Source of the DNA: Marinobacter excellens HL-55
GTDB taxonomy: Bacteria > Pseudomonadota > Gammaproteobacteria > Pseudomonadales > Oleiphilaceae
DNA: 64,000 nt
NCBI GenBank assembly: GCA_001314845.1
Contig: LJZQ01000005.1
Location: 107,755 to 171,754 of the forward strand
Reading direction: 5' to 3'
Part shown: positions 1-64,000 of the stretch, piece after piece
Position numbering within the stretch: the stretch's first letter is position 1
Layout: every line of letters begins with the position of its first letter
The notes under the pieces: generated by a model
Database searches by the model: none
What the model saw: the letters and a program-made list of their open reading frames with translations, nothing else
What the model was told of the DNA's origin: nothing
Translations under genes and position numbers: made by a program

Positions 1-1
1 A

Positions 2-280
2 TTGCTTAAGTCTGTTCAGCAGAGTCAACAATCCGGCGGACAGGATGATATTGGCCTGGTGCTTGAGCCCAACATGGTCGAAAAGCTGCAACGTTCTCTT
101 CAGGACAGCGTTCAGCGCCAGGAAATGTTGGGCAAGCCCGCCATCCTGCTGGTTTCCGGGCCGTTGCGGCCAGTGCTGGCGAAGTTCGCCAGCTACGGGG
201 TAGAGCGCTTGCACGTGCTCTCGTACCAGGAAATCCCGGATAACAAACAGATCACGATAGTCGCCTCTGTTGGCCAGTAA
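2..280 (+). CDS. flhA: Flagellar export gate protein FlhA, C-terminal fragment (gene starts before the window)
   Basis: C-terminus ...LRPVLAKFASYGVERLHVLSYQEIPDNKQITIVASVG matches the FHIPEP/FlhA end; directly upstream of flhF. Confidence 0.95.
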   Translation: MLKSVQQSQQSGGQDDIGLVLEPNMVEKLQRSLQDSVQRQEMLGKPAILLVSGPLRPVLAKFASYGVERLHVLSYQEIPDNKQITIVASVGQ

Positions 281-337
281 GGCGTGCAGAGCAACGCGGT
301 TAGCCGGATACGGCTTGCCGGTGGAGGATGAGGCATC

Positions 338-1666
338 ATGAAAGTACAACGGTTTTTTGCAAAATCCATGGCCGAGGCTCTCAAGCAGGTCAGTCATGAA
401 ATGGGACCCGATGCCGTTATTCTGTCCAATCGACGGGTGGATGGGGGTGTCGAAATTGTGACAGCCCTGGATTATGACGAAAACATGGCGCGCCAGCGCC
501 TTGGCGAAAAGGCCGCGCAGGCGACCAATGGCTCCAGATTGGCGGAAATGCAGGCCGATCAGCATCGCCGCCTGGAGGAGGAGTTGGATCGCTCCCGCAG
601 CCGGATCCGGGAGGTGCGCGAAAAGCGCGCCAGCGCGGGTTCTGATTTTGGTCGCGCTATGACGGGTGGGCATGCTGAGGCAGCGTCTCCCGATGGCTTG
701 TTTGACTCCGCTCGTGGTAATCACGACGCCGATATGGCGACCGTTGCGCACACGGGCGGTTATTCCGGTGAGCTTGCGACCATGAGGGCAGAGATCAACT
801 CCCTCAGGGAACTGGTCAGCGGCCGGGCGCCTGTTGCTGAGTCTGCGAGCACGGTGAATCCAGCCAGCGCCGTTCAGCAGCGGTTGGCTGAGCGACTTCA
901 GGAGTTTGGTCTTGGCGCTGAGCTGTCGACTTCTGTGTCGCGTCAGCATCGTGCTGGCCTCCTCGAGGACGGCTGGAAACAGTCTCTCAAAATGCTGGCA
1001 ACCGGTGTCAGAACGGCTCGAGAGCATTGGCTTGAGGCCGGCGGGGTCTTCGCACTGGTCGGGCCTACCGGTTCCGGAAAAACCACCACCATTGGCAAGT
1101 TGGCGGCCCGCTACGTGCTGGAGCACGGCCCGGATTCATTGGCGCTGGTGACCACGGATCGCTACCGAGTGGCGGCTCATGAGCAGTTGTTCGTGTTCGG
1201 CAGAATCCTTAATGTGCCGGTACGAGTGGTTGACGAAAGCCACTCGTTGGACGACATTCTGGATGAGCTGTCTGATCGCCATCTGGTTCTCATTGATACC
1301 GCCGGGCTGACCAGCTCTGATCGCGGTTACCAGGAACAACTGGCGGAGTTGGCCCGTAGCGATCACAATATTCGTACGCACCTGGTGGTGTCTGCTACCA
1401 GTCAGCCACGTATCATGAAATCCGTGTGGCATTGCTATAAGATGGCAAACCTTGCAGGGTGCGTCATGACCAAGATTGATGAGGCCCTGACCTTGGGCGA
1501 ATCATTGGGCTTTGTCATGGAAACCGGGTTGCCGGTGGCCTGGTACACTGATGGTCAGAAGATCCCGGAAGACCTGCATCGTGCGGAAGCGATTCCGCTG
1601 GTGCGAATGGGCGTTGAGCGCCTGAAAACATTGCAGCGCGATCAGGCCGTTGCGGAAGGGGCCTGA
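338..1666 (+). CDS. flhF: SRP-family GTPase FlhF
   Basis: N-term MKVQRFFAKSMAEALKQV; G1 GPTGSGKTTT; DTAG; TKIDE; position flhA-flhF-fleN. Confidence 0.97.
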   Translation: MKVQRFFAKSMAEALKQVSHEMGPDAVILSNRRVDGGVEIVTALDYDENMARQRLGEKAAQATNGSRLAEMQADQHRRLEEELDRSRSRIREVREKRASAGSDFGRAMTGGHAEAASPDGLFDSARGNHDADMATVAHTGGYSGELATMRAEINSLRELVSGRAPVAESASTVNPASAVQQRLAERLQEFGLGAELSTSVSRQHRAGLLEDGWKQSLKMLATGVRTAREHWLEAGGVFALVGPTGSGKTTTIGKLAARYVLEHGPDSLALVTTDRYRVAAHEQLFVFGRILNVPVRVVDESHSLDDILDELSDRHLVLIDTAGLTSSDRGYQEQLAELARSDHNIRTHLVVSATSQPRIMKSVWHCYKMANLAGCVMTKIDEALTLGESLGFVMETGLPVAWYTDGQKIPEDLHRAEAIPLVRMGVERLKTLQRDQAVAEGA

Positions 1667-1729
1667 TGGCCGGGCCTCACTTACCAGCCCTGCGCCGACA
1701 CAAGAACGCAGTAAGAGACTGAAAACAGT

Positions 1730-2542
1730 ATGAGCAGATCACATCCGGTTCAGGTGATTGCAGTTACCGGCGGCAAGGGCGGTGTCGGTAAGAGCAACGT
1801 GTCCGTCAACCTCGGTATCGCGCTGGCCCAAAAGGGCAGGCGAGTGGTTTTGCTGGACGCGGATCTTGGTCTTGCCAATATTGACGTTTTGCTTGGTATA
1901 ACAGCCAATCGAAACATTCACGACGTGTTGAACGGCGAGTGTGATCTCAAGGATGTGCTGGTGAATGGTCCCGGTGGCATCAAGATTGTGCCGGCGTCGT
2001 CTGGTACCCAGCGGATGACCCAGTTGAGCCCCATGGAACATGCCGGACTGATCAACGCCTTCAGCGAGCTGGGCGATCAGATTGATGTGTTGATTGTCGA
2101 CACGGCCGCAGGTATCTCCGAATCGGTGGTAAGCTTCCTCCGGGCATCTCAGGAGCTGCTGCTGGTGGTTTGTGATGAGCCAACGTCCATTACCGATGCC
2201 TACGCCCTGATCAAGCTGATGAATCGAGATTACGGTACTGACCGCTTCCGCATTCTGGCAAACCAGGTGCGCAACGAGCAGGAAGGTCGGCATCTGTACG
2301 AAAAACTGACCCGTGTCACCGAGCGTTTTCTCGATGTGGCGCTACAATATGTTGGTATCGTGCCTTACGACGAAGCCGTGAAAAAAGCGGTGCAGCGACA
2401 GCGGGCAGTACTGGACGCCTATCCACGGGCCAAGGCCTCATTGGCGATTCGTGCGCTCGCGGATAAAGTGGACAGCTGGCCGTTACCTTCCTCTCCTCGG
2501 GGGCATCTCGAGTTCTTTGTGGAGCGGCTCGTCGAAGCCTGA
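1730..2542 (+). CDS. fleN: MinD-like flagellar number regulator FleN/FlhG
   Basis: Deviant Walker A GKGGVGKS, DADLGLAN, DTAAG; between flhF and fliA. Confidence 0.96.
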   Translation: MSRSHPVQVIAVTGGKGGVGKSNVSVNLGIALAQKGRRVVLLDADLGLANIDVLLGITANRNIHDVLNGECDLKDVLVNGPGGIKIVPASSGTQRMTQLSPMEHAGLINAFSELGDQIDVLIVDTAAGISESVVSFLRASQELLLVVCDEPTSITDAYALIKLMNRDYGTDRFRILANQVRNEQEGRHLYEKLTRVTERFLDVALQYVGIVPYDEAVKKAVQRQRAVLDAYPRAKASLAIRALADKVDSWPLPSSPRGHLEFFVERLVEA

Positions 2543-2573
2543 TCTGAATCCAGTCCAATAAGAAACCGGATAC

Positions 2574-3317
2574 ATGACATTGGCGAAAGATCTGGGAATC
2601 TATCATCAGGGCAGCGCAGAAGGTGCTTCAGCACTCATTGAAGAGCATGCGCCGCTGGTCAAGAAAATCGCCCTTCATCTGATGGCCCGCCTCCCGGCCT
2701 CGGTTCAGCTCGAAGATCTGATGCAAGCCGGCATGATCGGCTTGTTGGAAGCTGCGCAGCGTTATTCCTCTGGTAAAGGCGCCACCTTTGAAACCTATGC
2801 GGGTATCCGGATACGCGGTGCCATGGTTGATGAGATTCGCAAGGGTGATTGGGTACCGCGGTCTGTGCACCGCAATGCGCGGCGTATTGCGGCTGCGATC
2901 AAGACAGTAGAAGACCGCAATGGGCGGGAAGCTCAGGATGCTGACGTTGCCGAAGAGCTCGGAATTGAGTTAAGCAAATACCATGCCTCTTTGGCCGACG
3001 CCAACAGCGGTAGACTTTTTAGCCTCGATGAGCTCAATGAATCCGGCGAGCTGCCGATACAAGAAGCAGAAGCCAGCGATAACCCGCTGGACGGCTTTGC
3101 GAGCGGAGCCTTTCAGAAAAGTCTGGCAGAGGCCATTGAGGCGCTTCCAGAGCGGGAAAAACTGGTGCTGAGCCTGTATTACCAGGAGGAACTCAACCTC
3201 AAGGAAATCGGCGCAGTGCTGGGAGTCAGTGAAAGCCGTGTCAGCCAGATTCACAGTCAGGCTGCTCTGCGCCTGAGAGGGCGCTTATCGGATTGGCGTG
3301 AAGATGACACTGAATAG
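2574..3317 (+). CDS. fliA: Flagellar sigma factor sigma28
   Basis: EDLMQAGMIGLLEAA, FETYAGIRIRGAMVDEIRKGDWVPRS, region 4 LKEIGAVLGVSESRVSQIH. Confidence 0.98.
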   Translation: MTLAKDLGIYHQGSAEGASALIEEHAPLVKKIALHLMARLPASVQLEDLMQAGMIGLLEAAQRYSSGKGATFETYAGIRIRGAMVDEIRKGDWVPRSVHRNARRIAAAIKTVEDRNGREAQDADVAEELGIELSKYHASLADANSGRLFSLDELNESGELPIQEAEASDNPLDGFASGAFQKSLAEAIEALPEREKLVLSLYYQEELNLKEIGAVLGVSESRVSQIHSQAALRLRGRLSDWREDDTE

Positions 3318-3473
3318 ACGGGGGTTGTTGGCTTCGCCAGCCAGATCCTGTGTAGATTTTGGTAACCGGCGCTTTACAACGCGGCCAAACACCACACAAT
3401 AAGCGGTTAACGCAGCGGCCTGCTAGACTTTAAAGGCTGAATGAAATCCGGGTGTTACTGACTGGAGGTCCCA

Positions 3474-3857
3474 TTGGACAAGAACATGAAAATTCTCATT
3501 GTGGATGACTTTTCCACAATGCGGCGAATCATCAAGAACCTGCTCCGTGATCTTGGCTTCACCAATACTGATGAAGCGGATGACGGCAACACTGCGTTAC
3601 CCATGCTTAGAAGCGGCAAATACGACTTCCTGGTGACTGACTGGAACATGCCTGGTATGTCAGGTTTTGATCTTCTGAAAGCGGTGCGAGCCGACGAGAA
3701 CCTGAAGAATCTGCCGGTACTGATGGTGACGGCTGAAGCCAAGCGCGATCAAATCGTGGCGGCAGCGCAGGCGGGCGTAAACGGCTATGTAGTCAAGCCC
3801 TTTACGGCGGCAGTGCTGAAGGAAAAGATCGAAAAAATCTTCGAGCGAATCCAGTAA
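3474..3857 (+). CDS. cheY: Chemotaxis response regulator CheY (TTG start)
   Basis: [25 protein letters not shown]; GGAGG RBS upstream of the TTG. Confidence 0.98.
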
Positions 3858-3868
3858 CCAAAGGTCGG

Positions 3869-4663
3869 ATGGCTGTCATGGGTGACAATAAAGAAAACCA
3901 TCAGGGCCTAGATCCGGAGGTGATCGACAAACTCCGGCAGCAGAGTTCCGAGTTGGCTGAAAGTATCAGTTCCGGTGATCATGCCCGCGCTATGTCTGTG
4001 ATCAGTGATTTGAGTGAGGTTCGTGATCAGAGCCTCTATCGGGAAGTGGGGCGCCTGACCCGGAGCCTGCATGAGGCTATCCGGAATTTCCAGATAGATC
4101 CCCGTAGCCCTGAACAAAAAGAAGCCCTGTCAAAAATGTCGGACGCTTCGGACAGGTTGGCTTATGTGGTTCAAATGACCAGTCAAGCAGCCAACCGCAC
4201 CATGGATCTGGTGGAAGAGAGTATGCCAGCGGCGCACACCATGCGTGATGAGGCCACAGCGTTACATGAAGAATGGCAAAGGCTGCGCCGCCGGGAAATC
4301 GAGCCCGCAGAATTCCGGGAGCTTTATGGTCGTATCGATCGCTTTTTTGCAGCCCTGACCACCGACTCCGACATGCTTTACAACAACTTGTCGGAAATTC
4401 TTTTGGCGCAGGATTTTCAGGATCTGACCGGTCAGGTGATCCAGAAAGTCACAGCCCTGGTCAAAGAGATGGAAGAGAATCTGCTGGGTTTGGTGGTCAT
4501 GGCGAGCCATGTTGACCAGTTGACCGGCACCGTTCACCAGATTGATGAAAAAGAAGAGTCTGCCGAGCAAGGGGAGGGCCCACAGATCAAGGCTCAAGAG
4601 CGGGAAGATGTAGTTTCGGGGCAGGACGACGTAGACGACCTGTTGTCCAGTCTCGGTTTCTGA
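3869..4663 (+). CDS. cheZ: CheY-P phosphatase CheZ
   Basis: AQDFQDLTGQVI motif and C-terminal QDDVDDLLSSLGF. Confidence 0.97.
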   Translation: MAVMGDNKENHQGLDPEVIDKLRQQSSELAESISSGDHARAMSVISDLSEVRDQSLYREVGRLTRSLHEAIRNFQIDPRSPEQKEALSKMSDASDRLAYVVQMTSQAANRTMDLVEESMPAAHTMRDEATALHEEWQRLRRREIEPAEFRELYGRIDRFFAALTTDSDMLYNNLSEILLAQDFQDLTGQVIQKVTALVKEMEENLLGLVVMASHVDQLTGTVHQIDEKEESAEQGEGPQIKAQEREDVVSGQDDVDDLLSSLGF

Positions 4664-4682
4664 ACGATGAAGAGGGTGACGC

Positions 4683-6788
4683 ATGGCCTTTGATGCCGAC
4701 GAAGAGATTCTGCAGGACTTCCTGGTTGAAGCCGGCGAGATTCTCGAAAAGCTGTCTGAGCAATTGGTGGATCTGGAGCGACATCCGGATGACAGCGATC
4801 TGCTCAATGCCATCTTCCGTGGTTTCCACACGGTAAAAGGCGGTGCCGGCTTCCTGCAGTTGGAGGCACTGGTCAATTGCTGTCACTCTGCTGAAAACGT
4901 TTTTGATATTCTGCGCAATCACAAGCGCAAGGTAACCTCTGAGTTGATGGACGTAGTGCTTGAAGCCCTGGACTACGTCAACACCATGTTTGATCAGGTG
5001 CGTAACCAGGAAGAGCCAACACCCGCCCCGGACGCCCTGATTGCGGCACTGGATGCCCTGGCCAAACCTGAATCTGAAAATGCAGCTCCTGCGCAGAGCA
5101 AAAGCCACCCTGAGCCAGAGGCGGACACCGCTGGCGGCGAGGGTGACTCCGGCGACATCACTGACGAAGAGTTTGAGCGCTTGCTTGATGCCCTGGCTGA
5201 TGACAAGGACGCAAGCACAACACCGGATGTCAGTCCGGAAGCCCCGGTTGCCAGTGATGAAAGCTCGGGCAGTGATGAGATCTCCGATGACGAGTTTGAA
5301 GCCTTGCTTGATCAGCTGCACGGCAAAGGCCAGTTTGCGGGACCGCCCGTCGCGGAGGACGGAACTGATGGGGTCGCCAGTAACGACAGTGCGCAAACCG
5401 AAGAGCCGGCTGGTGATCCGAATCTGATCACCGACGACGAATTTGAAAATCTGCTGGATGAACTGCACGGCAAAGGCAAGAGCCCGAACGCTTCCGGTGC
5501 CGAGCCGACACCGGCAGACAAACCCAAAGCGAGCGCCAAGCCAAAGCCAGAAGCGGCCAAGCCTGAGCCGAAAGCTGCCAGCAAGCCAGCCGCACCGGCA
5601 GCGCCACCGAGAGACGCGGCACCGGTTGCGGAAACCACCGTTCGGGTCGATACCAAGCGCCTCGACGACATCATGAACATGGTTGGCGAGCTGGTACTGG
5701 TCCGTAACCGCTTGCAGCGCCTGGGTTCAGAGAGTGAAGATGAACACATGCACAAGGCGGTCGGTAACCTGGATGTGGTGACGACCGATTTGCAGGCGGC
5801 GGTGATGCAAACCCGCATGCAGCCCATCAAAAAGGTATTTGGCCGGTTCCCCAGAGTTGTCCGGGATCTGGCTCGCGGCCTGAAAAAAGAAATCAATCTG
5901 GTCATGCATGGTGAAGAAACCGATCTCGACAAGAATCTGGTCGAAGCCTTGTCTGATCCACTGGTCCATCTGGTGCGCAACTCGGTGGATCACGGTATCG
6001 AAGGTCCGGATGTTCGGGAAAAGGCCGGTAAGCCCCGCGCCGGTACCGTGACCCTGTCGGCTGAGCAGGAGGGTGATCACATTCTGCTGTCGATCACCGA
6101 TGATGGTGCCGGTATGGATCCGAATGTGCTGCGCCGTAAGGCGGTTGAAAAAGGTCTGTACGATCAGGATGCCGCCGACCGACTGACGGACAACGAATGC
6201 TTTAACCTGATTTTTGCCGCCGGTTTCTCGACCAAAGAGCAGATATCCGACGTGTCTGGTCGGGGCGTTGGTATGGATGTGGTTAAAACCAAGATTGGCC
6301 AGCTCAACGGCCAGATTACCATCGAGTCGGAACAGGGCAAGGGCACCAGCATCATTATCAAGGTGCCGCTCACGCTCGCCATCATGCCCACGCTGATGAT
6401 CATGCTGGGTGATCAGTCTTTCGCGTTACCGTTGGTGAACGTGGTAGAAATTTTCCATCTGGATCTGACCAAGACCAACATTGTGGATGGTCGTGAATGC
6501 ATCGTTGTCCGTGACAAGGTGTTCCCGCTGTTTCACGTCAAGCGCTGGCTGATCAAAGGCTCTGCCGGTCAGCAAGAGCCGGAAAACGCCCATGTGGTCA
6601 TTGTTGCCATGGGCACCAAGCAGGTCGGCTTTGTGGTAGACCAACTGGTCGGCCAGGAGGAAGTGGTTATCAAACCACTGGGTCGGGCGTTGCAAGGTAC
6701 GCCGGGCATGGCCGGCGCCACGATTACCGGTGATGGTCGCATAGCCTTGATCATCGATGTGCCCAGTCTCTTGCAACATTATGGCTAG
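4683..6788 (+). CDS. cheA: Chemotaxis histidine kinase CheA
   Basis: Hpt IFRGFHTVKGGAG, dimerisation VRVDTKRLD, HLVRNSVDHG, GRGVGMDVV, C-terminal CheW-like domain. Confidence 0.98.
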   Translation: MAFDADEEILQDFLVEAGEILEKLSEQLVDLERHPDDSDLLNAIFRGFHTVKGGAGFLQLEALVNCCHSAENVFDILRNHKRKVTSELMDVVLEALDYVNTMFDQVRNQEEPTPAPDALIAALDALAKPESENAAPAQSKSHPEPEADTAGGEGDSGDITDEEFERLLDALADDKDASTTPDVSPEAPVASDESSGSDEISDDEFEALLDQLHGKGQFAGPPVAEDGTDGVASNDSAQTEEPAGDPNLITDDEFENLLDELHGKGKSPNASGAEPTPADKPKASAKPKPEAAKPEPKAASKPAAPAAPPRDAAPVAETTVRVDTKRLDDIMNMVGELVLVRNRLQRLGSESEDEHMHKAVGNLDVVTTDLQAAVMQTRMQPIKKVFGRFPRVVRDLARGLKKEINLVMHGEETDLDKNLVEALSDPLVHLVRNSVDHGIEGPDVREKAGKPRAGTVTLSAEQEGDHILLSITDDGAGMDPNVLRRKAVEKGLYDQDAADRLTDNECFNLIFAAGFSTKEQISDVSGRGVGMDVVKTKIGQLNGQITIESEQGKGTSIIIKVPLTLAIMPTLMIMLGDQSFALPLVNVVEIFHLDLTKTNIVDGRECIVVRDKVFPLFHVKRWLIKGSAGQQEPENAHVVIVAMGTKQVGFVVDQLVGQEEVVIKPLGRALQGTPGMAGATITGDGRIALIIDVPSLLQHYG

Positions 6789-6829
6789 GGTAGCCGGCGG
6801 CAGATATCGGGATTTTTTAGGAGATATGG

Positions 6830-8002
6830 ATGACAGTTTCTGTCCTGGTCGTTGATGATTCAGGCTTTTTTCGCAAACGGCTGACGGAAATTCTGACCGC
6901 TTCTGGCCAGATTAAAGTTGTTGGTGCTGCCACCAACGGCCGGGAAGGTGTCGAGCTGGCTGAAAAGCTGCGCCCGGACGTGATCACCATGGATTACGAA
7001 ATGCCCGTCATGGACGGCATCTCGGCAGTCCGTGAAATCATGAAAAAGCACCCGATCCCGGTATTGATGTTCTCTTCGCTGACCTATGAAGGCGCCAGGG
7101 TTACTCTGGATGCCCTGGAGGCGGGAGCGGTCGATTTTCTGCCGAAAAACTTTGAAGAAATCGCCCGGGATACCAGCCAGCTCCAGAAGATTCTGATTGA
7201 CCGGATTCTGGACGTTGCCGGCAGTAAGCCACGTCATTCTTCACCCACAGCGCCATCATCCTCGCCGCGCCCGCCAGCTTCCAAGCCCGCTGATCGGTCG
7301 CCAGGTGTTGCCAAACCACTGGAGCGGCCAGTGCGACCGGCTGTTGAGCGGCCCGCGTTGTCAGAACGTCGTCCAGAGTCGGCGAGAGAGCCTGAAGCGC
7401 CTAGACGACCCTCCCGCAAAACCCCTGCCAGGCATTACAGTGTGGTCGCCATCGGCACCTCTACAGGCGGACCAGTGGCTTTGCAGAAAGTGCTGACGGC
7501 CTTGCCGGCTTCGTTTCCTGCGCCACTGGTGCTTGTGCAACATATGCCGGCGAGTTTTACCCCGGCTTTTGCCGAGCGTCTGAACAAGCTCTGTCAAATT
7601 GAAGTGAGGCAAGCGGAAGACGGCGATGTATTGCGGCCCGGGCTGGCTCTGCTTGCCCCCGGTGGCAAACAGATGATGGTCGAAAGCCGCGGTGGCCAGG
7701 CAAGAGTGCGGATACTGCCGGGTGACGAGCGACTGAACTACAAGCCTTGCGCTGACGTCACCTTTGGCTCTCTGGCCCGGAGTTTTCCGGGCAAAACGCT
7801 TGGGGTGATACTGACCGGCATGGGGGCAGATGGTAAAGAAGGCTGCCGGATGATGAAGCAATCTGGTTCGGTGATCTGGTCTCAGGATGAAAAAACATCG
7901 GTGATCTACGGCATGCCGATGGCCGTGGCGAAGGCAGGCCTGACCGACGAAGTGCTGCCCCTGGAAGAGATTGGCCCAAGGCTGGTTGAAGGCGTCAGCT
8001 AA
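6830..8002 (+). CDS. cheB: Chemotaxis methylesterase CheB
   Basis: REC domain, Pro-rich linker, IGTSTGGP, QHMP, LTGMGADG. Confidence 0.97.
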   Translation: MTVSVLVVDDSGFFRKRLTEILTASGQIKVVGAATNGREGVELAEKLRPDVITMDYEMPVMDGISAVREIMKKHPIPVLMFSSLTYEGARVTLDALEAGAVDFLPKNFEEIARDTSQLQKILIDRILDVAGSKPRHSSPTAPSSSPRPPASKPADRSPGVAKPLERPVRPAVERPALSERRPESAREPEAPRRPSRKTPARHYSVVAIGTSTGGPVALQKVLTALPASFPAPLVLVQHMPASFTPAFAERLNKLCQIEVRQAEDGDVLRPGLALLAPGGKQMMVESRGGQARVRILPGDERLNYKPCADVTFGSLARSFPGKTLGVILTGMGADGKEGCRMMKQSGSVIWSQDEKTSVIYGMPMAVAKAGLTDEVLPLEEIGPRLVEGVS

Positions 8003-8742
8003 TGGATATCCTGAGCCTGCTTGGCATCATCCTCGCGTTCGTTGCGATCCTCGGTGGCAACCTGCTGGAAGGCGGGGCAATGGGTTCTCTGTTCAACGCT
8101 CCGGCTGGTTTGATCGTGGTGGGTGGAACACTTGCAGCAACGATCCTGCAAACCTCCTGGCCCATGCTCAAGCGAGCATTGCGGCAGGTACGTTGGGTCT
8201 TTGTGCCGCCTTACATCAGCCTCGAGGATGGTATTGGCAAGGTCATCGACTGGAGTGTAAAAGCCCGTAAGCAAGGGCTCCTTGGCCTGGAAGGGTTGGC
8301 GGAGCGAGAGCCGGAAAAATTTGCCCGCAAAGGCCTGCAGTTGCTGGTAGACGGGGCCGAGCCCGAAGCCATTCGCAGCATTATGGAAGTGGATCTGGAA
8401 TCCCGGGAACAAAGTGATCTGGAAGCTGCCCGCATATACGAGGCCATGGGCGGCTACTCCCCGACGATCGGCATCATCGGCGCAGTCATGGGCCTGATCC
8501 AGGTAATGACCAATCTGGAAGACCCCCAGTCCTTGGGTAGTGGCATCGCCACAGCGTTTGTTGCGACCATATACGGCGTGGCACTGGCCAACCTGCTGTT
8601 CTTCCCGATTGCCAACAAACTCCGCAGTATTATCAAAGAACGCACCCGATACGAAGACATGATGATCGATGGCATCATAGCCATTGCCGAGGGCGAGAAC
8701 CCGAAATCCATTGAGCTGAGACTGCGGGGCTTTCTGCAGTAA
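8002..8742 (+). CDS. motC: Flagellar stator subunit, MotA family (MotC type)
   Basis: TM segments, GGYSPTIGIIGAVMGLI, ATIYGV; position cheB-motC-motD as in Pseudomonas. Confidence 0.88.
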   Translation: MDILSLLGIILAFVAILGGNLLEGGAMGSLFNAPAGLIVVGGTLAATILQTSWPMLKRALRQVRWVFVPPYISLEDGIGKVIDWSVKARKQGLLGLEGLAEREPEKFARKGLQLLVDGAEPEAIRSIMEVDLESREQSDLEAARIYEAMGGYSPTIGIIGAVMGLIQVMTNLEDPQSLGSGIATAFVATIYGVALANLLFFPIANKLRSIIKERTRYEDMMIDGIIAIAEGENPKSIELRLRGFLQ

Positions 8743-8760
8743 TCAGAGGCAGGGCAGTGT

Positions 8761-9543
8761 ATGCGTCGGCGCCGACCACCCCAGGACGACCTTCACAACA
8801 AAGAGCGTTGGCTGATTTCCTATGCGGATTTCATCACTCTTCTGTTTGCCTTTTTCGTGGTCATGTACTCGGTATCGTCGGTGAACGAGGGCAAGTACAA
8901 GGTCCTCTCGGAAACTCTCACGGGTGTGTTCAACGCCCCGCAGCGTTCAGTCCAGCCTATTCAGGTTGGCGAGCAGCCAGCTTACAATCCCGGTATAGCA
9001 GGTGAAGAGGTGATCCTGCCGCCCGTCACAGAAGTACCTCGCACGCCGGAATTGGACGCCGAAGGTCGGGTTGAAGCTCTGCGGGCTATGGCCGATCAGC
9101 TCACCCTGGAGTTTGATGAACTGATCAGTCAGGGCGTGGTCAGCCTGGAATCCAGTGAACAATGGCTGGAGCTTAACCTACCGAACAGCATGCTGTTCGG
9201 TAGCGGCGATGCTGAACCCCACTATGACGCCTTCCAGGTCATCGAGAAAATCGCTCTGGTGCTGCGTGATCGTGACAATGCCGTCAAGGTTGAGGGTTTC
9301 ACGGACAATCAACCGATTCGCACCAATCGCTTCCCGTCTAACTGGGAGTTGTCCAGCGCACGGGCTTCTGCGGTGGCCCGAATGCTGATGATGGAGGGCA
9401 TTGAGCCGGAGCGCCTGGCGGCCGTTGGCTATGGGCAGTATCAACCGGTTGCCAGAAATGATACCGACGAGGGCCGGCGCCGGAACCGTCGGGTGGTACT
9501 GCTTATCTCCCGGGACGCCAGCATTCGCGGAGCGGTGCGCTGA
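8761..9543 (+). CDS. motD: Flagellar stator subunit, MotB/OmpA family (MotD type)
   Basis: WLISYADFITLLFAFFVVMY; OmpA-like EGFTDN, NWELSSARA, NRRV. Confidence 0.88.
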   Translation: MRRRRPPQDDLHNKERWLISYADFITLLFAFFVVMYSVSSVNEGKYKVLSETLTGVFNAPQRSVQPIQVGEQPAYNPGIAGEEVILPPVTEVPRTPELDAEGRVEALRAMADQLTLEFDELISQGVVSLESSEQWLELNLPNSMLFGSGDAEPHYDAFQVIEKIALVLRDRDNAVKVEGFTDNQPIRTNRFPSNWELSSARASAVARMLMMEGIEPERLAAVGYGQYQPVARNDTDEGRRRNRRVVLLISRDASIRGAVR

Positions 9544-9650
9544 TGTAACGGTGGCAGTTGCGTATGGCCGATCTGGCATGCTTCCTGTATTACAGCTTGT
9601 TCAGAACCCCGATCGGCAAGGTTTTGCCGACCAGTGTCGGAATTTGGCGG

Positions 9651-9677
9651 TCAAGTTTCCGGCCGTCAGGCCGATAG
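9651..9677 (+). promoter_or_regulatory. sigma28 (FliA) promoter for parA-cheW-like-cheW
   Basis: TCAAGTTT-N11-GCCGATAG versus consensus TAAAGTTT-N11-GCCGATAA, 54 bp upstream of the parA GTG. Confidence 0.8.
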
Positions 9678-9731
9678 GGGAAATAGCTGCCGGCCGTTTG
9701 GTCGGACTTATCCTTTCGTGGAGAGACAAGA

Positions 9732-10529
9732 GTGCGTATCTGGGCAGTAGCCAATCAGAAAGGTGGTGTCGGTAAGACAACCTCAGTGGTAGCGCTGGGC
9801 GGCCTGTTGGCCGAACGGGGCAAGCGTGTGCTGGTGGTTGACCTGGACCCTCATGGCTCCCTGACCAGCTGGTTCGGCTATGATCCGGACACTCTGGCGC
9901 ACAGTGTATTTGATCTGTTTCAGCATCAGGGCAAGGTACCTGAAGGGCTGCCGGCCCAGTTAATCACCGAAACGAGCCAGAAGGGTTTGTCGCTATTGCC
10001 AGCGAGCACGGCTCTGGCCACCCTGGAACGACGAATGATTGGCGTGGAGGGCATGGGCCTGATCATTTCCCGTGCGCTGGCGCAGCTTTGGGATGACTTC
10101 GACTATGTGATCCTGGACAACACACCGTCACTGGGTGTGCTGATGGTCAACGCGCTGGCGGCGGCCCAGCACCTGATCATCCCGGTACAGACAGAGTTCC
10201 TGGCGATCAAGGGACTTGAGCGCATGCTGCACACCCTGCAAATGATCATGCGCTCCCAGAAAAACGAATTGTCGTACACCATCGTGCCGACCCTGTATGA
10301 CCGTCGCACCCAGGCGTCGGTGAAAAGCCTGAACCAGCTGCGGAAAACCTATCAGGACAGCCTCTGGCGTTTTGCCGTTCCGGTCGATACCAAATTTCGC
10401 GATGCCAGCCAGGCGGGCATGATACCGTCAGCCCTCGATGCCGACACTCACGGTGTCCGTGCCTACCGTCATCTATTGGACGATGTTCTTTCGATAACGG
10501 CGACCGCCAGGGAGCGGAAGCATGCCTGA
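9732..10529 (+). CDS. ParA-family ATPase for polar chemoreceptor-array positioning (Vibrio ParC-like)
   Basis: NQKGGVGKTT, DLDPHGSLT; position in chemotaxis cluster before a CheW-like gene. Confidence 0.9.
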   Translation: MRIWAVANQKGGVGKTTSVVALGGLLAERGKRVLVVDLDPHGSLTSWFGYDPDTLAHSVFDLFQHQGKVPEGLPAQLITETSQKGLSLLPASTALATLERRMIGVEGMGLIISRALAQLWDDFDYVILDNTPSLGVLMVNALAAAQHLIIPVQTEFLAIKGLERMLHTLQMIMRSQKNELSYTIVPTLYDRRTQASVKSLNQLRKTYQDSLWRFAVPVDTKFRDASQAGMIPSALDADTHGVRAYRHLLDDVLSITATARERKHA

Positions 10530-11304
10530 CAAAAAAATGACGCAGCTGGCAGCGCCGGAAGCGGCCATTGCCAGTTATCTGGATGAGTTGCTGCATACCG
10601 CCACCAGCACAGCGCTTGAAGACACATTGGTGCAGGCACCTCCTGCCGCGAAGGAAGAAACCAGGCCCCGGACAACGCCGGCCAAAGTTGCCGAGAAGCC
10701 GGCTGAGCCGTTAACAGCAGAGTCTCCGGTTAAGGTGCCTGAGACCTTGGTACCTGAAACACCGGAGATATCCGAGCCTGTCGCCAAAACAGTGGCGGCG
10801 ACGGCAATCGACGCCGGCAGTGACGAGCCACCAACACGCCCGGACTGGTCTGAAAATCCCTTCGAGTGCCTGATTTTTACCGTAGCTGGTTTGCAGTTGG
10901 CGGTTCCTTTGGTGCTGCTGGGAGCCATCCATCGGATTGAAGAAGAAATCCGGCCCATTCCCGGAAGCCCCCGCTGGTACATGGGAATTCGACCGGATCG
11001 GGATCATAATCTTCGTGTAGTTGATACCGCAGAGTGGATTATGGCCGGGCGGGTTCCCCCGGCGGCCCGTGACAGTTATCGGTTTGTTATCCGTCTGGAC
11101 GACAGCGAGTGGGGGCTGGCCTGCGACGATGTGGCTCAGTCTTTTACCCTGAAGCCGGATCAGGTGCGCTGGCGAACGGCGCGAAGCAAAAGGCCCTGGC
11201 TGGCGGGGACGGTTATTGATCACATGTGTGCACTGATTGATGTGCGCACCATGGCGCATTTGCTGGTGCGAGCTGAGCGCGAGCACCACCTGGATCTTAG
11301 CTGA
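10522..11304 (+). CDS. CheW-domain protein with acidic/Pro-rich N-terminus (ParP-like)
   Basis: FECLIFTVAGLQLAVPL...WLAGTVIDHMCALID; overlaps the parA stop. Confidence 0.85.
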   Translation: MPDKKMTQLAAPEAAIASYLDELLHTATSTALEDTLVQAPPAAKEETRPRTTPAKVAEKPAEPLTAESPVKVPETLVPETPEISEPVAKTVAATAIDAGSDEPPTRPDWSENPFECLIFTVAGLQLAVPLVLLGAIHRIEEEIRPIPGSPRWYMGIRPDRDHNLRVVDTAEWIMAGRVPPAARDSYRFVIRLDDSEWGLACDDVAQSFTLKPDQVRWRTARSKRPWLAGTVIDHMCALIDVRTMAHLLVRAEREHHLDLS

Positions 11305-11361
11305 GCAGCATGGCTTGCTGAAAACTGTACAAACTGGTTACTGAAAGAAACCGTGTCATGC

Positions 11362-11376
11362 TGGCACGGTTTGTGC
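11362..11376 (+). promoter_or_regulatory. Candidate sigma54 promoter (-24/-12) upstream of cheW, embedded in inverted repeats
   Basis: TGGCACG-GTTT-GTGC, one mismatch to TGGCACG-N4-TTGC; correct GG-N10-GC spacing. Confidence 0.5.
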
Positions 11377-11457
11377 CCTTAACTATAGTATTGGGCACTG
11401 ACGATGAATTTTTGACGATCAGGTTGCCCGCCGGGCAGCCGAGAAGGAGAGAGCGTT

Positions 11458-11946
11458 ATGGCATCCCCGAGCGGACAAGTGAGTCAGGCCCATGATGATC
11501 AGGTGCTGCAGTATGTGACCTTTCGTCTGGATGACGAAACCTACGGCATTAACGTCATGCAGATTCAGGAAGTGCTGCGTTACACGGAGATTGCCCCGGT
11601 ACCGGGAGCCCCGGATTATGTGTTGGGGATCATCAATCTGCGGGGCAATGTAGTGACCGTTATTGATACCCGTCGGCGCTTTGGCCTGGCCGATGCAGAA
11701 GTGACTGATGCCACGCGCATCGTGGTGATGGAATCTTCAAGCCAGGTTATGGGCATTCTGGTGGACTCGGTGGCCGAGGTGGTTTACCTCAAGGCCAGTG
11801 AAATTGAGACCGCACCGAACGTGGGGAACGAGGAAAGTGCCAAGTTCATCCAGGGCGTGTGCAACAAGAACGGCGAGCTGATCATTCTCGTTGAATTCGA
11901 CAAAATGTTGTCAGATAACGAATGGGCTGAAATCGCAACACTGTAG
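11458..11946 (+). CDS. cheW: Chemotaxis coupling protein CheW
   Basis: QYVTFRLDDETYGINVMQIQEV, GIINLRGNVVTVID. Confidence 0.97.
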   Translation: MASPSGQVSQAHDDQVLQYVTFRLDDETYGINVMQIQEVLRYTEIAPVPGAPDYVLGIINLRGNVVTVIDTRRRFGLADAEVTDATRIVVMESSSQVMGILVDSVAEVVYLKASEIETAPNVGNEESAKFIQGVCNKNGELIILVEFDKMLSDNEWAEIATL

Positions 11947-12013
11947 GGGTCGATCCTCACGCAGAGTTGCCGGTGGACGTCTTTCGTTGTAACCAACAAG
12001 GGAGACGTCTGTC

Positions 12014-12406
12014 ATGAGCTTTACCATTCCTTCCTGGCTTCCCTGGAGCCTGACTGCCCTCGCCATTGGCCTGGTGTTACTGCAAAGCCTCAGTCATGGC
12101 CGGCAGATTAAAGCCCTGCGTGGGTCTCTCAAAGATCGTTGCGACACGCTTGGCCGTGAGCTCCATGCCACGACGAGCGGCAGCATGGGAGTGGGGCAGC
12201 GGCTGGTGGCGTGCGAGCGTCAGCTTCATGAGTTACGTAATTCCCTCGATGAAATGCGGCAGAACGACCCGCTCCGGATTTCCTACGACGAAGCCGCGCG
12301 GCTGGTTGATCTTGGCGCCGATATCGACGATCTTATGAATACCTGCGGGATCTCCCGCCCCGAGGCCGAACTGGTTTCCGCGCTCAAGAAACGTCAGGCG
12401 GCCTGA
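12014..12406 (+). CDS. DUF2802-family membrane-anchored protein
   Basis: N-terminal TM helix, coiled region, C-terminal YDEAARLVDLGADIDDLMNTCGISRPEAEL; usual position after cheW. Confidence 0.85.
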   Translation: MSFTIPSWLPWSLTALAIGLVLLQSLSHGRQIKALRGSLKDRCDTLGRELHATTSGSMGVGQRLVACERQLHELRNSLDEMRQNDPLRISYDEAARLVDLGADIDDLMNTCGISRPEAELVSALKKRQAA

Positions 12407-12432
12407 TCCGAGGATTTAGCGGACGCTGCTGT

Positions 12433-14709
12433 ATGAAAACACTCTATCCGAGGGCCTTCGAGGCCCTCAATGCGGTGAACCGGCAGGACTATGTCTCCGG
12501 TGCTGATATTGCCCCTTCCATTACCGGCCACTCCATTCCCCGGGAAGAAACCGTGCAGCACCTGCTGGCGCTTTGCCCGGAGATTGAGCCGGATCACGTG
12601 ATTATGCATGTAGGCGGCGGTTCCGGTTATCTCACAGCGGTACTGGCCGAGCTGGCGCATAGGGTGCTCTATGTTGATCGCAATCCGGTTGTTGCCGAGA
12701 AGGCTCGGGAACGATTCTTCAAGGGTGGTAAACATAATGTTGATGTGATTTCGGCGGCCGTCGATGAAGGTGTACCGGCGGATGAGCTCTGCGATTTGAT
12801 TATTTGCACTACCTTTCTGTCCGATCCTTCTGTGCTGATTACGTCTATGCGGGATGGTGGCAGGTTGGTGTGCCTCGAAGGCCGGGCCGGGCCGGTACCC
12901 AGTCTGGCCATGTTCCGGCGGACTGGCATCAAACTCGAAAGACTGCGAACGCTGGGTTGGGTGGATTTTAACCGTAATGCCGAGCAGATACTGATCGATC
13001 TCGGATTGGTTAACGACGCCGTACTTGCCGAGGCAAGGGCTGAGGCGGCAGGTAAGAACGAGCGGGTTCTGGACGTGGTTCGGCGCAAACTGAATCTTGA
13101 AGAGATAGATCTGTACCGATCTCTGGCTCAGCAGCGTGGCATGATCTTTACCGATGCCGACGAAGTCCTGGCCAGCCTTCAATCAGAGTTGTTCCGGCGC
13201 TTTTCCCGTACTTTTCTAGATCTGTCGCGGATTATACCCGTGGCGGAGGAAGATGGTGGCCTGACGGTGGTCACCGATGATCCTGACGTCCATACCGATC
13301 AGCTTGAGCGGCTCACGCCCAATCACAAAATCACTTGCTTGCTGGTAACGCCGTCGGACTTTCGCAGAATTTGGTCGGCGCTGGATCTGACCGTAAAAGG
13401 TAGTCACTTTGCTGCTGAACATGGCAAAACCCCGCCTCAGAATGATGCAAACCTTACCAAGAATTTGCTGGTTGAAGACCGGGGTAACAAAAATATAAGT
13501 CCTTACCTGGTCTCGGTCTATGAGGCAATCCTGCTGGATGCGGTCAGTGAAAAAGCCAGCGATATTCACATCGAACAATATGAGAATCGTGTTCGAATTC
13601 GTCTCAGGGTTGATGGTGATCTGCATGATTTGCCTCAGTACCAGTTGTCCGCCCGAGAGATTCGGGGCGTTATAAACGTTATTAAGCTGCGGGCGGAACT
13701 CAATATAGCCGAGCATCGTTTACCCCAGGGTGGCCGTTCCCGTCTTCAGCTGGGCGACACCTCATATGATCTGAGGGTTCAGACCCAACCGTCGTTACAC
13801 GGCGAAAATGCCATTATCCGATTGCTGCCCCAGACAGGTCGGGCTATGACCATCGCCGAACTGGGTATGTCGCCGGCCATAGGCGCCCGGTATCAGCGAC
13901 TGCTGGATAACCCGGCGGGCCTCGTGCTGGTGGTCGGGCCGACTGGCTCCGGAAAATCCACCACTCTCTATGCTGGTTTGCAGACTTTGGCTGATGATGG
14001 GAACCGTAAGGTGATCACGGTCGAAGACCCCATTGAGTACTCCATTGAAAATATTCAGCAGACTCGGGTGCGTTCGGAAATCGGTTTCAGCTTTGCTGAT
14101 TCCATGCGGTCATTCGTGCGGGAAGATCCTGATGTCATCCTCGTGGGCGAAATCCGCGATCAGGAGACTGCGCTGGAAGCGATTCGCGCGTCACAGACCG
14201 GGCATGTGGTGTTGTCGACGCTACATTGTAACGACGCCGTGGATTCGCTTCAGCGTCTTTACGATCTGGGTGTTCACCCGAACTCCATTGCTGGAGAGTT
14301 GCTGGCGGTGATTGCCCAGCGCCTGGCTAAACGTATCTGCAAGCACTGCCGTAAACCTGCCAGACCTGATCCGGCAATTCTGGCCGAAGTGTTTCCCGAC
14401 GGCGCTCCGGCCAATTTCCGGTGCTTTTCCGGTGCAGGCTGTGACAAGTGCAATGGCCGGGGGACCCAAGGTCGGGTTGGCATCGTCGAATATTTAGAGG
14501 TGAACACCGATATTCGAAACGCCATTTCCAGTCAGCCGCCAATTGGTGAGTTGCGTTGGCGAGCTCTGGACGCCGGTCTGGTTACAATGAGAGACAGTGC
14601 ATTGGACCATGTCATCGAGGGTATTATCCCGTTGTCGGAGCTGCCGCGCATTCTCCCCAGAGAGCGAATGGCGCCGGAAGTTCGTGGCGGCCGCAGGAGT
14701 CATGAATGA
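12433..14709 (+). CDS. Fusion protein: PCMT-like methyltransferase domain + MshEN/T2SSE_N-like domain + GspE/PilB-type traffic ATPase
   Basis: aa1-179 align by eye to Pcm (HVGGGSGYLTAVLAEL, VDR, HNV, GGRLV); ATPase has ASDIHIE, RVDG, QGGR, Walker A GPTGSGKST, Asp box TVEDPIEY, Walker B DPDVILVGEIRD, His box GHVVLSTLH, CxxC...CxxC. Confidence 0.9.
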   Translation: MKTLYPRAFEALNAVNRQDYVSGADIAPSITGHSIPREETVQHLLALCPEIEPDHVIMHVGGGSGYLTAVLAELAHRVLYVDRNPVVAEKARERFFKGGKHNVDVISAAVDEGVPADELCDLIICTTFLSDPSVLITSMRDGGRLVCLEGRAGPVPSLAMFRRTGIKLERLRTLGWVDFNRNAEQILIDLGLVNDAVLAEARAEAAGKNERVLDVVRRKLNLEEIDLYRSLAQQRGMIFTDADEVLASLQSELFRRFSRTFLDLSRIIPVAEEDGGLTVVTDDPDVHTDQLERLTPNHKITCLLVTPSDFRRIWSALDLTVKGSHFAAEHGKTPPQNDANLTKNLLVEDRGNKNISPYLVSVYEAILLDAVSEKASDIHIEQYENRVRIRLRVDGDLHDLPQYQLSAREIRGVINVIKLRAELNIAEHRLPQGGRSRLQLGDTSYDLRVQTQPSLHGENAIIRLLPQTGRAMTIAELGMSPAIGARYQRLLDNPAGLVLVVGPTGSGKSTTLYAGLQTLADDGNRKVITVEDPIEYSIENIQQTRVRSEIGFSFADSMRSFVREDPDVILVGEIRDQETALEAIRASQTGHVVLSTLHCNDAVDSLQRLYDLGVHPNSIAGELLAVIAQRLAKRICKHCRKPARPDPAILAEVFPDGAPANFRCFSGAGCDKCNGRGTQGRVGIVEYLEVNTDIRNAISSQPPIGELRWRALDAGLVTMRDSALDHVIEGIIPLSELPRILPRERMAPEVRGGRRSHE

Positions 14710-15809
14710 AACCCAGTAAAGCTACAATGCGCGCCGCTCAGCGGGAACCGGCCGAAGTAACCTACCGGGAAGAGCTCGATAGACTGATATCGTTGGATCC
14801 CGGTCCGGTCCCGCCCGGCTGGCAAATGTCGCCGCGTGGTGTCGAGAAATTTCTGCTTGGTGACGAAAAGCTGGGCATCGAACGCAAGTTCGTGGCCGAT
14901 CGTGCCATGGTAGTTCGCATTATTATTTCGCTCTGTACCAGCCGGGGCTGCTTGCTGGTTGGCGAGCCGGGCACGGCAAAGTCCTGGCTGTCGGAACTTC
15001 TGGCGGCGGCGATCTCGGGCACTTCCACTCTAACCCTGCAAGGGGGGGCGATCAGCCAGGTCAGCCAGCTCCTGTACAGCTGGAATGAAGCCCTCTTGCA
15101 CACCGAGGGCCCGACCCGAAAAGCTCTGGTGCCGACCCCCTTGCTTCGAGGCATGATGGAAGGGCGACTGGTCCGTTTTGAAGAGATTGCTCGATGCCCC
15201 CAGGCCCTGCAAGATGCCTTGCTTTCGGTTCTATCCGACAGAGTGGTGGTGATTCCTGAGTTGTCGGGTGACGACGGTGTCATTCTGGCTCAGCAAGGAT
15301 TCAATCTGGTGGCCACCTCAAATAGTGTCGACGAGGGCGTTCATCGCATGAGCGCTGCCCTTATGAGGCGGATGAATTTTGAGGAGATCCGGCCGATTCG
15401 TCAGCTGGCTGACGAGATGGACGTGGTATTGCGTGAGGTTGCCAAAGCCAACCGCTGCGCCGGCATTGAAGTTGCGCTGGAGCCGTCGGTGGTTGAAGTG
15501 CTGGTGACGCTGTTTCACGAGTTGCGTAACGGCCAGACCCTGGACGGCAGGAGCACTGACCGGCTTGCAGGGGCTGCGCTGTCAACGGCTGAGGCGGTCT
15601 CCGTTGCCCATGCGGCGAGCCTGAATGCCTGGTATTACGGTCGTGGGGCGATGACAGTGGAGCACCTGATGCATCACATCATCGGCTCGGCGTTAAAAGA
15701 TCAGCCAGACGACCGTCGCCGGCTGAAACACTATTTTGAAACCGCCGTTGCCCCGCGCAAAGGCGAACATTGGCAGCAGGTGTGGGCTCTGCGCTCACTG
15801 ATCAACTGA
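14706..15809 (+). CDS. MoxR-superfamily AAA+ ATPase (YehL-like)
   Basis: PPGWQMSP, Walker A GEPGTAKS, Walker B RFEEIARC, ATSN, SAALMRRMNF, STAEAVS; ATGA overlap with upstream gene. Confidence 0.82.
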   Translation: MKPSKATMRAAQREPAEVTYREELDRLISLDPGPVPPGWQMSPRGVEKFLLGDEKLGIERKFVADRAMVVRIIISLCTSRGCLLVGEPGTAKSWLSELLAAAISGTSTLTLQGGAISQVSQLLYSWNEALLHTEGPTRKALVPTPLLRGMMEGRLVRFEEIARCPQALQDALLSVLSDRVVVIPELSGDDGVILAQQGFNLVATSNSVDEGVHRMSAALMRRMNFEEIRPIRQLADEMDVVLREVAKANRCAGIEVALEPSVVEVLVTLFHELRNGQTLDGRSTDRLAGAALSTAEAVSVAHAASLNAWYYGRGAMTVEHLMHHIIGSALKDQPDDRRRLKHYFETAVAPRKGEHWQQVWALRSLIN

Positions 15810-16109
15810 CGGTTCGGCGGCGGGCCGGGCGTCTCCGGGTGTCCGGCCTCGAATGTGAAAGGCGAAGGCCAGTATTTCCGCTATCACTCTGTACAGCTCT
15901 TCCGGAATCTCTTCATTCAGCGACAACCGGGCCAGAATACCGGCCAGCTCGGCATTTTCGTAAAGTGGTACTTCATGCTCTCTGGCAATCCGGACGATTT
16001 CTTCGGCCAGCTCCCAGGTTCCGGTGGCTGAGATCAGGGGCGCGCGTTCGCCGTCGTATTTCAGGGCGACCGCTGCCGGGATGTGAGTGTTCGTCTGCTT
16101 TTCTGTCAT
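15795..16109 (-). CDS. Stand-alone FlhB cytoplasmic-domain-like protein (EscU/YscU/HrcU family)
   Basis: AVALKYD-GERAP...ATG...AEEIVRIAREHEVPLYEN..L..L....IPEELYRVIAEILAF; start set at the ATG overlapping the upstream stop. Confidence 0.9.
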   Translation of the reverse strand: MTEKQTNTHIPAAVALKYDGERAPLISATGTWELAEEIVRIAREHEVPLYENAELAGILARLSLNEEIPEELYRVIAEILAFAFHIRGRTPGDARPAAEPSVDQ

Positions 16110-17503
16110 GCCTTGGTGTCTACCAGTCGGTGTTCCAGTCGGGTCTGTGTTTGCTGCGGACTGCCCCGTCGGCAATCGAGATCTTTTACCTCAAGCCCCA
16201 GGTCAATCAGGCTTTGCCTGAGTAGCGGCAGTTCCTTATGCACCTGCCTGAGCGTGCTTTGCTTCTCTGCCCAGACTTGCGCGCTGACCGAGGGGTACCG
16301 GAATGACACATCAAAATGCAGCGGGCCCGCCTCATCCAGATCCATCGACAGGGATAGTCGCCATTCGCTGATGGCAGACCGATTTGCGCTGCGGCTGGAT
16401 TCGTCCTCTTGCGGATACTGTTCCAGCCGGAGTTGGGCAATTCTGGGTTCTTGCTGGGGCGTGACCCAGGGCAGTTCAACCAGCAAGGTATTGATGGGGG
16501 TTCCTGGCTCAGCGCCGGCCCTGGCGGTCAGAACCTGACTGTGCAACTGGTTAACCGTGATCCGGTTCAGCATGCCTGCCAGCAGGCGCAAGGTTTGTCC
16601 GACAGAGGCTGCTTCACTGCTGGCCGGAGACTGTGCCGACGTAAGTTGGGGGAACTGCAGCGGCGCTTGCACCAGTTCATGACTGGACAGGGGCGTTAAC
16701 CGGTTGAAGTGATCGGCTCCTTGCCCTTGTGTCGCCAGAAGCGTGCTGACAACGCGTGCCAGGGCTAGTTTCAGGTCGGCGGGGGGCGTGGTGGCCGATC
16801 CGGATTGCAGCAGTCGCGATTCGGCAAAAATACCGCTCTCTGACAACCATTGCCTGACTTGCTGGCCAGCGCCATCAGCCTTGCCGGCGCCCGGTGCCAG
16901 GCCGTCCGATTTAATTAGGCTGTTGAGTAGCACCTGCAGGTTTTCCCGAGCGCCGGCGGGCAGCGGCTGCGGCAGGGCTTGTGAAGGCAGTTGTCCGGGT
17001 TGGGGCTCGAGTTTTACGCCGGTGGTCATGGCTTGCAAGAGCTGGGACAACCCAGCCTGCAGGTTTTGTTGCCATGGCAGTCGTTGGGCCAGGGCGCGGG
17101 CAATGCCGGCATCCTGGCTTGGCGCCAGTTTGCCCATCAGCTGGAGTTCATTACCGGCGCGCATTACTTTGATCAAGTCACCGACGGACAGCTCCTGGGG
17201 CTTCGCCCCGGTGGACACCGCCAGGGTCTGGCCTCGCAATTCAAGAAGCAGTTCGTACCCGCCCCCTCTTTGCTGAAGAATGTCGGCCACCCGTGCCAGT
17301 GTGCTTTCATTTTTGGCAAGACGAAGCTGTGCAAGTTGTTGCTGGGCTGTTTGCAGTGGGTCAGGGCGTTGTGATGAGGTGCCGGCGTCACCGATGTTCG
17401 CGCCGGGCTGAGCGGCGCTGGTCCGGCCGGCAGAGGCGTCGGGCGTCCTGATCGGGGGCTGGCCTTCGTTCAGTTTCATTGTCATTGAATTGATGTCGGG
17501 CAA
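16106..17503 (-). CDS. FliK-like (hook-length-control C-terminal domain) protein; start uncertain (17503/17485/17479)
   Basis: Q/A/P-rich low-complexity body; C-terminal WRLSLSMDLDEAGPLHFDV...LRQSLIDLGLEVKDLDC. Confidence 0.78.
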   Translation of the reverse strand: MPDINSMTMKLNEGQPPIRTPDASAGRTSAAQPGANIGDAGTSSQRPDPLQTAQQQLAQLRLAKNESTLARVADILQQRGGGYELLLELRGQTLAVSTGAKPQELSVGDLIKVMRAGNELQLMGKLAPSQDAGIARALAQRLPWQQNLQAGLSQLLQAMTTGVKLEPQPGQLPSQALPQPLPAGARENLQVLLNSLIKSDGLAPGAGKADGAGQQVRQWLSESGIFAESRLLQSGSATTPPADLKLALARVVSTLLATQGQGADHFNRLTPLSSHELVQAPLQFPQLTSAQSPASSEAASVGQTLRLLAGMLNRITVNQLHSQVLTARAGAEPGTPINTLLVELPWVTPQQEPRIAQLRLEQYPQEDESSRSANRSAISEWRLSLSMDLDEAGPLHFDVSFRYPSVSAQVWAEKQSTLRQVHKELPLLRQSLIDLGLEVKDLDCRRGSPQQTQTRLEHRLVDTKA

Positions 17504-17532
17504 GAGTATTCCGGAGCCGCTTTCGTTATAAT
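17490..17532 (+). promoter_or_regulatory. Candidate FNR/ANR class II promoter for the ccm operon
   Basis: TTGAT-GTCG-GGCAA (8/10 to TTGAT-N4-ATCAA) at 17490-17503 and a perfect TATAAT at 17527-17532; site centre about -42. Confidence 0.55.
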
Positions 17533-17638
17533 ACTGGCCGCTGGCAACGACTGCCTTGATTTCATGTTGGCACCTGCGTGACCTTCATCCATACACCCGA
17601 TGCCCGCTGGGCATCCTTCGTTCTGAACCGGGGCCCTG

Positions 17639-18274
17639 ATGTCCGAGCCTTTACTGCAGGCAATTGATCTCGAGTGTGAACGGGATGAGCGCCTGCTGTT
17701 CAAGAACCTGTCCTTCTCCATATTGCCCGGTACCTTGACTCGTGTCGAGGGTGCCAATGGCTCTGGCAAGACAACTCTGTTGCGGATACTGGCGGGCCTG
17801 AACGATGCCTGGGCAGGCCATTTACTTTGGTGTGGCAAGTCCAGAGCTTATGACCGCGAATCGTTTCATCGCAACACGCTGTATCTGGGGCATCGCCCGG
17901 GCATCAAGCCGCTTTTGACGCCGATGGAAAATCTGCGTGCGCTGATGGCCGGTCGACGGCCGGTGACTGATGATGTGCTGCAACAGGCACTCGAGGGTAC
18001 AGGACTGGCCGGTTATGGCGATGTGCCCTGCCGCAACCTGTCTGCTGGCCAGCAGCGCAGAGTCGCGCTGGCCAGGTTGCTGATCGCTGACGAGCCGCTT
18101 TGGTTGCTCGATGAAGTCTTCACGGCGATTGATGCTGAGGGGGTCAGCGCTATTGAAACCCTGCTCCAGCAAAGAGCCGCTGAAGGTGGTGCCGTTCTTG
18201 TGACCACGCACCATGATCTGCAGTTGCCGGGCATGGGGCGGATTGTACTGGGCGAGGGGCAGAGTAATGGGTAG
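17639..18274 (+). CDS. ccmA: Heme export ABC ATPase CcmA
   Basis: GANGSGKTT, LSAGQQRR, LDEVFTAID. Confidence 0.96.
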   Translation: MSEPLLQAIDLECERDERLLFKNLSFSILPGTLTRVEGANGSGKTTLLRILAGLNDAWAGHLLWCGKSRAYDRESFHRNTLYLGHRPGIKPLLTPMENLRALMAGRRPVTDDVLQQALEGTGLAGYGDVPCRNLSAGQQRRVALARLLIADEPLWLLDEVFTAIDAEGVSAIETLLQQRAAEGGAVLVTTHHDLQLPGMGRIVLGEGQSNG

Positions 18275-18992
18275 TGCGGGCGGGGCGCTTATCAAGCCGG
18301 TTGAGCAGGGCGTGAGCCCTCTCAGTGCGATGGGGGCGGTGTTTGGCCGTGACGTTCGAGTGGCCTTCCGGCAACGGCAGGATCTGCTGAACCCTCTGTT
18401 ATTCTTTGTGATGGTGGTATCCCTTTTTCCCCTGGGGGTTAGCCCTGAAGTGTCATTTCTACAGCAGTCCGGTGCTGGTATTCTGTGGGTTGCGGCACTG
18501 CTGGCGGTGTTGTTGTCGCTGGATCATTTGTTTCGGCATGATTTTGACGACGGCACGCTGGAGCAACTGGTGCTTCAACCGCAGCCTCTGTTCTTGCTGG
18601 TGTTGGCGAAAACACTGGCGCACTGGATGCTCACCGGGTTGCCGCTGGTGATACTGGCTCCGGTTTTGGGCGTAATGGTTCATCTTGACGGGAACTCTAT
18701 TGCAATTCTGTGTCTAACGCTGCTGATCGGCACCCCGGTGCTCAGTTTGATTGGTTCTATTGGCGCTGCGTTAACACTGGGGTTGCGCTCTGCTGGAGTG
18801 CTCTTGTCTTTGCTGATTATTCCGCTGTACATTCCCGTGCTGATTTTCGGTACCGGAACCGTTGCGGCAGCTGCTGAAGGCGCTCCGGTGGGTGGTTATC
18901 TGGCGTTAATGGGAGCATTCCTGGTGCTTGCGCTCACCCTCGCCCCTTTCGCATCGGCAGCAGCGCTGAGGATCAGCTTGTCCAACAGCTAA
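18267..18992 (+). CDS. ccmB: Heme export permease CcmB
   Basis: NPLLFFVMVVSLFPLG, DFDDGTLEQL, PLYIPVLIFG; start moved to ATG 18267. Confidence 0.96.
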   Translation: MGSAGGALIKPVEQGVSPLSAMGAVFGRDVRVAFRQRQDLLNPLLFFVMVVSLFPLGVSPEVSFLQQSGAGILWVAALLAVLLSLDHLFRHDFDDGTLEQLVLQPQPLFLLVLAKTLAHWMLTGLPLVILAPVLGVMVHLDGNSIAILCLTLLIGTPVLSLIGSIGAALTLGLRSAGVLLSLLIIPLYIPVLIFGTGTVAAAAEGAPVGGYLALMGAFLVLALTLAPFASAAALRISLSNS

Positions 18993-19049
18993 TGGCGGGT
19001 GCCGGCCCGCTGGCAAACTAACAGTCAACACAGAGACGGTGACCAACTG

Positions 19050-19793
19050 ATGTGGCAATGGTTTCACAAATTGGGTTCCCCAAAGTGGTTCTTCGGGATT
19101 GCTACCCGGTTTATGCCCTGGCTGCTGGCCGGGGGCTTGCTCTTGCTGGCGGCGGGACTGACCTGGGGGTTGGCGTTTGCTCCTGAAGACTACCTGCAGG
19201 GCAACAGCTACCGGATTATTTTTATCCATGTCCCCAGCGCCTTTTTGGCCCAGTCGATCTACATCAGCATGGCGGTTGCCGCGGTGGTCACGCTGGTGTG
19301 GCGGATGAAGCTGGCCGATGTATTTGTCAAGGCAATCGCACCGGTTGGCCTGGTCTTTACTTTTCTCTCGCTGTTCACTGGCGCGGTCTGGGGTAAGCCG
19401 ACCTGGGGCACCTGGTGGGTATGGGACGCCCGGTTGACCTCCATGCTGATCCTGCTGTTCCTCTACGGAGGTGTTATTGCCCTTGATCGTGCAATCAACG
19501 ATGAAAAGTCAGCGGCCCGCGCTGTGGCGGTGCTGGTGCTGGTGGGGGTAGTAAATATTCCCATTATCAAATACTCCGTGGACTGGTGGAATACGCTGCA
19601 TCAACCGGCCACGTTCAAACTGACTGAAAAGCCAACCATGCCCATGGAAATGTGGCTGCCATTGTTACTCTCCGTACTGGGGCTTTATTTATTGTTTGGT
19701 TGGTTGACCTGTATCCGAATGAAAACCGAAATTCTGATACGCGAACAGCGAACTCGATGGGTCAGAGAGCTGGTAATGGCGGGAGGCAAGTGA
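19050..19793 (+). CDS. ccmC: Heme transfer protein CcmC
   Basis: IHVP, WWD motif [22 protein letters not shown]; start moved to ATG 19050. Confidence 0.97.
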
Positions 19794-19796
19794 CCG

Positions 19797-20033
19797 ATGG
19801 CGTTTGATTCGTTCTCAGCGTTCATTATTATGGAAGGCCACGGCCCGTATGTCTGGGCTTGTTACGCGGTATTTGCCGTGTTGGTTGCCGGCCTGATGAT
19901 CTGGTCGGTAAAGCGTCACCAATCGGTTATGGACGCCTGTCAGCGTCGCTATGTGCACGACGCAAAGAATTCAGGGCGGCCCGCTCAAAAAGCGTCGGCG
20001 ACCTTTACCCGTGTTGAAATTTCCCAAGACTGA
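19797..20033 (+). CDS. ccmD: CcmD
   Basis: [20 protein letters not shown]; small single-TM protein between ccmC and ccmE. Confidence 0.9.
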
Positions 20034-20047
20034 AAAGCAGGTACTTC

Positions 20048-20527
20048 ATGCATCCGATTCGTAAAAAACGATTGACCATCGTGCTGTTTCTGGTCGCCGG
20101 GCTTGCTATTGCTGTCGGCCTGACCACTTATGCGCTTCGCCAGAATATCAACCTGTTCTATGATCCCAGTCAGATTGCGGCGGGCGAGGTGCCTGTTGAT
20201 GTTCGTATCCGGGCTGGCGGTATGGTTGAGGAGGGCAGCGTGGTGCGCGATCCGGACAGCCTGAAAGTGGAATTCCGCGTGACGGACTTTTCGGCTTCGG
20301 TACCAATGGAATACGTCGGCATCCTGCCAGATCTGTTTGCGGAAGGTCAGGGCGTGGTGGCCATGGGCCGCATGGATGCTAACGGTCGGTTTATAGCGGA
20401 CCAGGTGCTGGCCAAGCACGACGAACAATACATGCCGCCGGAAGTTGCTGAAGCTTTGGAGCGTGCTTCGAAAGGCCAGCACAAAGCCGCCGATGCGGAG
20501 AAAGCTGCAGAATCCGCCGCCTACTAA
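20048..20527 (+). CDS. ccmE: Heme chaperone CcmE
   Basis: [10 protein letters not shown], heme-binding [13 protein letters not shown]. Confidence 0.97.
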
Positions 20528-20565
20528 CCTAACCCATTGCACCATTCCCCTGCTGGAGGAACCCG

Positions 20566-22560
20566 ATGTACCCGGAACTCGGACAGCTTGCACTGATAAT
20601 CGCGCTGTTACTGGCAGTACTCCTTTCCACGGTCCCGTTGGCCGGTGCCCTGACCGGGCGTGACAGCCTGCAGGCATTTGCCCGGCCGCTGTCGGCCGGC
20701 ATGTTTGTGTTCACCGGCGTGTCGTTTGCCGTGCTGACCCATGCCTTCATGGTGGACGATTTCTCAGTCGCCTATGTTGCCAATAACAGCAACAGCATGT
20801 TGCCATGGTATTACAAGTTCAGTGCGGTCTGGGGTGGCCATGAGGGCTCACTGCTGTTGTGGATTCTGATGCTGGCGGGCTGGACCCTGGCCGTGGCGAT
20901 GTTCAGTCGCAAGCTTCCATCGGTCATGGTGTCGCAGGTGCTGTCTGTCATGGGCATGATCTGCGTCGGGTTTTTCCTGTTTATCGTCATTACCTCCAAT
21001 CCCTTCGAGCGCATTTTGCCAAACATTCCGGCCGACGGCAGTGATCTGAATCCGCTGCTGCAGGACATCGGTCTGATTCTGCATCCGCCCATGCTGTACA
21101 TGGGGTACGTTGGCTTCTCGGTTGCCTTTGCCTTTGCCATTGCGGCACTGATCAATGGCAAGCTGGATGCCGCCTGGGCCCGGTGGTCACGGCCCTGGAC
21201 GACGGTGGCCTGGTCCTTCCTGACCCTGGGTATTGCCTTGGGCAGTTGGTGGGCCTATTACGAGCTTGGCTGGGGCGGCTGGTGGTTCTGGGACCCGGTG
21301 GAAAACGCCTCATTGTTGCCCTGGCTGTCGGGTACCGCACTGATGCATTCCCTGGCGGTGACTGAAAAACGCGGCGTGTTCAAGAGCTGGACCGTGTTGT
21401 TGGCGATCGTCACCTTCTCCCTGAGCTTGTTGGGTGCATTCCTGGTGCGTTCCGGCGTACTGACTTCGGTGCACTCCTTCGCCGCCGACCCGGAGCGTGG
21501 CTCATTCTTGCTGGCCTTGCTCGGTATCACGGTTGTTTCAAGCCTGGTGTTGTACGCATTCCGGGCGCCCGTTGTGCATGTGCGCTCGCGTTATGACTCG
21601 CTGTCGCGGGAGATTTTCCTTCTGTTGAACAATGTTTTGCTGGTGGCGGCAACACTGCTGGTCGCTATCGGAACCCTGTACCCGCTGGTACTGGATTACC
21701 TGAACATGGGTAAGCTGTCCATTGGTGAGCCTTTCTTCAACGCCACTTTCAGCCCGATGGCGGTGGCCGCGGGACTGTTGTTGGGCGCCGGTATTTTCTC
21801 GCGCTGGAAGAAGACCGATGGTGGCTGGCTTGCGCGCAAGTTGCTGTGGCCACTGGCGGTCAGCGTGGTGGCAACAACCGGCGTCATGCTGATTTACGGC
21901 GGCTTTGCGCCCTGGGCCTTTGCCGGCGTATTTGCCTCGGTATGGGTGACGGTTGCCACTGCCTGGGACCTTTGGGACAAGTCGTCGTCTCGCCAGGGGC
22001 GCTGGCACGGTTTGAAGCGTCAGTCACGCAGCTACTACGGCATGGTATTCGGCCATCTGGGCCTGGCCATGGTGATGGCGGGTGCCACCGTGGTGTCAAA
22101 CTATGGCATCGAGCGGGATGTGCGAATGGTGCCTGGTGATTCTGCCATGGTGGGAGACTATCAAGTTGTGTTCACCGGCATCGGCGATCGTCGAGGTGCC
22201 AATTTTACCGCTGAGTATGGCAGTTTTGATGTCTTCCTCGACGGCAAGCAGGTCGCCGAGTTGCACCCGGAAAAACGTCACTATCCGGTCGATATGAGTG
22301 TGATGACCGAGGCTGATATTGATGGCGGTCTGTTCCGGGACGTCTTTATTGCCATCGGCGAGCGCATCACCGATGAGGCCTGGGCGATCCGCCTGCAGTA
22401 CAAGCCGCTGGTTCGCTGGCTCTGGCTGGGCTCACTGGTGATGGCAATTGGTGGTTTCCTGGCTATTTCAGACAAGCGCTACCGGATTCGCGTTCGCTCG
22501 GAGGCGAAAGTGGATACCGGTAACGAGGCCGGCGCCGCGCCTGCGGAGGCCCGCGCATGA
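20566..22560 (+). CDS. ccmF: Heme lyase CcmF
   Basis: WAYYELGWGGWWFWDPVEN, SVHSF, multiple TM helices. Confidence 0.98.
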   Translation: MYPELGQLALIIALLLAVLLSTVPLAGALTGRDSLQAFARPLSAGMFVFTGVSFAVLTHAFMVDDFSVAYVANNSNSMLPWYYKFSAVWGGHEGSLLLWILMLAGWTLAVAMFSRKLPSVMVSQVLSVMGMICVGFFLFIVITSNPFERILPNIPADGSDLNPLLQDIGLILHPPMLYMGYVGFSVAFAFAIAALINGKLDAAWARWSRPWTTVAWSFLTLGIALGSWWAYYELGWGGWWFWDPVENASLLPWLSGTALMHSLAVTEKRGVFKSWTVLLAIVTFSLSLLGAFLVRSGVLTSVHSFAADPERGSFLLALLGITVVSSLVLYAFRAPVVHVRSRYDSLSREIFLLLNNVLLVAATLLVAIGTLYPLVLDYLNMGKLSIGEPFFNATFSPMAVAAGLLLGAGIFSRWKKTDGGWLARKLLWPLAVSVVATTGVMLIYGGFAPWAFAGVFASVWVTVATAWDLWDKSSSRQGRWHGLKRQSRSYYGMVFGHLGLAMVMAGATVVSNYGIERDVRMVPGDSAMVGDYQVVFTGIGDRRGANFTAEYGSFDVFLDGKQVAELHPEKRHYPVDMSVMTEADIDGGLFRDVFIAIGERITDEAWAIRLQYKPLVRWLWLGSLVMAIGGFLAISDKRYRIRVRSEAKVDTGNEAGAAPAEARA

Positions 22561-23093
22561 AAAGGCTGATGCTGTTTCTGCCGCTGATATTGGCGGTGGG
22601 CGTCGGTATTTTTCTGGCGGCCGGAATTGGGAAAGACCCGACCAGACTGGAGTCTGCGTTGATCGGGAAGCCAGTACCGGAATTCAGCCTGGCCAACCTA
22701 CGGGAGCCAGGCCAGACCCTCGATCAGTCATTGTTCCGTGGTGAAGTGGCGCTGCTCAACGTCTGGGCCGAGTGGTGCCCCGCCTGCTGGGATGAACACG
22801 AAGACTTGATGTGGCTGGCCAATGAGAAAGGCGTTCGCATTGTCGGTTTGAACTACAAGGATGAGAAAGAGAAAGCGTTTAGCTTTCTTGATCGGCTGGG
22901 CGATCCTTACCAGACCATTATTTACGATCCCCGGGGCAGTCTCGGGTTTGACCTCGGGGTATACGGTGCCCCGGAAACCTTTGTGATTGATGCTGAAGGG
23001 GTTGTTCGTTACCGACACGTTGGTGTTGTGAATGAGCGGGTCTGGGAAGAAATCCTGTTGCCGGTGATCAACCGGGTAGAGGGGAAAAGCTGA
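22557..23093 (+). CDS. ccmG: Thiol-disulfide oxidoreductase CcmG/DsbE
   Basis: WAEWCPAC, GVYGAPETF. Confidence 0.96.
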   Translation: MKRLMLFLPLILAVGVGIFLAAGIGKDPTRLESALIGKPVPEFSLANLREPGQTLDQSLFRGEVALLNVWAEWCPACWDEHEDLMWLANEKGVRIVGLNYKDEKEKAFSFLDRLGDPYQTIIYDPRGSLGFDLGVYGAPETFVIDAEGVVRYRHVGVVNERVWEEILLPVINRVEGKS

Positions 23094-23578
23094 TGCGATT
23101 TATGCCCATCTTTCTTGCGGCAATGTGGGTGTTTGCCGCGACGGCACACGCCCAGGGGGAGGCGCCGGAATTCTACGATTTCGACACCCAGGCTGAGGAA
23201 CAGCGGTTCCGAGGTCTGATTGCGGAATTGCGCTGCCCCAAGTGTCAGAACCAGAACATTGCTGACTCCAACGCGCCGATCTCCAAGGATATGCGTGACC
23301 AGGTTTACCTGCTGATGCAGTCCGGTGCCACTGACGATGAGATTGTTGGTGCCCTGGTGGATCGTTTTGGTGAGTTCGTAAAGTACAAGCCGCCGGTGGA
23401 TCGCCGCACCATACTGCTTTGGGGGTTTCCCGCGATTGCCGTCTTTGGGGGTTTCATGATCGTGGCCGGTGTGGTGATCAGGTCGCGAAAACAGAGCCCG
23501 GAACCGGCACTGAGCGCGGAAGAGCAGGCAAGAGTCAGGCAAATGCTGGCCGACAGGGATCCGTCGTCGCGCAGCTGA
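23093..23578 (+). CDS. ccmH: CcmH (CycL)
   Basis: LRCPKCQNQNIADS. Confidence 0.96.
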   Translation: MRFMPIFLAAMWVFAATAHAQGEAPEFYDFDTQAEEQRFRGLIAELRCPKCQNQNIADSNAPISKDMRDQVYLLMQSGATDDEIVGALVDRFGEFVKYKPPVDRRTILLWGFPAIAVFGGFMIVAGVVIRSRKQSPEPALSAEEQARVRQMLADRDPSSRS

Positions 23579-23614
23579 TCCCTGCAACACATTATTCAAC
23601 TGTGATGATACTCC

Positions 23615-24886
23615 ATGACTGAAACATTCTGGATTGCCGCAACGGTACTCATTCTTGGCGCATTGGCGTTTGTGTTGTATCCCGTTTTTTTCCATCGGGC
23701 CCGATCAAGCCGGGAAACCGACCAGAGAAATCAGAACCTGCTCGCCTATCGCAGTCGGCTCAAAGAGCTGGAGGCTGAATACGAGGCCGGCGTACTGGAC
23801 GACGAAAACTACCATCTGCTCAAAGATGAACTGGCTGGGGCCATGCTGGATGACGTGCCGGAGCAGTATGAACCGGAGAAGCGTATTCCGGGCCGGCGCA
23901 GTGCGGTTGTTCTTGCGTTGGCAACGGTTCTGTTACTGCCCGCAGGTACCTTTCTCGCCTATGAGAGGTGGGGTTCCATGGATCAGGTTGAGCAGTATCT
24001 GGCCATGCAGGAAATGAACGCGACGGGCGATCAACAGGCTGCCAGGGTGTCGGAATTGGCGGAGCAGCTGCGAGCCCGGCTTGAGAGCAACCCGGATAAT
24101 GCCGACGGTTGGGCCATGCTGGGCCAGACCTACATGCGCATTGAACGTTATCAGGACGCAGCCAACGCCTTTCAGCGCCTGGCCTCGGCGGTAGCTGAGG
24201 ATACTGAGTCCAGCGCGGTGGCCCTGGGGCTTGCGGCACAGGCGCTGTTTTTTGATAGTGAAGGGGAGTTGACTCCAGAAGTCACCGAGGCGATCGAAGC
24301 AGCGCAATCGCTTAACCCGGATGAGGTCAACTCTTTGGGTCTGTTGGGTATCAGTGCGTTCAGTCGCCAGGACTATCAAGCTGCTATTGAACACTGGGAA
24401 AGAATTGTTGCAGTGGCTCCGGATCACCCGCAAATTGCGTCGATTCGCGGCGGCATCGACGAGTCCTATCGCCGACTAGGCCAGCAGCCTTCTGACGGTC
24501 AAAGCCAGAGTGAGCCGGTAACAGAGGCCGGCCCAGGGGTGTCTTTACGGGTCTCCCTGGATGAAGGTTTCAGCAGTCAGGTTCCGGATGATACCACCCT
24601 GTTTATCTTTGCTCGCTCAACCAAAACGACCGAGGGAGCGCCGGTCGCGGTTGCACGTCTCACCGCAGGCTCGCTGCCGGCAGACATCCGGCTGGATGAT
24701 CGCTACGCGATGTCGCCGGAATCAACCATTTCTGGCGAGCAGGAAGTGGTGATCATCGCTCGCCTGAGCCGGTCTGGCAGCGTCAATCCGCAACCGGGTG
24801 ACTGGCAGGGCCGGATTGAAGCGCAGGTGATGGGATCAGAAGCTGAGCCGGTAGAGCTGGTCATTAATCAGGAACTGACGAACTGA
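23615..24886 (+). CDS. ccmI: CcmI (CycH) TPR apocytochrome chaperone
   Basis: N-terminal TM, YRSRLKELE, TPRs (GWAMLGQTY), C-terminal IARLSRSG. Confidence 0.93.
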   Translation: MTETFWIAATVLILGALAFVLYPVFFHRARSSRETDQRNQNLLAYRSRLKELEAEYEAGVLDDENYHLLKDELAGAMLDDVPEQYEPEKRIPGRRSAVVLALATVLLLPAGTFLAYERWGSMDQVEQYLAMQEMNATGDQQAARVSELAEQLRARLESNPDNADGWAMLGQTYMRIERYQDAANAFQRLASAVAEDTESSAVALGLAAQALFFDSEGELTPEVTEAIEAAQSLNPDEVNSLGLLGISAFSRQDYQAAIEHWERIVAVAPDHPQIASIRGGIDESYRRLGQQPSDGQSQSEPVTEAGPGVSLRVSLDEGFSSQVPDDTTLFIFARSTKTTEGAPVAVARLTAGSLPADIRLDDRYAMSPESTISGEQEVVIIARLSRSGSVNPQPGDWQGRIEAQVMGSEAEPVELVINQELTN

Positions 24887-24907
24887 GTTGTTGTTCCAGC
24901 GAGCCCG

Positions 24908-26638
24908 TCAATCTGACAGGCTCGCTGGATATAACGGCGCCAGTCCTGCTGAGGCTGACCTGGCCGCCGTTCGAGTTGCTCTCAGCCGCTCAAGGGCATT
25001 GATCAGGCGTTTGATTGCGTCATCGCCGACGCTGCTCCGGTGGTTCGAGAAAAGGCCTTCCTGGAACCTTCTCATGGCGTCGGCCAGGGCCGAATCACCA
25101 CAGATCTCGAACACATCCTCCAGAGTCACTAACTGTTGCTCCGGGTACCTGAGCCGAGCCCAACTCACCAATAATGCAGAACTTTGTCCTGATCCCGCCT
25201 GAATGGCGTCCTTGAGTCTGGTGAAGGCCTGCGTTTCGCTGGCATCGTCAGTATTCCCGGCCTGAGGCTGTGCGTCGCGCTGTCTTCGGGAGAACCACCA
25301 GAATGCCGCAGTCATAAGCCACAGTCCCGTCATAACGATCGTGCTGACAAACCAGAACGATGATTCATCGGTCGCCGGATTTTCAACGGCAATATCCGGT
25401 GTCTGATCCCCGGCAGGCGGCGTTACGTCTTCAATCGGAGGTGTAACGATCGCCCGGCCACCGTCTATCTTATAACGGCGCTCCGGTAGTTCAGCGTACT
25501 CAAGTTCGTCGCTCTCGGTGTTCCACCAAGGTATTCGAATGGCCGGCAGAACGGCGTCGCCAGCCTGCACAGGTACAAGGGCAGAGATTTGCTGCAGGGT
25601 GGAGCGCAGCCCGTCTGCGGTGGTCTCGGTGTTGCGGAGAGGTTGCTCCGGATAGCTTCGAATGGCATCTGGCACGGTTTGCGGCAGTGTCGGCAGTGCT
25701 TCGGACGGCAAGCCAAGAGCTTGCAGCGTCAACTTTCGGTTCAAGTTGGTGCCGGCGCTCAGCTCCCCGGTCGATGGCAAACCCTCCTCGCTCAGTGTCA
25801 TGCTTGCGGCGGGTAGCCAGGGCTGACCAGCCGGGTATTGGTCGGGCACGGGTTTTACCTGAACGTCGAACAATTGTTGGCGGTCGCGCAGGAATCTCAG
25901 CTGGCCCGAAGCATCCCGTGCCTGGCCTTCAAAGCTAATCGGGGCCAGGCTGAGCTCCCCCGGCTGCTGCGGAAAAATAGCATAGCGGCGTTCAACCACC
26001 CGGTAACGAGTACCGTTGCGATATCGGGCAAACTCACGCTGCTTGCCCAGGGATTCAATAATGGCATCGGGGTGCTCGGGTTCGGAGAGTTCGCCCCGGA
26101 TCAGGTTGCCTGAAAAATACAGCTGGATGGTCAGAATCAACTGCTCCTGAACATAGACCTCCGCTTTGTCTGCCGACAATTCGATAAAGCTGTCCCGGCT
26201 TGGGGCAGGTTGATTTGGCGGTGAGCCATCCAGCACCTCAACCGTCACCGGGCTGGAGGTGGAGTCCTGAAAGGTCAGCTCAGGAATGGTCAGGGTGCCG
26301 GAGCGGGTTGGGGCAAGCTGGTACGTCCAGGTGATCTCGCCAACCATTTCGTTGTTCACGGTTTGCACGCTGTACCGTTGATTCCGTGCAAGAATCTCGA
26401 ACTCAGGCTCAACTTCTTCGATGTTGGGCGAGGGCAGTTGCGACAGGTCAAAGCTGAACAAATTGGTCAGATTGATGTCTATTTTCATGGCGCCTTTGAC
26501 GGTCAGAGTCAGTATCTCGCCCTCGTAAAGCTGGGTGCGGTCCGGTTCAACGGTCAGTGCGTTGGCCCAGGCTGCAGGGGCTGTCATCATGAGCAGCAAC
26601 CACAGGCTGACGGCCGAGGTCAGAAAACGTTTTACCAT
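24908..26638 (-). CDS. batD: BatD-family protein
   Basis: Signal peptide, beta-rich repeats (AEVYVQEQLILT, RRYAIFPQQPG, IPWWN), C-terminal TM; last gene of MoxR-VWA operon; start set at 26638. Confidence 0.85.
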   Translation of the reverse strand: MVKRFLTSAVSLWLLLMMTAPAAWANALTVEPDRTQLYEGEILTLTVKGAMKIDINLTNLFSFDLSQLPSPNIEEVEPEFEILARNQRYSVQTVNNEMVGEITWTYQLAPTRSGTLTIPELTFQDSTSSPVTVEVLDGSPPNQPAPSRDSFIELSADKAEVYVQEQLILTIQLYFSGNLIRGELSEPEHPDAIIESLGKQREFARYRNGTRYRVVERRYAIFPQQPGELSLAPISFEGQARDASGQLRFLRDRQQLFDVQVKPVPDQYPAGQPWLPAASMTLSEEGLPSTGELSAGTNLNRKLTLQALGLPSEALPTLPQTVPDAIRSYPEQPLRNTETTADGLRSTLQQISALVPVQAGDAVLPAIRIPWWNTESDELEYAELPERRYKIDGGRAIVTPPIEDVTPPAGDQTPDIAVENPATDESSFWFVSTIVMTGLWLMTAAFWWFSRRQRDAQPQAGNTDDASETQAFTRLKDAIQAGSGQSSALLVSWARLRYPEQQLVTLEDVFEICGDSALADAMRRFQEGLFSNHRSSVGDDAIKRLINALERLRATRTAARSASAGLAPLYPASLSD

Positions 26639-28425
26639 GGTGTATCGCCCTCGTCCGTTGTGGTCTGGCGTTGTTGGTGCTGCTGCAGGAACTTGCGCTG
26701 GAGCAGGCCGCCCGGGTTGTCTGGTACGCGCCTCAGCCATTGCTCCTGTCCCTGAGACAGCGGCTGTTCAGAAATTTCGGCGGGTGCTTCGCTCATCCCT
26801 TCGCTACTCTCCTGTTCTGAGGCGTCAGGCTGGGACTGTGCCTCGGCTTCACTTTGTTCGTCCTCCGATTCTGCATTACCCTGGCCGGGGTTCGGTTGTT
26901 GGGGTTGATCGCCAGGAGATTCCTCGCTATCGCGTTCCGACCCTGAATCCCCGCCCTGTTGAGGGTCGCTGTTCTGGCCTCCAGACTCATCCTGTGACTC
27001 CGAACTCTCCTGGTCATCGGAACCACTCTGGGATTCCTGTTGCTGCTGTTGTTGCTCCAGCAGTTGTTTGACCAGCTCATAATTAATGCGAGCGTCTTCA
27101 AAATCCGGGTTTTGCTCCAGTGCCTGCTGATAGGCCTTCAGAGCGTTTTCCAGCTGACCTGAGCGGGCCAGGGCATTGCCCCGGTTGTAATGGCCTTCAG
27201 GTCCGGGGTGATCTGCAAAGACCGTCGCGGCTTCATCGTAGCGGCCGTCCCGATACATAGCGGAGCCGCGCCAGCCTGGTTGGCGCAACAGCTCTGCGGC
27301 CCGGGCCGGATCTTCATTGATCAGTTCAGGGCCCCTCTGATCTTCCCGTTGCCACAGGCTGGTCCAATCAAAGGCCAGCGCCGGCCGGGGCGTCAGCGCC
27401 AAAGGTAAAATCGTCAGTAGGCAGAACGCAAACGCACCTTTTTTCCAGCCCAGCAGTAACAGCGGTAAGGCCAGCCACAGCAGCCAGTAGCCGTCATCCT
27501 GCCATCGGTTGACGGTGATTCCGGTGCTGTCGTCTGACCAGTCCTCGCTGGCGTCCGGTTGCAGGCGCAGGCGCCGGATGTCCTCATCCCCGAGGGTCAG
27601 GGTATGGCTGTCGCCCCCGTTGTCACGAGCCAGACGCGCCAGGGCGTTTGGGTTGGCACGGGTAATCACTATGTTGCCGTTGTCGCGGATAAAGCCCCGT
27701 TTTGCCAGAGGTATCGGCCCGCCCTCGCGAGAACCCACAACCAGTGTGCTCAGATTATACGGCGTTGCTTGCAGATGGTTTGTGATGTCTGTGTGGTAGC
27801 TGCCGGGAATGTCATCCGCGATCAGCAAAATACGGCCCTGGCCGGGCGCGCCTTGCTGCAGAAGATTCACGGCCTGCTCAATGCCAAGGTCGGCACGATT
27901 GCCCTGGGCCGGCATGATGGTGGGTTCGAGCACGCTGAGCATAGCCTCGATAGTGCGCCTGTCCTCGGTCAGCGGCGTGACCACATGAGCATCGCCCGAA
28001 TACACCAGCAGTGCCGTCAGGCCGCCGTCGCGAGCGGCAAGGATGTCACGAATCTTGCGTTTTGCCAGGGTTAGCCGGTCCGGTTCCACATCGGTGGCGA
28101 TCATCGAGAGCGACAGATCCAGAACGATCACCAGGCTGTCTGCTGGTTGCTTCAGCGGCGTAGGCGCCTCGCGCCAGCTGGGCCCTGACAGCGCAAGAGC
28201 CAGCATGATAACGCCAAGAGTCAGCGGCATCCGAGGCGACACGATCTTTCGTTCGGCGTGTTGCTCGTCGCCCCGATGTCGGATTAGCGGCTTCAGCAAG
28301 GCAGGGGGAATGTAACGATCCCAGCCGGTGCCGCCTTGCCGCAGGCGTTGGTGCAGTATGAATACCACCGGCAACGCCAGCAGCAGTAACAACCAGAACG
28401 GGCGCATCAGGTGAAAATCAGCCAT
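26632..28425 (-). CDS. VWA + TPR membrane protein (BatB/BatC-like)
   Basis: MIDAS DLSLSM, TPR HYNRGNALAR, Q/E/S/D-rich tail, WLRRVPDNPGGLLQRKF; start set at 28425. Confidence 0.88.
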   Translation of the reverse strand: MADFHLMRPFWLLLLLALPVVFILHQRLRQGGTGWDRYIPPALLKPLIRHRGDEQHAERKIVSPRMPLTLGVIMLALALSGPSWREAPTPLKQPADSLVIVLDLSLSMIATDVEPDRLTLAKRKIRDILAARDGGLTALLVYSGDAHVVTPLTEDRRTIEAMLSVLEPTIMPAQGNRADLGIEQAVNLLQQGAPGQGRILLIADDIPGSYHTDITNHLQATPYNLSTLVVGSREGGPIPLAKRGFIRDNGNIVITRANPNALARLARDNGGDSHTLTLGDEDIRRLRLQPDASEDWSDDSTGITVNRWQDDGYWLLWLALPLLLLGWKKGAFAFCLLTILPLALTPRPALAFDWTSLWQREDQRGPELINEDPARAAELLRQPGWRGSAMYRDGRYDEAATVFADHPGPEGHYNRGNALARSGQLENALKAYQQALEQNPDFEDARINYELVKQLLEQQQQQQESQSGSDDQESSESQDESGGQNSDPQQGGDSGSERDSEESPGDQPQQPNPGQGNAESEDEQSEAEAQSQPDASEQESSEGMSEAPAEISEQPLSQGQEQWLRRVPDNPGGLLQRKFLQQHQQRQTTTDEGDTPW

Positions 28426-29437
28426 GGTCAGCCTCCCGGGGTTGGTGGCTGGCGCGCATACTGCCGAAAAGCTGTGCGGCCAGCATCGCCAGCCAAAGGG
28501 CGACGGCAGCGCCAGCGGGCAAAGCATAGAGCTCGGTCACCGGGCGGAAGAACTGGCCTTCCTGTTCAATCGGTTCAAGCTGGTTGATGCTGTCATAGAT
28601 CATTTCAAGTTCTGGCAAACTGCGGGCCCGGAAGTACCGCCCGCCGGTTTGTTGAGCCATTCGTGTCAGCAGGTTTTCGTCCAGATCCCGGGATGGATTC
28701 ACTTGTCGCGAACCAAGCAGGCCGCGTTGAACCATCGACTCGGCTCCGATGCCCACGGTATAGATGCGAACGCCGGCCGCCTGGGCGATCTCGGCGGCTT
28801 TGTCTGGTGCGATCTGCCCAGCCGTGTTGGCGCCATCGGTCAGCATGATGACGACGCGTTGTTGCTGCGGGCGATCGCGCAGGCGCTGAATCGACAGGCC
28901 GATGGCATCGCCGATGGCCGTTGCCCGGCCCGCCATGCCAATACCGGATTCATGCAGCAGGGTGCGCACGGTTTCACGATCGAAGGTCAGGGGCGCCTGC
29001 ACATAGGGTTCGGTGCCAAACAGAATCAGTCCCAGGCGGTCGCCCTCACGATAATCAATGAAGTCGTCCAGCACCTGCTTTACCGCTTGAAGGCGATTGA
29101 TGCCGCGCCCTCGAAGCACCATATCTTGCTCGTCCATGCTGGGCGATATATCTACCACCAGCATTAGGTCTCGGCCGCTGACCGGCATCTGAACCTGTTC
29201 CCCGACGTGCTGGGGTCGGGCAACGGCCAGCACCAGGCATAGCCAGGCCGCCAGCAAGATCAGTTGTCGCCACCGGGGTGTTGTCTGCCCTTGGGTGCTG
29301 ACACCGGGCAGTCCGGACAGCCAGTGGCCGACTGGAATCACCGGGGCATCCACTGCTTGCTTGCCCCGATTCCTGCGGATCATCAGCAGTGGCGCCAGTG
29401 CCAGCAGAAGCAACCAGGGATAGGCAAGGTTCATCAT
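28418..29437 (-). CDS. batA: VWA-domain protein BatA
   Basis: DISPSM, TAIGDAIG, LTDGANT. Confidence 0.88.
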   Translation of the reverse strand: MMNLAYPWLLLLALAPLLMIRRNRGKQAVDAPVIPVGHWLSGLPGVSTQGQTTPRWRQLILLAAWLCLVLAVARPQHVGEQVQMPVSGRDLMLVVDISPSMDEQDMVLRGRGINRLQAVKQVLDDFIDYREGDRLGLILFGTEPYVQAPLTFDRETVRTLLHESGIGMAGRATAIGDAIGLSIQRLRDRPQQQRVVIMLTDGANTAGQIAPDKAAEIAQAAGVRIYTVGIGAESMVQRGLLGSRQVNPSRDLDENLLTRMAQQTGGRYFRARSLPELEMIYDSINQLEPIEQEGQFFRPVTELYALPAGAAVALWLAMLAAQLFGSMRASHQPREADHG

Positions 29438-29901
29438 GACCGTGCCTCCAGCCAGGCAGCAGCAAAGCTCAGAGCCTGAGCTGGGTCTGCAGTCGGTCGC
29501 GGTTGCCAGGTGCTGCTCACCAAGGCCTCCACCACCGGGCGCGACGCAATGCGATCATTTGGGGCGGTGGCCAGGAGGAAATCAACCCACTGACTGCCAG
29601 ACATGGCTTCCGGGTTGCGATCCGGGTAAGCCTGCCGGGCAACGCGTTTGAGCAGGGCGTTGAGTTTGCAGAACCAGTCTGGCTCTTTACTGACAGAGCG
29701 CTCCAGATCAATCAGGATAGTTTTGGCTTGACGTTGCCAGAGGGTGTTGCGTCTACGCCTGTGCCAGAGCAAAGCCAAGACGATAACAATGATGAGCACG
29801 AGCGCGGCAACCAGCCACCAACCCGGCGCGGGCGGCCAAAAGCCTCCGGACTCGGGGAGCTGAATGTCACGCAGCTGGGCCAGCGGATCCTGTCCGTTCA
29901 T
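29434..29901 (-). CDS. DUF4381-family protein
   Basis: LAQLRDIQLP...WPPAPGWW + TM; start set at the ATGA overlap (29901). Confidence 0.85.
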   Translation of the reverse strand: MNGQDPLAQLRDIQLPESGGFWPPAPGWWLVAALVLIIVIVLALLWHRRRRNTLWQRQAKTILIDLERSVSKEPDWFCKLNALLKRVARQAYPDRNPEAMSGSQWVDFLLATAPNDRIASRPVVEALVSSTWQPRPTADPAQALSFAAAWLEARS

Positions 29902-30836
29902 CCGATGCGACCTCCCGGGCCGAGCAGCAGACGCAGGGCGGCGGCTGGGTCTTGATGGGTCATAACGGTTGCAGCCTGTACGCTGGCAGTGCGAAAACAC
30001 TCAGCAAGCTGTTGCTCATGGCTGGCTACTTTGTCGCGCCAGGCTTTTTGAAACGAAGGGTTGGACGCATCAAACCAGATGGGCCCGTCCGGGCCGGCCA
30101 CCGCAAACTTGCCGCTGGCCGGCAGTTCGCTTTCCAGCGGGTCAAGTATCCGGATGGCGCTCACGCTGTTATGGCGTGCCAGCGCACCGAGCAGGCTGGT
30201 CGTGGAATCGGACAGATTTATGAAGTCACTGATGACAAAAATTCGGCTACCGGTATGGGCAACTCGTCTGGCTTCTGCCAGGGCGGTATCCAGTCGGTGG
30301 ATTGACGAGCTTCCGTTGGCCGGCGGGGTGTCTGCTTGGTGCTGCAGATTGGCGAGCTGATCAAGCAGTCGCAGCACGGATTTTCTGCGCCGTGCAGGGC
30401 GCATTACATCAAGCTCCTGGCCGTTGAAAATCAGTCCGCCAACCTGATCGCCGGCCCAGAGTGCGAGCCAGGCAAGAATGGATGTGATCTGGGCGCAGCG
30501 GACCTGCTTGTAGGCTCCAGTGCTGGCAAAAAAAAGCGTTGGCCCCAGATCCGCAATCAGCAGCACGGGTCGCTCCCGCTCTTCTTCATACAATTTAGTG
30601 TGGGGGGACTGACGCCGCGCAGTCACTCGCCAGTCGATACTGCGAATGTCATCCCCTGGCTGGTACTGACGAACCTCAGAGAAGGTCATGCCCCGGCCTC
30701 GTTGACGGGATTGCCGAAGGCCGGACTGTCGCGACCGAACCGGGCGTGCCGAAGGGAGTTTGAGCGCTTGTGCATCGGCCTGCAGACGAACAAGGTCCTG
30801 CAGAGTGATATGGGTGGCGGGGGATGGGTTAGCCAT
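29898..30836 (-). CDS. DUF58-family protein
   Basis: EVRQYQPGDDIRSIDWRVTAR, KLYEEERE. Confidence 0.92.
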   Translation of the reverse strand: MANPSPATHITLQDLVRLQADAQALKLPSARPVRSRQSGLRQSRQRGRGMTFSEVRQYQPGDDIRSIDWRVTARRQSPHTKLYEEERERPVLLIADLGPTLFFASTGAYKQVRCAQITSILAWLALWAGDQVGGLIFNGQELDVMRPARRRKSVLRLLDQLANLQHQADTPPANGSSSIHRLDTALAEARRVAHTGSRIFVISDFINLSDSTTSLLGALARHNSVSAIRILDPLESELPASGKFAVAGPDGPIWFDASNPSFQKAWRDKVASHEQQLAECFRTASVQAATVMTHQDPAAALRLLLGPGGRIG

Positions 30837-30867
30837 ACTGCGCTAATGCCTCCTGCTGTAGGTCACG

Positions 30868-31830
30868 TCAGGCAGTCACCGGAACCCGGTCTATCAGCCT
30901 TTGCAGTACGGTGTCCGCCGTCATGCCCTCGGCTTCTGCCTCGAAGGTCAGAAGAATCCGGTGACGGAGTACGTCAAAGGCGATGGCCCGAACGTCATCC
31001 GGGGTCACGTAATCGCGGCCGTCGAGCCAGGCGAGGGCGCGTGCACAGCGATCCAGGGCAATGGTGCCGCGAGGGCTGGCGCCAAACGCTGTCCAGCGGG
31101 CCAGTTCCGGATCCAGGCTGGCGGCGTCACGTGTGGCCAGGATCAATGCCAGCAGGTACTGCTCCACCGGTTCAGCCATGTAGATGTCTGACACTTCCTG
31201 TCGGGCTGACATCACCTGATCCTCTGTTAGACGAATGTCTACGTTCGGGATTCCCTGACGGTAGTCTGCCCGCGCAAGGTGCAGAATCTGTCGCTCAGCA
31301 TCGGCAGACGGATAGTCAATCACCACATGCATCAGAAATCGGTCGAGTTGGGCCTCCGGCAACGGGTAAGTACCTTCCTGTTCAATCGGGTTCTGGGTGG
31401 CCATCACCATAAACAGCCTGGGCAGTGCAAAGGTTTGCATGCCGACACTGATTTGGCGTTCACCCATGGCTTCCAACAGGGCCGATTGAACCTTGGCAGG
31501 CGCTCGGTTGATTTCATCCGCCAGCACCAGGTTGTGAAAAATTGGCCCCCGCTGGAATTCAAACAGGCCGGTTTCGGCTCGGTAGATCTCGCTTCCGGTG
31601 ACGTCGGAAGGCAGTAGGTCCGGGGTGAACTGAATCCGGTGGAAGTCGCCGACCAGGTGCTCGGCAAGCGCTTTGACGGCAGTAGTTTTGGCCAGGCCGG
31701 GTGCGCCTTCAACCAGCAGGTGACCGTCAGCAAGCAGGGCGATCAGAAGACGGTCTACCAGTTTGTTCTGGCCGATAATTCGGGTTGCCAGTTGGGCTCG
31801 AAGGTCACCAAATGTTTGCTGTAACGACAT
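30868..31830 (-). CDS. moxR: MoxR-type AAA+ ATPase (MRP subfamily)
   Basis: EGAPGLAKT, IQFTPDLLPSD, ADEINRAPAKVQSALLE, NPIEQEGTYPLPEAQLDRF; start set at 31830. Confidence 0.95.
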   Translation of the reverse strand: MSLQQTFGDLRAQLATRIIGQNKLVDRLLIALLADGHLLVEGAPGLAKTTAVKALAEHLVGDFHRIQFTPDLLPSDVTGSEIYRAETGLFEFQRGPIFHNLVLADEINRAPAKVQSALLEAMGERQISVGMQTFALPRLFMVMATQNPIEQEGTYPLPEAQLDRFLMHVVIDYPSADAERQILHLARADYRQGIPNVDIRLTEDQVMSARQEVSDIYMAEPVEQYLLALILATRDAASLDPELARWTAFGASPRGTIALDRCARALAWLDGRDYVTPDDVRAIAFDVLRHRILLTFEAEAEGMTADTVLQRLIDRVPVTA

Positions 31831-32001
31831 GAAATATAGAGCTCTTGGTTTTTTGATGGTCCAGCGGGCGCGGAACAGTGTTCTGCCTGAATTGTGCCTA
31901 AGTAGTTGCCGCAGTTTTGGTGTCTGGCCGGCAAAAATCAAGGGTTTGACTATGCTTATGTGACGATACCCTGATTACGTTTATTTCACACAAACCAGAG
32001 G

Positions 32002-35000
32002 TTGGATATGAATGCGCTGACAATTGCCAGCAAGGATCAGTTTTTCGAACAGTTGGCCGAGGCATTCTCAGAGAAAATTGCGAAAACGGAAGCCAAAAAA
32101 ATTACCGAATTTGCCCGGCAACACTATGCCCACATCCCTCTGGAGGAACTGGTCAGACGTCGGTTTTCGGATACCTACGGTGCTGTTCTGGCGGCCTGGC
32201 AGTTTTTGCAAAAACGTAGCCCTGATGAAACCCCGGTATCGGTATTCAATCCGGACCTTGAAAGCGATGGCTGGCAATCCACCCATACCGTGATTTTTCT
32301 GCTCCACCCTAATATCCCCTTTCTGATTGATTCACTGCGTATTGCCATCAATCAGCGGGAGATTGGCACTCACTCCATTCAGCATTCGATTCTTCATGTG
32401 GATCGGGACAATACCGGAAAGCTCAAAAAGCTCTATACAACCAAGAAATCGGGCGCTGGCTCAGCGTATGAAGCCTTTATCGTCCTTGAGATTGATCGCC
32501 ACAGCGCACCGGAAGATCTCCGTAATCTGGAAGACACCCTGCAAAATGTACTGCATGAAGTGCGTATTGCCGTTGAAGATTTCCCGGTCGTAAAAAACAA
32601 GGTCAGTGAAATTCTGGTCGAGCTGGATGCCACCACCGCCGGTGTCAGTGAAGAGGGCAAGCAAGAGGCGCGAGCCTTCTTGGACTGGCTGGTGGAAGAC
32701 CACTTTACGTTTTTGGGCTACGACGAATACGACTTTGCCAAAGACAATCAGGGAATGGTGGTTCGGCGGGTGGAAAACTCGGAACTGGGTATTTTGCGGG
32801 TCAACAATGAGCGCCCTGACCGGGTACGCCTGAATGAACTGCCTCAGCGAACCCGGCATGAGATGACGCGCACGGATGATATCTTCATCTTTGCCAAGTC
32901 CGCCCAGCGTTCCCGTGTGCATCGACCGGCATACCCGGACTACATTGCCGTCAAGAAGTTCAATAGCAAAGGCGAAGTGGTTGGTGAGCGTCGGTTCCTG
33001 GGCCTGTACACCGCAAGGGTGTACAACGAACGGCCGGATGAAATACCGCTGTTGCGCCGTAAATTCCAGATCGTGATGAAGCGTTCCGGTTTCATGACGG
33101 ACGACTACGCGGGCAAAGAGCTGGAGCAGATTCTCACACTGTACCCCCGGGATGAGCTGTTCCAGATTGAAACCGATGAGTTGCTGCGGGTCGCCAAGAG
33201 CATTCTGTATATCCAGGAGCGTCGCCGGATTGAGCTGTTCATGCGCGAAGACGTCTACGGCCAGTTTGTCACCTGCCTGGCGTTCTTTCCCCGTGATATC
33301 TACAACACCGAACTGCGATTGAAAGTGGAGCAAGTGCTGCTTGATCGGCTGGAAGCCGAAGACATCGAGTTTGTTACCCATTTCTCGGAGTCTGTTTTGG
33401 CCCGGGTACAGTTCACCATTCGTGTGCCTCAGTTCGAAAACCGGCAGCTACCGCTGGCCGAAATTCGCGAGAAGGTGATTGAGCTCGCGCAGTCCTGGCG
33501 CGATGGTCTTTACGATGCCCTGAGCGAGTCTTACGGTGAAGAGCGGGGCAACGACATGTATCGGGTCTGGGCGGGCGGTTTTCCGGCCAGCTACACCGAC
33601 ATGTTTTCACCTCGGCGAGCCGCTATCGATCTTGAACACATTGTCGCCTCGGCCCGCAATGACGATCTGGCGATGAGCTTCTATCGGGCGTTGGAAGAAG
33701 ATGAAAGCACGTTGCATTTCAAGCTCTTCTATCCGGATGAGCCCCTGCCGCTATCAGATGTGATGCCGATTTTTGACAACCTGGGCTTCCGGGTGATCGG
33801 CGAACACCCCTTTGAAGTCATTGATCGCACCGGCAAGACTGTCTGGATTCACGATTTCACCTTGCAGGCGCACAAGGGTAGTGTGGTAGACATTCACCGC
33901 ATTCGGCCGATCTTCGAGGAGCTGTTTCGAAGGGTGTGGCACGGTGAGGCGGAAAACGATGCCTTCAACCGGTTGATGCTGGTTTCGTACATGAGCTGGA
34001 GAGAAATCGCTTTGCTGCGCACGTTCGCACGCTACATGCGCCAGATACGATTCTCCAACAGCCAGACGTTCATTTCCAACACCCTCGTCAACCACGTTAA
34101 CCTGACGCGTTTATTGCTGGAGTTTTTCGAAGTTCGGTTCAATCCGGAACGATACCAGAGCAAAGGCAAAAGCCAGGCCGCCCAGCAAAAGCTCGAAATT
34201 GAATTCAATGCCGGCCTGGACGAGGTCGAAAACCTCAGTGAGGATCGGGTACTGCGGCTCTACTTGGAATTGATGCAGGCCACGCTTCGCACCAACTATT
34301 ACCAGCCAGACGCGGAAGGGCAGGTCAAACCCTACATCAGTGTCAAATTTGACCCGTCCCGTATTCCGGACATGCCGCTGCCGATGCCGATGTTCGAGAT
34401 CTTTGTCTACTCGCCAAGAGTAGAGGGTGTGCATCTGCGCGGCGGTAAAGTGGCCCGCGGCGGGCTGCGCTGGTCGGATCGTTTTGAGGATTACCGAACC
34501 GAAGTTCTGGGGCTGGTGAAAGCACAGCAGGTCAAGAATGCGGTCATTGTGCCGGTCGGCGCCAAGGGCGGCTTTGTCGCCAAACGTCTGCCTGACGGGT
34601 CTGATCGTGAAGCTTTTCAGGCTGAGGGTATCGCAGCCTACAAAACCTTTATCCGCGGGCTTCTGGATATTACCGATAACCTGGTGGACTCGGAGATCGC
34701 GCCACCTCAGCGCGTTATCCGTCACGACGAAGACGACCACTACCTGGTGGTGGCAGCCGATAAAGGCACGGCGACCTTCTCTGATATCGCCAACGGCCTA
34801 GCAGCGGAATACGGCTTCTGGATGGGCGATGCCTTTGCCTCGGGTGGCAGTAACGGCTATGACCACAAGAAAATGGGCATTACCGCCAAGGGTGCCTGGG
34901 TGTCGGTGGAGCGCCACTTCAGGGAAATGGGCATCAATCCGGCGGTCGATGAGTTCACCGCGATCGGCGTTGGTGACATGGCCGGTGACGTGTTTGGTAA

Positions 35001-36888
35001 CGGCTTGTTGTGCTCTGAGAAAACTCGTCTGGTGGCAGCGTTCAATCACATTCACATTTTTGTGGATCCGAATCCGGATGCTGAACGGAGCTATAAAGAG
35101 CGTAAGCGGCTGTTTGAAATGCCGCGCTCGGCCTGGACCGACTACGACAGCAAGCTGATTTCCAAGGGTGGCGGTGTGTTCAACCGGACGGCCAAATCCA
35201 TCCCGGTCAGCGCTGAAATGAAAAAGCTGCTGGGTATCAAATCTGATCGTGTGCCGCCGAACATGCTGATCAGTCATATTCTGAAGGTGGAAGCCGATCT
35301 ACTGTGGGTAGGCGGTATCGGCACCTACGTTAAAGCGGCCTCCGAGAGCCACTCGGATGTCGGCGACAAGGCCAACGATGGTCTCAGGATTAACGGGGGA
35401 GAGTTGCGCTGCAAAGTGGTCGGTGAGGGTGGCAACCTTGGCTTCACCCAATTGGGACGTATTGAATACGCCCTGAAAGGTGGCCGACTGAACACGGACT
35501 TTATCGACAACTCGGGGGGTGTTGACTGCTCAGACCATGAGGTCAACATGAAGATTCTGCTGAACCGGGCGGTTGCCATGGGCGATCTGACTGGCAAGCA
35601 GCGCAACACCATGCTGGAGGACATGACCGACGACGTGTCTGCGCTGGTGCTGAAGAACAACTATCGTCAGACCCAGGCCATCAGTATCGCCAGCGAGGAT
35701 ACAGCACCACGCCTTGAGGAATATCGACGGCTGATGAACGCCTTCGAAAGCGAAGGCAAGCTTAACCGTGGGCTTGAGTTTTTGCCGGATGATGAAACTC
35801 TCTCGGAGCGAAAGCTGGCCAAAAAGGGCCTGACTCGTCCGGAGCTGTCGGTGCTGATCTCCTACGTCAAAGGCGACCTCAAGCAAACGCTGATTGACAG
35901 TGAGTTGCCGGACGACCCGCTGCTGGCGGGCGAGATGTACAAGGTGTTCCCGAAGGAGTTGACCAAACGGTTCTCCAGAGAATTGGGTGAGCACCAGTTA
36001 CGGCGCGAGATCATTGCCACACAGATCGCCAACGACATGGTCAACCATATGGGGATTACCTTTGTCGAGCGGCTGGGGCAGTCCACCGGAGCCGATCCGG
36101 CCTCCATCGCGTTGGCGTGGATTATTGCCAGGGACGTATTCCGTATCGATAACTGGTGGGATCGAATTGAAGCGCTCGATTACCACGTTGCTGCCAATGT
36201 GCAGATGACCCTGATGCAGGATCTGATGCGTTTGATGCGACGGGCTGTGCGCTGGCTGTTACGCAATCGACGGGCCGAGCTCAATATCCAGAACCATATG
36301 GAGCGCTTTGCCGACAGCGTTTGGGCGATCACGTCTAATTTGCCGGAGTATTTGGGCGAGCAGGCCTGCGCTAACTGGACCAAACGGCACGATGAGCTGA
36401 CGACGGCTGGTCTGCCCAAGGATCTGGCAGCGGTCCTGGCTGGCACCGGGTATCTCTATTCATCACTCGGTATTATCGAGGCACAGGAGGCGACCGGCAT
36501 GCCCCTGAAAACCGTCGCCAATCTCTATTACGACCTGGGCGACCGCCTTGACCTGACCTGGTTTGCCAACTCCATTGCGGTATTGACCCCCAGTTCGCAC
36601 TGGCAGGCGCTGGCAAGAGAGAGCTTCCGTGAAGACCTGGACTGGCAGCAAAGAGCGCTGACGACGGGCGTTCTCAAGCTGGCCAGTAAAGCTGAGGATG
36701 TGCCGGCCAGTGTCGATGCATGGCAAGCCAAGCACCAGCATATGATTGATCGTTGGAAGGCAATGCTGACCGAGCTCAAGGGTGTCAGAGAACCCGAATA
36801 TGCCATGTTCTCCGTGGCCTTGCGGGAGCTTTTGGATCTTGCCCAGAGCACCATGCATCAGTCCCCGGACGACGCCAAGACAAACTGA
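32002..36888 (+). CDS. gdhB: Large-form NAD-specific glutamate dehydrogenase
   Basis: 1628 aa; HLRGGKVARGGLRWSDR, VPVGAKGGF, VAADKGTATFSD, GDMAGDVFGNG, NTDFIDNSGGVDCSD. Confidence 0.97.
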   Translation: MDMNALTIASKDQFFEQLAEAFSEKIAKTEAKKITEFARQHYAHIPLEELVRRRFSDTYGAVLAAWQFLQKRSPDETPVSVFNPDLESDGWQSTHTVIFLLHPNIPFLIDSLRIAINQREIGTHSIQHSILHVDRDNTGKLKKLYTTKKSGAGSAYEAFIVLEIDRHSAPEDLRNLEDTLQNVLHEVRIAVEDFPVVKNKVSEILVELDATTAGVSEEGKQEARAFLDWLVEDHFTFLGYDEYDFAKDNQGMVVRRVENSELGILRVNNERPDRVRLNELPQRTRHEMTRTDDIFIFAKSAQRSRVHRPAYPDYIAVKKFNSKGEVVGERRFLGLYTARVYNERPDEIPLLRRKFQIVMKRSGFMTDDYAGKELEQILTLYPRDELFQIETDELLRVAKSILYIQERRRIELFMREDVYGQFVTCLAFFPRDIYNTELRLKVEQVLLDRLEAEDIEFVTHFSESVLARVQFTIRVPQFENRQLPLAEIREKVIELAQSWRDGLYDALSESYGEERGNDMYRVWAGGFPASYTDMFSPRRAAIDLEHIVASARNDDLAMSFYRALEEDESTLHFKLFYPDEPLPLSDVMPIFDNLGFRVIGEHPFEVIDRTGKTVWIHDFTLQAHKGSVVDIHRIRPIFEELFRRVWHGEAENDAFNRLMLVSYMSWREIALLRTFARYMRQIRFSNSQTFISNTLVNHVNLTRLLLEFFEVRFNPERYQSKGKSQAAQQKLEIEFNAGLDEVENLSEDRVLRLYLELMQATLRTNYYQPDAEGQVKPYISVKFDPSRIPDMPLPMPMFEIFVYSPRVEGVHLRGGKVARGGLRWSDRFEDYRTEVLGLVKAQQVKNAVIVPVGAKGGFVAKRLPDGSDREAFQAEGIAAYKTFIRGLLDITDNLVDSEIAPPQRVIRHDEDDHYLVVAADKGTATFSDIANGLAAEYGFWMGDAFASGGSNGYDHKKMGITAKGAWVSVERHFREMGINPAVDEFTAIGVGDMAGDVFGNGLLCSEKTRLVAAFNHIHIFVDPNPDAERSYKERKRLFEMPRSAWTDYDSKLISKGGGVFNRTAKSIPVSAEMKKLLGIKSDRVPPNMLISHILKVEADLLWVGGIGTYVKAASESHSDVGDKANDGLRINGGELRCKVVGEGGNLGFTQLGRIEYALKGGRLNTDFIDNSGGVDCSDHEVNMKILLNRAVAMGDLTGKQRNTMLEDMTDDVSALVLKNNYRQTQAISIASEDTAPRLEEYRRLMNAFESEGKLNRGLEFLPDDETLSERKLAKKGLTRPELSVLISYVKGDLKQTLIDSELPDDPLLAGEMYKVFPKELTKRFSRELGEHQLRREIIATQIANDMVNHMGITFVERLGQSTGADPASIALAWIIARDVFRIDNWWDRIEALDYHVAANVQMTLMQDLMRLMRRAVRWLLRNRRAELNIQNHMERFADSVWAITSNLPEYLGEQACANWTKRHDELTTAGLPKDLAAVLAGTGYLYSSLGIIEAQEATGMPLKTVANLYYDLGDRLDLTWFANSIAVLTPSSHWQALARESFREDLDWQQRALTTGVLKLASKAEDVPASVDAWQAKHQHMIDRWKAMLTELKGVREPEYAMFSVALRELLDLAQSTMHQSPDDAKTN

Positions 36889-36900
36889 CTATTGCGTTAC

Positions 36901-36940
36901 GCCGTTGATTCCCGTTCAATTCCGAACGGGAATCAACGGC
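36901..36940. repeat. Perfect 17-bp inverted repeat (hairpin) between gdhB and can
   Basis: GCCGTTGATTCCCGTTC-AATTCC-GAACGGGAATCAACGGC; no U-tract on either strand. Confidence 0.9.
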
Positions 36941-36953
36941 CGGAGTCGCATGA

Positions 36954-37631
36954 ATGCCACACTTACAACATCTTCTGGAAAAAAACCGTGCCTGGGCGGA
37001 CGGTATCAAAGCAGGCGACCCGAAGTTTTTCGATCGCCTGAAAAACCAGCAAGCACCCGAGTATCTCTGGATCGGCTGTGCCGATAGCCGGGTCCCGGCG
37101 AACCAGATTGTTGACCTGATGCCCGGTGAGCTGTTTGTGCATCGCAACGTTGCCAATGTGGTGGTGCATACCGATTTTAACTGTCTGTCGGTTCTGCAGT
37201 TCGCGATTGATGTTTTGAAGGTCAAGCACATCATGGTGGTTGGCCACTATGGCTGCGGCGGTGTGAAGGCGTCTTTGCTGAATGAAGGGTTCGGTCTTAT
37301 TTCCAACTGGCTGCGCCACGTCCAGGATGTGCGGGATCGGCATCAGGAGGTACTGGATGCCTTGCCGACGGTGGAAGATCGGATAGACCGACTGTGTGAA
37401 TTAAACGTGGTAGAGCAGGTCAGTCATGTCTGCCAGAACAATATCGTTCTGGATGCCTGGCGTCGTGGCCAGAAGCTGACTGTGCATGGGTTTGTGTACG
37501 ATGTGGCTGACGGTCTGCTGCGGGATATGGGGCTTGCCGTCACCAGCGAACATGAACGTGAGCGCGTGCGCCAGAAAAACCTGGAAGAGTTGATCCAGCG
37601 GCCGGTGCGTTCGGGGCGCCAAAAAATCTGA
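36954..37631 (+). CDS. can: Beta-class carbonic anhydrase
   Basis: WIGCADSR, HRNVAN, GHYGCGG. Confidence 0.96.
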   Translation: MPHLQHLLEKNRAWADGIKAGDPKFFDRLKNQQAPEYLWIGCADSRVPANQIVDLMPGELFVHRNVANVVVHTDFNCLSVLQFAIDVLKVKHIMVVGHYGCGGVKASLLNEGFGLISNWLRHVQDVRDRHQEVLDALPTVEDRIDRLCELNVVEQVSHVCQNNIVLDAWRRGQKLTVHGFVYDVADGLLRDMGLAVTSEHERERVRQKNLEELIQRPVRSGRQKI

Positions 37632-37661
37632 AGTCAACGATGTCGAAATGTGTCAAAAATT

Positions 37662-37677
37662 CGTGACGGGTGTCACT
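37662..37677. promoter_or_regulatory. CRP/Vfr-like palindromic site
   Basis: CGTGA-CGGGTG-TCACT (8/10 to TGTGA-N6-TCACA) with AT-rich left flank. Confidence 0.45.
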
Positions 37678-37749
37678 TGTTGACCCATGGCGTCATCACA
37701 GTTGGTCGTCCTCGCCTCTGATACAGTGGCGACTGTAAGAATGAGGGAG

Positions 37750-37929
37750 ATGACCATGAAAGAATTGATGCAAAAAGCCCTGAGCGTACTCGAAACCCGC
37801 AGAAACGCCGGCGCTGCCATGGACAATTCCAGGCAAGACAGCAAGCGCAGCCAGACGCGTCCCCAAGAAGACTGGGGCATGTCTCCGGAAGACGCCTTGC
37901 GTGTCGGCACGGTTGCACGCTACAAATAA
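37750..37929 (+). CDS. Small hypothetical protein (~59 aa)
   Basis: Strong RBS GAGGGAG directly before ATG; fills an otherwise empty intergenic gap. Confidence 0.6.
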   Translation: MTMKELMQKALSVLETRRNAGAAMDNSRQDSKRSQTRPQEDWGMSPEDALRVGTVARYK

Positions 37930-38064
37930 TTGCGGCGCCTGCCCCCTCAACAGCAACTGCTCGGTCTTGATCATTTCACGCCCTGAAAGCGCCACCATGG
38001 CAGACTCAGGGCCCGTTTCCGGTTAGCATTGCCTGCTTTACTTTTTTTAATGGGCTCGCTATCC

Positions 38065-39150
38065 ATGTCTGCACTGACCAACACACACGACGTCCTTGTT
38101 CGTAACCTTGAGCTGCTGCATGGGCAGGTTGCGCTGCTGGGCGTTTCCGATCCGGCGGTTCTCTCACATTGTGGCACCACCGGACTGGCGATGAGCGAGC
38201 ATGCCGGCATATTCGAGGTGCTGGCCCAGGTGCCCGGATGGCAAGCCTGCTATGGTTATGACGCCCACCAGCTTGAGCCCGCAAGTTACGATACCGTTGT
38301 AGTTTTTCTTCCCAAAGCCCGAGCCGAATTAACCTTGCGCCTGACCATGGCCCGATTTTTGGGTCGGGCCGGGGCCCGGCTGGTGATGATCGGCGAGAAA
38401 AAAGAAGGAATCGCCGGTGCCGTCAAGCAGTTTCAGGTGATTGCCGATAACGCAGCCAAAGTGGACAGCGCCCGGCATTGCCAGGTTTGGGTCGGCGGCA
38501 ATCAGCAGCCGCTGGCCGAGTTCGTGGTGGCAGACTGGATAGGCTGGACCGATGTGGATTGTGCCGGTGTAGGGTGTTCGGTTGCAGGAATGCCTGGAGT
38601 GTTCAGCGAGGGTTCGCTGGATGGTGGCTCCCGTTTGCTGCTGCAGACGCTTTCTGAGAAGCCCCTTAAAGCCGACCGAATTCTGGATTTTGCCTGTGGT
38701 GCCGGTGTCATTGGTACCTGGCTGCACGCCGCCAGACCGCAATCGACGCGTGAGGGTCTGGTTGTCGATGGCGTTGAGGTTCAGGCGCAGGCGGTGATGT
38801 GTGCCGAGGCGACCTACCGCAAAGCGGGCGTTAACGGGCGAATATACTCCTCGGATGGCCTTGCCGGCCTTGAGGGGAGATGGCAGGCGGTGGTGAGCAA
38901 TCCTCCGTTCCATAGTGGCGTAAAGACTGATACCTCGATGACCGAGCAGTTTCTTCGGGAAGTGGCTCAGCACCTGGAGCCTGGTGGCGAACTGCGCCTG
39001 GTCGCCAACAGTTTCCTGCCCTATGAAAGTGAGATGCAACGGCAGATTGGCGCGGTCGAGAAGCTGGCTCAGGATCGAAGATTTACCGTATACCGGGCGT
39101 TCCGTCGCGGTGGTGCTGGCGTTTTGCCCATAAAAAAGCCCCTGGGGTAA
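38065..39150 (+). CDS. rsmC: 16S rRNA m2G1207 methyltransferase RsmC-like
   Basis: [52 protein letters not shown]. Confidence 0.88.
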
Positions 39151-39155
39151 GGGGC
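39131..39155 (-). terminator. Intrinsic terminator on the minus strand overlapping the rsmC stop
   Basis: Minus-strand GCCCC-TTACCCCA-GGGGC-TTTTTT. Confidence 0.75.
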
Positions 39156-39237
39156 GAAGGGTAATGTCCGGAAAAATGCCGGGTATCCGGGTGTGAAGAG
39201 CCGGATACCGTAACCGGAAAGGGTGTTCGGCGTGAAC
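39131..39237 (-). ncRNA. Candidate ~105-nt structured sRNA
   Basis: CTAAGTT -10-like element, 5' mini-hairpin, perfect 9-bp stem GGTATCCGG/CCGGATACC with CU-rich loop, outer TCCGG/CCGGA stem, 3' terminator. Confidence 0.5.
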
Positions 39238-39317
39238 ATGTATAACTTAGGGCTTATTTCTAGAGTAAACAGCCTAGAATCCCCAAATTGTGTGAAATTC
39301 GGAAAAGGTTGCCCGAA

Positions 39318-40454
39318 ATGACAAGCGCCAGAGTTGAGTTCGTTACGGGTGAGATGATCCTGTCCAGACCGGGTGTCGAAGACGACACGCTGCGCGCCTG
39401 GGATGCGGCAGACGAACTCCTGCTTGAGCAGGCGCTAAAGATATTGCCCGTTGGCCAGAGCCGGGTGCTGGTTGTCGATGACCAGTTTGGCGCGCTTACC
39501 CTGGGGCTTTCCGGATATGCACCTTGTACTGTTGCAGACAGCGCGGTATTGGCCGGTGCTCTGAAAGCCAATGCGGCGTTGAATCCAGACCTTCCAGAAC
39601 CCTCATTGCCCTTAAATTGGCAGCGCCCGCCCGCCGGATCGTTTGATCTTGTGGTGATGCGTATTCCCCGGCAAGCCGAGTACCTGGGTTGGCTGCTGCG
39701 TTGGGTTAACCGTGTTCTGGGTGAGGATGGTTATTTGTTGGCCGGGGGCATGATCAAACACCTGCCGGAACGCAGTGTCGATGTGTTTGCCGGCGCGGTG
39801 ACCACCCGAGCCGTCCTTCCCGCTCGAAAAAAAGCCAGAGTGGTGGTTTGTCAGCGTGGGCCGGCAACGCTGGCGGAATGGCCTGGCACCTGGAAAGGCT
39901 ACTCGATGCCGGGACTGCCGATGCCGGTTGAGGCGATGCCGGCGGTCTTTGCCCGTGACAAACTGGATATCGGTACACGGGAGTTGTTGCCCTTGATCGC
40001 GCCGGTGGTGGCGCAACTGCCTGAATACTCCAGGGTGCTTGACCTGGCTTGTGGTAACGGGGTTCTGGGTTTGACGGCACGGGCCTGTCGGGATGATATT
40101 GAGGTGGATTTCAGTGACGTGTCGAGTCAGGCCATTGCCAGTGTCCGGCATAATCTGGCGGGTGCTGGCGGAGGCGTCCGATCAACACTGTTTCATGGTG
40201 ATGGCATTGACGAGGCTGCCGGCCAGTATCAGCTCATCCTGCTCAATCCGCCGTTTCACGAGGGTGGCGTTGTCGGCGACCACATAGCCCTGCGTCTATT
40301 CCATCACGCGGCTGAGCACCTGGCTCCCAATGGCCAGCTACTGATGGTTGGCAACCGCCACCTGGGCTATCACCAAACCCTCAAGCGCTATTTCGGTCGC
40401 GTTGAGCAGCGGGGTGCCAGCCCTCGATTTGTGGTCTTTGAGGCTCGCCGTTGA
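39318..40454 (+). CDS. rlmG: 23S rRNA m2G1835 methyltransferase RlmG-like
   Basis: LRAWDAADELLL, DDQFGAL, VFARDKLDIGTR, LDLACGNG, LNPPFH, VGNRHLGY. Confidence 0.88.
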   Translation: MTSARVEFVTGEMILSRPGVEDDTLRAWDAADELLLEQALKILPVGQSRVLVVDDQFGALTLGLSGYAPCTVADSAVLAGALKANAALNPDLPEPSLPLNWQRPPAGSFDLVVMRIPRQAEYLGWLLRWVNRVLGEDGYLLAGGMIKHLPERSVDVFAGAVTTRAVLPARKKARVVVCQRGPATLAEWPGTWKGYSMPGLPMPVEAMPAVFARDKLDIGTRELLPLIAPVVAQLPEYSRVLDLACGNGVLGLTARACRDDIEVDFSDVSSQAIASVRHNLAGAGGGVRSTLFHGDGIDEAAGQYQLILLNPPFHEGGVVGDHIALRLFHHAAEHLAPNGQLLMVGNRHLGYHQTLKRYFGRVEQRGASPRFVVFEARR

Positions 40455-40458
40455 CCTT

Positions 40459-41082
40459 TTAATTTCCGATGGTTTGTGGGCGGTCGTAACCGAGTCGGGC
40501 CAGGGTGTCCACGATGGTTTGGGTCTGGCTATCCACCTCGATGTTGACACTCTGCCCCTCTTCTGCGGTCCCGAAGATGGTGGCGCGCAGGGTTTCCGGG
40601 ATCAGGTGTACGTTGAAGCGGTTATCCTTGACCTCTCCGATGGTCAAGCTGGCACCATTGATGGCGATATAGCCCTTGGCAAACACATATTTTGTCCACT
40701 CAGAAGGGATTTCAAACCACAGGGTGACGTTGTTCTCCGGACGGATAATCTCAACGATTCGGGCGGTTGTGTGGATGTGACCACTGAGCAGGTGGCCGCC
40801 AATTTCATCGCCGATACGCGCTGCCCGCTCAAAGTTCACGGCATCACCCGGGGACAGCTCGCCCAACGTCGTCAAACGGAGGGTTTCCTGCATGGCGTCG
40901 AAGTACAGGCGACTGCCCTGTTGCCGGGTAACCGTCAGGCAAGTGCCGTTGATAGCGACTGAAGCTCCGATGGTTACGCCCTCAACCTTGGTGGCAGGGA
41001 AGTCGATCACCAGGGTGCTCAGGCCCGGAGCGGCAATAATCTCGGTCACTTTTGCGATACCCTGAACAATGCCGGTAAACAT
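40459..41082 (-). CDS. ribE: Riboflavin synthase (alpha chain)
   Basis: N-terminal MFTGIVQG, GASVAINGTCLT, GGHLLSGHI, LIPETL; start set at 41082 with AGGAG RBS (symbol is ribC in E. coli usage). Confidence 0.96.
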   Translation of the reverse strand: MFTGIVQGIAKVTEIIAAPGLSTLVIDFPATKVEGVTIGASVAINGTCLTVTRQQGSRLYFDAMQETLRLTTLGELSPGDAVNFERAARIGDEIGGHLLSGHIHTTARIVEIIRPENNVTLWFEIPSEWTKYVFAKGYIAINGASLTIGEVKDNRFNVHLIPETLRATIFGTAEEGQSVNIEVDSQTQTIVDTLARLGYDRPQTIGN

Positions 41083-41179
41083 AAGCCTTCTCCTGAACCC
41101 AGAATGATCGGGCAAGGATACCGGCGGCTGAAGCCCTTGCCAAGAAAGACTGCCCGGGATGTGTCGGTATATCGGACAT

Positions 41180-41206
41180 TCAAGAAAGCGGGAGCAAGGC
41201 CGATAC
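41180..41206 (+). promoter_or_regulatory. sigma28 (FliA)-type promoter for the hypothetical membrane protein gene
   Basis: TCAAG-N14-GCCGATAC, same spacing as the 9651 site; 33 bp upstream of ATG 41240. Confidence 0.65.
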
Positions 41207-41239
41207 TACTCAAAGAACCTGTTTATGAAAGGTAGCCGG

Positions 41240-42121
41240 ATGGCCGAGCAATCTGCACCAGAGACAATCGATGATGCCACCGCTACTGGCGCTGTGTTGC
41301 GCCCTGGTCGTGCAGCCGATCCTGTGCCGGGGACAACGCAAACTGCCCTGAACGCCGCCCAACGCACAGCTGCGCTGCAGACGATTGAAGACGAGGCGAC
41401 CGAAGACTCCGCCGAAGCAGCGCCTGCAGAGCAGGGCGATGACGATGCCAGTGTCGGGGCGAAAGGCGATATCGAGCAAACGTTGGCAGAATCCAGGCAG
41501 AGGAAGCTCAGGCTGATACTGCGCCAGTGCGATCGGGTGCTGTTGATGGATTTCAAGTTGCTGGCAATGTCTGACTGGCCCGATAACTACGAGATGGCAG
41601 CAGCGCGCCGAAGCCGGGATCTTTGGGTGTTCAGCGCTCTGATCGCGGCCTCCATTTTCCTGAGTGGGTTAACCGGATTTATTCCTGCCTGGATCGCCGG
41701 AGGTGGCTTCGGTGCCTTTGTGATCATTTTGTTGTTGGGTGTTCCGTTTGTCCGGCGTGTTTACACCGGTAAACCCTCTTACCTGGACTTGGTGTTCAAA
41801 CGGCAGCGCTTGCTGAAAGATGCTCGCAAGCATATTGAGCATCTTGAAGGTAAGGATGGGTTAATCTGGCAGTGCGCGCGCATGGCAGAACACAACCCGG
41901 CCCTGAAACATACCCGGTTTAGCGATCTGGTGAGGCTCAGTGAGCAACGTATTCTGGTCCGGAATATCACGCGCAGGGAATATGTACGTTTATATCTGAT
42001 CTACCTGCTGGAGGCAGAAAAGGCCTACAGCCGTGTTCAGCAGGCATTTTTTGAGGGCAATGAGGAGGCCATCGATAAGGGATGGCGGTCAGTGGCTGCG
42101 GAGCCGGTCGAGCGAACTTGA
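41240..42121 (+). CDS. Hypothetical membrane protein (acidic N-terminus, two-TM hairpin, basic helical C-domain)
   Basis: Long ORF; hydrophobic stretch LWVFSALIAASIFLSGLTGFIPAWIAGGGFGAFVIILLLGVPFV; no family recognised. Confidence 0.8.
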   Translation: MAEQSAPETIDDATATGAVLRPGRAADPVPGTTQTALNAAQRTAALQTIEDEATEDSAEAAPAEQGDDDASVGAKGDIEQTLAESRQRKLRLILRQCDRVLLMDFKLLAMSDWPDNYEMAAARRSRDLWVFSALIAASIFLSGLTGFIPAWIAGGGFGAFVIILLLGVPFVRRVYTGKPSYLDLVFKRQRLLKDARKHIEHLEGKDGLIWQCARMAEHNPALKHTRFSDLVRLSEQRILVRNITRREYVRLYLIYLLEAEKAYSRVQQAFFEGNEEAIDKGWRSVAAEPVERT

Positions 42122-42134
42122 CATCACTCCGCTT

Positions 42135-42161
42135 CAAACGTATGTTTCAAACAGACGTTTG
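42135..42161. promoter_or_regulatory. Tandem PsrA operator (autoregulation)
   Basis: CAAAC-GTAT-GTTTC and CAAAC-AGAC-GTTTG match the PsrA motif (G/C)AAAC-N2-4-GTTT(G/C). Confidence 0.75.
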
Positions 42162-42181
42162 CTAGAGGCACTGATAACAAT

Positions 42182-42859
42182 ATGGCGCAGTCTGATACCG
42201 TTGACCGCATTCTAGACGCTGCTGAGGAGCTGTTCGCCGAGCGGGGATTCTCCGAAACCTCTCTGCGGATGATCACCAGTAAGGCTAAAGTAAATCTGGC
42301 AGCTGTCAATTATCACTTTGGGTCGAAGAACGCGTTGATTCACGCCGTGTTTGCGCGGTTTCTTTCGCCTTTCTCTGCCACCCTGGAAACGGCCTTTGAT
42401 AATCTTGAAGAGCGCTGCAATGGCCAGCCGCCCACGTTGTACCAGACATTATGGGCGCTTACCGAAAGCGCCGTGCGGATGCCGCAGCGTAATGATCGTG
42501 GAATCTCTATCTTCATGCGGTTGTTGGGTCTGGCCTATACCCAATCCCAGGGTCATCTTCGCAAGTTTCTTGAGCAGGAGTACAGCCAACCCTTTGGTCG
42601 CTTCATGCGATTGCTGAAAGAGGCGACGCCGGAACTGTCCTCGGTTGACCGGTACTGGCGCATTCAGTTTATGCTCGGGGCGACAGCCTTTACCATGTCC
42701 AGCAGCGATGCGCTTCGGGATATTCTGCAGAACAAGACCGGCATTGAAACCTCCGTTCAGGAGATTGCCGCGCGGCTGGTGCCATTCCTTGCCGCTGGCA
42801 TGCAGGCACCCGATAAACTGCTGATGCCCCCGCCCGAGAGTAAAGTCTCGGTTGCCTGA
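42182..42859 (+). CDS. psrA: TetR-family regulator PsrA
   Basis: TVDRILDAAEELFAERGFSETSLRMITSKAKVNLAAVNYHFGSK, FMRLLGLAYTQSQGHLRK; PsrA boxes upstream. Confidence 0.88.
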   Translation: MAQSDTVDRILDAAEELFAERGFSETSLRMITSKAKVNLAAVNYHFGSKNALIHAVFARFLSPFSATLETAFDNLEERCNGQPPTLYQTLWALTESAVRMPQRNDRGISIFMRLLGLAYTQSQGHLRKFLEQEYSQPFGRFMRLLKEATPELSSVDRYWRIQFMLGATAFTMSSSDALRDILQNKTGIETSVQEIAARLVPFLAAGMQAPDKLLMPPPESKVSVA

Positions 42860-42916
42860 CCTTCCCCGCCTCGGGTAGGCTTCCCCCTGGTATTAACCGG
42901 AGGGAGCCTTGCCCCT

Positions 42917-43417
42917 GTGAGCACCCAATCCAGAAACGCCGCCCGTGTGGAGATCTCTCTTGCGGAGCAGACTCTGCTACTGCTGGCGCCGAATGGCGAT
43001 GAGTTGGGCCGTTACGGCGTTTCGACAGCGCTTAATGGACCAGGCCAGCAAGATGCCAGTGGCTGCACCCCGCTTGGTGAGCATTATATCCGGGCCATGA
43101 TTGGTGCCGGATTGCCATTGAATACGGTATTCAAAGCGCGCAGGCCCACCGGAGAGTTGTATACTCCCGAGCTTGCCTCGGCACACCCGGACAGAGACTG
43201 GATTCTTACACGGATTCTCTGGTTATGCGGATTAGAGCGGGGGCGCAATCGTGGTCTGGGAGTCGATACTTTTCGCCGCTTTATCTACATCCACGGCACA
43301 CCCGACACCGAGCCCATGGGGGTTGCTCGCTCCCATGGCTGTATTCGAATGCGCAATGAAGATGTTGCGGATCTTTTCGATCGGGTTTCCGCGGGCACCC
43401 GGGTAACCATCAATTAA
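42917..43417 (+). CDS. YkuD/L,D-transpeptidase-family protein without signal peptide
   Basis: IYIHGT...SHGCIRM catalytic motif. Confidence 0.88.
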   Translation: MSTQSRNAARVEISLAEQTLLLLAPNGDELGRYGVSTALNGPGQQDASGCTPLGEHYIRAMIGAGLPLNTVFKARRPTGELYTPELASAHPDRDWILTRILWLCGLERGRNRGLGVDTFRRFIYIHGTPDTEPMGVARSHGCIRMRNEDVADLFDRVSAGTRVTIN

Positions 43418-43440
43418 GCCGATTCGCTTAGAGGGACAGG

Positions 43441-44646
43441 ATGATCGGAGAAACCATAGGCATTTTGAACAGCTGGATTAAAGATTTCGGAATGCTGTCC
43501 GAAGGCTGGCGCGCTGCCATTTTGATTTTTGTGCTGGTGTCCGGGACCGCCGTTGTGGCCTTTATCGCATCTCGGGTGATTGGTGTGCTGGAGCAAAAGT
43601 TCAGTTCCACCCGTAACCTTTGGGATGATGCGTTATTGCATGCCGCCCGTAAGCCAGCTGTAGCGTTCATCTGGTTGCAGGGCGTTTATTGGGCGGCAGA
43701 AGTGGCGTACCATTTTTCCGAGGCGGAAATCTTCACCGCCAACGGCACCCTCTTGCAGATTGGTTTCGTGTGGGTAGTCGTCTGGGCGATGCTGCGCATG
43801 GTCAAAGAAGCCGAGAGAATTCTGGTTTCTCCGGTCAAGATGCGCAAACCGATGGATTACACCACGGTAAATGCCATCAGCAAGTTGCTACGTGCTGTTG
43901 TCATCATTACGGCAGTCCTGACCGCACTGCAAACTCTGGGCTTCAGTATTTCCGGTGTTCTGGCCTTTGGTGGTGTGGGTGGTATTGCGGTCGGCTTTGC
44001 CGCAAAAGACTTGCTGGCAAACTTCTTTGGCGGTTTCATCATTCATCTGGATCGCCCGTTCAAGGTGGGAGACTGGGTGCGCTCGCCGGACAGGAACATT
44101 GAAGGTACGGTGGAACACATCGGCTGGCGATTGAGCACCATACGGACCTTCGACCAGCGCCCGCTCTATGTACCCAATGCAGCGTTCACCACTATTGCCG
44201 TGGAAAACCCGTCGCGCATGTTCAACCGCCGGATCTCCGAGACAATTGGTATCCGGTACGCGGATATCAATTCCATGAAGCAGATCGTGGATGATATTCG
44301 TGACATGCTGAAAAACCACGAGGAGATCGATCTGGATCGCACCCTGATCGTCAATTTCCTCGCTTATGGGCCATCCTCCCTGGATATCATGGTCTATACC
44401 TTTACCAAGACCACCCAGTGGGTGCGTTTCCATGAAATCAAAGAAGATGTTCTGCTGAAAATCAGTGACATCATTCAAGGCTACGGCGCGGAGATTGCCT
44501 TCCCGACTCGAACTCTGCACCTGCCGGAGGGCGTGAAAGTCAGTGGCGACAGTGAGGAATCGCAGTCGTCCGGGAAGGAAAGCGAGGACGCTGAGGCGCA
44601 AAACTCAGGCAAGCAGGTGGAGAGCCAGAATGACAGCAGTCGCTGA
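43441..44646 (+). CDS. MscS-family mechanosensitive channel
   Basis: GGIAVGFAAKDLLANFFGG, RPFKVGDW, GTVEHIGWR, VPN, EIAFPTRT. Confidence 0.93.
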   Translation: MIGETIGILNSWIKDFGMLSEGWRAAILIFVLVSGTAVVAFIASRVIGVLEQKFSSTRNLWDDALLHAARKPAVAFIWLQGVYWAAEVAYHFSEAEIFTANGTLLQIGFVWVVVWAMLRMVKEAERILVSPVKMRKPMDYTTVNAISKLLRAVVIITAVLTALQTLGFSISGVLAFGGVGGIAVGFAAKDLLANFFGGFIIHLDRPFKVGDWVRSPDRNIEGTVEHIGWRLSTIRTFDQRPLYVPNAAFTTIAVENPSRMFNRRISETIGIRYADINSMKQIVDDIRDMLKNHEEIDLDRTLIVNFLAYGPSSLDIMVYTFTKTTQWVRFHEIKEDVLLKISDIIQGYGAEIAFPTRTLHLPEGVKVSGDSEESQSSGKESEDAEAQNSGKQVESQNDSSR

Positions 44647-45418
44647 TAGCCGGCCGGTTGGAATCATCGGTGGGACTGGGCTGACCAGCCTCAGTGATCT
44701 CACCATCGTGGGCGAAGAAAACGCCTCCAACCGTTGGGGAGAAGCGTCCTCTACTCTGGTTCATGGTGTGTTGGGGCAGCAGAAAGTGATCTTTCTGGCT
44801 CGTCACGGCAATCCGCACCGTATTCCGCCCCATGAGGTCAACTATCGGGCGAATATCCAGGCGCTCTACGATGCCGGAGTCCGAACCCTGGTGGGCGTGA
44901 ATGCCGTCGGCGGTATCCACCGTGACATGGGTCCGGCACACGTGGTCATCCCGGACCAGTTGATTGATTACACCTGGGGGCGCTCCAGCACTTTTTTTGA
45001 GGGCGAGTTAGAGCAGGTTACCCACATAGATTTCACCTGGCCTTACGATAACGAGGGTCGCGAGTTGCTGATCGGCTTAGCGACCAGGACCGGGGTGCCA
45101 TTCTCTGGGTTTGGGGTGTATGGCGCTACTCAGGGGCCAAGGCTGGAAACCGCAGCAGAGATCCGCCGGATGGAGCGCGATGGCTGCGATATCGTGGGAA
45201 TGACCGGTATGCCGGAGGCCGTGCTGGCCGCTGAACTCGGTATGCGTTACGTCAGCCTGGGGCTGGTGGTGAACTGGGCTGCGGGCAAGTCTGACCATAT
45301 TATTACTATGGCAGAGATCGAGGAGGCCATCGAGCAGGGGATGTCAGGCATCAAACAGATCCTGGAGCGCTCAATGGCCGGTCTTGGTCAGCTCAGCTGC
45401 CGGCCTCAATCCGCTTGA
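44630..45418 (+). CDS. S-methyl-5'-thioinosine/MTA phosphorylase
   Basis: GIIGGTG, FLARHG, NYRANI, QGPRLETAAE, VGMTGMPEA; start set at 44630. Confidence 0.9.
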   Translation: MTAVADSRPVGIIGGTGLTSLSDLTIVGEENASNRWGEASSTLVHGVLGQQKVIFLARHGNPHRIPPHEVNYRANIQALYDAGVRTLVGVNAVGGIHRDMGPAHVVIPDQLIDYTWGRSSTFFEGELEQVTHIDFTWPYDNEGRELLIGLATRTGVPFSGFGVYGATQGPRLETAAEIRRMERDGCDIVGMTGMPEAVLAAELGMRYVSLGLVVNWAAGKSDHIITMAEIEEAIEQGMSGIKQILERSMAGLGQLSCRPQSA

Positions 45419-46181
45419 AGAACACCAGCACGCCGATGGTTGGGGAATCGATGAAGTGGATTTCTTCACTGCGCATCCGGCGTGTTTCCCGAATCCAGGT
45501 GACCAGCTGCAGCGGTTCCGCATCAGGTGTTTGGGCGATCTCAAAGAAACCCTCAGCGGTGCTGCCCGAACCAGCCTGAATCTCGGCACTCTGCTCTGTT
45601 TCCTGCTCGCCGGATGCCTCTGGGGGCAGGTCCATGGCAGGCGACCGCAACGCGTCCGGGTTGATCATCCAGTGGTTCAGGTGAACGCCCACGTGCAGGA
45701 AGCGCTGACGGTCAACCTCGATGAACCCCTCCACGGTGTGCAGCCCGGCTTCTGCCAGCCAGTCGCCCATGGCTATCTGCAGTGGTTCGCCGTCGTAATC
45801 CGGTGGAAATGCTTCATACCATCCGGTTGCCGCCAATACCCGATAGTTTCCGCTGCGCTCGAGCCTTGCCGCGGCCTGATTCAGGTGCAGTTCTGAGCGG
45901 GGTACCAGCTTCAGGTCACTGCGGTGGCTGCCGTCTTGCTGCGCCGCCCACAGGGTTTTGTCAGGCTGGATGGTTGGGTCAACCTGCTTGCCAGACATTT
46001 GCTCCTCGATGCCTTTGGGGTCCACCAAACGCTCCAGGATGATGAATTCAGCCCGGTAGTAGTCTTTGGGGGCATTGCCAGGCTGGCTTTGTGCCATCAA
46101 TGCAGAAGGGGCGAGAGCGAGGGCCATAGCCAGGGTGGCTCCGGCCATAATGGGCCTTGAACAGAGAGGTTGGGCTTGCAA
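45393..46181 (-). CDS. csiV: CsiV-family periplasmic protein; start uncertain
   Basis: Signal peptide, YRAEFII, RRMRSEEIHFIDSPTIGVL; downstream of mfd. Confidence 0.8.
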   Translation of the reverse strand: MQAQPLCSRPIMAGATLAMALALAPSALMAQSQPGNAPKDYYRAEFIILERLVDPKGIEEQMSGKQVDPTIQPDKTLWAAQQDGSHRSDLKLVPRSELHLNQAAARLERSGNYRVLAATGWYEAFPPDYDGEPLQIAMGDWLAEAGLHTVEGFIEVDRQRFLHVGVHLNHWMINPDALRSPAMDLPPEASGEQETEQSAEIQAGSGSTAEGFFEIAQTPDAEPLQLVTWIRETRRMRSEEIHFIDSPTIGVLVFFKRIEAGS

Positions 46182-46211
46182 GAGTCTTACTCCACCTGAA
46201 TCGTTGTTGGC

Positions 46212-49200
46212 TCACGACGCCTTGGCTGACTTGCTTTTAGGTGTCAGCTCACCGAGCGCTGCGGCGATAGCGTCGAGTTTACCACCGGTTGAGTCATCAT
46301 TCAGCCGGAAGCGGAAACTGTTGGCACCCTCCAATCGGTAGGTGTCTGGTGCGGATTGCACTTTTTTAACCAGCACCAAAGGGTCTACGGGGGTCGATGC
46401 GCCGAATTCCAGGCGTACCCATTCCTTGCCAGCGTCCACTTTTACGATGCCCAGCGCTTCTGCTTTCAGCCTGAGCTGAGTCTGACGGATCAGGTTTTTT
46501 GCTGGCTCAGGTAATAATCCGAAACGATCGATCATTTCAACCTGAAGTTCTTTTAATGCCTCATCGTCTTTCACGCTGGCAATGCGCTTGTACAGCATCA
46601 GGCGGTTGTGGACATCCGGCAGGTAATCATCGGGGATTAGCGCCGGAATGCGAAGATTGATTTCGGTGCCGTGGCTTAACGGCAGCTCCGCGTTGGGGGT
46701 ACGGCCCTCCCTGATTGCTTTAACGGCCTCATCCAGCAACTGCATGTAAAGGCTGAAACCAATGCTTTCGATCTGGCCGCTTTGTTCGTCGCCGAGCAGT
46801 TCACCCGCGCCGCGGATTTCCAGGTCGTGGGTGGCGAGCATGAATCCGGCGCCCAGATCCTGAGCCTCTGAAATCGCATCCAGTCGTTTTTTCGCGTCGT
46901 TGGAAATGCTTTTGGGTGGTGGCGTCAGTAAGTAAGCGTACGCCTGGTGATGCGATCGGCCAACCCGGCCCCGAAGCTGGTGCAGCTGGGCCAGGCCAAA
47001 CTTGTCGGCCCGCTCGATGATAATGGTGTTGGCGCTTGGTACGTCGATCCCGGTCTCGACGATGGTGGTGCACACCAGCACATTGAAGCGTTTGTGATAG
47101 AAGTCCGACATGATCTGTTCAAGCTGGCGCTCGCGCATCTGGCCGTGGGCTACGCCCACACGGGCTTCCGGAATCAGGCGGCGCAGGTCTTCGGCGGTTT
47201 TCTCAATCGTCGACACATCGTTGTGCAGAAAATACACCTGGCCCCCGCGAAGAATTTCCCGCAGAACGGCTTCTTTCACCATGGCTTCTTCGCGCTGGCG
47301 CACAAAGGTTTTTACCGATAATCGGCGGGCCGGAGGTGTGGCGATGATCGACAGATCCCGCAAGTGGCCCATGGCCATGTTCAGGGTTCGGGGGATGGGG
47401 GTGGCGGTCAGATTGAGCATGTCCACCTCGGCCCTCAGGGATTTCAGCTTTTCTTTTTGCTGAACGCCGAACCGGTGTTCCTCGTCGATAATCACCAGGC
47501 CCAGATTCTTGAACTTCACATCGCCCTGCAACAGCTTATGGGTGCCGATCACGATGTCGGCTTTACCTTCCTCGATGGCCGCCATGGCCTTGCTGGTTTG
47601 GGCGCCGCTGCGGAAACGGCTGAGCAGTTCGATCGACACCGGGGTGTTTGAAAAACGGTCCCGGAAGGATTCATAGTGTTGCTGGGCCAGCAGGGTGGTG
47701 GGCACCAATACAGCGACCTGTTTGCCTGACCAGGTGGCCAGGAAGGCAGCGCGCATCGCCACTTCGGTTTTGCCAAAGCCGACATCGCCACACACCAGGC
47801 GGTCCATGGGCTGCTCGCTGGTCATGTCTTCGAACACCGACTGGATGGCAATTTGCTGATCCGGGGTTTCCTCAAACGGAAAACCAGCGGCAAAGGCGCG
47901 GTAGGCTTCCTTCGGGTCTTCAAACTGAAAGCCCTTGCGGGCTTCCCGTCGGGCGTATACGTCCAGAAGTTCAGCCGCCGTATCGCGGATTTTTTCCAGA
48001 GCTTTCTGTTTGGCGGTGCTCCAGCGATCGGTGCCGAGTTTGTGCAGGGGCGCATGCTCTTCATCGGTGCCGGCGTAGCGGGATATCAGGTGCAAGCTGG
48101 ACACCGGCACATAGAGCTTGGAGCCGCCGGCGTATTCCAGGGTCAGGAATTCGTTGGATTCACCGCCCGCGGTGATAGTTTCCAGGCCCTTATAGCGACC
48201 AACGCCATGGTCAATGTGCACCACGGGCGAGCCCATACGTAGCTCAGACAAGTCACGGTAACCGGCGTCATCTGCCTCGGTTGGCTTGTCGCGGCGCCGG
48301 CGCTGCAAAACCCGCTCTCCAAACAGAGCGGTTTCGGTGATCAGCGCCAGTTGCTGCTCCGGCAATACCATGCCCTGTTCCATCGGGGCGATGGTGATGG
48401 CAAGAGTGGTGCCCTGGCTGTCCAGAAATTCTTGCCAGTTGTCGACGGTGGCCAGTTTGAGTTTGTGATCACCAAGACTCTCAATCAGAGCTTCACGGCG
48501 CCCGGAGGATTCCGCGCAGATCAGTACCCGGCCGGGAAATTCTTTGATAAAGCGCTTGAGCCTCCCGGCGGGGTCGGCTGCTCGGCCATCCATGGCAATG
48601 TCTGGCAGGGCATCGGCATTGCAGTTGGCGGTGCCGGCGCCCTCCATCAGATCGGTGGTGCAGGTGATCCGGGGGTAGCGTTTGAACTCGCCAAAAACCT
48701 CGTCTTGCTGCAGGAACAGCTCGCCCGGCGCCAGGATTGGGCGCATTCGGTCGTGTCGACGGTCCTCGTGGCGACTGCGGGTTTCAGAATCAAAGGCTGC
48801 TACGGCCTCGTTCAGGCCATCTGCCGTAAACACCAGTGTGGTCGAAGGCAGGTAGTCGAACAGGGTGGCCGTGCTGTCGAAAAACAGCGGTAGATAATAT
48901 TCAATGCCGGGCGGAGTAATGCCGTTGCTGACATCCTGGTACACCGGCGAACTTTTATCGGCGTGAGGGAAATGTTCAAACCAGCGGTTACGAAAGCCGG
49001 ATCGCGCCTCTTTGTGCCATGGGAATTCATGGGCGGGCAGCAGCTCGATCTGGTCAATCCGGTCAATCGAGCGCTGGGTTTCCGGATCAAAGGTTCTAAG
49101 CGTTTCGATTTCGTCGTCGAACAGGTCAATCCGGTAGGGCAGGTTAGAACCCATCGGATAGATGTCCAGAATGGCCCCGCGGACCGCGTATTCACCGTGT

Positions 49201-49745
49201 TCATAGACGTTTTCAGTATGATGATAGCCGGCAGCTTCAAGCTGCATGCGCCAGCTGTCGATGTTCAGGGTCTGCCCGGTTTTCAGGAGCAGGGTGTTGC
49301 CCTGTAAATAGCTGGGAGGTGCCAGCCGGTGCATCAGGGTGCGGGCCGGAACCACCAGAATGCCGTGCTGGGTCGAGGGCAGGCGGTGCAGGGTGCGTAT
49401 GCGCCTCGACGTGATGTCCTGGTGTGGAGAGAACAGGTCGTACGGCAGGGTTTCCCAGTCCGGTAACGACAGGAGTTCCAGTCCGTCCTCGGTGGTTGTG
49501 GCGCCGTCTTCTTCCGGCGGCAGGTTCAGGAAAAAGCGGATGGCTTGCTCGAGACGAATGGCGTTCTCCGTACTGCGAGTAACCACCAGCGTCAGCCCTT
49601 TGTGGCTTCGGGCGCTTTCACAAATAGCCAGAGCGTCGCTGCAGCCGTGAAGTTGGCCCCATTTGCGGTGGTCTGCGCTTCGTTCCGGGGCAGCCGGAGC
49701 AATCAGTTGGGCCGTTGAGGTAGCACGGGCTGAACCTTGAGTCAT
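46212..49745 (-). CDS. mfd: Transcription-repair coupling factor
   Basis: WETLPYD, CarD-like VVHIDHGVGRY, CGDVGFGKTEVA, IDEEHRFG, TATPIPRT, QLRGRVGR, TRCF tail. Confidence 0.99.
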   Translation of the reverse strand: MTQGSARATSTAQLIAPAAPERSADHRKWGQLHGCSDALAICESARSHKGLTLVVTRSTENAIRLEQAIRFFLNLPPEEDGATTTEDGLELLSLPDWETLPYDLFSPHQDITSRRIRTLHRLPSTQHGILVVPARTLMHRLAPPSYLQGNTLLLKTGQTLNIDSWRMQLEAAGYHHTENVYEHGEYAVRGAILDIYPMGSNLPYRIDLFDDEIETLRTFDPETQRSIDRIDQIELLPAHEFPWHKEARSGFRNRWFEHFPHADKSSPVYQDVSNGITPPGIEYYLPLFFDSTATLFDYLPSTTLVFTADGLNEAVAAFDSETRSRHEDRRHDRMRPILAPGELFLQQDEVFGEFKRYPRITCTTDLMEGAGTANCNADALPDIAMDGRAADPAGRLKRFIKEFPGRVLICAESSGRREALIESLGDHKLKLATVDNWQEFLDSQGTTLAITIAPMEQGMVLPEQQLALITETALFGERVLQRRRRDKPTEADDAGYRDLSELRMGSPVVHIDHGVGRYKGLETITAGGESNEFLTLEYAGGSKLYVPVSSLHLISRYAGTDEEHAPLHKLGTDRWSTAKQKALEKIRDTAAELLDVYARREARKGFQFEDPKEAYRAFAAGFPFEETPDQQIAIQSVFEDMTSEQPMDRLVCGDVGFGKTEVAMRAAFLATWSGKQVAVLVPTTLLAQQHYESFRDRFSNTPVSIELLSRFRSGAQTSKAMAAIEEGKADIVIGTHKLLQGDVKFKNLGLVIIDEEHRFGVQQKEKLKSLRAEVDMLNLTATPIPRTLNMAMGHLRDLSIIATPPARRLSVKTFVRQREEAMVKEAVLREILRGGQVYFLHNDVSTIEKTAEDLRRLIPEARVGVAHGQMRERQLEQIMSDFYHKRFNVLVCTTIVETGIDVPSANTIIIERADKFGLAQLHQLRGRVGRSHHQAYAYLLTPPPKSISNDAKKRLDAISEAQDLGAGFMLATHDLEIRGAGELLGDEQSGQIESIGFSLYMQLLDEAVKAIREGRTPNAELPLSHGTEINLRIPALIPDDYLPDVHNRLMLYKRIASVKDDEALKELQVEMIDRFGLLPEPAKNLIRQTQLRLKAEALGIVKVDAGKEWVRLEFGASTPVDPLVLVKKVQSAPDTYRLEGANSFRFRLNDDSTGGKLDAIAAALGELTPKSKSAKAS

Positions 49746-49791
49746 GAGCTGACAAATCTCCTGGATTGGCGCGTCTGGAACAGGGCGGCGC

Positions 49792-49873
49792 TATTCTAGC
49801 GTTCGGGGGTTTCAGTGTCATGGCCGGGGCAGACAAATCGCTATTTGCCGTGAGGCGTCTTAAGTTGGATAAT
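49792..49873. promoter_or_regulatory. Divergent sigma70-type promoters for mfd and gap
   Basis: Minus: ATGACA-N18-TAGAAT (49821-49792); plus: TTGCCG-N17-GATAAT (49845-49873); both followed by GC-rich discriminators. Confidence 0.5.
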
Positions 49874-49915
49874 GTGCGCCTAAAATTATTCCCAGTGCTA
49901 TACGAGGTTCCAACC

Positions 49916-51385
49916 GTGAGTCACGAACAAATCAACCAGCACCTGTCCAACTGGATGGATAGAGAGTCTACCGCGGAAGCCATGATTCCGCTTATCGGTC
50001 GTCTCTATCGCAAGAACAACGTAGTTACGTCAGTCTATGGCCGGGCGATCATCAACCAATCAGTGATTGACATCATTCGCGCCCACCGCTTTGTTCGTCA
50101 GGTTGAAAACAGCGAATTGTCTGTTCATGACACGTTGCCGATTTTACAGGCGATGGACGGGATGGAGCTGGGCCGCGCCCACGTCGATATCGGTAAACTA
50201 GCGGTGAAGTTCAAGTCAGAAGGTGGCGACCTGGTTGAGTTCCTCAAGCGCGAGATTGGCCCGGTTGTCGGGCAGTATGCGACCCAGCCAGAACGCGATG
50301 CCCGCAACGAAACCAAAGACGTTGTACTGTACGGTTTCGGTCGGATTGGTCGTTTGCTGACGCGTATTCTGGTGGAAAAAGCTGGTGGTGGTAACGACTT
50401 GCGCCTTCGCGCCATTGTGGTTCGCAAGGGTGGTGCAGAGAACGATCTGGAAAAGCGCGCGAGCCTGTTGCGTCGTGATTCTGTGCACGGGCCGTTCGAC
50501 GGCAGCATCACTGTGGATCAGGAAAACTGTGCTCTGATTGCCAACGGTAACTTCATCAAGGTGATCTATTCTGACGGCCCGGACAAGGTTGATTACACCG
50601 AGTACGGCATTAACAACGCCATTGTGGTTGATAACACAGGCATCTGGCGCGACGAAGCCGGCCTGGGTCTGCACCTGAAGTCCAAAGGCGTGAGCCGGGT
50701 TATCCTGACCGCTCCGGGTAAAGGCGACATCAAGAACATTGTTTATGGTATCAACAATGACTGGATCACTGACGAAGACAAGATTCTGTCAGCTGCCTCC
50801 TGTACTACTAACGCCATCACGCCGGTGCTCAAGGCCATTCACGACGAGTACGGCATTGAAGATGGTCACGTTGAAACCGTGCACTCCTACACCAACGATC
50901 AGAACCTGATCGACAACTACCACAAGGGTAGCCGTCGGGGTCGCAGTGCGGCGCTGAACATGGTCATTACTGAGACCGGTGCAGCCAAGGCTGTTGCCAA
51001 GGCGCTGCCGGAGTTGAAGGGCAAGTTGAGCGGCAATGCCATTCGCGTTCCGACTCCGAACGTATCTATGGCCATTCTTAATCTGAACCTGAAGTCTGAT
51101 GTGGATGTTGAGAAGGTCAACGAATACCTTCGCGAAATGGCACTGCATTCCGAGCTGCAAAAGCAGATTGACTTCGTTAACTCTCCCGAAGTGGTCTCAA
51201 CAGATTTCGTTGGCTCTCGCCATGCCGGCATTGTTGATGCCCAGGCCACGATCGCCAACGGCAAACGCCTGATTCTCTATGTTTGGTACGACAATGAGTT
51301 CGGTTACAGCGCCCAGGTTATCCGTTGCGTCAATCAGATGGCAGGCGTCACCTATCCGATTTTCCCGAAGCGCGCCCGCGACTAA
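49916..51385 (+). CDS. gap: Glyceraldehyde-3-phosphate dehydrogenase, long N-terminally extended form
   Basis: YGFGRIGR, ASCTTN, VWYDNEFGY; GTG start at 49916 with GAGG RBS. Confidence 0.95.
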   Translation: MSHEQINQHLSNWMDRESTAEAMIPLIGRLYRKNNVVTSVYGRAIINQSVIDIIRAHRFVRQVENSELSVHDTLPILQAMDGMELGRAHVDIGKLAVKFKSEGGDLVEFLKREIGPVVGQYATQPERDARNETKDVVLYGFGRIGRLLTRILVEKAGGGNDLRLRAIVVRKGGAENDLEKRASLLRRDSVHGPFDGSITVDQENCALIANGNFIKVIYSDGPDKVDYTEYGINNAIVVDNTGIWRDEAGLGLHLKSKGVSRVILTAPGKGDIKNIVYGINNDWITDEDKILSAASCTTNAITPVLKAIHDEYGIEDGHVETVHSYTNDQNLIDNYHKGSRRGRSAALNMVITETGAAKAVAKALPELKGKLSGNAIRVPTPNVSMAILNLNLKSDVDVEKVNEYLREMALHSELQKQIDFVNSPEVVSTDFVGSRHAGIVDAQATIANGKRLILYVWYDNEFGYSAQVIRCVNQMAGVTYPIFPKRARD

Positions 51386-51421
51386 AGTCGCAACGGTGTT
51401 CTAAAGGTTAGGTTTATAGAG

Positions 51422-51450
51422 CCCCGGTAGCTTTGGCTGCCGGGGTTTTT
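51422..51450 (+). terminator. Intrinsic terminator after gap
   Basis: CCCCGGTAGC-TTTG-GCTGCCGGGG-TTTTT. Confidence 0.9.
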
Positions 51451-51670
51451 CGTTACTTGGGGCTACAAAACCATTTCCCTTATCGGTGGAAATGGCTTGT
51501 CTTAATCTCTATAATTGGCGCGATTTTGGGTATGTCTGGCTCCCCAATTCTCATATTTTCCTGCGTTGAGCGCCAAGTGGCTTAAAGTGCCGTGGCGTTA
51601 AGGCTGCAAACCGTCGTTTTACCGTCGTTATGTAGCCGGAAAACCTGGGTGCAGGGGCTGGGCGTTGTAA

Positions 51671-53056
<1,386 letters not shown>

Positions 53057-53060
53057 TACG

Positions 53061-54269
53061 ATGGCAATCCGACAGTTTCTCGATGGTATCGAGCACCACT
53101 TTGAAAAAGGTGGCAAACATGAGCGTTGGTATGCGCTTTATGAAGCCGTCGATACCATTTTCTACACGCCTGGCAAGGTGGCTTCGACTACTTCTCATGT
53201 GCGTGACGGCGTAGATCTTAAGCGCATCATGATTACCGTGTGGATGTGTACCTTCCCGGCCATGTTCTTTGGTATGTGGAACATTGGCTTTCAAGCCAAC
53301 AGCTATCTCGCGACCAACCCGGACGCCATGATCGCTGACGGCGGCCTGCGTGAAGCCTTTATCACCGCTCTGGCGGTAACTGGCTCCGGCGCCGGCTTGT
53401 GGGACAACTTCGTATACGGCATGGCTTACTTTGTGCCCATTTATGCGGTGACCTTTATTGTTGGTGGTTTCTGGGAAGTTCTGTTCGCCACCGTGCGTCG
53501 TCACGAAGTGAACGAAGGTTTCTTCGTAACGTCCGTGCTGTTCGCGCTGATCTGTCCGCCCACCATTCCTCTGTGGCAGGTGGCTCTGGGTATCACCTTC
53601 GGTGTGGTAATCGGCAAGGAAGTGTTTGGCGGTACTGGCAAAAACTTCCTGAATCCGGCCCTGACAGGCCGTGCGTTCCTGTACTTTGCTTATCCGGCAC
53701 AGATTTCCGGTGACACCGTCTGGACAGCCGTAGATGGCTTCAGTGGCGCAACCGCTTTGAGCTGGGCTGCTTCCGGCGGTATGGAAGCGCTTGAGACTCA
53801 GATCGGCTGGATGAACGCGTTTGTTGGAACGATTCAGGGCTCCATGGGTGAAACGTCGACCGTAGCGGTATTGATCGGCGGTCTGATTTTGCTGGCCATG
53901 AAGATTGCCTCCTACCGGATCGTCGGTGGTGTGTTGCTGGGCATGATCGGTATGTCGCTGCTGCTCAATATTATCGGCTCCGACACCAATCCGATGTTCG
54001 ACGTACCCGCGCATTGGCACCTGGTAATGGGTGGTTTCGCCTTCGGTATGATGTTCATGGCAACTGACCCGGTTTCTGCAGCTATGACCAACACCGGCCG
54101 CTGGTGCTTTGGTATCCTGGTGGGTGTCATGACTGTGCTGATCCGTGTGGTCAACCCTGCGTTCCCGGAAGGCATAATGCTGGCCATTCTGTTCGCTAAC
54201 CTGTTCGCGCCGCTGATGGATCATTATGTGGTGCAGGCCAACATCAAACGGAGGCTCGCACGTGGCTAA
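53061..54269 (+). CDS. nqrB: Na+-NQR subunit B
   Basis: FMN site [22 protein letters not shown]. Confidence 0.98.
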
Positions 54270-55065
54270 AGCTAAAGATACTGTCTCCAGAACGCTGTTG
54301 GTGGCCCTGGTATTGAGTGTGGTTTTCTCGGTTGTGGTGTCTACGGCCGCCGTCGTGCTCAGACCGGCCCAGATCATGAACCAGAATCTGGACATAAAAA
54401 CCAATATCCTGGCAGCCGCTGGCATGTTGAAGGAAGGCGCAAGCGCTGAAGAGATCGAGGAAGAGTTCTCCCGTTTCGACGTGCGCTTGCTGGATCTCGA
54501 CAGTGGAAATTTTGTAGAGCCGTCTGATGTGGGTGTTGAGGATCCCATGAAGTACGACATGTACAAAGCTGCTTCGGATCCGCAAATGTCCACCAACATT
54601 CCGAGTTCCGAAGATAAGGCTGGCATCAAGCGCCGCCCTAACGTGGCCAAGATTTACACGTTGACCGAGAACGACGAGCTGGTTCGAGTGGTTCTGCCGG
54701 TCCACGGTTATGGCTTGTGGTCCACACTGTATGGGTTCGTGTCACTGGAAGGTGATGCCAACACCATCGAAGGTCTGGGCTTCTACGATCATGCAGAAAC
54801 TCCGGGATTGGGCGGTGAGGTGGACAACCCGCGTTGGAAGAGCCAGTGGGTAGGCAAGGAAGTCTACGGTGACGACCTGCAAGAGCCTCAGGTTCGCCTG
54901 GTCAAGGGTGGCGTAAGTTCTGATGCCGCTGACCGGGAACACAAGGTGGATGCGCTTTCCGGTGCAACCTTGACGAGCCGCGGTGTTGAACAGCTGGTGA
55001 ACTACTGGATGGGTGACCGTGGCTACGCGCCGTTCCTGAAAAAACTTCGTGAAGGGGAGGTCTGA
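54262..55065 (+). CDS. nqrC: Na+-NQR subunit C
   Basis: [18 protein letters not shown] site [10 protein letters not shown]; GTG start at 54262. Confidence 0.97.
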
Positions 55066-55067
55066 TC

Positions 55068-55733
55068 ATGGCAGACGCTTCAGCCAAACAGGTTCTCTTC
55101 GAGCCGATTTTCAGTAACAACCCGATCGCCCTGCAGATTCTTGGTATCTGTTCGGCGCTGGCAGTGACCACCAGCATGAACGTAACTCTGGTTATGTGTG
55201 CGGCGGTTATTGCGGTAACGGCTTTTTCCAACCTGGCGGTTTCGCTGGTGCGCACCCAGATTCCGGGGAGCATCCGCATCATCGTTCAAATGACCATCAT
55301 TGCCTCGCTGGTTATTGTGGTGGATCAGGTGCTCAAGGCGTACGCCTACGAGATCTCCAAGCAGCTTTCGGTTTTTGTAGGGCTGATCATCACTAACTGT
55401 ATCGTTATGGGTCGCGCCGAAGGGTTTGCCATGAAAAATGGCCCCTACCTGAGCTTCCTTGACGGTATCGGTAATGGCCTGGGCTATTCGGTGCTGCTGA
55501 TTTTTGTGGCGTTCTTCCGTGAGCTGCTGGGTGCTGGGTCCCTGTTTGGGGTTTCCCTGATGCCGGTGGTGAACGAAGGCGGTTGGTACGTGCCTAACGG
55601 CCTGCTGCTGCTGCCGCCGAGCGCGTTCTTTATTATCGGCCTGGCGATCTGGGGTCTGCGTACCTGGAAGCCGGAGCAGATTGAAGAGCCTGACTACAAA
55701 ATGTCGCGCCACACCACCAAGGAGGCCTTCTGA
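55068..55733 (+). CDS. nqrD: Na+-NQR subunit D
   Basis: [23 protein letters not shown]. Confidence 0.98.
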
Positions 55734-56341
55734 TGGAACATTATATCAGCTTGATTCTGAAGGCCATTTTCGTTGAGAACATGGCGCTGGCCTTCTTTCT
55801 CGGCATGTGCACCTTCCTGGCGATCTCGAAGAAAATCGAGGCTGCGCTGGGGCTGGGTATTGCGGTTGTTGTGGTGCTGACCATCACCGTTCCGGTAAAC
55901 AATCTGCTGTATAACGGCATTTTGCGCGAAGGTGCCCTTGATTGGGCGGGTCTTTCCAACGTAGATCTGAGCTTTCTCGGGCTTATTACGTATATCGGAA
56001 TAATCGCGGCGATTGTGCAGATCATGGAAATGGTTCTGGACAAGTACATCCCGGCTCTATATTCAGCGCTCGGTGTGTTCCTGCCGTTGATAACCGTGAA
56101 TTGTGCCATTCTGGGTGCGTCTCTGTTCATGGTAGAGCGGGACTACAACTTCGGAGAAAGTGTGGTTTACGGCTTCGGTGCCGGTGTTGGCTGGGCGTTG
56201 GCAATTGTTGCGTTGGCGGGCATCCGTGAAAAGCTGAAGTACAGCGATGTGCCGGAAGGACTGCGAGGCCTGGGTATCACCTTCATTACTGTCGGCTTGA
56301 TGTCCCTTGGCTTTATGTCGTTCTCTGGTATTTCACTGTAA
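55733..56341 (+). CDS. nqrE: Na+-NQR subunit E
   Basis: [20 protein letters not shown]. Confidence 0.98.
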
Positions 56342-56378
56342 TCAACCCGGTGATTCGGTTTAACGAAAAGGCGAGACC

Positions 56379-57605
56379 ATGAGTACTGAAATTATTCTTG
56401 GCGTGGTCATGTTCACCGTTATCGTACTGGCGCTGGTCGCGATTATCCTCGCGGCTCGTTCAAAGCTGGTAAGCACCGGTGATGTGACCATCGAAATCAA
56501 TGACGACCCGGAGCATACGCTGACCACTGAGGCCGGCGGTAAGCTTCTGGGAACTTTAGCAAACAGCGGTATCTTTCTGTCTTCCGCCTGTGGCGGCGGC
56601 GGTACCTGCGCCCAGTGCAAGTGCAAGGTTCTGGAAGGCGGCGGCGCTATGCTGCCGACGGAAAAGACCCACTTCACTAACCGTGAAGAGAAGGAAGGCT
56701 GGCGTTTGTCTTGCCAGGTTCCTGTAAAACAGGACATGAAAGTAGAGGTGCCGGAAGAATTCTTCGGCGTGAAGAAGTGGGAATGCGAAGTGGTTTCCAA
56801 CCACAACGTGGCCACCTTCATCAAAGAACTGGTGCTGAAGTTGCCGGAAGGCGAGGAAGTGGACTTCCGCGCTGGTGGTTATGTCCAGCTGGAGTGCCCC
56901 CCGTACGAAATTAACTTCAAGGATTTCGATATCGAGGAAGAGTTCCACGAAGACTGGGACAAGCACGACATCTGGCGTTACAAAGCCATTAACAAAGAAG
57001 ACACCATCCGCGCCTATTCGATGGCGAACTACCCGGAAGAGAAGGGTGTCCTCAAGTTCAACATCCGTATCGCCACGCCGCCTCCTGGCACTGATCACCT
57101 GCCGGGCATCATGTCCAGCTTCGTGTTCAACCTGAAGCCAGGTGACAAGATGACGGTTATGGGGCCATTTGGTGAGTTCTTCGCCAAGAAGACCGATGCT
57201 GAGATGGTGTTTGTGGGCGGCGGTGCCGGTATGGCGCCAATGCGTTCGCACATCTTTGATCAGCTCAAGCGCCTGAACTCCAAGCGTAAGATCAGCTTCT
57301 GGTACGGTGCACGAAGTGTTCGTGAAATGTTCTATGTGGAAGACTTTGACGGTCTGGCCGCTGAGAACGACAACTTCGAGTGGCATGTGGCTTTGTCTGA
57401 TGCGCTGCCGAGTGACAACTGGGAAGGCCCGACCGGGTTTATCCACAACGTGTTGTACGAAAACTATCTGAAGGACCATCCGGCTCCGGAAGACTGTGAG
57501 TTTTACATGTGTGGGCCTCCCATCATGAACGCATCCGTGATCAAGATGCTGAAAGATCTTGGTGTTGAGGATGAGAACATCATGCTGGATGACTTTGGGG
57601 GTTAA
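56379..57605 (+). CDS. nqrF: Na+-NQR subunit F
   Basis: [33 protein letters not shown]. Confidence 0.98.
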
Positions 57606-57614
57606 TTAACTCAC

Positions 57615-58664
57615 ATGACATCCCGCGTGTATGAGCCCGTCAGGGTGGTTATGGTCAGTGTCCTGTGGGCACTGGCGATGGCTGCCCTGGCGGGTTGCTC
57701 GTTTCAGGACGAGGAAAAAGTCTGGGAGATCTCCGGTGGCATCTTTGGCACGACGTATCACATTAACGTCGTATTGCCAGAGGACGAGGAACGGCTGCAG
57801 ACTCTCGCCAGAGGCATACAACGAGAACTGGATCAGGTAGACGCCATTATGTCGACCTGGAAGCAGGATTCAGAGCTGTCGCGTTTAAACCAGGCTCCTG
57901 ATCAGTCCGACTGGACCGTGCTATCACAGTCCTTGTTTGAAGTTATTCAGCGGGCGCAGGAAATCGCCGAGATGACAGACGGCGCCTTTGATATCACCAT
58001 TGGTCCTGTAGTCAATCTTTGGGGCTTCGGTCCGGATGCAAGGCCGGTTGACGTGCCATCACAAGCTGAACTTGAGGCGATGTTGGCGGTGACCGGTTAT
58101 CGCTATCTCGAGCTGGACACGGCGACACTCGCCATTCGAAGTGAGAAGCCCCAGTACATTGATTTATCCGGGATTGCCAAAGGCTACGGGGTAGACTTAG
58201 TGGCCCGTTACCTCGACAGCGAGGGTGTCGGCGCGTACCTTGTCGAGATAGGTGGCGAAGTCAGGGTAAATGGCCGCAAACCCGGTGGCGGCGCCTGGCG
58301 CCTGGCCATTGAGGAGCCTTCCGAGCAGGCCCGGCAGGTTAACAAGATCGTCGCGATGGACCAACAGGCCATGGCTACGTCCGGTGACTATCGTAACTAT
58401 TACGAATCGGATGGCCAGCGCTATTCGCATACAATAGATCCATCGACGGGCAGGCCTGTTACCAACAAGCTGGCATCAGTGACCGTCATTACCGAAGACA
58501 GTATGACGGCTGACGCGCTGGCAACGGCTTTTACGGTGATGGGGTATGAGCGGGCGGCAAGTCTGGCAGCCCGGGAGAATATTGCAGCGTATTTTATTGT
58601 AAGAGGAGACGACGGTTTTGATGTACACCAGACACCCGCGTTTTCATCTTATGTTGTCCAGTAG
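57615..58664 (+). CDS. apbE: FAD:protein FMN transferase ApbE
   Basis: Lipobox LAGC, DLSGIAKGYGVD, ATSGDYRNY, ADALATAF. Confidence 0.95.
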   Translation: MTSRVYEPVRVVMVSVLWALAMAALAGCSFQDEEKVWEISGGIFGTTYHINVVLPEDEERLQTLARGIQRELDQVDAIMSTWKQDSELSRLNQAPDQSDWTVLSQSLFEVIQRAQEIAEMTDGAFDITIGPVVNLWGFGPDARPVDVPSQAELEAMLAVTGYRYLELDTATLAIRSEKPQYIDLSGIAKGYGVDLVARYLDSEGVGAYLVEIGGEVRVNGRKPGGGAWRLAIEEPSEQARQVNKIVAMDQQAMATSGDYRNYYESDGQRYSHTIDPSTGRPVTNKLASVTVITEDSMTADALATAFTVMGYERAASLAARENIAAYFIVRGDDGFDVHQTPAFSSYVVQ

Positions 58665-58676
58665 AGGAGGACAGTA

Positions 58677-58919
58677 ATGGGTACCTTTCTTTTAGTCTTG
58701 CTGATTGTGGGTTTGCTCATCGCCGGCATGTCGGTTGGCGTGATTTTCGGGCGTAAGCCAATCAGTGGCACCTGTGGTGGTATTGGCGCACTGGGCATCA
58801 GTCAGTCCTGCGATATTTGTGGTGGCAGTCCTCAGAAGTGCGAAGACAGCCGCAACGACAGCGACGAGCCGACCAGCGCTGAAGACCTGACGTACGACGC
58901 CACCAAGGCCGATAAATAG
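58677..58919 (+). CDS. nqrM: Na+-NQR maturation factor NqrM
   Basis: TM helix then ISGTCGG and CDICGG...C. Confidence 0.9.
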   Translation: MGTFLLVLLIVGLLIAGMSVGVIFGRKPISGTCGGIGALGISQSCDICGGSPQKCEDSRNDSDEPTSAEDLTYDATKADK

Positions 58920-59022
58920 CGGGCGACGATCACCGTTTCGGCAGTGACAGAATCAGTTTTAGCAACGTAACCACTATAACGATAAATACATTTTGCAACG
59001 TAGATAAGGAGTTACTGCACGC

Positions 59023-60414
59023 ATGGCAGAGCATCATTACGACGTTGTCGTTATCGGATCCGGCCCTTCAGGTGAGGGCGCGGCCATGAATGCGGCGAAG
59101 CACAACAGGCGTGTTGCGATCATCGAAGACAAACCCATGGTGGGCGGCAACTGCACCCACTGGGGCACTATTCCTTCGAAGGCTTTGCGTCATTCGGTCA
59201 AGCAGATCATTACCTTCAACACCAATCAGATGTTCCGTGACATCGGCGAGCCGCGCTGGTTTTCGTTCCCGCGGGTGCTCCAGAATGCTCAGAAGGTGAT
59301 CGGCAAGCAGGTCAAATTGAGGACCGGATTTTACGCCAGAAACCGGGTAGATCTGATCACTGGCCGTGCGGCTTTTCTCGATAACAACCGCCTGGAAATC
59401 CGCGGCAACAAGTCAGTCGAAACGCTGCATTTCAAGCAGGCGATTATTGCCACTGGGTCTCGCCCTTATTTGCCACCCGATGTCGATTTCCGTCATCACC
59501 GCATCTATAACTCCGACTCTATTCTCAACCTGTCCCATACGCCGCGTACCCTGATTATCTATGGTGCCGGTGTTATCGGGTCGGAATATGCGTCCATTTT
59601 TGCCGGACTGGGTGTGAAGGTTGATTTGATCAACCCCGGTGATCGACTGCTGTCTTTCCTTGATGACGAAATATCCGATGCGCTGAGCTACCACTTGCGC
59701 AGCAACGGTGTTCTGGTTCGTCATAATGAGCAGTACGAGTCTGTTCGCGGTGATGACCACGGTGTGGTGGTGTCGCTGCAATCAGGTAAGAAGATCCGTG
59801 CGGATGCGTTCCTCTGGTGTAACGGCCGCAGTGGCAATACCGAAAGCTTGGGTCTTGAGAACATCGGGCTTGTGGCAAATGGTCGAGGCCAGCTGGCCGT
59901 TGACGATCATTACCGCACCGAGGTGGAAAATGTCTACGCAGTGGGTGATGTGATTGGCTGGCCAAGCCTGGCCAGTGCCGCCTATGACCAGGGCCGTTCG
60001 GCTTCGTCAGCGATCGCTGAGGATGAATACTTCCGCTTTGTATCGGATGTGCCAACCGGCATCTACACCATTCCTGAGATCAGTTCGGTCGGCAAAACCG
60101 AGCGTGAACTGACCGAAGCCAAGGTGCCTTATGACGTTGGCCAGGCTTTCTTCAAAGACCTGGCGCGTGCGCAGATCACCGGTGAAGCCGTGGGTATGCT
60201 GAAGTTGTTGTTCCATCGCGAAACCCGCGAAATCCTGGGCATTCACTGCTTTGGTGACCAGGCCGCCGAAATCGTTCACATCGGCCAGGCCATCATGAAC
60301 CAGGAAGGGGAGGCCAACTCCCTGAACTACTTCATTAATACCACCTTTAACTACCCGACGATGGCAGAAGCCTACCGGGTAGCTGCGCTGAACGGCCTGA
60401 ACCGGATTTTCTGA
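59023..60414 (+). CDS. sthA: Soluble pyridine nucleotide transhydrogenase
   Basis: [26 protein letters not shown]-terminal [22 protein letters not shown]. Confidence 0.97.
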
Positions 60415-60439
60415 TCAGGCCCGATCCTGGAGCCGGTAT

Positions 60440-61213
60440 TTATGCTAGCTCCGGGGCACTTTCCCGTAACGGCAGGTTCAACAGCGCCTTGGCACGGTTG
60501 TCAAAGTACATCCGGGTGCTGGTGGGGTAGTCTGTGATGATGCTGTCTACACCCATATTCTCCAGAACCAGCATGTCGTGAATGCGGTTTACCGTCCAGG
60601 CAGACACTTGCATGTTGCGCTTATGGGCCAGTTCTACCATCTGCTTGTTGAGAATCTTCCAGTTAGCACAGAAATACTCGCAACCCAGGCGTGTGGCCAG
60701 ATTCAGCGGGTTGGGAAACTTTCGCTCTGCAACCAGACCAATCCGGATTTTTTTATCCCGCCGGCGCATCTCCCGTAAAAACCAGGGCTCTGCCGAGGTA
60801 ATCGTGACGGTTTGGTACATATTGCGTCGCTGAATGATCTCGGCCAGGCGGTTGCAGAGAACGTTCAGGCGAACGTGGCTGTCTTTTTTGACTTCCAGTT
60901 GCAGGTGCTCGAGGTCTTCCAGGTGGTCCAGCAAGGCTTCCAGTGTTGGAATGCCGGTTTTGCGGGGCCAGGCGCTGGTGTTTCGGCGGGCATCCATCTC
61001 AACCAGTTCAGCCGCGGTGTATTGGCTCACATTGCCTTTCTGGCCAGTGGTTCGATCCACAGTCAGGTCATGGACAAGCACCGGAACGCCGTCCTTGGAC
61101 AGCACTAGATCCAGTTCAAAGTGCCGGATACCGTGCCGGTAGGCGAGGGTGAATCCGGGCAAGGTGTTTTCAGGGGCCTCACCTTTGGCCCCCCGGTGAC
61201 CATAAATGATCAT
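60440..61213 (-). CDS. Glycerophosphodiester phosphodiesterase-family protein
   Basis: GHRGAKGEAPENT, ELD, VHD, LEVK, WTVN, IITDYP. Confidence 0.92.
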   Translation of the reverse strand: MIIYGHRGAKGEAPENTLPGFTLAYRHGIRHFELDLVLSKDGVPVLVHDLTVDRTTGQKGNVSQYTAAELVEMDARRNTSAWPRKTGIPTLEALLDHLEDLEHLQLEVKKDSHVRLNVLCNRLAEIIQRRNMYQTVTITSAEPWFLREMRRRDKKIRIGLVAERKFPNPLNLATRLGCEYFCANWKILNKQMVELAHKRNMQVSAWTVNRIHDMLVLENMGVDSIITDYPTSTRMYFDNRAKALLNLPLRESAPELA

Positions 61214-62337
61214 TCTGTCGCATTATCCTCAAGGCGTTGGTAAATGGCCTGGCGTTTCTTCCAGGTATCGTGGCATAGGCGGATGTCTTCCAAGTAAGCG
61301 GGCAGCTCGCTCATCAGAAGGGCCTGAGGGCCGTCTACCAGGGCTTTTTCGGGTTTTGGGTGGAAGTCCACCAGCACCATGTTGGCGCCGGCAATGGCGC
61401 CCTGAGCCGTGGCGTGCATCACATCCAGGATGCCATCGGGCGAACGGTCCCGGCTACCGACCGAGTGGGACGGATCAACACACACCGGCATCCGGGTCAG
61501 GCGTTTTACCGCGGGCACGTGGGCAAAGTCCACCATATTGCGATGCGGCTGGCCGGCCTCGGTTTTCATGCCACGCAAACAGAAGATAACGTTGGCATTG
61601 CCTTCGCTGGCCAGATACTCGGCTGCGTTCAGAGACTCGTTCAAGGTAATACCGAAGCCCCGTTTCAGCAGCACCGGATAGGTGCTCTGGCGGCCAATGG
61701 CTTTCAGTAGTTCAAAGTTCTGGGTGTTGCGGGTACCCACCTGGAGCATCACGCCGGTAGGTCGGCCCAGTTTTTCGAGGCAGGTGTCGATCTCTTCGAT
61801 GTGGCTTTCATGGGTAATTTCCATGGCGACCACTTTGATGCCATGTTTGCCAGCTTTCTCGAAGACCCAGGGCAGGCAGCCCTTGCCGTGCCCCTGAAAT
61901 GAATAAGGATTGGTGCGCGGCTTGTAGGCACCCATGCGGGTACACACTTCGCCATTGTCTTGCAGGGCCTGCATCATCATCTCGACGTGCTCGGGAACAT
62001 CGACCGCGCACAGACCGGCGAAAATATTCAGGTTGTTCTGACTGAATTCGACACCGTTGTAGGTAAATCCGCTTTGGCGATTATCGTCTTTGTGGCGGCC
62101 CAGAATGCGGTAGTCGTCAGAAATACGGATAGCCCGTTCGACCGCTGGCAAGGCTTCGATTTCTTCTTTATCGAGCGTTTTGGTGTCGCCCAGCAAATAG
62201 ATTTCGGTTAGCCGCTGGCTTGCACCTTGTACTTCGTGAACACGCACACTGACGCCGGGCAGGTTTTCCAGAAAGTGCATGGTCTGGCGATAGGCTTCGC
62301 TGTCGAGCGTTGTATTAGGGTGAAGAATGGCTAACAT
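61210..62337 (-). CDS. Type I-beta DAHP synthase with N-terminal ferredoxin-like regulatory domain
   Basis: AGLCAV, GAYKPRTNPYSFQG, QVGTRNTQNF, LLKRG, DPSH, DFHP, DGPQ. Confidence 0.88.
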   Translation of the reverse strand: MLAILHPNTTLDSEAYRQTMHFLENLPGVSVRVHEVQGASQRLTEIYLLGDTKTLDKEEIEALPAVERAIRISDDYRILGRHKDDNRQSGFTYNGVEFSQNNLNIFAGLCAVDVPEHVEMMMQALQDNGEVCTRMGAYKPRTNPYSFQGHGKGCLPWVFEKAGKHGIKVVAMEITHESHIEEIDTCLEKLGRPTGVMLQVGTRNTQNFELLKAIGRQSTYPVLLKRGFGITLNESLNAAEYLASEGNANVIFCLRGMKTEAGQPHRNMVDFAHVPAVKRLTRMPVCVDPSHSVGSRDRSPDGILDVMHATAQGAIAGANMVLVDFHPKPEKALVDGPQALLMSELPAYLEDIRLCHDTWKKRQAIYQRLEDNATE

Positions 62338-62351
62338 GGTTGCTCCTTGAG

Positions 62352-62801
62352 TTAACGGACGGCGTCTTCCGCTTTGTGCCGCGCCTGCATGTACTCGCGG
62401 TGATGAAGATGCAGCAGATCTGCCATGCGGCGAATAAGGTGTTCTTCGTACTTGTCGATACGTCCGTCGGCCAGCGCAACCCGCCAGATACTCTCCAGCA
62501 GGGCCTGTTTCTGGTCCTGATCGAAGTGGTCGTTGATCTGCCCGGTAAATTCGTACATCGAGGTGGCATCTTCTGCATGCGCCAGGGCATCCGCGAGAAT
62601 CTCTTCGGCTTCCTCCCGGGTAACCTGATGGGCTTTAACCGCGCAGTCCACGATGATCTGCAGCTCCCGCTCGTCTTCATGGTTGTCAACTCGCGCCAGT
62701 TGCACCATCAAGGCCGTGGCGGCGACGGCCAACTGATGGGCATCGGCTTTAACCGGCTCGGCGGCCGGTACTGCAAAAAGCTTTTTCAGATGTTCGATCA
62801 T
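62352..62801 (-). CDS. TerB-family protein
   Basis: LMVQLARVD, LLESIWRVALADGRIDKYEEHLIRRMADLL. Confidence 0.85.
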   Translation of the reverse strand: MIEHLKKLFAVPAAEPVKADAHQLAVAATALMVQLARVDNHEDERELQIIVDCAVKAHQVTREEAEEILADALAHAEDATSMYEFTGQINDHFDQDQKQALLESIWRVALADGRIDKYEEHLIRRMADLLHLHHREYMQARHKAEDAVR

Positions 62802-62830
62802 AGTGTGACCACTGTCAGTTCAGGCATGCA

Positions 62831-63796
62831 TCAGGCGGCTGAGGCCAGTTGGCGAACCCGATGTTCCAGTTCAATCTGGTCGGCTGCGAAGCGACGAATG
62901 CCATCGGCCAGTTTTTCGGTCGCCATGGCGTCTTCGTTGGATTCCCAGCGGAACAGTTTTTCATCCACTACCCCAATAGTCTCGCTGCTTGAGGCATGGT
63001 TGGCATCCAGTCTGCGGACCAGATCGCCCTGATCATCTTTCAGTTCCTGCAGCAGGGCAGGGCTGATGGTCAGGCGGTCGCAACCGGCCAACATTTCAAT
63101 TTCACCGATATTGCGGAAGCTGGCGCCCATCACCACGGTGTTGAAGCCATTGGCCTTGTAATAATTATAGATCCGGCTGACCGATTGCACGCCCGGATCT
63201 TCCGCTGCCGGATAGCTGTCTCGCCCCGAACTGGCCAGGTGCCAGTCCAGAATACGGCCGACGAAAGGTGAAATCAGGTGAGCGCCAGCCTGGGCGCAGG
63301 CAACGGCCTGCACGAACGAGAACAGCAATGTGAGATTGCAGCGGATGCCTTCTTTTTCGAGCTGTGCAGCTGCCTGGATGCCCTCCCAGGTAGAGGCTAT
63401 TTTGATCAGTACCCGACCGGTATCCACACCCTGTTGGTCATAGAGCTCTACCAGCCGGCGAGCCTTCTCCAGAGTGGCAGCGGTGTCGAAGGACAGGCGA
63501 GCGTCTACTTCTGTGGACACCACACCGGGGATCAGATTCAGAATCTCCTTGCCGGCCAGCACCGCCAGCATGTCCGTTGCCATGGTCAGCTGGTCGGCGG
63601 CAGAGCCCCCGTGTTTGCTGGCATAGGTAACCGCTTTGTCGAGCATCGGGCGGTAGGCGTCTGAGGCAGCGGCTTTCAGCAATAAAGACGGGTTAGTCGT
63701 GGCATCTTCCGGCCGCCATTGGGCGATGGCGTCTATGTCGCCGGTGTCTGCGACCACGGTGGTCATGGCTTTGAGTTGGTCCAGCTTGCTTGTCAT
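62831..63796 (-). CDS. tal: Transaldolase
   Basis: [49 protein letters not shown]; start set at 63796. Confidence 0.98.
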
Positions 63797-63915
63797 TCGT
63801 TCTGTCGTCCCGGTTGTCAGATGTTGGTGCGGCACCCAGCTCCCGAGCGCCTTGGTAACCTCTACAATAACGGCAGCTTACGACGGGAACAAGACGACCA
63901 AAGGTATGTAGGCGA

Positions 63916-63999
63916 TTAGTGCTCCAAAACAGGGTCTGGCTGTCGCACCTTGGCGAGCGCCTGCTCGATGACCTCAAGCCCGGAGCCCGGCTTGTTGGC
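63916..63999 (-). CDS. dusA: Probable tRNA-dihydrouridine synthase DusA, C-terminal fragment (gene extends beyond the window)
   Basis: Minus-strand frame reads ANKPGSGLEVIEQALAKVRQPDPVLEH*, resembling the DusA end; dusA precedes tal in related bacteria. Confidence 0.55.
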   Translation of the reverse strand, partial: ANKPGSGLEVIEQALAKVRQPDPVLEH

Positions 64000-64000
64000 G

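Follow-up and report, generated by a model that had tools for sequence, protein, structure and literature searches.

ATPases of the PilB/GspE type are understood as motors that depend on a dedicated platform and on pilins, and the MoxR ATPases characterised to date (NorQ, CbbQ) act through VWA adaptors. The locus analysed here goes against both expectations: it combines a methyltransferase-headed PilB-like ATPase (gene A) with a YehL-type MoxR ATPase (gene B), and nothing else. Both genes lie in a 64,000-nucleotide stretch of Marinobacter excellens HL-55 DNA (the window; Table 1). The pair had been put forward as an undescribed system, and we found no description of it in the searchable literature.

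The closest described systems each match one part of the pair. PilB, MshE and GspE (5tsg, 3jc8, 4ksr, 6f8l) share with A the MshEN/GSPII N1, N2 and C-terminal ATPase domains, the Walker and His boxes and the tetracysteine zinc site; A differs from them in its extra N-terminal PIMT-like domain and its lack of a canonical c-di-GMP motif, in having no platform, pilin or prepilin peptidase gene adjacent, and in forming a separate clade that falls under every equivalog cut-off. In Acinetobacter two extension motors work one pilus (PMC11656802), and TfpB of Acinetobacter baylyi (PMC8213720; PMC11656802) is a precedent for an extension-type ATPase added to a resident pilus machine; A, however, scores far under the cut-off of the TfpB model, and any action of it on a pilus is putative. 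The same review (PMC11656802) mentions no motor that carries a methyltransferase or is partnered by an AAA+ protein, as A would be. The PIMT-like head of A shares with Pcm/PIMT (1jg1, 3lbf) the fold family, AdoMet motif I and the Ser-x-Pro and GG-x-L elements, but is very divergent, joined to a motor ATPase and, in the branch of the window, devoid of region II.

On the side of B, E. coli YehL has the N-terminal extension, Walker motifs and C-terminal lid in common with it. The E. coli yehI-yehK-yehLMPQ locus, for whose function our literature search found no characterising paper, encodes DUF4132, MoxR, DUF5682, VWA and SWIM proteins; whereas DUF5682, VWA and SWIM genes stand beside E. coli yehL, none stands beside B, whose upstream partner is the PilB-type fusion. 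NorQ-NorD and CbbQ-CbbO (9qh4-9qhg, 6l1q), in which hexameric MoxR AAA+ ATPases remodel a specific partner complex, are nearest to B in fold, but operate via a VWA adaptor, and the pair includes no VWA gene. Finally, MoxR/GvpN ATPases and vWA proteins are genomically linked in archaeal type IV pilus loci (PMC4858521), and these thaumarchaeal pairs associate a MoxR-class protein with a type IV filament ATPase in a predicted regulatory role; they are archaeal, include vWA and belong to complete pilus loci, whereas A and B are bacterial and have neither vWA nor pilus genes with them.

Table 1. Positions of the features of the A-B locus in the window
Feature	Position	Strand	Basis
DUF2802 gene (FipA family; fipA), end of che/mot cluster	12014-12406	+	PF10975, 76 bits
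26-bp spacer between fipA and A; left boundary of insertion slot	12407-12432	+	Read from sequence
Gene A: PIMT-like methyltransferase-MshEN-PilB/GspE-type ATPase fusion, 758 aa	12433-14709	+	ORF, Pfam
A aa 1-178: divergent PIMT-like class I AdoMet methyltransferase domain	12433-12966	+	PF01135, AF2
A aa 183-330: MshEN/GSPII-type N1 domain, degenerate c-di-GMP motif	12979-13422	+	PF05157, AF2
A aa 357-758: N2 and C-terminal ATPase domains, tetracysteine zinc site	13501-14709	+	T2SSE, 368 bits
ATGA stop/start overlap of A and B	14706-14709	+	Read from sequence; translational coupling
Gene B: YehL-clade MoxR-type AAA+ ATPase, 367 aa	14706-15809	+	PF07728, yehL identity
FlhB C-terminal-domain-only gene, convergent; right boundary of slot	15795-16175	-	Bac_export_2 profile positions 261-334 of 335

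Domain composition of the two ATPases

Pfam PCMT (aa 7-147, 46.5 bits against a PF01135 cut-off of 20.3), MshEN (43.7 bits, aa 249-317) and T2SSE (PF00437; 368 bits, aa 360-737) all match A, in agreement with the PCMT-PilB/GspE fusion of the preliminary description. The predicted domain architecture shows A to be an extension-class (PilB/GspE-like) traffic ATPase: its closest solved relatives are PilF, GspE/EpsE and PilB (E 1e-85 to 1e-95), and across 23 family members the Walker A, acidic boxes and His-box region, as well as the zinc-site cysteines C636/C639/C670/C673, are invariant or nearly so. A nevertheless stays below the cut-offs of the GspE (413.6 vs. 630), PilB (412.8 vs. 676) and TfpB (353.4 vs. 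850) models. In our tree the PCMT-MshEN-PilB fusions all form one group (95/96 support), set apart from the PilB, MshE, GspE and PilT of the same genome by a branch that is both long and supported. Within this wider fusion clade the paired forms take a nested position, and B is confined to one nested subclade. The N1 region is modelled by AF2 as a helical bundle followed by an alpha/beta subdomain. The tandem 24-residue c-di-GMP motif, RLGxx(L/V/I)(L/V/I)xxG(L/V/I)(L/V/I)xxxxLxxxLxxQ (PMC5013675), occurred in neither strict nor relaxed form in any of 17 pair-type A proteins tested; the MshE of the same genome matches the relaxed form of that study.

The N-terminal head of A is modelled by AF2 with confidence as a Rossmann-type fold, and the family as a whole conserves AdoMet motif I (GxGxGY), in which G61 and G65 are invariant and G63 and Y66 nearly so. 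It does not reach equivalog level for pcm, scoring 67.5 against the NCBIfam model PRK00312 (cut-off 188) and 49.8 against TIGR00080 (cut-off 159). Region II of PIMT (GDGxxG...APYD) is lost in the Marinobacter/Pseudomonas branch, and because of this loss the methyltransferase domain may bind AdoMet without catalysing transfer.

B matches AAA_5 (PF07728; aa 82-223, 99 bits) and, over 96% of its length, shares 47.6-47.9% identity with E. coli genes annotated as yehL or as MoxR family ATPase. It has the Walker A box, acidic Walker B pair, sensor 1 and arginine finger of an AAA_5 core: GEPGTAKS with K92, the acidic pair E159/E160, N206 and R221/R222 are invariant. Neither ATPase has lost its catalytic motifs. 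The AF2 model of B (pLDDT 84) finds its nearest solved folds in NorQ, CbbQ and the MoxR-like ATPase 2r44, although identity to NorQ and CbbQ is just 17-19%. A DUF5691 or DUF4132 gene precedes five of seven distant B homologues, and B relatives are found in yeh-type loci of several genes, some of these loci plasmid-borne. The yehL identity and these DUF5691/DUF4132 contexts uphold the earlier classification of B as a YehL-type AAA+ ATPase.

A further reading is protein repair, in which the PIMT-like domain would spot isoaspartyl damage and the two ATPases would unfold or refold the client. PIMTs are the best family matches of the head; the paired clade conserves G-x-S-x-P, GxGxGY and GG-x-L motifs, which correspond to signature regions of PIMT; and the Porticoccus and Wenzhouxiangella forms retain a PIMT-like GDGxxGAPxxAPFD region. 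However, two canonical pcm genes, scoring 218 and 202 bits where the head of A reaches 48, are already present in the same genome; the scores of A lie far under the pcm equivalog cut-offs, and region II is lost in the branch of the window. B has a conserved Asn-Gly site, but the pair is not alone in this: E. coli YehL also carries Asn-Gly there, offset by one residue. We regard a repair module as highly improbable.

A two-gene cassette in a permissive slot

Both open reading frames and their ATGA overlap were reproduced at the positions first described. A scan for consensus sites found no terminator-like or sigma-70-like site on the coding strand of the 26-bp gap between fipA and A, consistent with the earlier report of that distance and of no visible terminator; the same scan picked up a single weak terminator-like hairpin at the fipA stop (12406-12394) on the opposite strand. 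Upstream of the pair lie cheB, a motC/D-like gene, a ParA-like ATPase gene, two CheW-domain genes and the DUF2802 gene, a member of the family treated in the FipA polar-flagellum paper (PMC11620751). Downstream lie the FlhB-like gene, whose reported convergent overlap with B amounts to 15 bp, a FliK-like gene and a probable ccmA (ABC ATPase). As had been noted, no pilin, platform, VWA, DUF5682 or SWIM partner is found near the pair in the window, and neither are DUF4132 or DUF5691 genes; the neighbours shared by pair-type loci include no VWA, DUF5682, SWIM, DUF4132 or DUF5691 gene either. There is no T2SSF platform gene on the window's contig (C39 in our set), the T2SSF genes of the same genome being placed on contigs C15, C47, C16 and C4.

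An A-type gene stands directly upstream of B, on the same strand, in 79 of 80 loci with a close B homologue (at least 64% identity; at least seven genera), and the 80th has a truncated A that keeps its last 116 residues; with one arrangement in 79/80 loci, the pairing goes far beyond chance. The 4-base A/B overlap is kept in most other genera, and also in a distant pair (L132) whose N-terminal identity is 32%. No third gene was common to the pair loci in 25 loci from different genera. We have shown by these comparisons of gene order that the locus is a self-contained two-gene cassette, and the proposal of a dedicated module is thereby borne out. The sole apparent A-B fusion protein (P0093) proved to be an in-frame deletion or assembly chimera.

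Within Marinobacter, A orthologues of 77-83% identity occur in 10 of 24 other species of the genus. The pair is syntenic across many species of Marinobacter. Its identity follows that of its flanks, and its GC and GC3 equal those of the flanking genes, which supports the suggested long residence in this genus. The slot between fipA and the flhB-like gene is nonetheless empty in 15 of 30 Marinobacter species, in which the flhB-like gene abuts fipA; one slot bears a likely deletion scar, and in one empty-slot relative (G021) homology to the window ends at 12407. Elsewhere the pair occurs in unrelated contexts, in Pseudomonas, Halopseudomonas, Alkalimonas, Porticoccus, Halomonas and Wenzhouxiangella. 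Judged from genome comparison, these distributions show a cassette that passes between gammaproteobacterial genera and is frequently lost, and a Marinobacter fipA/flhB-like interval that is a permissive slot.

Such patchiness, in which the pair is transferred from genus to genus, changes its context and is often lost, would also be expected of an anti-phage or conflict system, here a sensor/effector cassette of two ATPases that comes and goes as defence genes do. The yeh-type, partly plasmid-borne loci of the B relatives point the same way, as do apparent toxin-antitoxin ORFs and a transposase remnant seen in the same slot in one Marinobacter, and a small PLD-like ORF behind the pair in one genome (G026). 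Yet PADLOC (PADLOC-DB 2.0) fits no system model: the methyltransferase region of A matches mad2 generically (E 5.5e-14), the other matches are weak P-loop ones, and the search of B gave no meaningful match. The pair contains no nuclease, TIR, pore or protease effector; the N-terminal region of A had no match among 72,556 plasmids; and the flank-like composition, the synteny across many Marinobacter species and neighbours that across genera are housekeeping or varied, with no defence islands, all speak against this reading. We consider a defence role improbable.

The position of the pair also suggests an accessory of motility, in which A and B would form part of the chemotaxis/flagellar programme, for example as a swim/attach switch or in the maintenance of polar proteins. 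In most flagellated pair-bearing Marinobacter, as in the window, the pair follows fipA closely (by ~26-30 bp) on the same strand, and the lack of a terminator-like site in the gap makes read-through from the che operon likely. However, in half of the Marinobacter species compared fipA runs straight up to the flhB-like gene and the pair is missing, and FlhA is absent from 5 of 13 pair-bearing genomes, namely those of M. pelagius, M. vinifirmus, M. profundi, Porticoccus litoralis and a Wenzhouxiangella; the three Marinobacter species keep the pair with no che genes at the locus. In other genera no homologues of the window's che or flagellar genes were found within 6-8 kb of the pair. Motility as a general requirement is already refuted by these carriers, which are predicted to be aflagellate, and the place of the pair in the chemotaxis cluster looks incidental. 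The earlier proposal of co-expression with motility as the role of the pair, including the swim/attach switch, thus finds no support as a general tie, given the empty slots, the FlhA-less carriers and the unrelated contexts elsewhere; a motility function is very unlikely, and that genes stand at the tail of a chemotaxis operon is no evidence for one.

A putative motor and its proposed remodeller

Our preferred explanation, which we advance tentatively, is that B, as a MoxR partner, remodels a hexamer of A, and that A acts on a resident type IVa pilus platform or alone. A and B would both be active hexameric ATPases, as suggested by the invariant catalytic motifs, the confident models of A and B and the NorQ/CbbQ hexamer-like fold of B. 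B would be a dedicated remodeller of A, governing its assembly, disassembly or activation, and A would fill the place taken by VWA adaptor and client in NorQ/CbbQ/YehL-type systems. Through its PIMT-like head the motor could be tied to AdoMet or to a step of protein carboxyl methylation. Because the pair lacks platform and pilin genes of its own, A would either dock on a resident platform, where it would be a second extension motor used conditionally, or work filament-free. Several observations count against this explanation: the MoxR ATPases studied to date (NorQ, CbbQ) use a VWA partner, which is absent here; the one apparent A-B fusion is the deletion or chimera P0093; and some distant fusions occur as orphans with neither B nor pilus genes.

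These orphans (5/6 of the distant family members examined, lacking any pilin, platform or MoxR gene in their vicinity) suggest that for its core function A depends on neither B nor a dedicated filament. It is possible, albeit doubtful, that the whole PCMT-MshEN-PilB clade is a cytoplasmic signalling or protein-remodelling ATPase that no longer drives a pilus or pseudopilus, e.g. an AdoMet/AdoHcy sensor or a client methylator, and that its gammaproteobacterial branch forms with the MoxR ATPase a two-ring protein-processing complex. Besides the orphans, the long branch that parts the fusions from canonical PilB, MshE and GspE is consistent with such a machine; each main platform of the same genome already has an adjacent ATPase of its own; and PilB is reported to act as a signalling protein in Myxococcus (PMC5544727). 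On the other hand, the N1, N2 and C-terminal domains and the zinc site are all kept under strong constraint, which is what a platform-engaging motor would need, and no client or output domain is identifiable. In a more specific form, which we think unlikely, the fusions would be a separate, filament-free motor class that in its gammaproteobacterial branch builds a two-ring complex with a VWA-independent MoxR hexamer, and an AdoMet-dependent step, either client carboxyl methylation or AdoMet/AdoHcy sensing, would gate ATP-driven remodelling.

The outcome would be either a new type IV pilus control or a cytoplasmic use of the secretion-ATPase fold not seen before. The fusion clade is distinct, widespread and present in several lineages; the role of A would define a function for this whole orphan clade, and that of the pair would give functional work its first access to the hitherto uncharacterised YehL branch of MoxR ATPases, the E. 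coli operon included.

For the preferred reading, in which A engages a resident platform, the most widely shared candidate would be the type IVa pilus PilC. At least one T2SSF protein is present in all 13 pair-bearing genomes and a close PilC in 12 of them, a co-presence that tells little, since PilC is near-universal in these bacteria. In Porticoccus litoralis the sole platform gene lies within a pilB-pilC-pilD locus.

Arrangement and conservation of the two genes

Gene A encodes a fusion of PCMT, MshEN and PilB/GspE-type (T2SSE) domains and gene B encodes a YehL-type MoxR AAA+ ATPase; both open reading frames lie exactly where the preliminary description had placed them (see table). The pair is preceded by cheB, a MotA/MotB pair, a ParA-like ATPase gene, two genes with CheW domains and the DUF2802 gene fipA. 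FlhB-like and FliK-like genes follow it, with a probable ccmA (ABC ATPase) after them. Locus L025 of Marinobacter nauticus DSM 50418, a cultured carrier, is arranged in the same way. DUF2802 is the family covered in a paper on FipA, a determinant of the polar flagellum (PMC11620751). The gap between the DUF2802 stop codon and the start of A measures 26 bp; a consensus scan found neither terminator-like nor sigma-70-like sites in it, the sole match nearby being a weak hairpin at the stop codon of fipA, on the other strand.

Coordinates of genes A and B and of their 3′ neighbours in the window
Feature	Position	Strand	Description
Gene A	12433-14709	+ (same strand as B)	ORF, 758 aa
ATGA shared by the end of A and the start of B	14706-14709		
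Gene B	14706-15809		ORF, 367 aa
FlhB-C-terminal-like gene	15795-16175	-	ORF convergent to B, with which it overlaps by 15 bp; 126-aa protein with the FlhB C-terminal domain and nothing else
FliK-domain gene	16106-17503	-	465-aa protein; FliK hook-length-control domain

The proposal that A and B form a dedicated module is well supported by four observations. In a search with B that took one genome per species (best 80 of 177 loci retained; Marinobacter, Pseudomonas spp., Halopseudomonas salina, Alkalimonas, Porticoccus, Halomonas and Wenzhouxiangella), a PCMT-MshEN-GspE gene lay directly upstream of B on the same strand at 79 of the 80 loci; the 4-base stop/start overlap of A and B was found again in most genera; clustering of neighbouring ORFs at 25 loci of different genera yielded no third conserved gene, A and B alone being common; and, seen from the side of A, B adjoins all ten full-length A orthologues retrieved from other species of the same genus. 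At the one exceptional locus, L099 from a gammaproteobacterial MAG, the last 116 residues of A (4664-5011) still lie upstream of an intact B; the pair is decaying there, or else the contig is a chimera.

An apparent A-B fusion was rejected as Rosetta-stone evidence of interaction. P0093, a Logan assembly protein of 846 aa, carries T2SSE and AAA_5 domains in one chain, but its junction falls where '...SIAGELLA' of A meets '...ELLAAA...' of B at the shared string 'ELLA', and A has lost its C-terminus there and B its Walker A motif. P0093 is probably an in-frame deletion allele or an assembly chimera. Plasmid carriage of the pair was likewise rejected: all B-like plasmid matches fall below 60% identity, those examined being yeh-type or annotated merely as AAA family ATPase, and a plasmid search returned no match to the N-terminus of A.

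Features of proteins A and B

Pfam places PCMT at residues 7-147 of A, MshEN at 249-317 and T2SSE at 360-737; in the AF2 model every domain is confident, and residues 329-354 form a disordered linker. The ATPase half of A is a complete extension-type traffic ATPase: among 23 family members there is little or no variation in the Walker A and His-box regions, the acidic boxes and four cysteines that bind zinc. Of the solved structures, those of PilF, GspE and PilB are its best relatives; A scores below the curated orthologue cut-offs of GspE, PilB and TfpB alike. The GspE, MshE and PilB of the source genome each adjoin their own platform gene, and the genome also carries PilT, PilU and a fifth GspE-like gene. 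The latter (contig C7, 19206-20408, minus strand, outside the window) encodes an ATPase that is 36% identical to the core of A and groups with GspE in the tree; its N-terminal region seems short or miscalled. The tandem c-di-GMP motif of MshEN domains, as defined in PMC5013675, was not found in the MshEN segment of A by a motif test that the MshE of the source genome passes, and A is not expected to bind c-di-GMP.

The N-terminal domain of A is a divergent PIMT-like methyltransferase that keeps the GxGxGY AdoMet motif throughout the family. The clade paired with B also conserves G-x-S-x-P and GG-x-L elements and an acidic residue where the second strand is expected to end; the GDGxxG region is retained in the Porticoccus and Wenzhouxiangella forms only. 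As the source genome holds two canonical, full-scoring pcm (PIMT) genes outside the window (contig C48, 62372-62980; contig C7, 36675-37268), the PIMT-like domain of A is not the housekeeping repair enzyme; protein repair as the role of the pair is among the less likely readings.

B has an AAA_5 domain at residues 82-223 and is 47.6-47.9% identical to E. coli YehL, whose locus runs yehI (DUF4132), yehK, yehL, yehM (DUF5682), yehP (VWA), yehQ (SWIM). Other Gammaproteobacteria have relatives of B at ~40% identity; most of these lie 3′ of a DUF5691 or DUF4132 gene, and a GspE-like gene is not among their neighbours. In B the residues of Walker A, the acidic pair and sensor 1 and the arginines do not vary, and its model (pLDDT 84) is nearest to the NorQ and CbbQ MoxR hexamers. 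An isoaspartate-prone Asn-Gly site ('RNGQ'), which all 80 pair-type B proteins have and four distant YehL-type proteins lack, was dropped as evidence, because E. coli YehL has 'RANGE' there and this pair-specific pattern is seen at 23 positions.

The wider fusion family and a possible mechanism

The first 340 residues of A served as the query in a scan of 1.84 billion representative proteins; of the representatives listed, each standing for a 50%-identity cluster, ~30 of 713-804 aa match most of this region, and all ten that were scanned against Pfam have the PCMT-MshEN-T2SSE architecture. A maximum-likelihood tree built on the ATPase core unites all fusions in one clade (95/96 support) and separates them from PilB, MshE, GspE and PilT of the source genome, a result limited by drawing the reference ATPases from that single genome. 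The MoxR-paired fusions are a subclade nested within this clade; therefore, the fusion seems to have existed first, and the MoxR partner to have joined it later in a single branch. The most distant MoxR-paired member, L132 (metagenome contig ERR12074358_35532), is the sole case in which another traffic ATPase adjoins the pair: a 354-aa T2SSE ATPase, PilT-like by size, is encoded directly upstream in divergent orientation (89-1153, minus strand).

We tentatively propose a joint model, which we hold as possible rather than probable: A and B would both be active hexamers; B, as a MoxR-type ATPase, would be the dedicated remodeller of A, which would stand in place of the VWA adaptor and the client of NorQ/CbbQ-type systems; and the PIMT-like head would connect AdoMet, or a step of carboxyl methylation, with the motor. 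No platform gene comes with A, and if A docks on a resident machine, the candidate would be the type IVa pilus. At least one platform gene, as such docking would require, occurs in each of the 13 pair-bearing genomes checked, with a close PilC in 12; the small genome of Porticoccus litoralis has a single one, which is part of a pilB-pilC-pilD locus. The two-motor pilus system of Acinetobacter provides an analogy for such docking (PMC11656802), and the linkage of MoxR/GvpN ATPases to archaeal pilus loci is a distant precedent for the pairing of a MoxR protein with a motor (PMC4858521).

The main rival to the joint model is that the clade of A has abandoned filament assembly altogether. We consider this exit unlikely; it is favoured by the orphan relatives, since five of seven family members whose gene context was inspected have no MoxR, pilin or platform gene near. 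Of the other two, P0132 is joined to an AAA_5 gene by a 4-base overlap like that of A and B, and one contig ended too early to judge. A defence system is a less likely reading of the pair, as none of the PADLOC models fits it.

The components of the pair belong to known families; their combination and its clade are undescribed. Full-text literature searches, a recent PilB-cofactor review included, returned no description of the fusion or of the pairing, and among what they returned, that review and the archaeal MoxR-pilus link alone are relevant.

Residence in Marinobacter and the suggested link to motility

The link to motility suggested in the preliminary description does not hold generally. 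The slot between fipA and the flhB-like gene contains the pair in 15 of 30 Marinobacter species and is empty in the other 15; FlhA is absent from 5 of 13 pair-bearing genomes; and the contexts in other genera are unrelated, the 6-8 kb around the pair containing no homologues of the che and flagellar genes of the window. In one of these genomes (G026), the neighbours of the pair are an MMPL transporter gene, a PLD-like ORF and a VIT1 gene. Three Marinobacter species, M. pelagius, M. vinifirmus and M. profundi, retain the pair beside ccm genes at a locus from which che and flagellar genes are missing. A motility role is thus a less likely explanation of the pair.

In Marinobacter the GC and GC3 of the pair equal those of its flanks, and its identity tracks flank identity, which fits old residence with repeated loss; recent horizontal arrival in the source genome was rejected, as A and B do not differ from the genes on either side in GC or GC3. 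In genome G021, that of a close relative, the slot (L103) is empty although its FipA protein is 95% identical to that of the window. Its left breakpoint corresponds to window position 12407, beyond which ~27 nt are homologous to the 3′ end of B (window 15783-15809) and partly cover the end of the flhB-like gene as well; a further ~55 nt have no match in the window. Judged from these junctions, the slot is probably the scar of a recent deletion.

Marinobacter metalliresistant CuT 6 carries a 2.1-kb insert between fipA and the pair (L054, 3588-5721), in which small BrnT/BrnA-type and RelE/ParE-type toxin-antitoxin-like ORFs and an IS630-like transposase fragment were recognized by eye; a duplicate of the last 40 fipA codons adjoins gene A. 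The slot thus seems to tolerate insertions and may be a hot spot for them. On its far side, the FlhB-C-terminal and FliK-domain genes overlap, are reported as a convergent pair and are kept together 3′ of the che cluster in flagellated Marinobacter.

Follow-up and report, generated by a model that had tools for sequence, protein, structure and literature searches.

A PCMT-T2SSE fusion gene in Marinobacter

The window analysed here, a 64,000-nucleotide stretch of the Marinobacter excellens HL-55 genome (contig LJZQ01000005.1), contains on its forward strand a gene (12433..14709, +; 758 aa) that joins a PCMT-derived domain, an MshEN/GSPII-like domain and an extension-type T2SSE ATPase. The first of these, a PCMT/PIMT-fold domain at aa 1-180 (12433..12972, +), was delimited by Pfam, by an AF2 model searched with Foldseek, by residue alignment and by conservation counts. 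It is followed by an MshEN/GSPII-fold domain at aa ~183-330 (12979..13422, +; Foldseek match to 8pdk and Pfam MshEN), a variable linker of low confidence at aa ~331-355 (13423..13497, +; AF2 pLDDT and pairwise identity) and the ATPase core, composed of N2 and the C-terminal domain, at aa 356-745 (13498..14667, +; Pfam T2SSE, invariant boxes and tree). The protein ends in a C-terminal tail, (E)RMAPEVRGGRR (14668..14706, +), which is conserved across relatives; its last part, RGGRR, is found only in the clade having the AAA_5 partner described below. Pfam identifies PCMT (PF01135) at aa 7-147 with 46.5 bits (gathering 20.3), MshEN at aa 249-317 with 43.7 bits (gathering 23.1) and T2SSE (PF00437) at aa 360-737 with 368 bits. 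The AF2 model of aa 1-352 has a pLDDT of 84.5 and a pTM of 0.77; in the linker (aa 329-352) the pLDDT is below 50, and the mean pairwise identity there is 23%. The combination of a PCMT fold, MshEN and an extension-class T2SSE ATPase proposed in the initial annotation is borne out by Pfam, and for the N-terminal part also by AF2 and Foldseek, and the Marinobacter gene is a genuine fusion of a PIMT-derived domain to a pilus/secretion-type motor ATPase.

Taxonomic distribution and conservation

Our survey recovered the same architecture and length in about 100 protein clusters (at 90% identity). Among Marinobacter, the fusion and its partner gene, hereafter the cassette, are present in 26/61 species genomes, and the fusion is free of internal stops in 25 of these 26. 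M. nauticus is one of the species that have the cassette. A HMMER search of 1.84 billion representatives added ~27 more divergent full-length clusters; all ten that were tested possess PCMT and T2SSE, and eight of the ten also MshEN. An assembly chimera, the objection raised together with the first reading, is ruled out, since many independent genomes (the ~100 clusters and the 26 of 61 Marinobacter species) share the fusion. The architecture seems to be rare, as indicated by a sample of 400 Gammaproteobacteria that gave no further strong match and only matches at the level of canonical Pcm (<=58 bits). The parts of the protein evolve at different rates: mean pairwise identity is 80% for the ATPase and 44% for the PCMT domain, which is the fastest-evolving folded part. 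One copy of the fusion was found split, with a transposase gene and the gene of a HigB toxin beside it. Full-text literature searches returned no published description or function of a PCMT-T2SSE fusion, in agreement with the earlier statement that no characterised PCMT-PilB fusion was known, and the combination is absent from the paper on MshEN (PMC5013675).

The PCMT-derived domain has kept the cofactor loop and lost the catalytic serine

The 15 top Foldseek matches in the PDB to the N-terminus are all isoaspartyl methyltransferases (3lbf, 3.9e-12; TM on target 0.69-0.71), as expected from the order of Pcm motifs and the isoaspartyl-methyltransferase fold recognised at the outset. With Pcm/PIMT (PF01135; 3lbf, 4l7v, 1jg1, 1i1n) the domain shares the fold, the motif order, motif I GxGxGY, the acidic post-I residue and motif III. 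It differs from them in that the fusion adds a 580-aa ATPase, has an invariant Pro for the Ser of T-I-S-x-P, does not conserve GDG and scores below the equivalog level. The best PDB sequence match (7.4e-10) is the PIMT-like subunit of Paracoccus denitrificans complex I (8qby chain t), which also has the lowest rmsd (2.8 Å) among the top Foldseek matches listed. This is likewise a PIMT fold serving as a subunit of another machine, although there it belongs to an unrelated complex as a polypeptide of its own, with no ATPase fused to it.

Motif I, GGGSGY (aa 61-66), corresponds to the SAM loop GxGxGY, and G61, G63 and G65 occur in 28/28 clade members. The acidic ribose-binding post-I residue (D/E82; D82 in the HL-55 fusion) is also present in 28/28, and G143 of motif III is invariant in the clade. 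Where Pcm has 'GQTISQP', the fusion has 'SGHSIP' (aa 31-36), and alignments to 4l7v and 3lbf place Pro36 at the Ser position; Pro stands at this T-I-S position in all 28 members. The GDG motif is not conserved, its Asp being found in just 15 of the 28. The Ser concerned corresponds to human Ser59/60 of T-I-S-x-P. It is related to catalysis in PIMT, where Ser60Ala paralogues are inactive (PMC7565475), and Thr57-Ser59 line the substrate site (PMC8275801).

Because the catalytic Ser of T-I-S is replaced by an invariant Pro, isoaspartyl repair by the fused domain appears unlikely. The NCBIfam equivalog cut-offs for Pcm are missed widely (49.8 vs 159 for TIGR00080; 67.5 vs 188 for NF001453), and two canonical pcm genes lie elsewhere in the HL-55 genome, with Pfam scores of 218 and 202 bits vs 48 for the fused domain. 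The suggestion that the motor might unfold damaged proteins for a fused repair enzyme has the PCMT ancestry of the domain in its favour, but Pro36 in place of Ser, the unconserved GDG, the low equivalog scores and the two pcm genes make it hardly tenable. We also know of no T2SSE ATPase that threads substrates in the manner of an unfoldase.

Given that the cofactor loop and the acidic residue are kept, that the catalytic/substrate Ser is lost and that in Marinobacter GDG is lost as well, the PCMT domain is, as judged from its motifs, most likely an input or scaffold that binds SAM/SAH or a related ligand, and not a repair enzyme. Of the two regulators of the motor considered in the initial annotation, a SAM/SAH-type ligand stays plausible in view of the invariance of motif I and of the post-I acidic position; regulation by damaged peptides does not accord with Pro36, the loss of GDG and the two pcm genes. 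In distant family members the picture is more varied: some score as high as 118 bits with the PCMT model and have 'TITPP' near the canonical 'TISQP', and in some distant clades motif I is degraded or altogether gone and the fusion is still kept. This decay and the fast divergence of the PCMT domain fit a structural role no less than one in ligand sensing.

The domain might instead be an active carboxyl O-methyltransferase with a new substrate (the AAA+ partner, the C-terminal tail of the motor or a client protein are candidates), in which case ATP-driven remodelling would be tied to methylation. The invariant motif I, post-I acidic residue and G143 are consistent with such an activity, as are the high-scoring 'TITPP' members. 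So is a clade-specific invariant patch (R17, F20, D25, G32, I35 and P36) in the region of the PIMT substrate site, within which D25, G32, I35 and P36 could form a new substrate site and hence allow real catalysis. However, all 28 members have Pro in place of the catalytic-site Ser, conservation does not extend to the GDG Asp and the fusion persists in several clades without motif I, and we therefore consider this reading possible but rather unlikely.

Loss of the c-di-GMP motifs in the MshEN/GSPII domain

After the PIMTs, the Foldseek search matched the c-di-GMP-binding GSPIIB domain of PilF (8pdk). ATPases of the MshE/PilF type (PMC5013675; 8pdk) likewise have an MshEN/GSPII fold ahead of an extension-type Cys4 T2SSE ATPase. 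In the fusion, both 24-residue c-di-GMP motifs are degenerate, with NAE and RVL for RLG, so that the Gly at position 3 is E and L, respectively. A motif scan found the c-di-GMP motif in 0/28 clade members, even by a relaxed pattern derived from PMC5013675. The motif is kept in some distant fusions and in members of the fusion's clade that have no PCMT domain (Myxococcota, L034 and L036), which retain canonical RLGDLLV motifs. Compared with MshE and PilF, the fusion has an extra PCMT domain, has lost the RLG Gly and falls into a separate clade (100/100); its surroundings lack pilin genes and a platform of the mshG/pilC type, and a MoxR partner accompanies it instead.

The motor ATPase forms a distinct clade without filament genes

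Extension ATPases of the PilB/GspE type have been studied almost only as the motors of pili and pseudopili, with c-di-GMP as the known small-molecule input. The fusion has every nucleotide-binding box in common with them, and the zinc site too: Walker A (G502-T510), the Asp box (528-535), Walker B (565-576), the His box (589-598) and the Cys4 zinc site (C636/C639/C670/C673) are invariant across 28 relatives. Against solved PDB structures, the ATPase half scores 290-322 bits with PilF, GspE and PilB vs ~115 bits with PilT, and the tree groups it with the extension ATPases and away from PilT/PilU (100/100). An intact ATPase of the extension class rather than of the PilT type, as first read from the boxes and the tetracysteine motif, is confirmed by these comparisons.

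In the maximum-likelihood tree, in which the named-subfamily references are the HL-55 genome's own paralogs, the fusion family branches off as a clade of its own (100/100; branch length 1.29) that excludes the genome's PilB, GspE, MshE-like and TfpB-like ATPases. This addresses the comparison with PilB, MshE and GspE for which the initial annotation had called. The NCBIfam scores of the fusion are below the cut-offs (413 vs 676 for PilB, TIGR02538; 414 vs 630 for GspE, TIGR02533; 353 vs 850 for TfpB), which the HL-55 genome's own GspE and PilB exceed in their respective models. The ATPase core bears the clade signature RLPQGGR in 28/28, compared with RxPQDGR in four HL-55 paralogs, and the fusion further differs from PilB and GspE by the extra conserved C-terminal tail and by its position, which is not beside pilC/pilD or a gsp operon. 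Neither the flanks in the window nor eight other loci contain platform (GspF/PilC-type) or pilin/pseudopilin genes, and the T2SSF genes of HL-55 adjoin only PilB, GspE, the MshE-like ATPase and Tad. The fusion belongs to no known pilus or secretion machine.

The intact core, the retained N1/GSPII-like domain and the lack of a platform of its own would agree with an alternative, differently regulated extension ATPase that docks on an existing platform (PilC of T4aP, GspF of T2SS or MshG of MSHA). In Marinobacter, the MshE-like gene is present in 21/26 cassette-positive vs 21/35 cassette-negative genomes, and the TfpB-like gene in 21/26 vs 29/35. Since five of the 26 cassette-positive genomes lack each ortholog, the cassette does not depend on the MshE-like or the TfpB-like system; a strict co-occurrence with MSHA-like or TfpB-like systems is absent. 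The long separate branch and the altered RxPQDGR motif also argue against docking on such a platform, which would in addition leave the obligate MoxR partner unexplained, and we regard it as quite improbable.

A MoxR-class AAA+ ATPase is coupled to the fusion gene

The gene directly downstream (14706..15809, +; 367 aa) encodes a MoxR-class AAA_5 (NorQ/CbbQ-like) AAA+ ATPase, as identified by Pfam, PDB matches, and AF2 with Foldseek. Its ATG overlaps the TGA of the fusion gene (ATGA), and an AGGAG lies 6 nt upstream of its start. The Pfam AAA_5 (PF07728) score is 99 bits vs 22, and the PDB matches are midasin/MoxR; Foldseek with the AF2 model ranks NorQ first (1.3e-07, at a low TM of 0.35-0.48), followed by CbbQ, 2r44, BchI and MCM. 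The protein has the Walker A motif GEPGTAKS, the sensor ATSN, an RR finger and a conserved N-terminal extension of about 75 aa, and it scores below every NCBIfam equivalog cut-off. In its AAA_5 domain and its AAA+ fold of the H2-insert clade it is similar to the MoxR-class proteins NorQ, CbbQ and GvpN (9qh4, 6l1q, 2r44), but it differs from these in having no adjacent VWA protein of the NorD/CbbO type and in being always coupled to a PCMT-T2SSE gene. No VWA gene adjoins the pair at any of nine loci. A Bat-type VWA operon is present in the window, 9 kb from the pair and on the opposite strand.

Both genes occur in the identical 26 of 61 Marinobacter genomes and are adjacent in all 26. An AAA_5 gene also lies directly downstream of the fusion in Wenzhouxiangella, Pseudomonas sp., a JGI metagenome contig, Halopseudomonas, Ectopseudomonas, Porticoccaceae, Porticoccus and Cellvibrionales, and the other neighbours are unrelated at all these loci. 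The fusion and AAA_5 are a self-contained two-gene cassette, because AAA_5 accompanies the fusion in these 26 genomes and in six further genera, whereas none of the other neighbours is constant. In a Bradymonadales clade of this family the conserved downstream partner is another one, a 371-aa ORF without a Pfam match that is conserved between two loci and is not an AAA_5 homolog; hence not every branch of the superfamily has the MoxR partner. Four features go beyond the initial annotation: the obligate MoxR-class partner, the separate clade, the lost c-di-GMP motifs and the lack of platform and pilin genes.

Genomic context of the cassette

In HL-55 a gap of 26 bp that holds no terminator separates the fusion gene from cheW-DUF2802 before it, and the fusion gene is convergent to flhB'-fliK-like genes. 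A sigma-28-like promoter motif (9651..9676, +) is located upstream of the parA-like, cheW-like, cheW and DUF2802 genes; this motif has three matches in the window vs 0.04 expected, and the promoter probably drives the cassette too, by read-through. Other Marinobacter carry the cassette at the same position (G441). These observations could indicate that the Marinobacter cassette is a flagellar or chemotaxis accessory, belonging to a FliA-dependent che/mot operon and acting on the assembly of the flagellum or of chemoreceptor arrays. However, half of the Marinobacter species are without the cassette and keep the whole flanking cluster: there the difference is a clean indel, with DUF2802 abutting the flhB'-fliK-like genes and ccmA. 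Outside Marinobacter, moreover, the neighbourhoods in seven genera and lineages are non-flagellar and unrelated. A flagellar role of the cassette in Marinobacter is improbable in our view, and the flagellar context was rejected as a general key to function, as the pair is found there only in this genus.

The patchy accessory distribution and variable genomic location, together with the split copy beside the transposase and HigB genes, would also be compatible with a role in anti-phage defence or in another kind of conflict, the system consisting of two NTPases and a methyltransferase-like domain. PADLOC gave a weak match to mad2 (49.8 bits), covering the methyltransferase part only; the remaining matches are to the P-loop only, no PADLOC system model was matched, and a defence system was rejected as lacking support from this source. 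The 80% mean identity of the ATPase and the stable position in Marinobacter are unlike typical defence islands, and the neighbourhoods consist mostly of housekeeping genes, which leaves a conflict function very improbable.

A model for the two-ATPase cassette

The explanation that we propose, and to which we give an about even chance, is a two-ATPase module with a ligand-binding input domain, in which a gated motor and a MoxR remodeller form an accessory cassette. The fusion protein represents a distinct clade of the PilB/GspE type that had not been described before, extension-class, zinc-binding and presumably hexameric. Its MshE-like N-terminus, where the c-di-GMP motifs have been lost, is preceded by the PIMT-descended domain, which from its motifs would bind SAM/SAH or a related ligand and gate the motor. 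The second protein, a MoxR-class AAA+ remodelling ATPase that is translationally coupled to the first and does without the usual VWA partner, would act on the motor or together with it, as the gene coupling and co-occurrence suggest. As an accessory cassette that takes varied neighbourhoods in other genera, the pair may have its target encoded elsewhere, or the target may be novel, because no platform, pilin or secretin genes are dedicated to the cassette.

A bolder version, to which we attach a small but real probability, is that a PilB-type motor working outside type IV filaments and a dedicated MoxR AAA+ ATPase make up a free-standing cytoplasmic machine, either gated by SAM/SAH or coupled to carboxyl methylation, that remodels or assembles a target belonging to neither pili nor secretion systems. 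The model is directly testable, since the cassette consists of just two genes, occurs in Marinobacter that can be cultured and are genetically tractable, and cassette-less sister species have otherwise identical flanks.

The fusion family is a well-conserved clade without filament genes in which the c-di-GMP input has been swapped for a domain derived from a repair methyltransferase, and in Gammaproteobacteria its motor is locked to a chaperone-type ATPase of the MoxR class. Binding of SAM/SAH by the N-terminal domain, if it occurs, would link the status of the methyl cycle to a hexameric motor; if the fusion methylates a client, it would represent a new pathway of carboxyl methylation. Should the free-standing machine prove true, the fusion would provide the first case of an extension-class T2SSE ATPase that works outside filaments and senses a metabolite through an input domain of PIMT descent.

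Architecture of the fusion protein

The 758-aa open reading frame at 12433-14709 (+) combines three Pfam domains, namely PCMT (aa 7-147; 46.5 bits against a gathering score of 20.3), MshEN (aa 249-317) and T2SSE (aa 360-737; 368 bits). The AlphaFold2 model of aa 1-352, which rested on 16 relatives, has a pLDDT of 84.5 and a pTM of 0.77. Isoaspartyl methyltransferases take all of the first 15 places in a Foldseek comparison of this model with the PDB, among them those of E. coli (3lbf, 3.9e-12), V. cholerae (4l7v) and human (1i1n), with a TM-score on the target of about 0.7; next comes the GSPIIB (MshEN) domain of Thermus PilF with c-di-GMP bound. For the C-terminal half, the matches to the solved PilF, GspE and PilB reach 290-322 bits, that to PilT about 115 bits. 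Among 28 relatives the Walker A motif (G502-T510), Asp box, Walker B, His box and cysteines C636, C639, C670 and C673 are invariant or nearly so. The initial annotation, which described an isoaspartyl-methyltransferase fold joined to an extension-class ATPase, was right in each detail covered by these comparisons.

A word-indexed search with aa 1-350 recovered about 100 clusters (90% identity) of the same length and domain set, mostly from Marinobacter, but also from Pseudomonas sp. TTU2014-080ASC, Wenzhouxiangella marina and metagenomic relatives. Of 61 Marinobacter species genomes, 26 carry the N-terminal half, in open frames of 756-801 aa, one of the 26 copies having an internal TAG. Because the fusion occurs independently in so many assemblies, an assembly chimera is excluded.

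A separate ATPase clade

On the equivalog models for PilB and GspE the fusion ATPase reaches about 413 bits each, far below the cut-off in both cases. Elsewhere in the genome there are a bona fide GspE (715 bits) and PilB (840 bits), together with a TfpB-like protein and an MshE-like one that carries the canonical RLGDLLV motif. When ATPase cores were placed in a maximum-likelihood tree with these four paralogs as references for PilB, GspE, MshE and TfpB, all PCMT fusions fell into one separate clade on a long branch (support 100/100), comprising 12 gammaproteobacterial fusions, 19 divergent fusions and, nested inside, 2 Myxococcota proteins lacking PCMT. The clade also has RLPQGGR in 28/28 members, compared with RxPQDGR in the four paralogs, and a conserved extra C-terminal tail. 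The fusion ATPase is hence none of PilB, GspE, MshE and TfpB.

A less likely alternative is that the fusion serves as a spare motor for one of the existing filament systems, as its ATPase motifs might allow. Bearing on this, GspF/PilC-type platform genes were found in the genome only beside the PilB, GspE, MshE-like and Tad ATPases, and the MshE-like and TfpB-like orthologs are each absent from 5 of the 26 cassette-positive genomes, the presence of the cassette being independent of both. The TfpB-like gene itself (contig C7, 19239-20465, -) has no adjoining T2SSF platform gene and an open frame of only 463 aa, where other Marinobacter have about 600-650 aa and the near-identical genome G450 has 617 aa; a 5' truncation or a frameshift may have shortened it.

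When 1.84 billion cluster representatives were searched exhaustively by HMMER, aa 1-350 brought up about 27 more full-length clusters of 710-805 aa, the match spanning PCMT into MshEN at 23-33% identity. All ten divergent clusters scanned contain PCMT (38-118 bits) and T2SSE, and eight also MshEN. Genome matches place such relatives in Bradymonadales, Brocadiaceae, Myxococcales/Polyangiaceae and Cellvibrionales. The two PCMT-less members, from Polyangiaceae/Myxococcales MAGs (L034, 4830-6572; L036, 4830-6539), start with an intact canonical MshEN motif of the RLGDLLV type, suggesting that the PCMT domain was gained by an MshE-like ancestor and lost now and then.

A two-gene cassette in varying surroundings

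An AAA_5 gene lies immediately 3' of the fusion, mostly with a 4-bp overlap, in Wenzhouxiangella, Pseudomonas sp., a JGI metagenome contig, Porticoccus and a Cellvibrionales MAG, as well as in Halopseudomonas salina, Ectopseudomonas mendocina and a Porticoccaceae MAG, the last three reached by searching with the partner; the flanking genes differ throughout. Within Marinobacter the 26 of 61 genomes that have the fusion are also precisely those that have the partner, and the two genes are adjacent every time. The conserved unit is therefore a two-gene cassette. The partner turned up in the gammaproteobacterial branch alone; two Bradymonadales loci share another downstream gene instead (L040, 7274-8389, and L041, 7148-8284; 371 and 378 aa, 39% identical), for which Pfam gave no match.

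In M. excellens the cassette follows a typical flagellar and chemotaxis cluster (flhF, fleN, fliA, cheY, cheZ, cheA, cheB, motA, motB, a parA-like gene, a cheW-like gene, cheW and DUF2802). The DUF2802-to-fusion gap is 26 bp, and no terminator-like site was found in it. The fusion stop and partner start overlap as ATGA, and AGGAG precedes the 367-aa AAA_5 gene (14706-15809, +). On its 3' end converges, with about 15 bp overlap, a small FlhB C-terminal-like gene (15795-16109, -; protein MTEKQTNTHIPAAVALKYDGERAPL...), preceded on its strand by a FliK-like gene (16106-17503, -); beyond these two genes, further downstream of the cassette, lies the ccm operon. The plus-strand frame 15770-16225 is probably an antisense shadow of the FlhB-like gene and not a gene. 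The sigma-28-like pattern TCAAG-N13-16-GCCGATA has three matches in the window, at 9651-9676, 38423-38449 and 41180-41205 (all +), against 0.04 expected by chance. Since the first lies 5' of the parA-like/cheW operon leading into the cassette, co-transcription with the late che genes by read-through is plausible. This setting would agree with a flagellar, Marinobacter-specific role, a less likely rival explanation that has the differing flanks of the pair in other lineages against it.

In three cassette-less Marinobacter genomes DUF2802 directly abuts the flhB'/fliK-like genes, followed by ccmA; genomes with and without the 3.4-kb pair thus differ cleanly at one point of an otherwise conserved region. 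Such a distribution might also suggest a defence system, an improbable reading. In another Marinobacter genome (G422:C1:1136637-1139122) the fusion is immediately preceded by a 40-aa copy of the 3' end of DUF2802, the full-length DUF2802 gene being about 2 kb away; this points to an insertion that duplicated sequence at the cassette boundary. The fusion of Ectopseudomonas mendocina (L018, 5715-8004) is broken into two parts, one of 120 aa with PCMT and one of 565 aa with MshEN-T2SSE. A transposase gene and a HigB toxin gene occur in the same region, and this copy is probably decaying.

State of the input domains

Of the folded parts of the protein, the PCMT domain evolves fastest (44% mean pairwise identity, compared with 80% for the ATPase). 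In residue-level alignments with V. cholerae and E. coli Pcm, 'tGHSIPreetV' sits on 'qGQTISqpyiV', so that Pro36, present in 28/28 clade members, takes the position of the Ser in the T-I-S motif. This Ser is reported to be related to catalysis, Ser60Ala PIMT paralogues being inactive (PMC7565475), and Thr57-Ser59 line the substrate site (PMC8275801). The Asp of the GDG motif is kept in only 15/28 members and is Ala here, and two canonical pcm genes are found elsewhere in the genome (C48, 62336-62995, 219 aa, GQTISQPY; C7, 36627-37283, 218 aa, SQTLSQPY). Taken together, these features make isoaspartyl repair by the fused domain, and with it the proposed coupling of repair to unfolding, unlikely. 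The motif I glycines, the acidic post-I residue and motif III G143 are all conserved in 28/28 members, although motif I is degraded in some distant fusion clades. Binding of a cofactor or ligand in this clade is thus plausible from the motifs, and the domain may act as a sensor, in line with the earlier proposal of a SAM/SAH-regulated motor. A less likely alternative is an active methyltransferase with a changed or new substrate, as a clade-specific invariant patch (R17, F20, D25, G32, I35, P36) is kept despite the fast divergence. A precedent for a PIMT-fold protein as subunit of another machine is found in Paracoccus complex I (8qby chain t).

For MshE/PilF-type ATPases c-di-GMP is the typical input. 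The fusion retains the MshEN fold according to Foldseek, but both 24-residue repeats (NAE... and RVL...) lack the position-3 Gly of the c-di-GMP motif (defined in PMC5013675), and no clade member scanned matched even a relaxed motif. Several distant fusions keep one or both canonical repeats. Judged from these residues, the c-di-GMP input was probably lost in the fusion clade.

The partner and the proposed module

The partner matches AAA_5 (PF07728) at 99 bits, only midasin AAA modules and the MoxR protein 2r44 in the PDB by sequence, and NCBIfam models with nothing beyond faint GvpN and MadB similarity. Structurally, its AlphaFold2 model (pLDDT 81.7) comes nearest to NorQ, followed by CbbQ, MoxR, BchI and MCM, all from the helix-2-insert clade of AAA+. 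Walker A GEPGTAKS, FEE at the Walker B position, ATSN and RR are invariant. MoxR-class ATPases usually work with a VWA protein; in contrast, no VWA gene adjoins the partner in any locus examined. MoxR ATPases are also the usual companions of Bat-type operons, and one such operon (BatD, TPR-VWA protein, VWA/BatA-like protein, DUF58; 24908-30836, -) lies 9 kb downstream, seemingly unrelated to the cassette.

Every part of the cassette comes from known superfamilies. We found no paper describing the PCMT-MshEN-T2SSE architecture or the AAA_5 pairing, and public records carry automatic names only, e.g. 'ATPase, T2SS/T4P/T4SS family' or 'protein-L-isoaspartate O-methyltransferase'. The evidence is best explained by a self-contained accessory module of two ATPases that would act on an unlinked or novel target. 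Its PilB-clade motor, catalytically intact by its motifs, bears at its input end a PIMT-derived, probably ligand-binding domain and a c-di-GMP-blind MshEN fold, and would interact with the MoxR-class remodelling ATPase to which it is translationally coupled. The clade of the fusion is distinct and uncharacterised; its input domain is unusual and its partner obligate.

Follow-up and report, generated by a model that had tools for sequence, protein, structure and literature searches.

Organisation of the locus

Within the stretch of 64,000 nucleotides from Marinobacter excellens HL-55 analysed here (GCA_001314845.1 LJZQ01000005.1:107755-171754; referred to as the window, with all positions counted from its first letter), two methyltransferase genes are encoded on the plus strand, and the spacer between them most likely contains an unannotated gene for a small non-coding RNA, which we predict from sequence comparison on the minus strand. 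The features of the locus are:

38029..39150, plus strand: RsmC-like methyltransferase ORF (373 aa), convergent with the RNA
39132..39239, minus strand: predicted small RNA (~106-108 nt)
39318..40454, plus strand: RlmG-like methyltransferase ORF (ATG at 39318), divergent from the RNA
39257..39276, minus strand: conserved promoter block TAGGCTGTTTACTCTAGAAA (20 nt)
39249-39244, minus strand: -10 hexamer TAAGTT, with C at position -13 (39250)
39275-39280, plus strand: candidate rlmG -10 hexamer TAGAAT, overlapping the conserved block
39230..39237, minus strand: 5'-terminal octamer GUUCACGC, a candidate seed that makes up the 5' arm plus loop of a hairpin at 39238-39224 in M. excellens HL-55
39214..39223, minus strand: C/U-rich stretch CCCUUUCCGG, predicted to be unpaired in its first part; its UCCGG is an arm of the outer stem
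39167..39218, minus strand: structured middle domain, with the outer stem pairing 39218-39214 with 39171-39167
39182..39209, minus strand: inner 9-bp hairpin GGUAUCCGG-CUCUUCACAC-CCGGAUACC, a clade-specific insertion
39132..39155, minus strand: intrinsic terminator GCCCCUUACCCCAGGGGC followed by U6, with U/C-rich CCCUUC just upstream
39239-39069, minus strand: 56-codon ORF that begins near the predicted 5' end

The top NCBIfam match of the upstream ORF is RsmC (202.6 bits, under the cutoff of 295) and that of the downstream ORF is RlmG (137.9 bits, under the cutoff of 468): both scores fall below the curated cutoffs and the names rsmC and rlmG are thus provisional. Both ORFs are encoded on the plus strand, and a terminator scan locates the terminator on the minus strand only, so that it points against both flanking genes, as the original prediction had stated. 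The predicted RNA is bounded by an invariant -10 element and an invariant terminator, and we infer that it starts at 39239-39237 and ends within the U-tract (39137-39132). In this genome, the TAA stop codon of the RsmC-like ORF is found inside the terminator loop, the last 6 codons and the stop overlap the terminator, and the final ~19 nt of the RNA overlap the 3' end of rsmC. An antisense position relative to the rsmC stop region, which had been part of the original prediction, is therefore present in M. excellens HL-55, but it does not hold as a general feature given that rsmC stops earlier in other clades: in species of type C it ends before the terminator, and in a few genomes a different gene is found upstream. 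The order of rsmC-like gene, RNA and rlmG-like gene recurs in most species of the genus.

BLAST, pattern search and covariance model agree that the spacer is single-copy in the 3.78-Mb genome, with a covariance model of the 3' module scoring this locus at 43 bits and the next site in the same genome at 21; a REP, MITE or other dispersed repeat is ruled out by the single copy per genome. A search of Rfam with permissive thresholds, covering the window and seven related loci, matched no family. The best score in the window was obtained for TarA (RF02537), to which the RNA is alike in length and layout and which gave a weak full-length match on the correct strand; with 18.7 bits for this genome and 28.7 bits for a relative, both below the gathering score of 80, the RNA is not a member of this family. 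TarA was also the best match over the seven related loci, together with ncS54 (24 bits against 43), and membership of any Rfam 15 family was rejected with all scores below the gathering threshold. The literature searched on Marinobacter sRNAs gave no description of an RNA at this locus.

Conservation of the promoter and terminator

A BLAST survey of 121 species of the Marinobacter genus gave matches in 92, and ~100 loci were collected and oriented. Across the genus, two sharply conserved blocks are found at variable spacing, and the loci display a common plan on the minus strand: the upstream block is followed by TAnnnT, the body begins 6-7 nt later and the unit ends with the terminator.

Most Marinobacter species carry one copy of the promoter block TAGGCTGWTTAYTCTAGAAA in their genome, with 0 mismatches, and it is unique in the 3.78-Mb genome of M. 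excellens HL-55. It contains an imperfect palindrome (TTCTAG-N10-CTAGAA) that reaches 39279, and a candidate weak -35 element (CTGTTT) is positioned 17 nt before the -10 hexamer. The predicted -10-like CTAAGTT is present at 39250-39244 on the minus strand and coincides with the genus-wide invariant C-TAnnnT element, with the C at position -13 being found in 89 of 99 unique sequences. TAnnnT follows exactly 7 nt past the promoter block in all 99 of these sequences, which exhibit 20 different -10 hexamers: only the T, the A and the final T, which are the positions contacted by sigma, are fixed among them, and this is the signature of a working -10 element. A consensus promoter scan did not return a site of the sigma-70 type, which is explained by the absence of a good -35 element; inspection by eye for sigma-54, sigma-32, sigma-28 and sigma-E promoters and for an iron-starvation box gave no fit to the promoter either. 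At the other end of the block, the candidate rlmG -10 hexamer on the plus strand is conserved as TAGAAT or TAAAAT, with its final base being T in only ~75% of sequences. The presence of this hexamer indicates that the block is probably a back-to-back promoter pair, shared by the RNA and the rlmG-like gene. A regulon was also sought in the rest of the M. excellens HL-55 genome, but no further copy was found of the terminator, the 5' motif, the promoter block or the TTCTAGAA palindrome.

The second block is the terminator. As had been described from the single sequence, GCCCC(U)...(A)GGGGC is present at 39155-39138 and is followed by U6 at 39137-39132. In ~100 species the sequence GCCCCUYACCCCAGGGGC with U6-9 is near-invariant; the genus-wide form is GCCCCU[C/U]ACCCCAGGGGC followed by 6-9 U and preceded by CUUUU or CUCUU. 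The combination expected of an Hfq-dependent sRNA, namely a Rho-independent terminator, a U tail of at least 6 nt and a U-rich stretch upstream, is thus found at this locus. The conservation extends to the loop of the terminator, although termination does not require the loop sequence. The motif occurs once per genome within the genus, is unique in the genome of M. excellens HL-55, and gave 0 matches in ~390 genomes of 156 other genera of the same order. Plus-strand terminators were not found in the spacer, leaving rsmC without one.

Structure and conservation of the predicted RNA body

All elements of the original description were located when positions 38900-39500 were read on both strands. 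Folding of the minus strand with RNAfold returned the structure that had been described, at -34.8 kcal/mol (z = -3.6), with 2 of 200 shuffled sequences being as stable; in the single sequence, 2 terminator-like sites were found where 1.1 are expected. As both the fold and the terminator of the single sequence are only modestly above chance, the case for the RNA rests on conservation.

At the 5' end, GTTCA is found 6-7 nt after the -10 element in 59 of the 64 unique bodies of a 70-species clade, and the longer GTTCAYGC in 41 of them. The GUUC/GAAC mini-hairpin that had been proposed for this region is present in M. excellens HL-55 at 39238-39224, where the octamer is partly contained within the predicted 5-bp hairpin; the mini-hairpin is however not conserved, with its 3' arm missing in many relatives (type A and some of type C lack the GAAC partner). 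With the partner arm so often missing, it is the 5'-terminal sequence GUUCAYGC that constitutes the conserved item. The C/U-rich stretch further downstream is invariant in 12 type-D species, a CCYUUU-type stretch is present in 62 of the 64 bodies of the 70-species clade, and such a stretch is also found in the 3'UTR of two of the gene-bearing long forms described below (L038 and L103).

The structured middle domain contains the outer stem UCCGG/CCGGA, which was confirmed at 39218-39214 and 39171-39167, and within it the perfect stem GGUAUCCGG/CCGGAUACC at 39209-39201 and 39190-39182. The stem therefore stands as originally described, but the role of its loop CUCUUCACAC as a seed is not supported: the loop sits in a clade-specific insertion, and sister species have a different hairpin in its place. 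Among 12 species of the same body type, the inner hairpin has 5 of 9 pairs in which both bases have changed, with 96.6% of cells paired, and its covariation score was reached by none of 500 shuffles; the other three helices are invariant in these 12 species and hence uninformative on covariation. In other body types the inner hairpin is absent or replaced. What is found genus-wide is a penultimate hairpin, which adjoins the terminator and has the form GGUA..UCC / GGA..UACC. Using 53 loci of other body types in a covariance-model alignment, which is fitted to the model, double changes were seen in 7 of 9 pairs of this hairpin and 97.9% of cells were paired, and none of these measures was matched by any of 500 shuffles; a MAFFT alignment misaligned the arms of the hairpin, and RNAalifold gave no helix from it. 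The middle domain of M. excellens HL-55 is scored at 43 bits by model R1, with the inner hairpin appearing as a large loop insertion. Covariation across Marinobacter, which had been suggested as a check of the structure, is thus seen as compensatory changes in both the inner and the penultimate hairpin.

Selection on the RNA body was assessed by comparing species of the same body type within three clades, with promoter and terminator left out of the body. Identity of the RNA body within clades was 0.81-0.92; the corresponding values in the same clades were 0.25-0.45 for the four-fold degenerate sites of rlmG, which are saturated, and 0.57-0.76 for the RlmG protein, lower than for the RNA body. 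Judged by these identities, the RNA body is under purifying selection. Between clades, the length and content of the body vary greatly, down to ~45 nt in some species. These shortest forms comprise the 5' motif, the C/U stretch and the terminator, and their existence indicates that much of the body is dispensable at the scale of the genus.

Probable origin of the unit from a protein-coding gene

In 15 species with a long form of the locus, a minus-strand ORF of 136-148 aa, here termed gene X, is found between the promoter of the RNA and the hairpin-terminator module. Its conserved protein sequence reads MIxDSxK...ATYDLRKKLWWDANMMTAY, and the module follows directly after the gene X stop codon or within ~60 nt of it; the covariance model of the 3' module matches short and long forms alike. 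That the promoter of the RNA is positioned directly upstream of a conserved protein gene in these species argues that it fires on the minus strand. Sequence searches of Pfam, NCBIfam and the PDB gave no relative of gene X, and a collection of 5.8 billion proteins contained only entries labelled 'hypothetical protein' from Marinobacter and Tamilnaduibacter. Marinobacter sp. NP-4(2019) is one of the long-form species with gene X. Gene X is absent from the genome of M. excellens HL-55.

In order to place the short and long forms, a tree was calculated from the RlmG N-terminus (211 columns), with another genus as the root. In this tree the long forms occupy basal, paraphyletic positions and extend to a different genus (L113); L114, from yet another genus, has a partial promoter block accompanied by a gene X-like ORF. 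The 70-species clade (SH-aLRT 89) contains short forms only, starting with GUUCAYGC. Type B (support 99), another clade of short forms, shows an apparent near-precise deletion of the ORF, with the stop-proximal TTTCAGG having been kept. Two further short forms (L054 and L112) are placed among the long forms L038 and L103, and they exhibit hairpin variants that are common only to these two long forms. A single clade of all short forms was rejected with a p-AU of 0.0008, calculated on 211 columns and for a group that was named after the tree had been seen.

As in gene-derived sRNAs, a homologous 3' end and promoter are present in relatives and the gene-bearing state is ancestral. Thus, the RNA unit appears to consist of the leftover promoter, 3'UTR hairpin and terminator of the lost gene X. 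The basal position of the long forms, the rejection of a single short-form clade and the hairpin variants of L054 and L112 further indicate that the coding part of gene X was probably lost more than once within the genus.

Proposed function and alternative explanations

Taken as a minus-strand non-coding transcription unit with its own promoter and terminator, the original prediction is supported by the genus-wide comparison, and we consider it very probable that the locus is a functional RNA-producing unit. Conservation, the promoter signature, the terminator, covariation, the lack of coding capacity and the evolutionary origin are what the comparison shows; production of the RNA, its exact ends, its dependence on Hfq and its pairing mechanism are what we infer. 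Transcription would start 6-7 nt after the C-TAnnnT -10 element (TAAGTT, 39249-39244) and would stop at the near-invariant terminator (39155-39132), giving an RNA in which the octamer GUUCACGC would be followed by the C/U-rich CCCUUUCC, the structured middle and a U-rich 3' end. Hfq would be bound by the terminator and U tail, and the octamer and/or the C/U-rich stretch would pair in trans with mRNAs, probably near their G/A-rich ribosome-binding regions. A terminator with its U tail is the usual Hfq-binding module, and the layout of the RNA is of the Hfq type on account of its conserved 5' end, C/U stretch, U-rich stretch and terminator with U tail. An hfq gene is present in the genome, with 77% identity to E. 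coli Hfq. Hfq-dependent sRNAs with a 5'-terminal seed include RybB and OmrA/B, which are comparable to the Marinobacter RNA in their conserved 5' extremity, variable middle and conserved terminator; they differ in that there is no homology and in that the Marinobacter seed is a candidate.

A duplex scan of ~3,250 crude putative translation-start regions did not reveal an outstanding mRNA target: the duplex energies are smooth (mean -14.4, sd 4.3, best -29.9 kcal/mol), and the top matches are long and gappy. The flanking genes are found in the middle of this list, with rlmG at rank 1848 and rsmC at rank 2365. Trans base-pairing as the specific mechanism is a tentative proposal, one that could readily turn out otherwise; the reading as a whole, that of a free-standing, gene X-derived, Hfq-type base-pairing sRNA kept throughout Marinobacter, we regard as somewhat probable. 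Mimicry of the rRNA substrates of the two methyltransferases was also considered and was dropped, as the rRNA segment used as query was not found in the assembly.

The alternative that survives best is a cis-antisense regulator of the kind represented by GadY. In E. coli, GadY is an RNA of ~105 nt that is encoded on the opposite strand between two co-directional genes, overlaps the 3' end of the upstream gene and has a promoter with sigma-S-like features. The predicted Marinobacter RNA resembles it in all of these aspects, namely size, opposite-strand position in a spacer, overlap with the upstream 3' end and sigma-S-like promoter features, whilst sharing no homology with it. As such a regulator, the RNA would act on a transcript that may read through from rsmC, which has no plus-strand terminator, toward rlmG; it would be perfectly complementary to this read-through RNA and would set the rsmC:rlmG ratio, either through duplex formation and RNase III cleavage or through interference by convergent transcription. 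The co-directional flanking genes, the presence of spacer terminators on the minus strand only, the overlap of the final ~19 nt of the RNA with the rsmC 3' end and the recurrence of the gene order in most species are all consistent with this explanation. However, type C and the few genomes with another upstream gene lack the overlap with the rsmC coding end, and hence the conserved overlap with a sense transcript that would be expected of the GadY type was not found; furthermore, an entire gene separates the RNA's promoter and terminator between the two methyltransferase genes in the long forms. Perfect complementarity in cis would also need no conservation, yet the body and the octamer are strongly conserved, which argues for more than cis pairing. 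We regard cis-antisense regulation as unlikely.

A second alternative is that the unit is a functionless remnant, with its promoter being kept because of the overlap with the rlmG promoter and its terminator because it shields rsmC from antisense transcription. Such an explanation would agree with the derivation of the unit from a lost gene, with the variability of the body between clades (down to ~45 nt) and with a target scan that lacks a clear candidate. It is at odds with a body that remains 81-92% identical at a distance where synonymous sites are saturated, exceeding even the RlmG protein, with the compensatory changes that preserve the hairpins, and with the conservation of the terminator loop sequence, the octamer and the C/U stretch. 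Purifying selection and compensatory changes thus render a remnant quite improbable.

The conservation of the structured 3' module and its loop, which are the most conserved parts of the RNA, could also point to an RNA that binds a protein or acts as a sponge: the hairpin-terminator would then dock a 3'-end-binding protein or sequester an RNA, and the lack of a clear mRNA target would be in keeping with this. Known motifs such as repeated GGA loops are absent though, Rfam gave no match among protein-binding RNAs such as Csr/Rsm and 6S, and ProQ was not detected in the genome using an approximate query. We give this explanation a slim chance.

It could further be argued that it is the plus strand that is functional, where the hairpins would stabilise the 3' end of rsmC or terminate it in an atypical manner, or would serve as a leader of rlmG. 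The plus strand of the spacer folds more stably than the minus strand (-44.7 kcal/mol, z = -4.0), and covariation alone cannot separate the strands; counts of G-U against A-C exceptions give the minus strand only a slight edge (8:3 and 5:4), so that neither fold energy nor G-U counts are decisive here. The minus strand is instead identified by the side on which the U-tract is found, by TAnnnT, which reads as a signature on the minus strand only, and by the minus-strand gene that is bracketed in the long forms, where the hairpin and terminator follow the minus-strand ORF. It is invariably the minus strand that carries the U-tract, the plus strand exhibiting an A-tract before the hairpin, and the candidate rlmG -10 element is positioned downstream of the structures; in sum, the minus-strand assignment is retained and a plus-strand function is highly improbable.

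Lastly, the possibility that the locus encodes a small protein, through the 56-codon ORF (39239-39069) or a shorter one, can practically be dismissed: this ORF exists and starts close to the predicted 5' end, but it has no RBS and no protein-family match, its ATG is missing in most species, 1-nt indels occur in the body between close relatives with no conserved start codon or frame, and the frame through the terminator differs between body types, which bears out the earlier view that a coding role is less likely.

Relation to known sRNAs and implications

The element would be classed, on its sequence features, as a bacterial sRNA of the mRNA-born kind that matches no Rfam family. The closest parallel is provided by OxyS, which arose from a peroxidase mRNA according to Krieger et al. 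(2022, PMC8825220). OxyS is described there as an sRNA at the site of a former protein gene, divergent from a conserved neighbour, in which the promoter region of the parental gene has been kept together with a fragment of its mRNA, and in these respects it is alike to the predicted Marinobacter RNA. Several differences are apparent: there is no sequence or structural homology between the two RNAs; the neighbour in Marinobacter is a methyltransferase gene and not the regulator of the sRNA; the parental gene X matches no known family; and in Marinobacter the ORF was apparently lost several times within one genus, with the RNA being predicted from sequence.

A number of sRNAs are derived from the 3' ends of mRNAs, for example CpxQ, SroC and DapZ. 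Here, the likeness lies in the long forms, in which the C/U stretch, hairpin and terminator constitute the 3'UTR of gene X. In the short form of M. excellens HL-55 there is by contrast no ORF, and the former promoter of the mRNA would give rise to the RNA as a primary transcript, whilst 3' fragments of mRNAs are either processed or internally promoted.

A further possibility, which we consider rather doubtful, is that the 3'UTR module of gene X was already working as a regulatory RNA in the ancestor of Marinobacter and that the ORF was later deleted independently in different lineages. If this were true, each deletion would have turned the gene X mRNA into a stand-alone sRNA under the parental promoter, and the genus would represent a living series of stages, from the full gene through precise ORF deletion to an elaborated RNA of ~105 nt and a minimal one of ~45 nt, in which the emergence of an sRNA from an mRNA could be tested directly.

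For the biology of the genus, the predicted RNA would add a genus-wide regulator to marine bacteria that are associated with hydrocarbons and biofilms and are of ecological importance. Beyond the single gene it is the evolutionary pattern that matters, in which the same promoter and terminator would frame either a protein gene or an RNA alone; this may provide a second, independent example of the route from mRNA to sRNA that is represented by OxyS, and one that is open to experimental comparison.

Flanking genes and overlap with the terminator

The two methyltransferase-like genes on either side of the predicted sRNA scored well under the NCBIfam equivalog cutoffs, with the RsmC-like ORF reaching 202.6 against a cutoff of 295 and the RlmG-like ORF 137.9 against 468, and each also matched the model of the other, so both gene names, rsmC and rlmG, are provisional.

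38029-39150 (+): RsmC-like ORF
39318-40454 (+): RlmG-like ORF
39107-39150 (+): extension of the RsmC-like ORF relative to type C species, overlapping the terminator

In the window's clade the RsmC-like ORF is approximately 14 codons longer than in species with the type C sRNA body, where the protein ends in ...RRS*, and terminates in a different, longer tail. This extension crosses the A-tract and continues into the terminator loop on the minus strand, making coding sequence and terminator overlap.

A candidate operator and similar motifs

Within the promoter block (the conserved stretch upstream of the sRNA -10), an imperfect palindrome lies between the two divergent -10 elements; roughly half of the species have TTTTAG as its left arm:

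39258-39279: TTCTAG-N10-CTAGAA

The motif has no other occurrence in the window's genome and could be an operator common to both divergent promoters.

A look-alike palindromic motif, TAGAGTGATTACTCTATAAA, is found near locus position 701 at L116-L119 (genomes G116, G039, G006 and G087). The species concerned have no exact copy of the promoter block; in them the motif precedes an unrelated gene and has a hairpin-terminator-like sequence of its own after it. These sites may represent another small unit with related promoter architecture. A second recurrent block variant, TAGGTTGTTCACTCTAGAGA, sits at a different locus, with the same sequence in six species:

G114:C33:152575-152594
G037:C11:1396691-1396710
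G175:C1:918644-918663
G014:C20:134125-134144
G009:C2:836979-836998
G062:C136:5584-5603

Gene X and its origin

Gene X, which the window's own genome lacks, encodes a conserved, probably helical protein of 136-148 aa with the motif ATYDLRKKLWWDANMMTAY, annotated only as hypothetical, restricted to Marinobacter and close relatives and without a match in Pfam, NCBIfam or PDB.

Gene X between promoter block and terminator: L038, L046, L051, L057, L058, L063, L070, L089, L093, L097, L101, L103, L109, L110, L113

At L114, from another genus (g4, genomes of ~7 Mb), no Marinobacter-type terminator was found; a partly conserved promoter block, TAGGATGATTATTCTAAAAA, is located there upstream of a gene X-like ORF containing LGADLDNEDRSL, which suggests that gene X and its promoter predate the genus Marinobacter.
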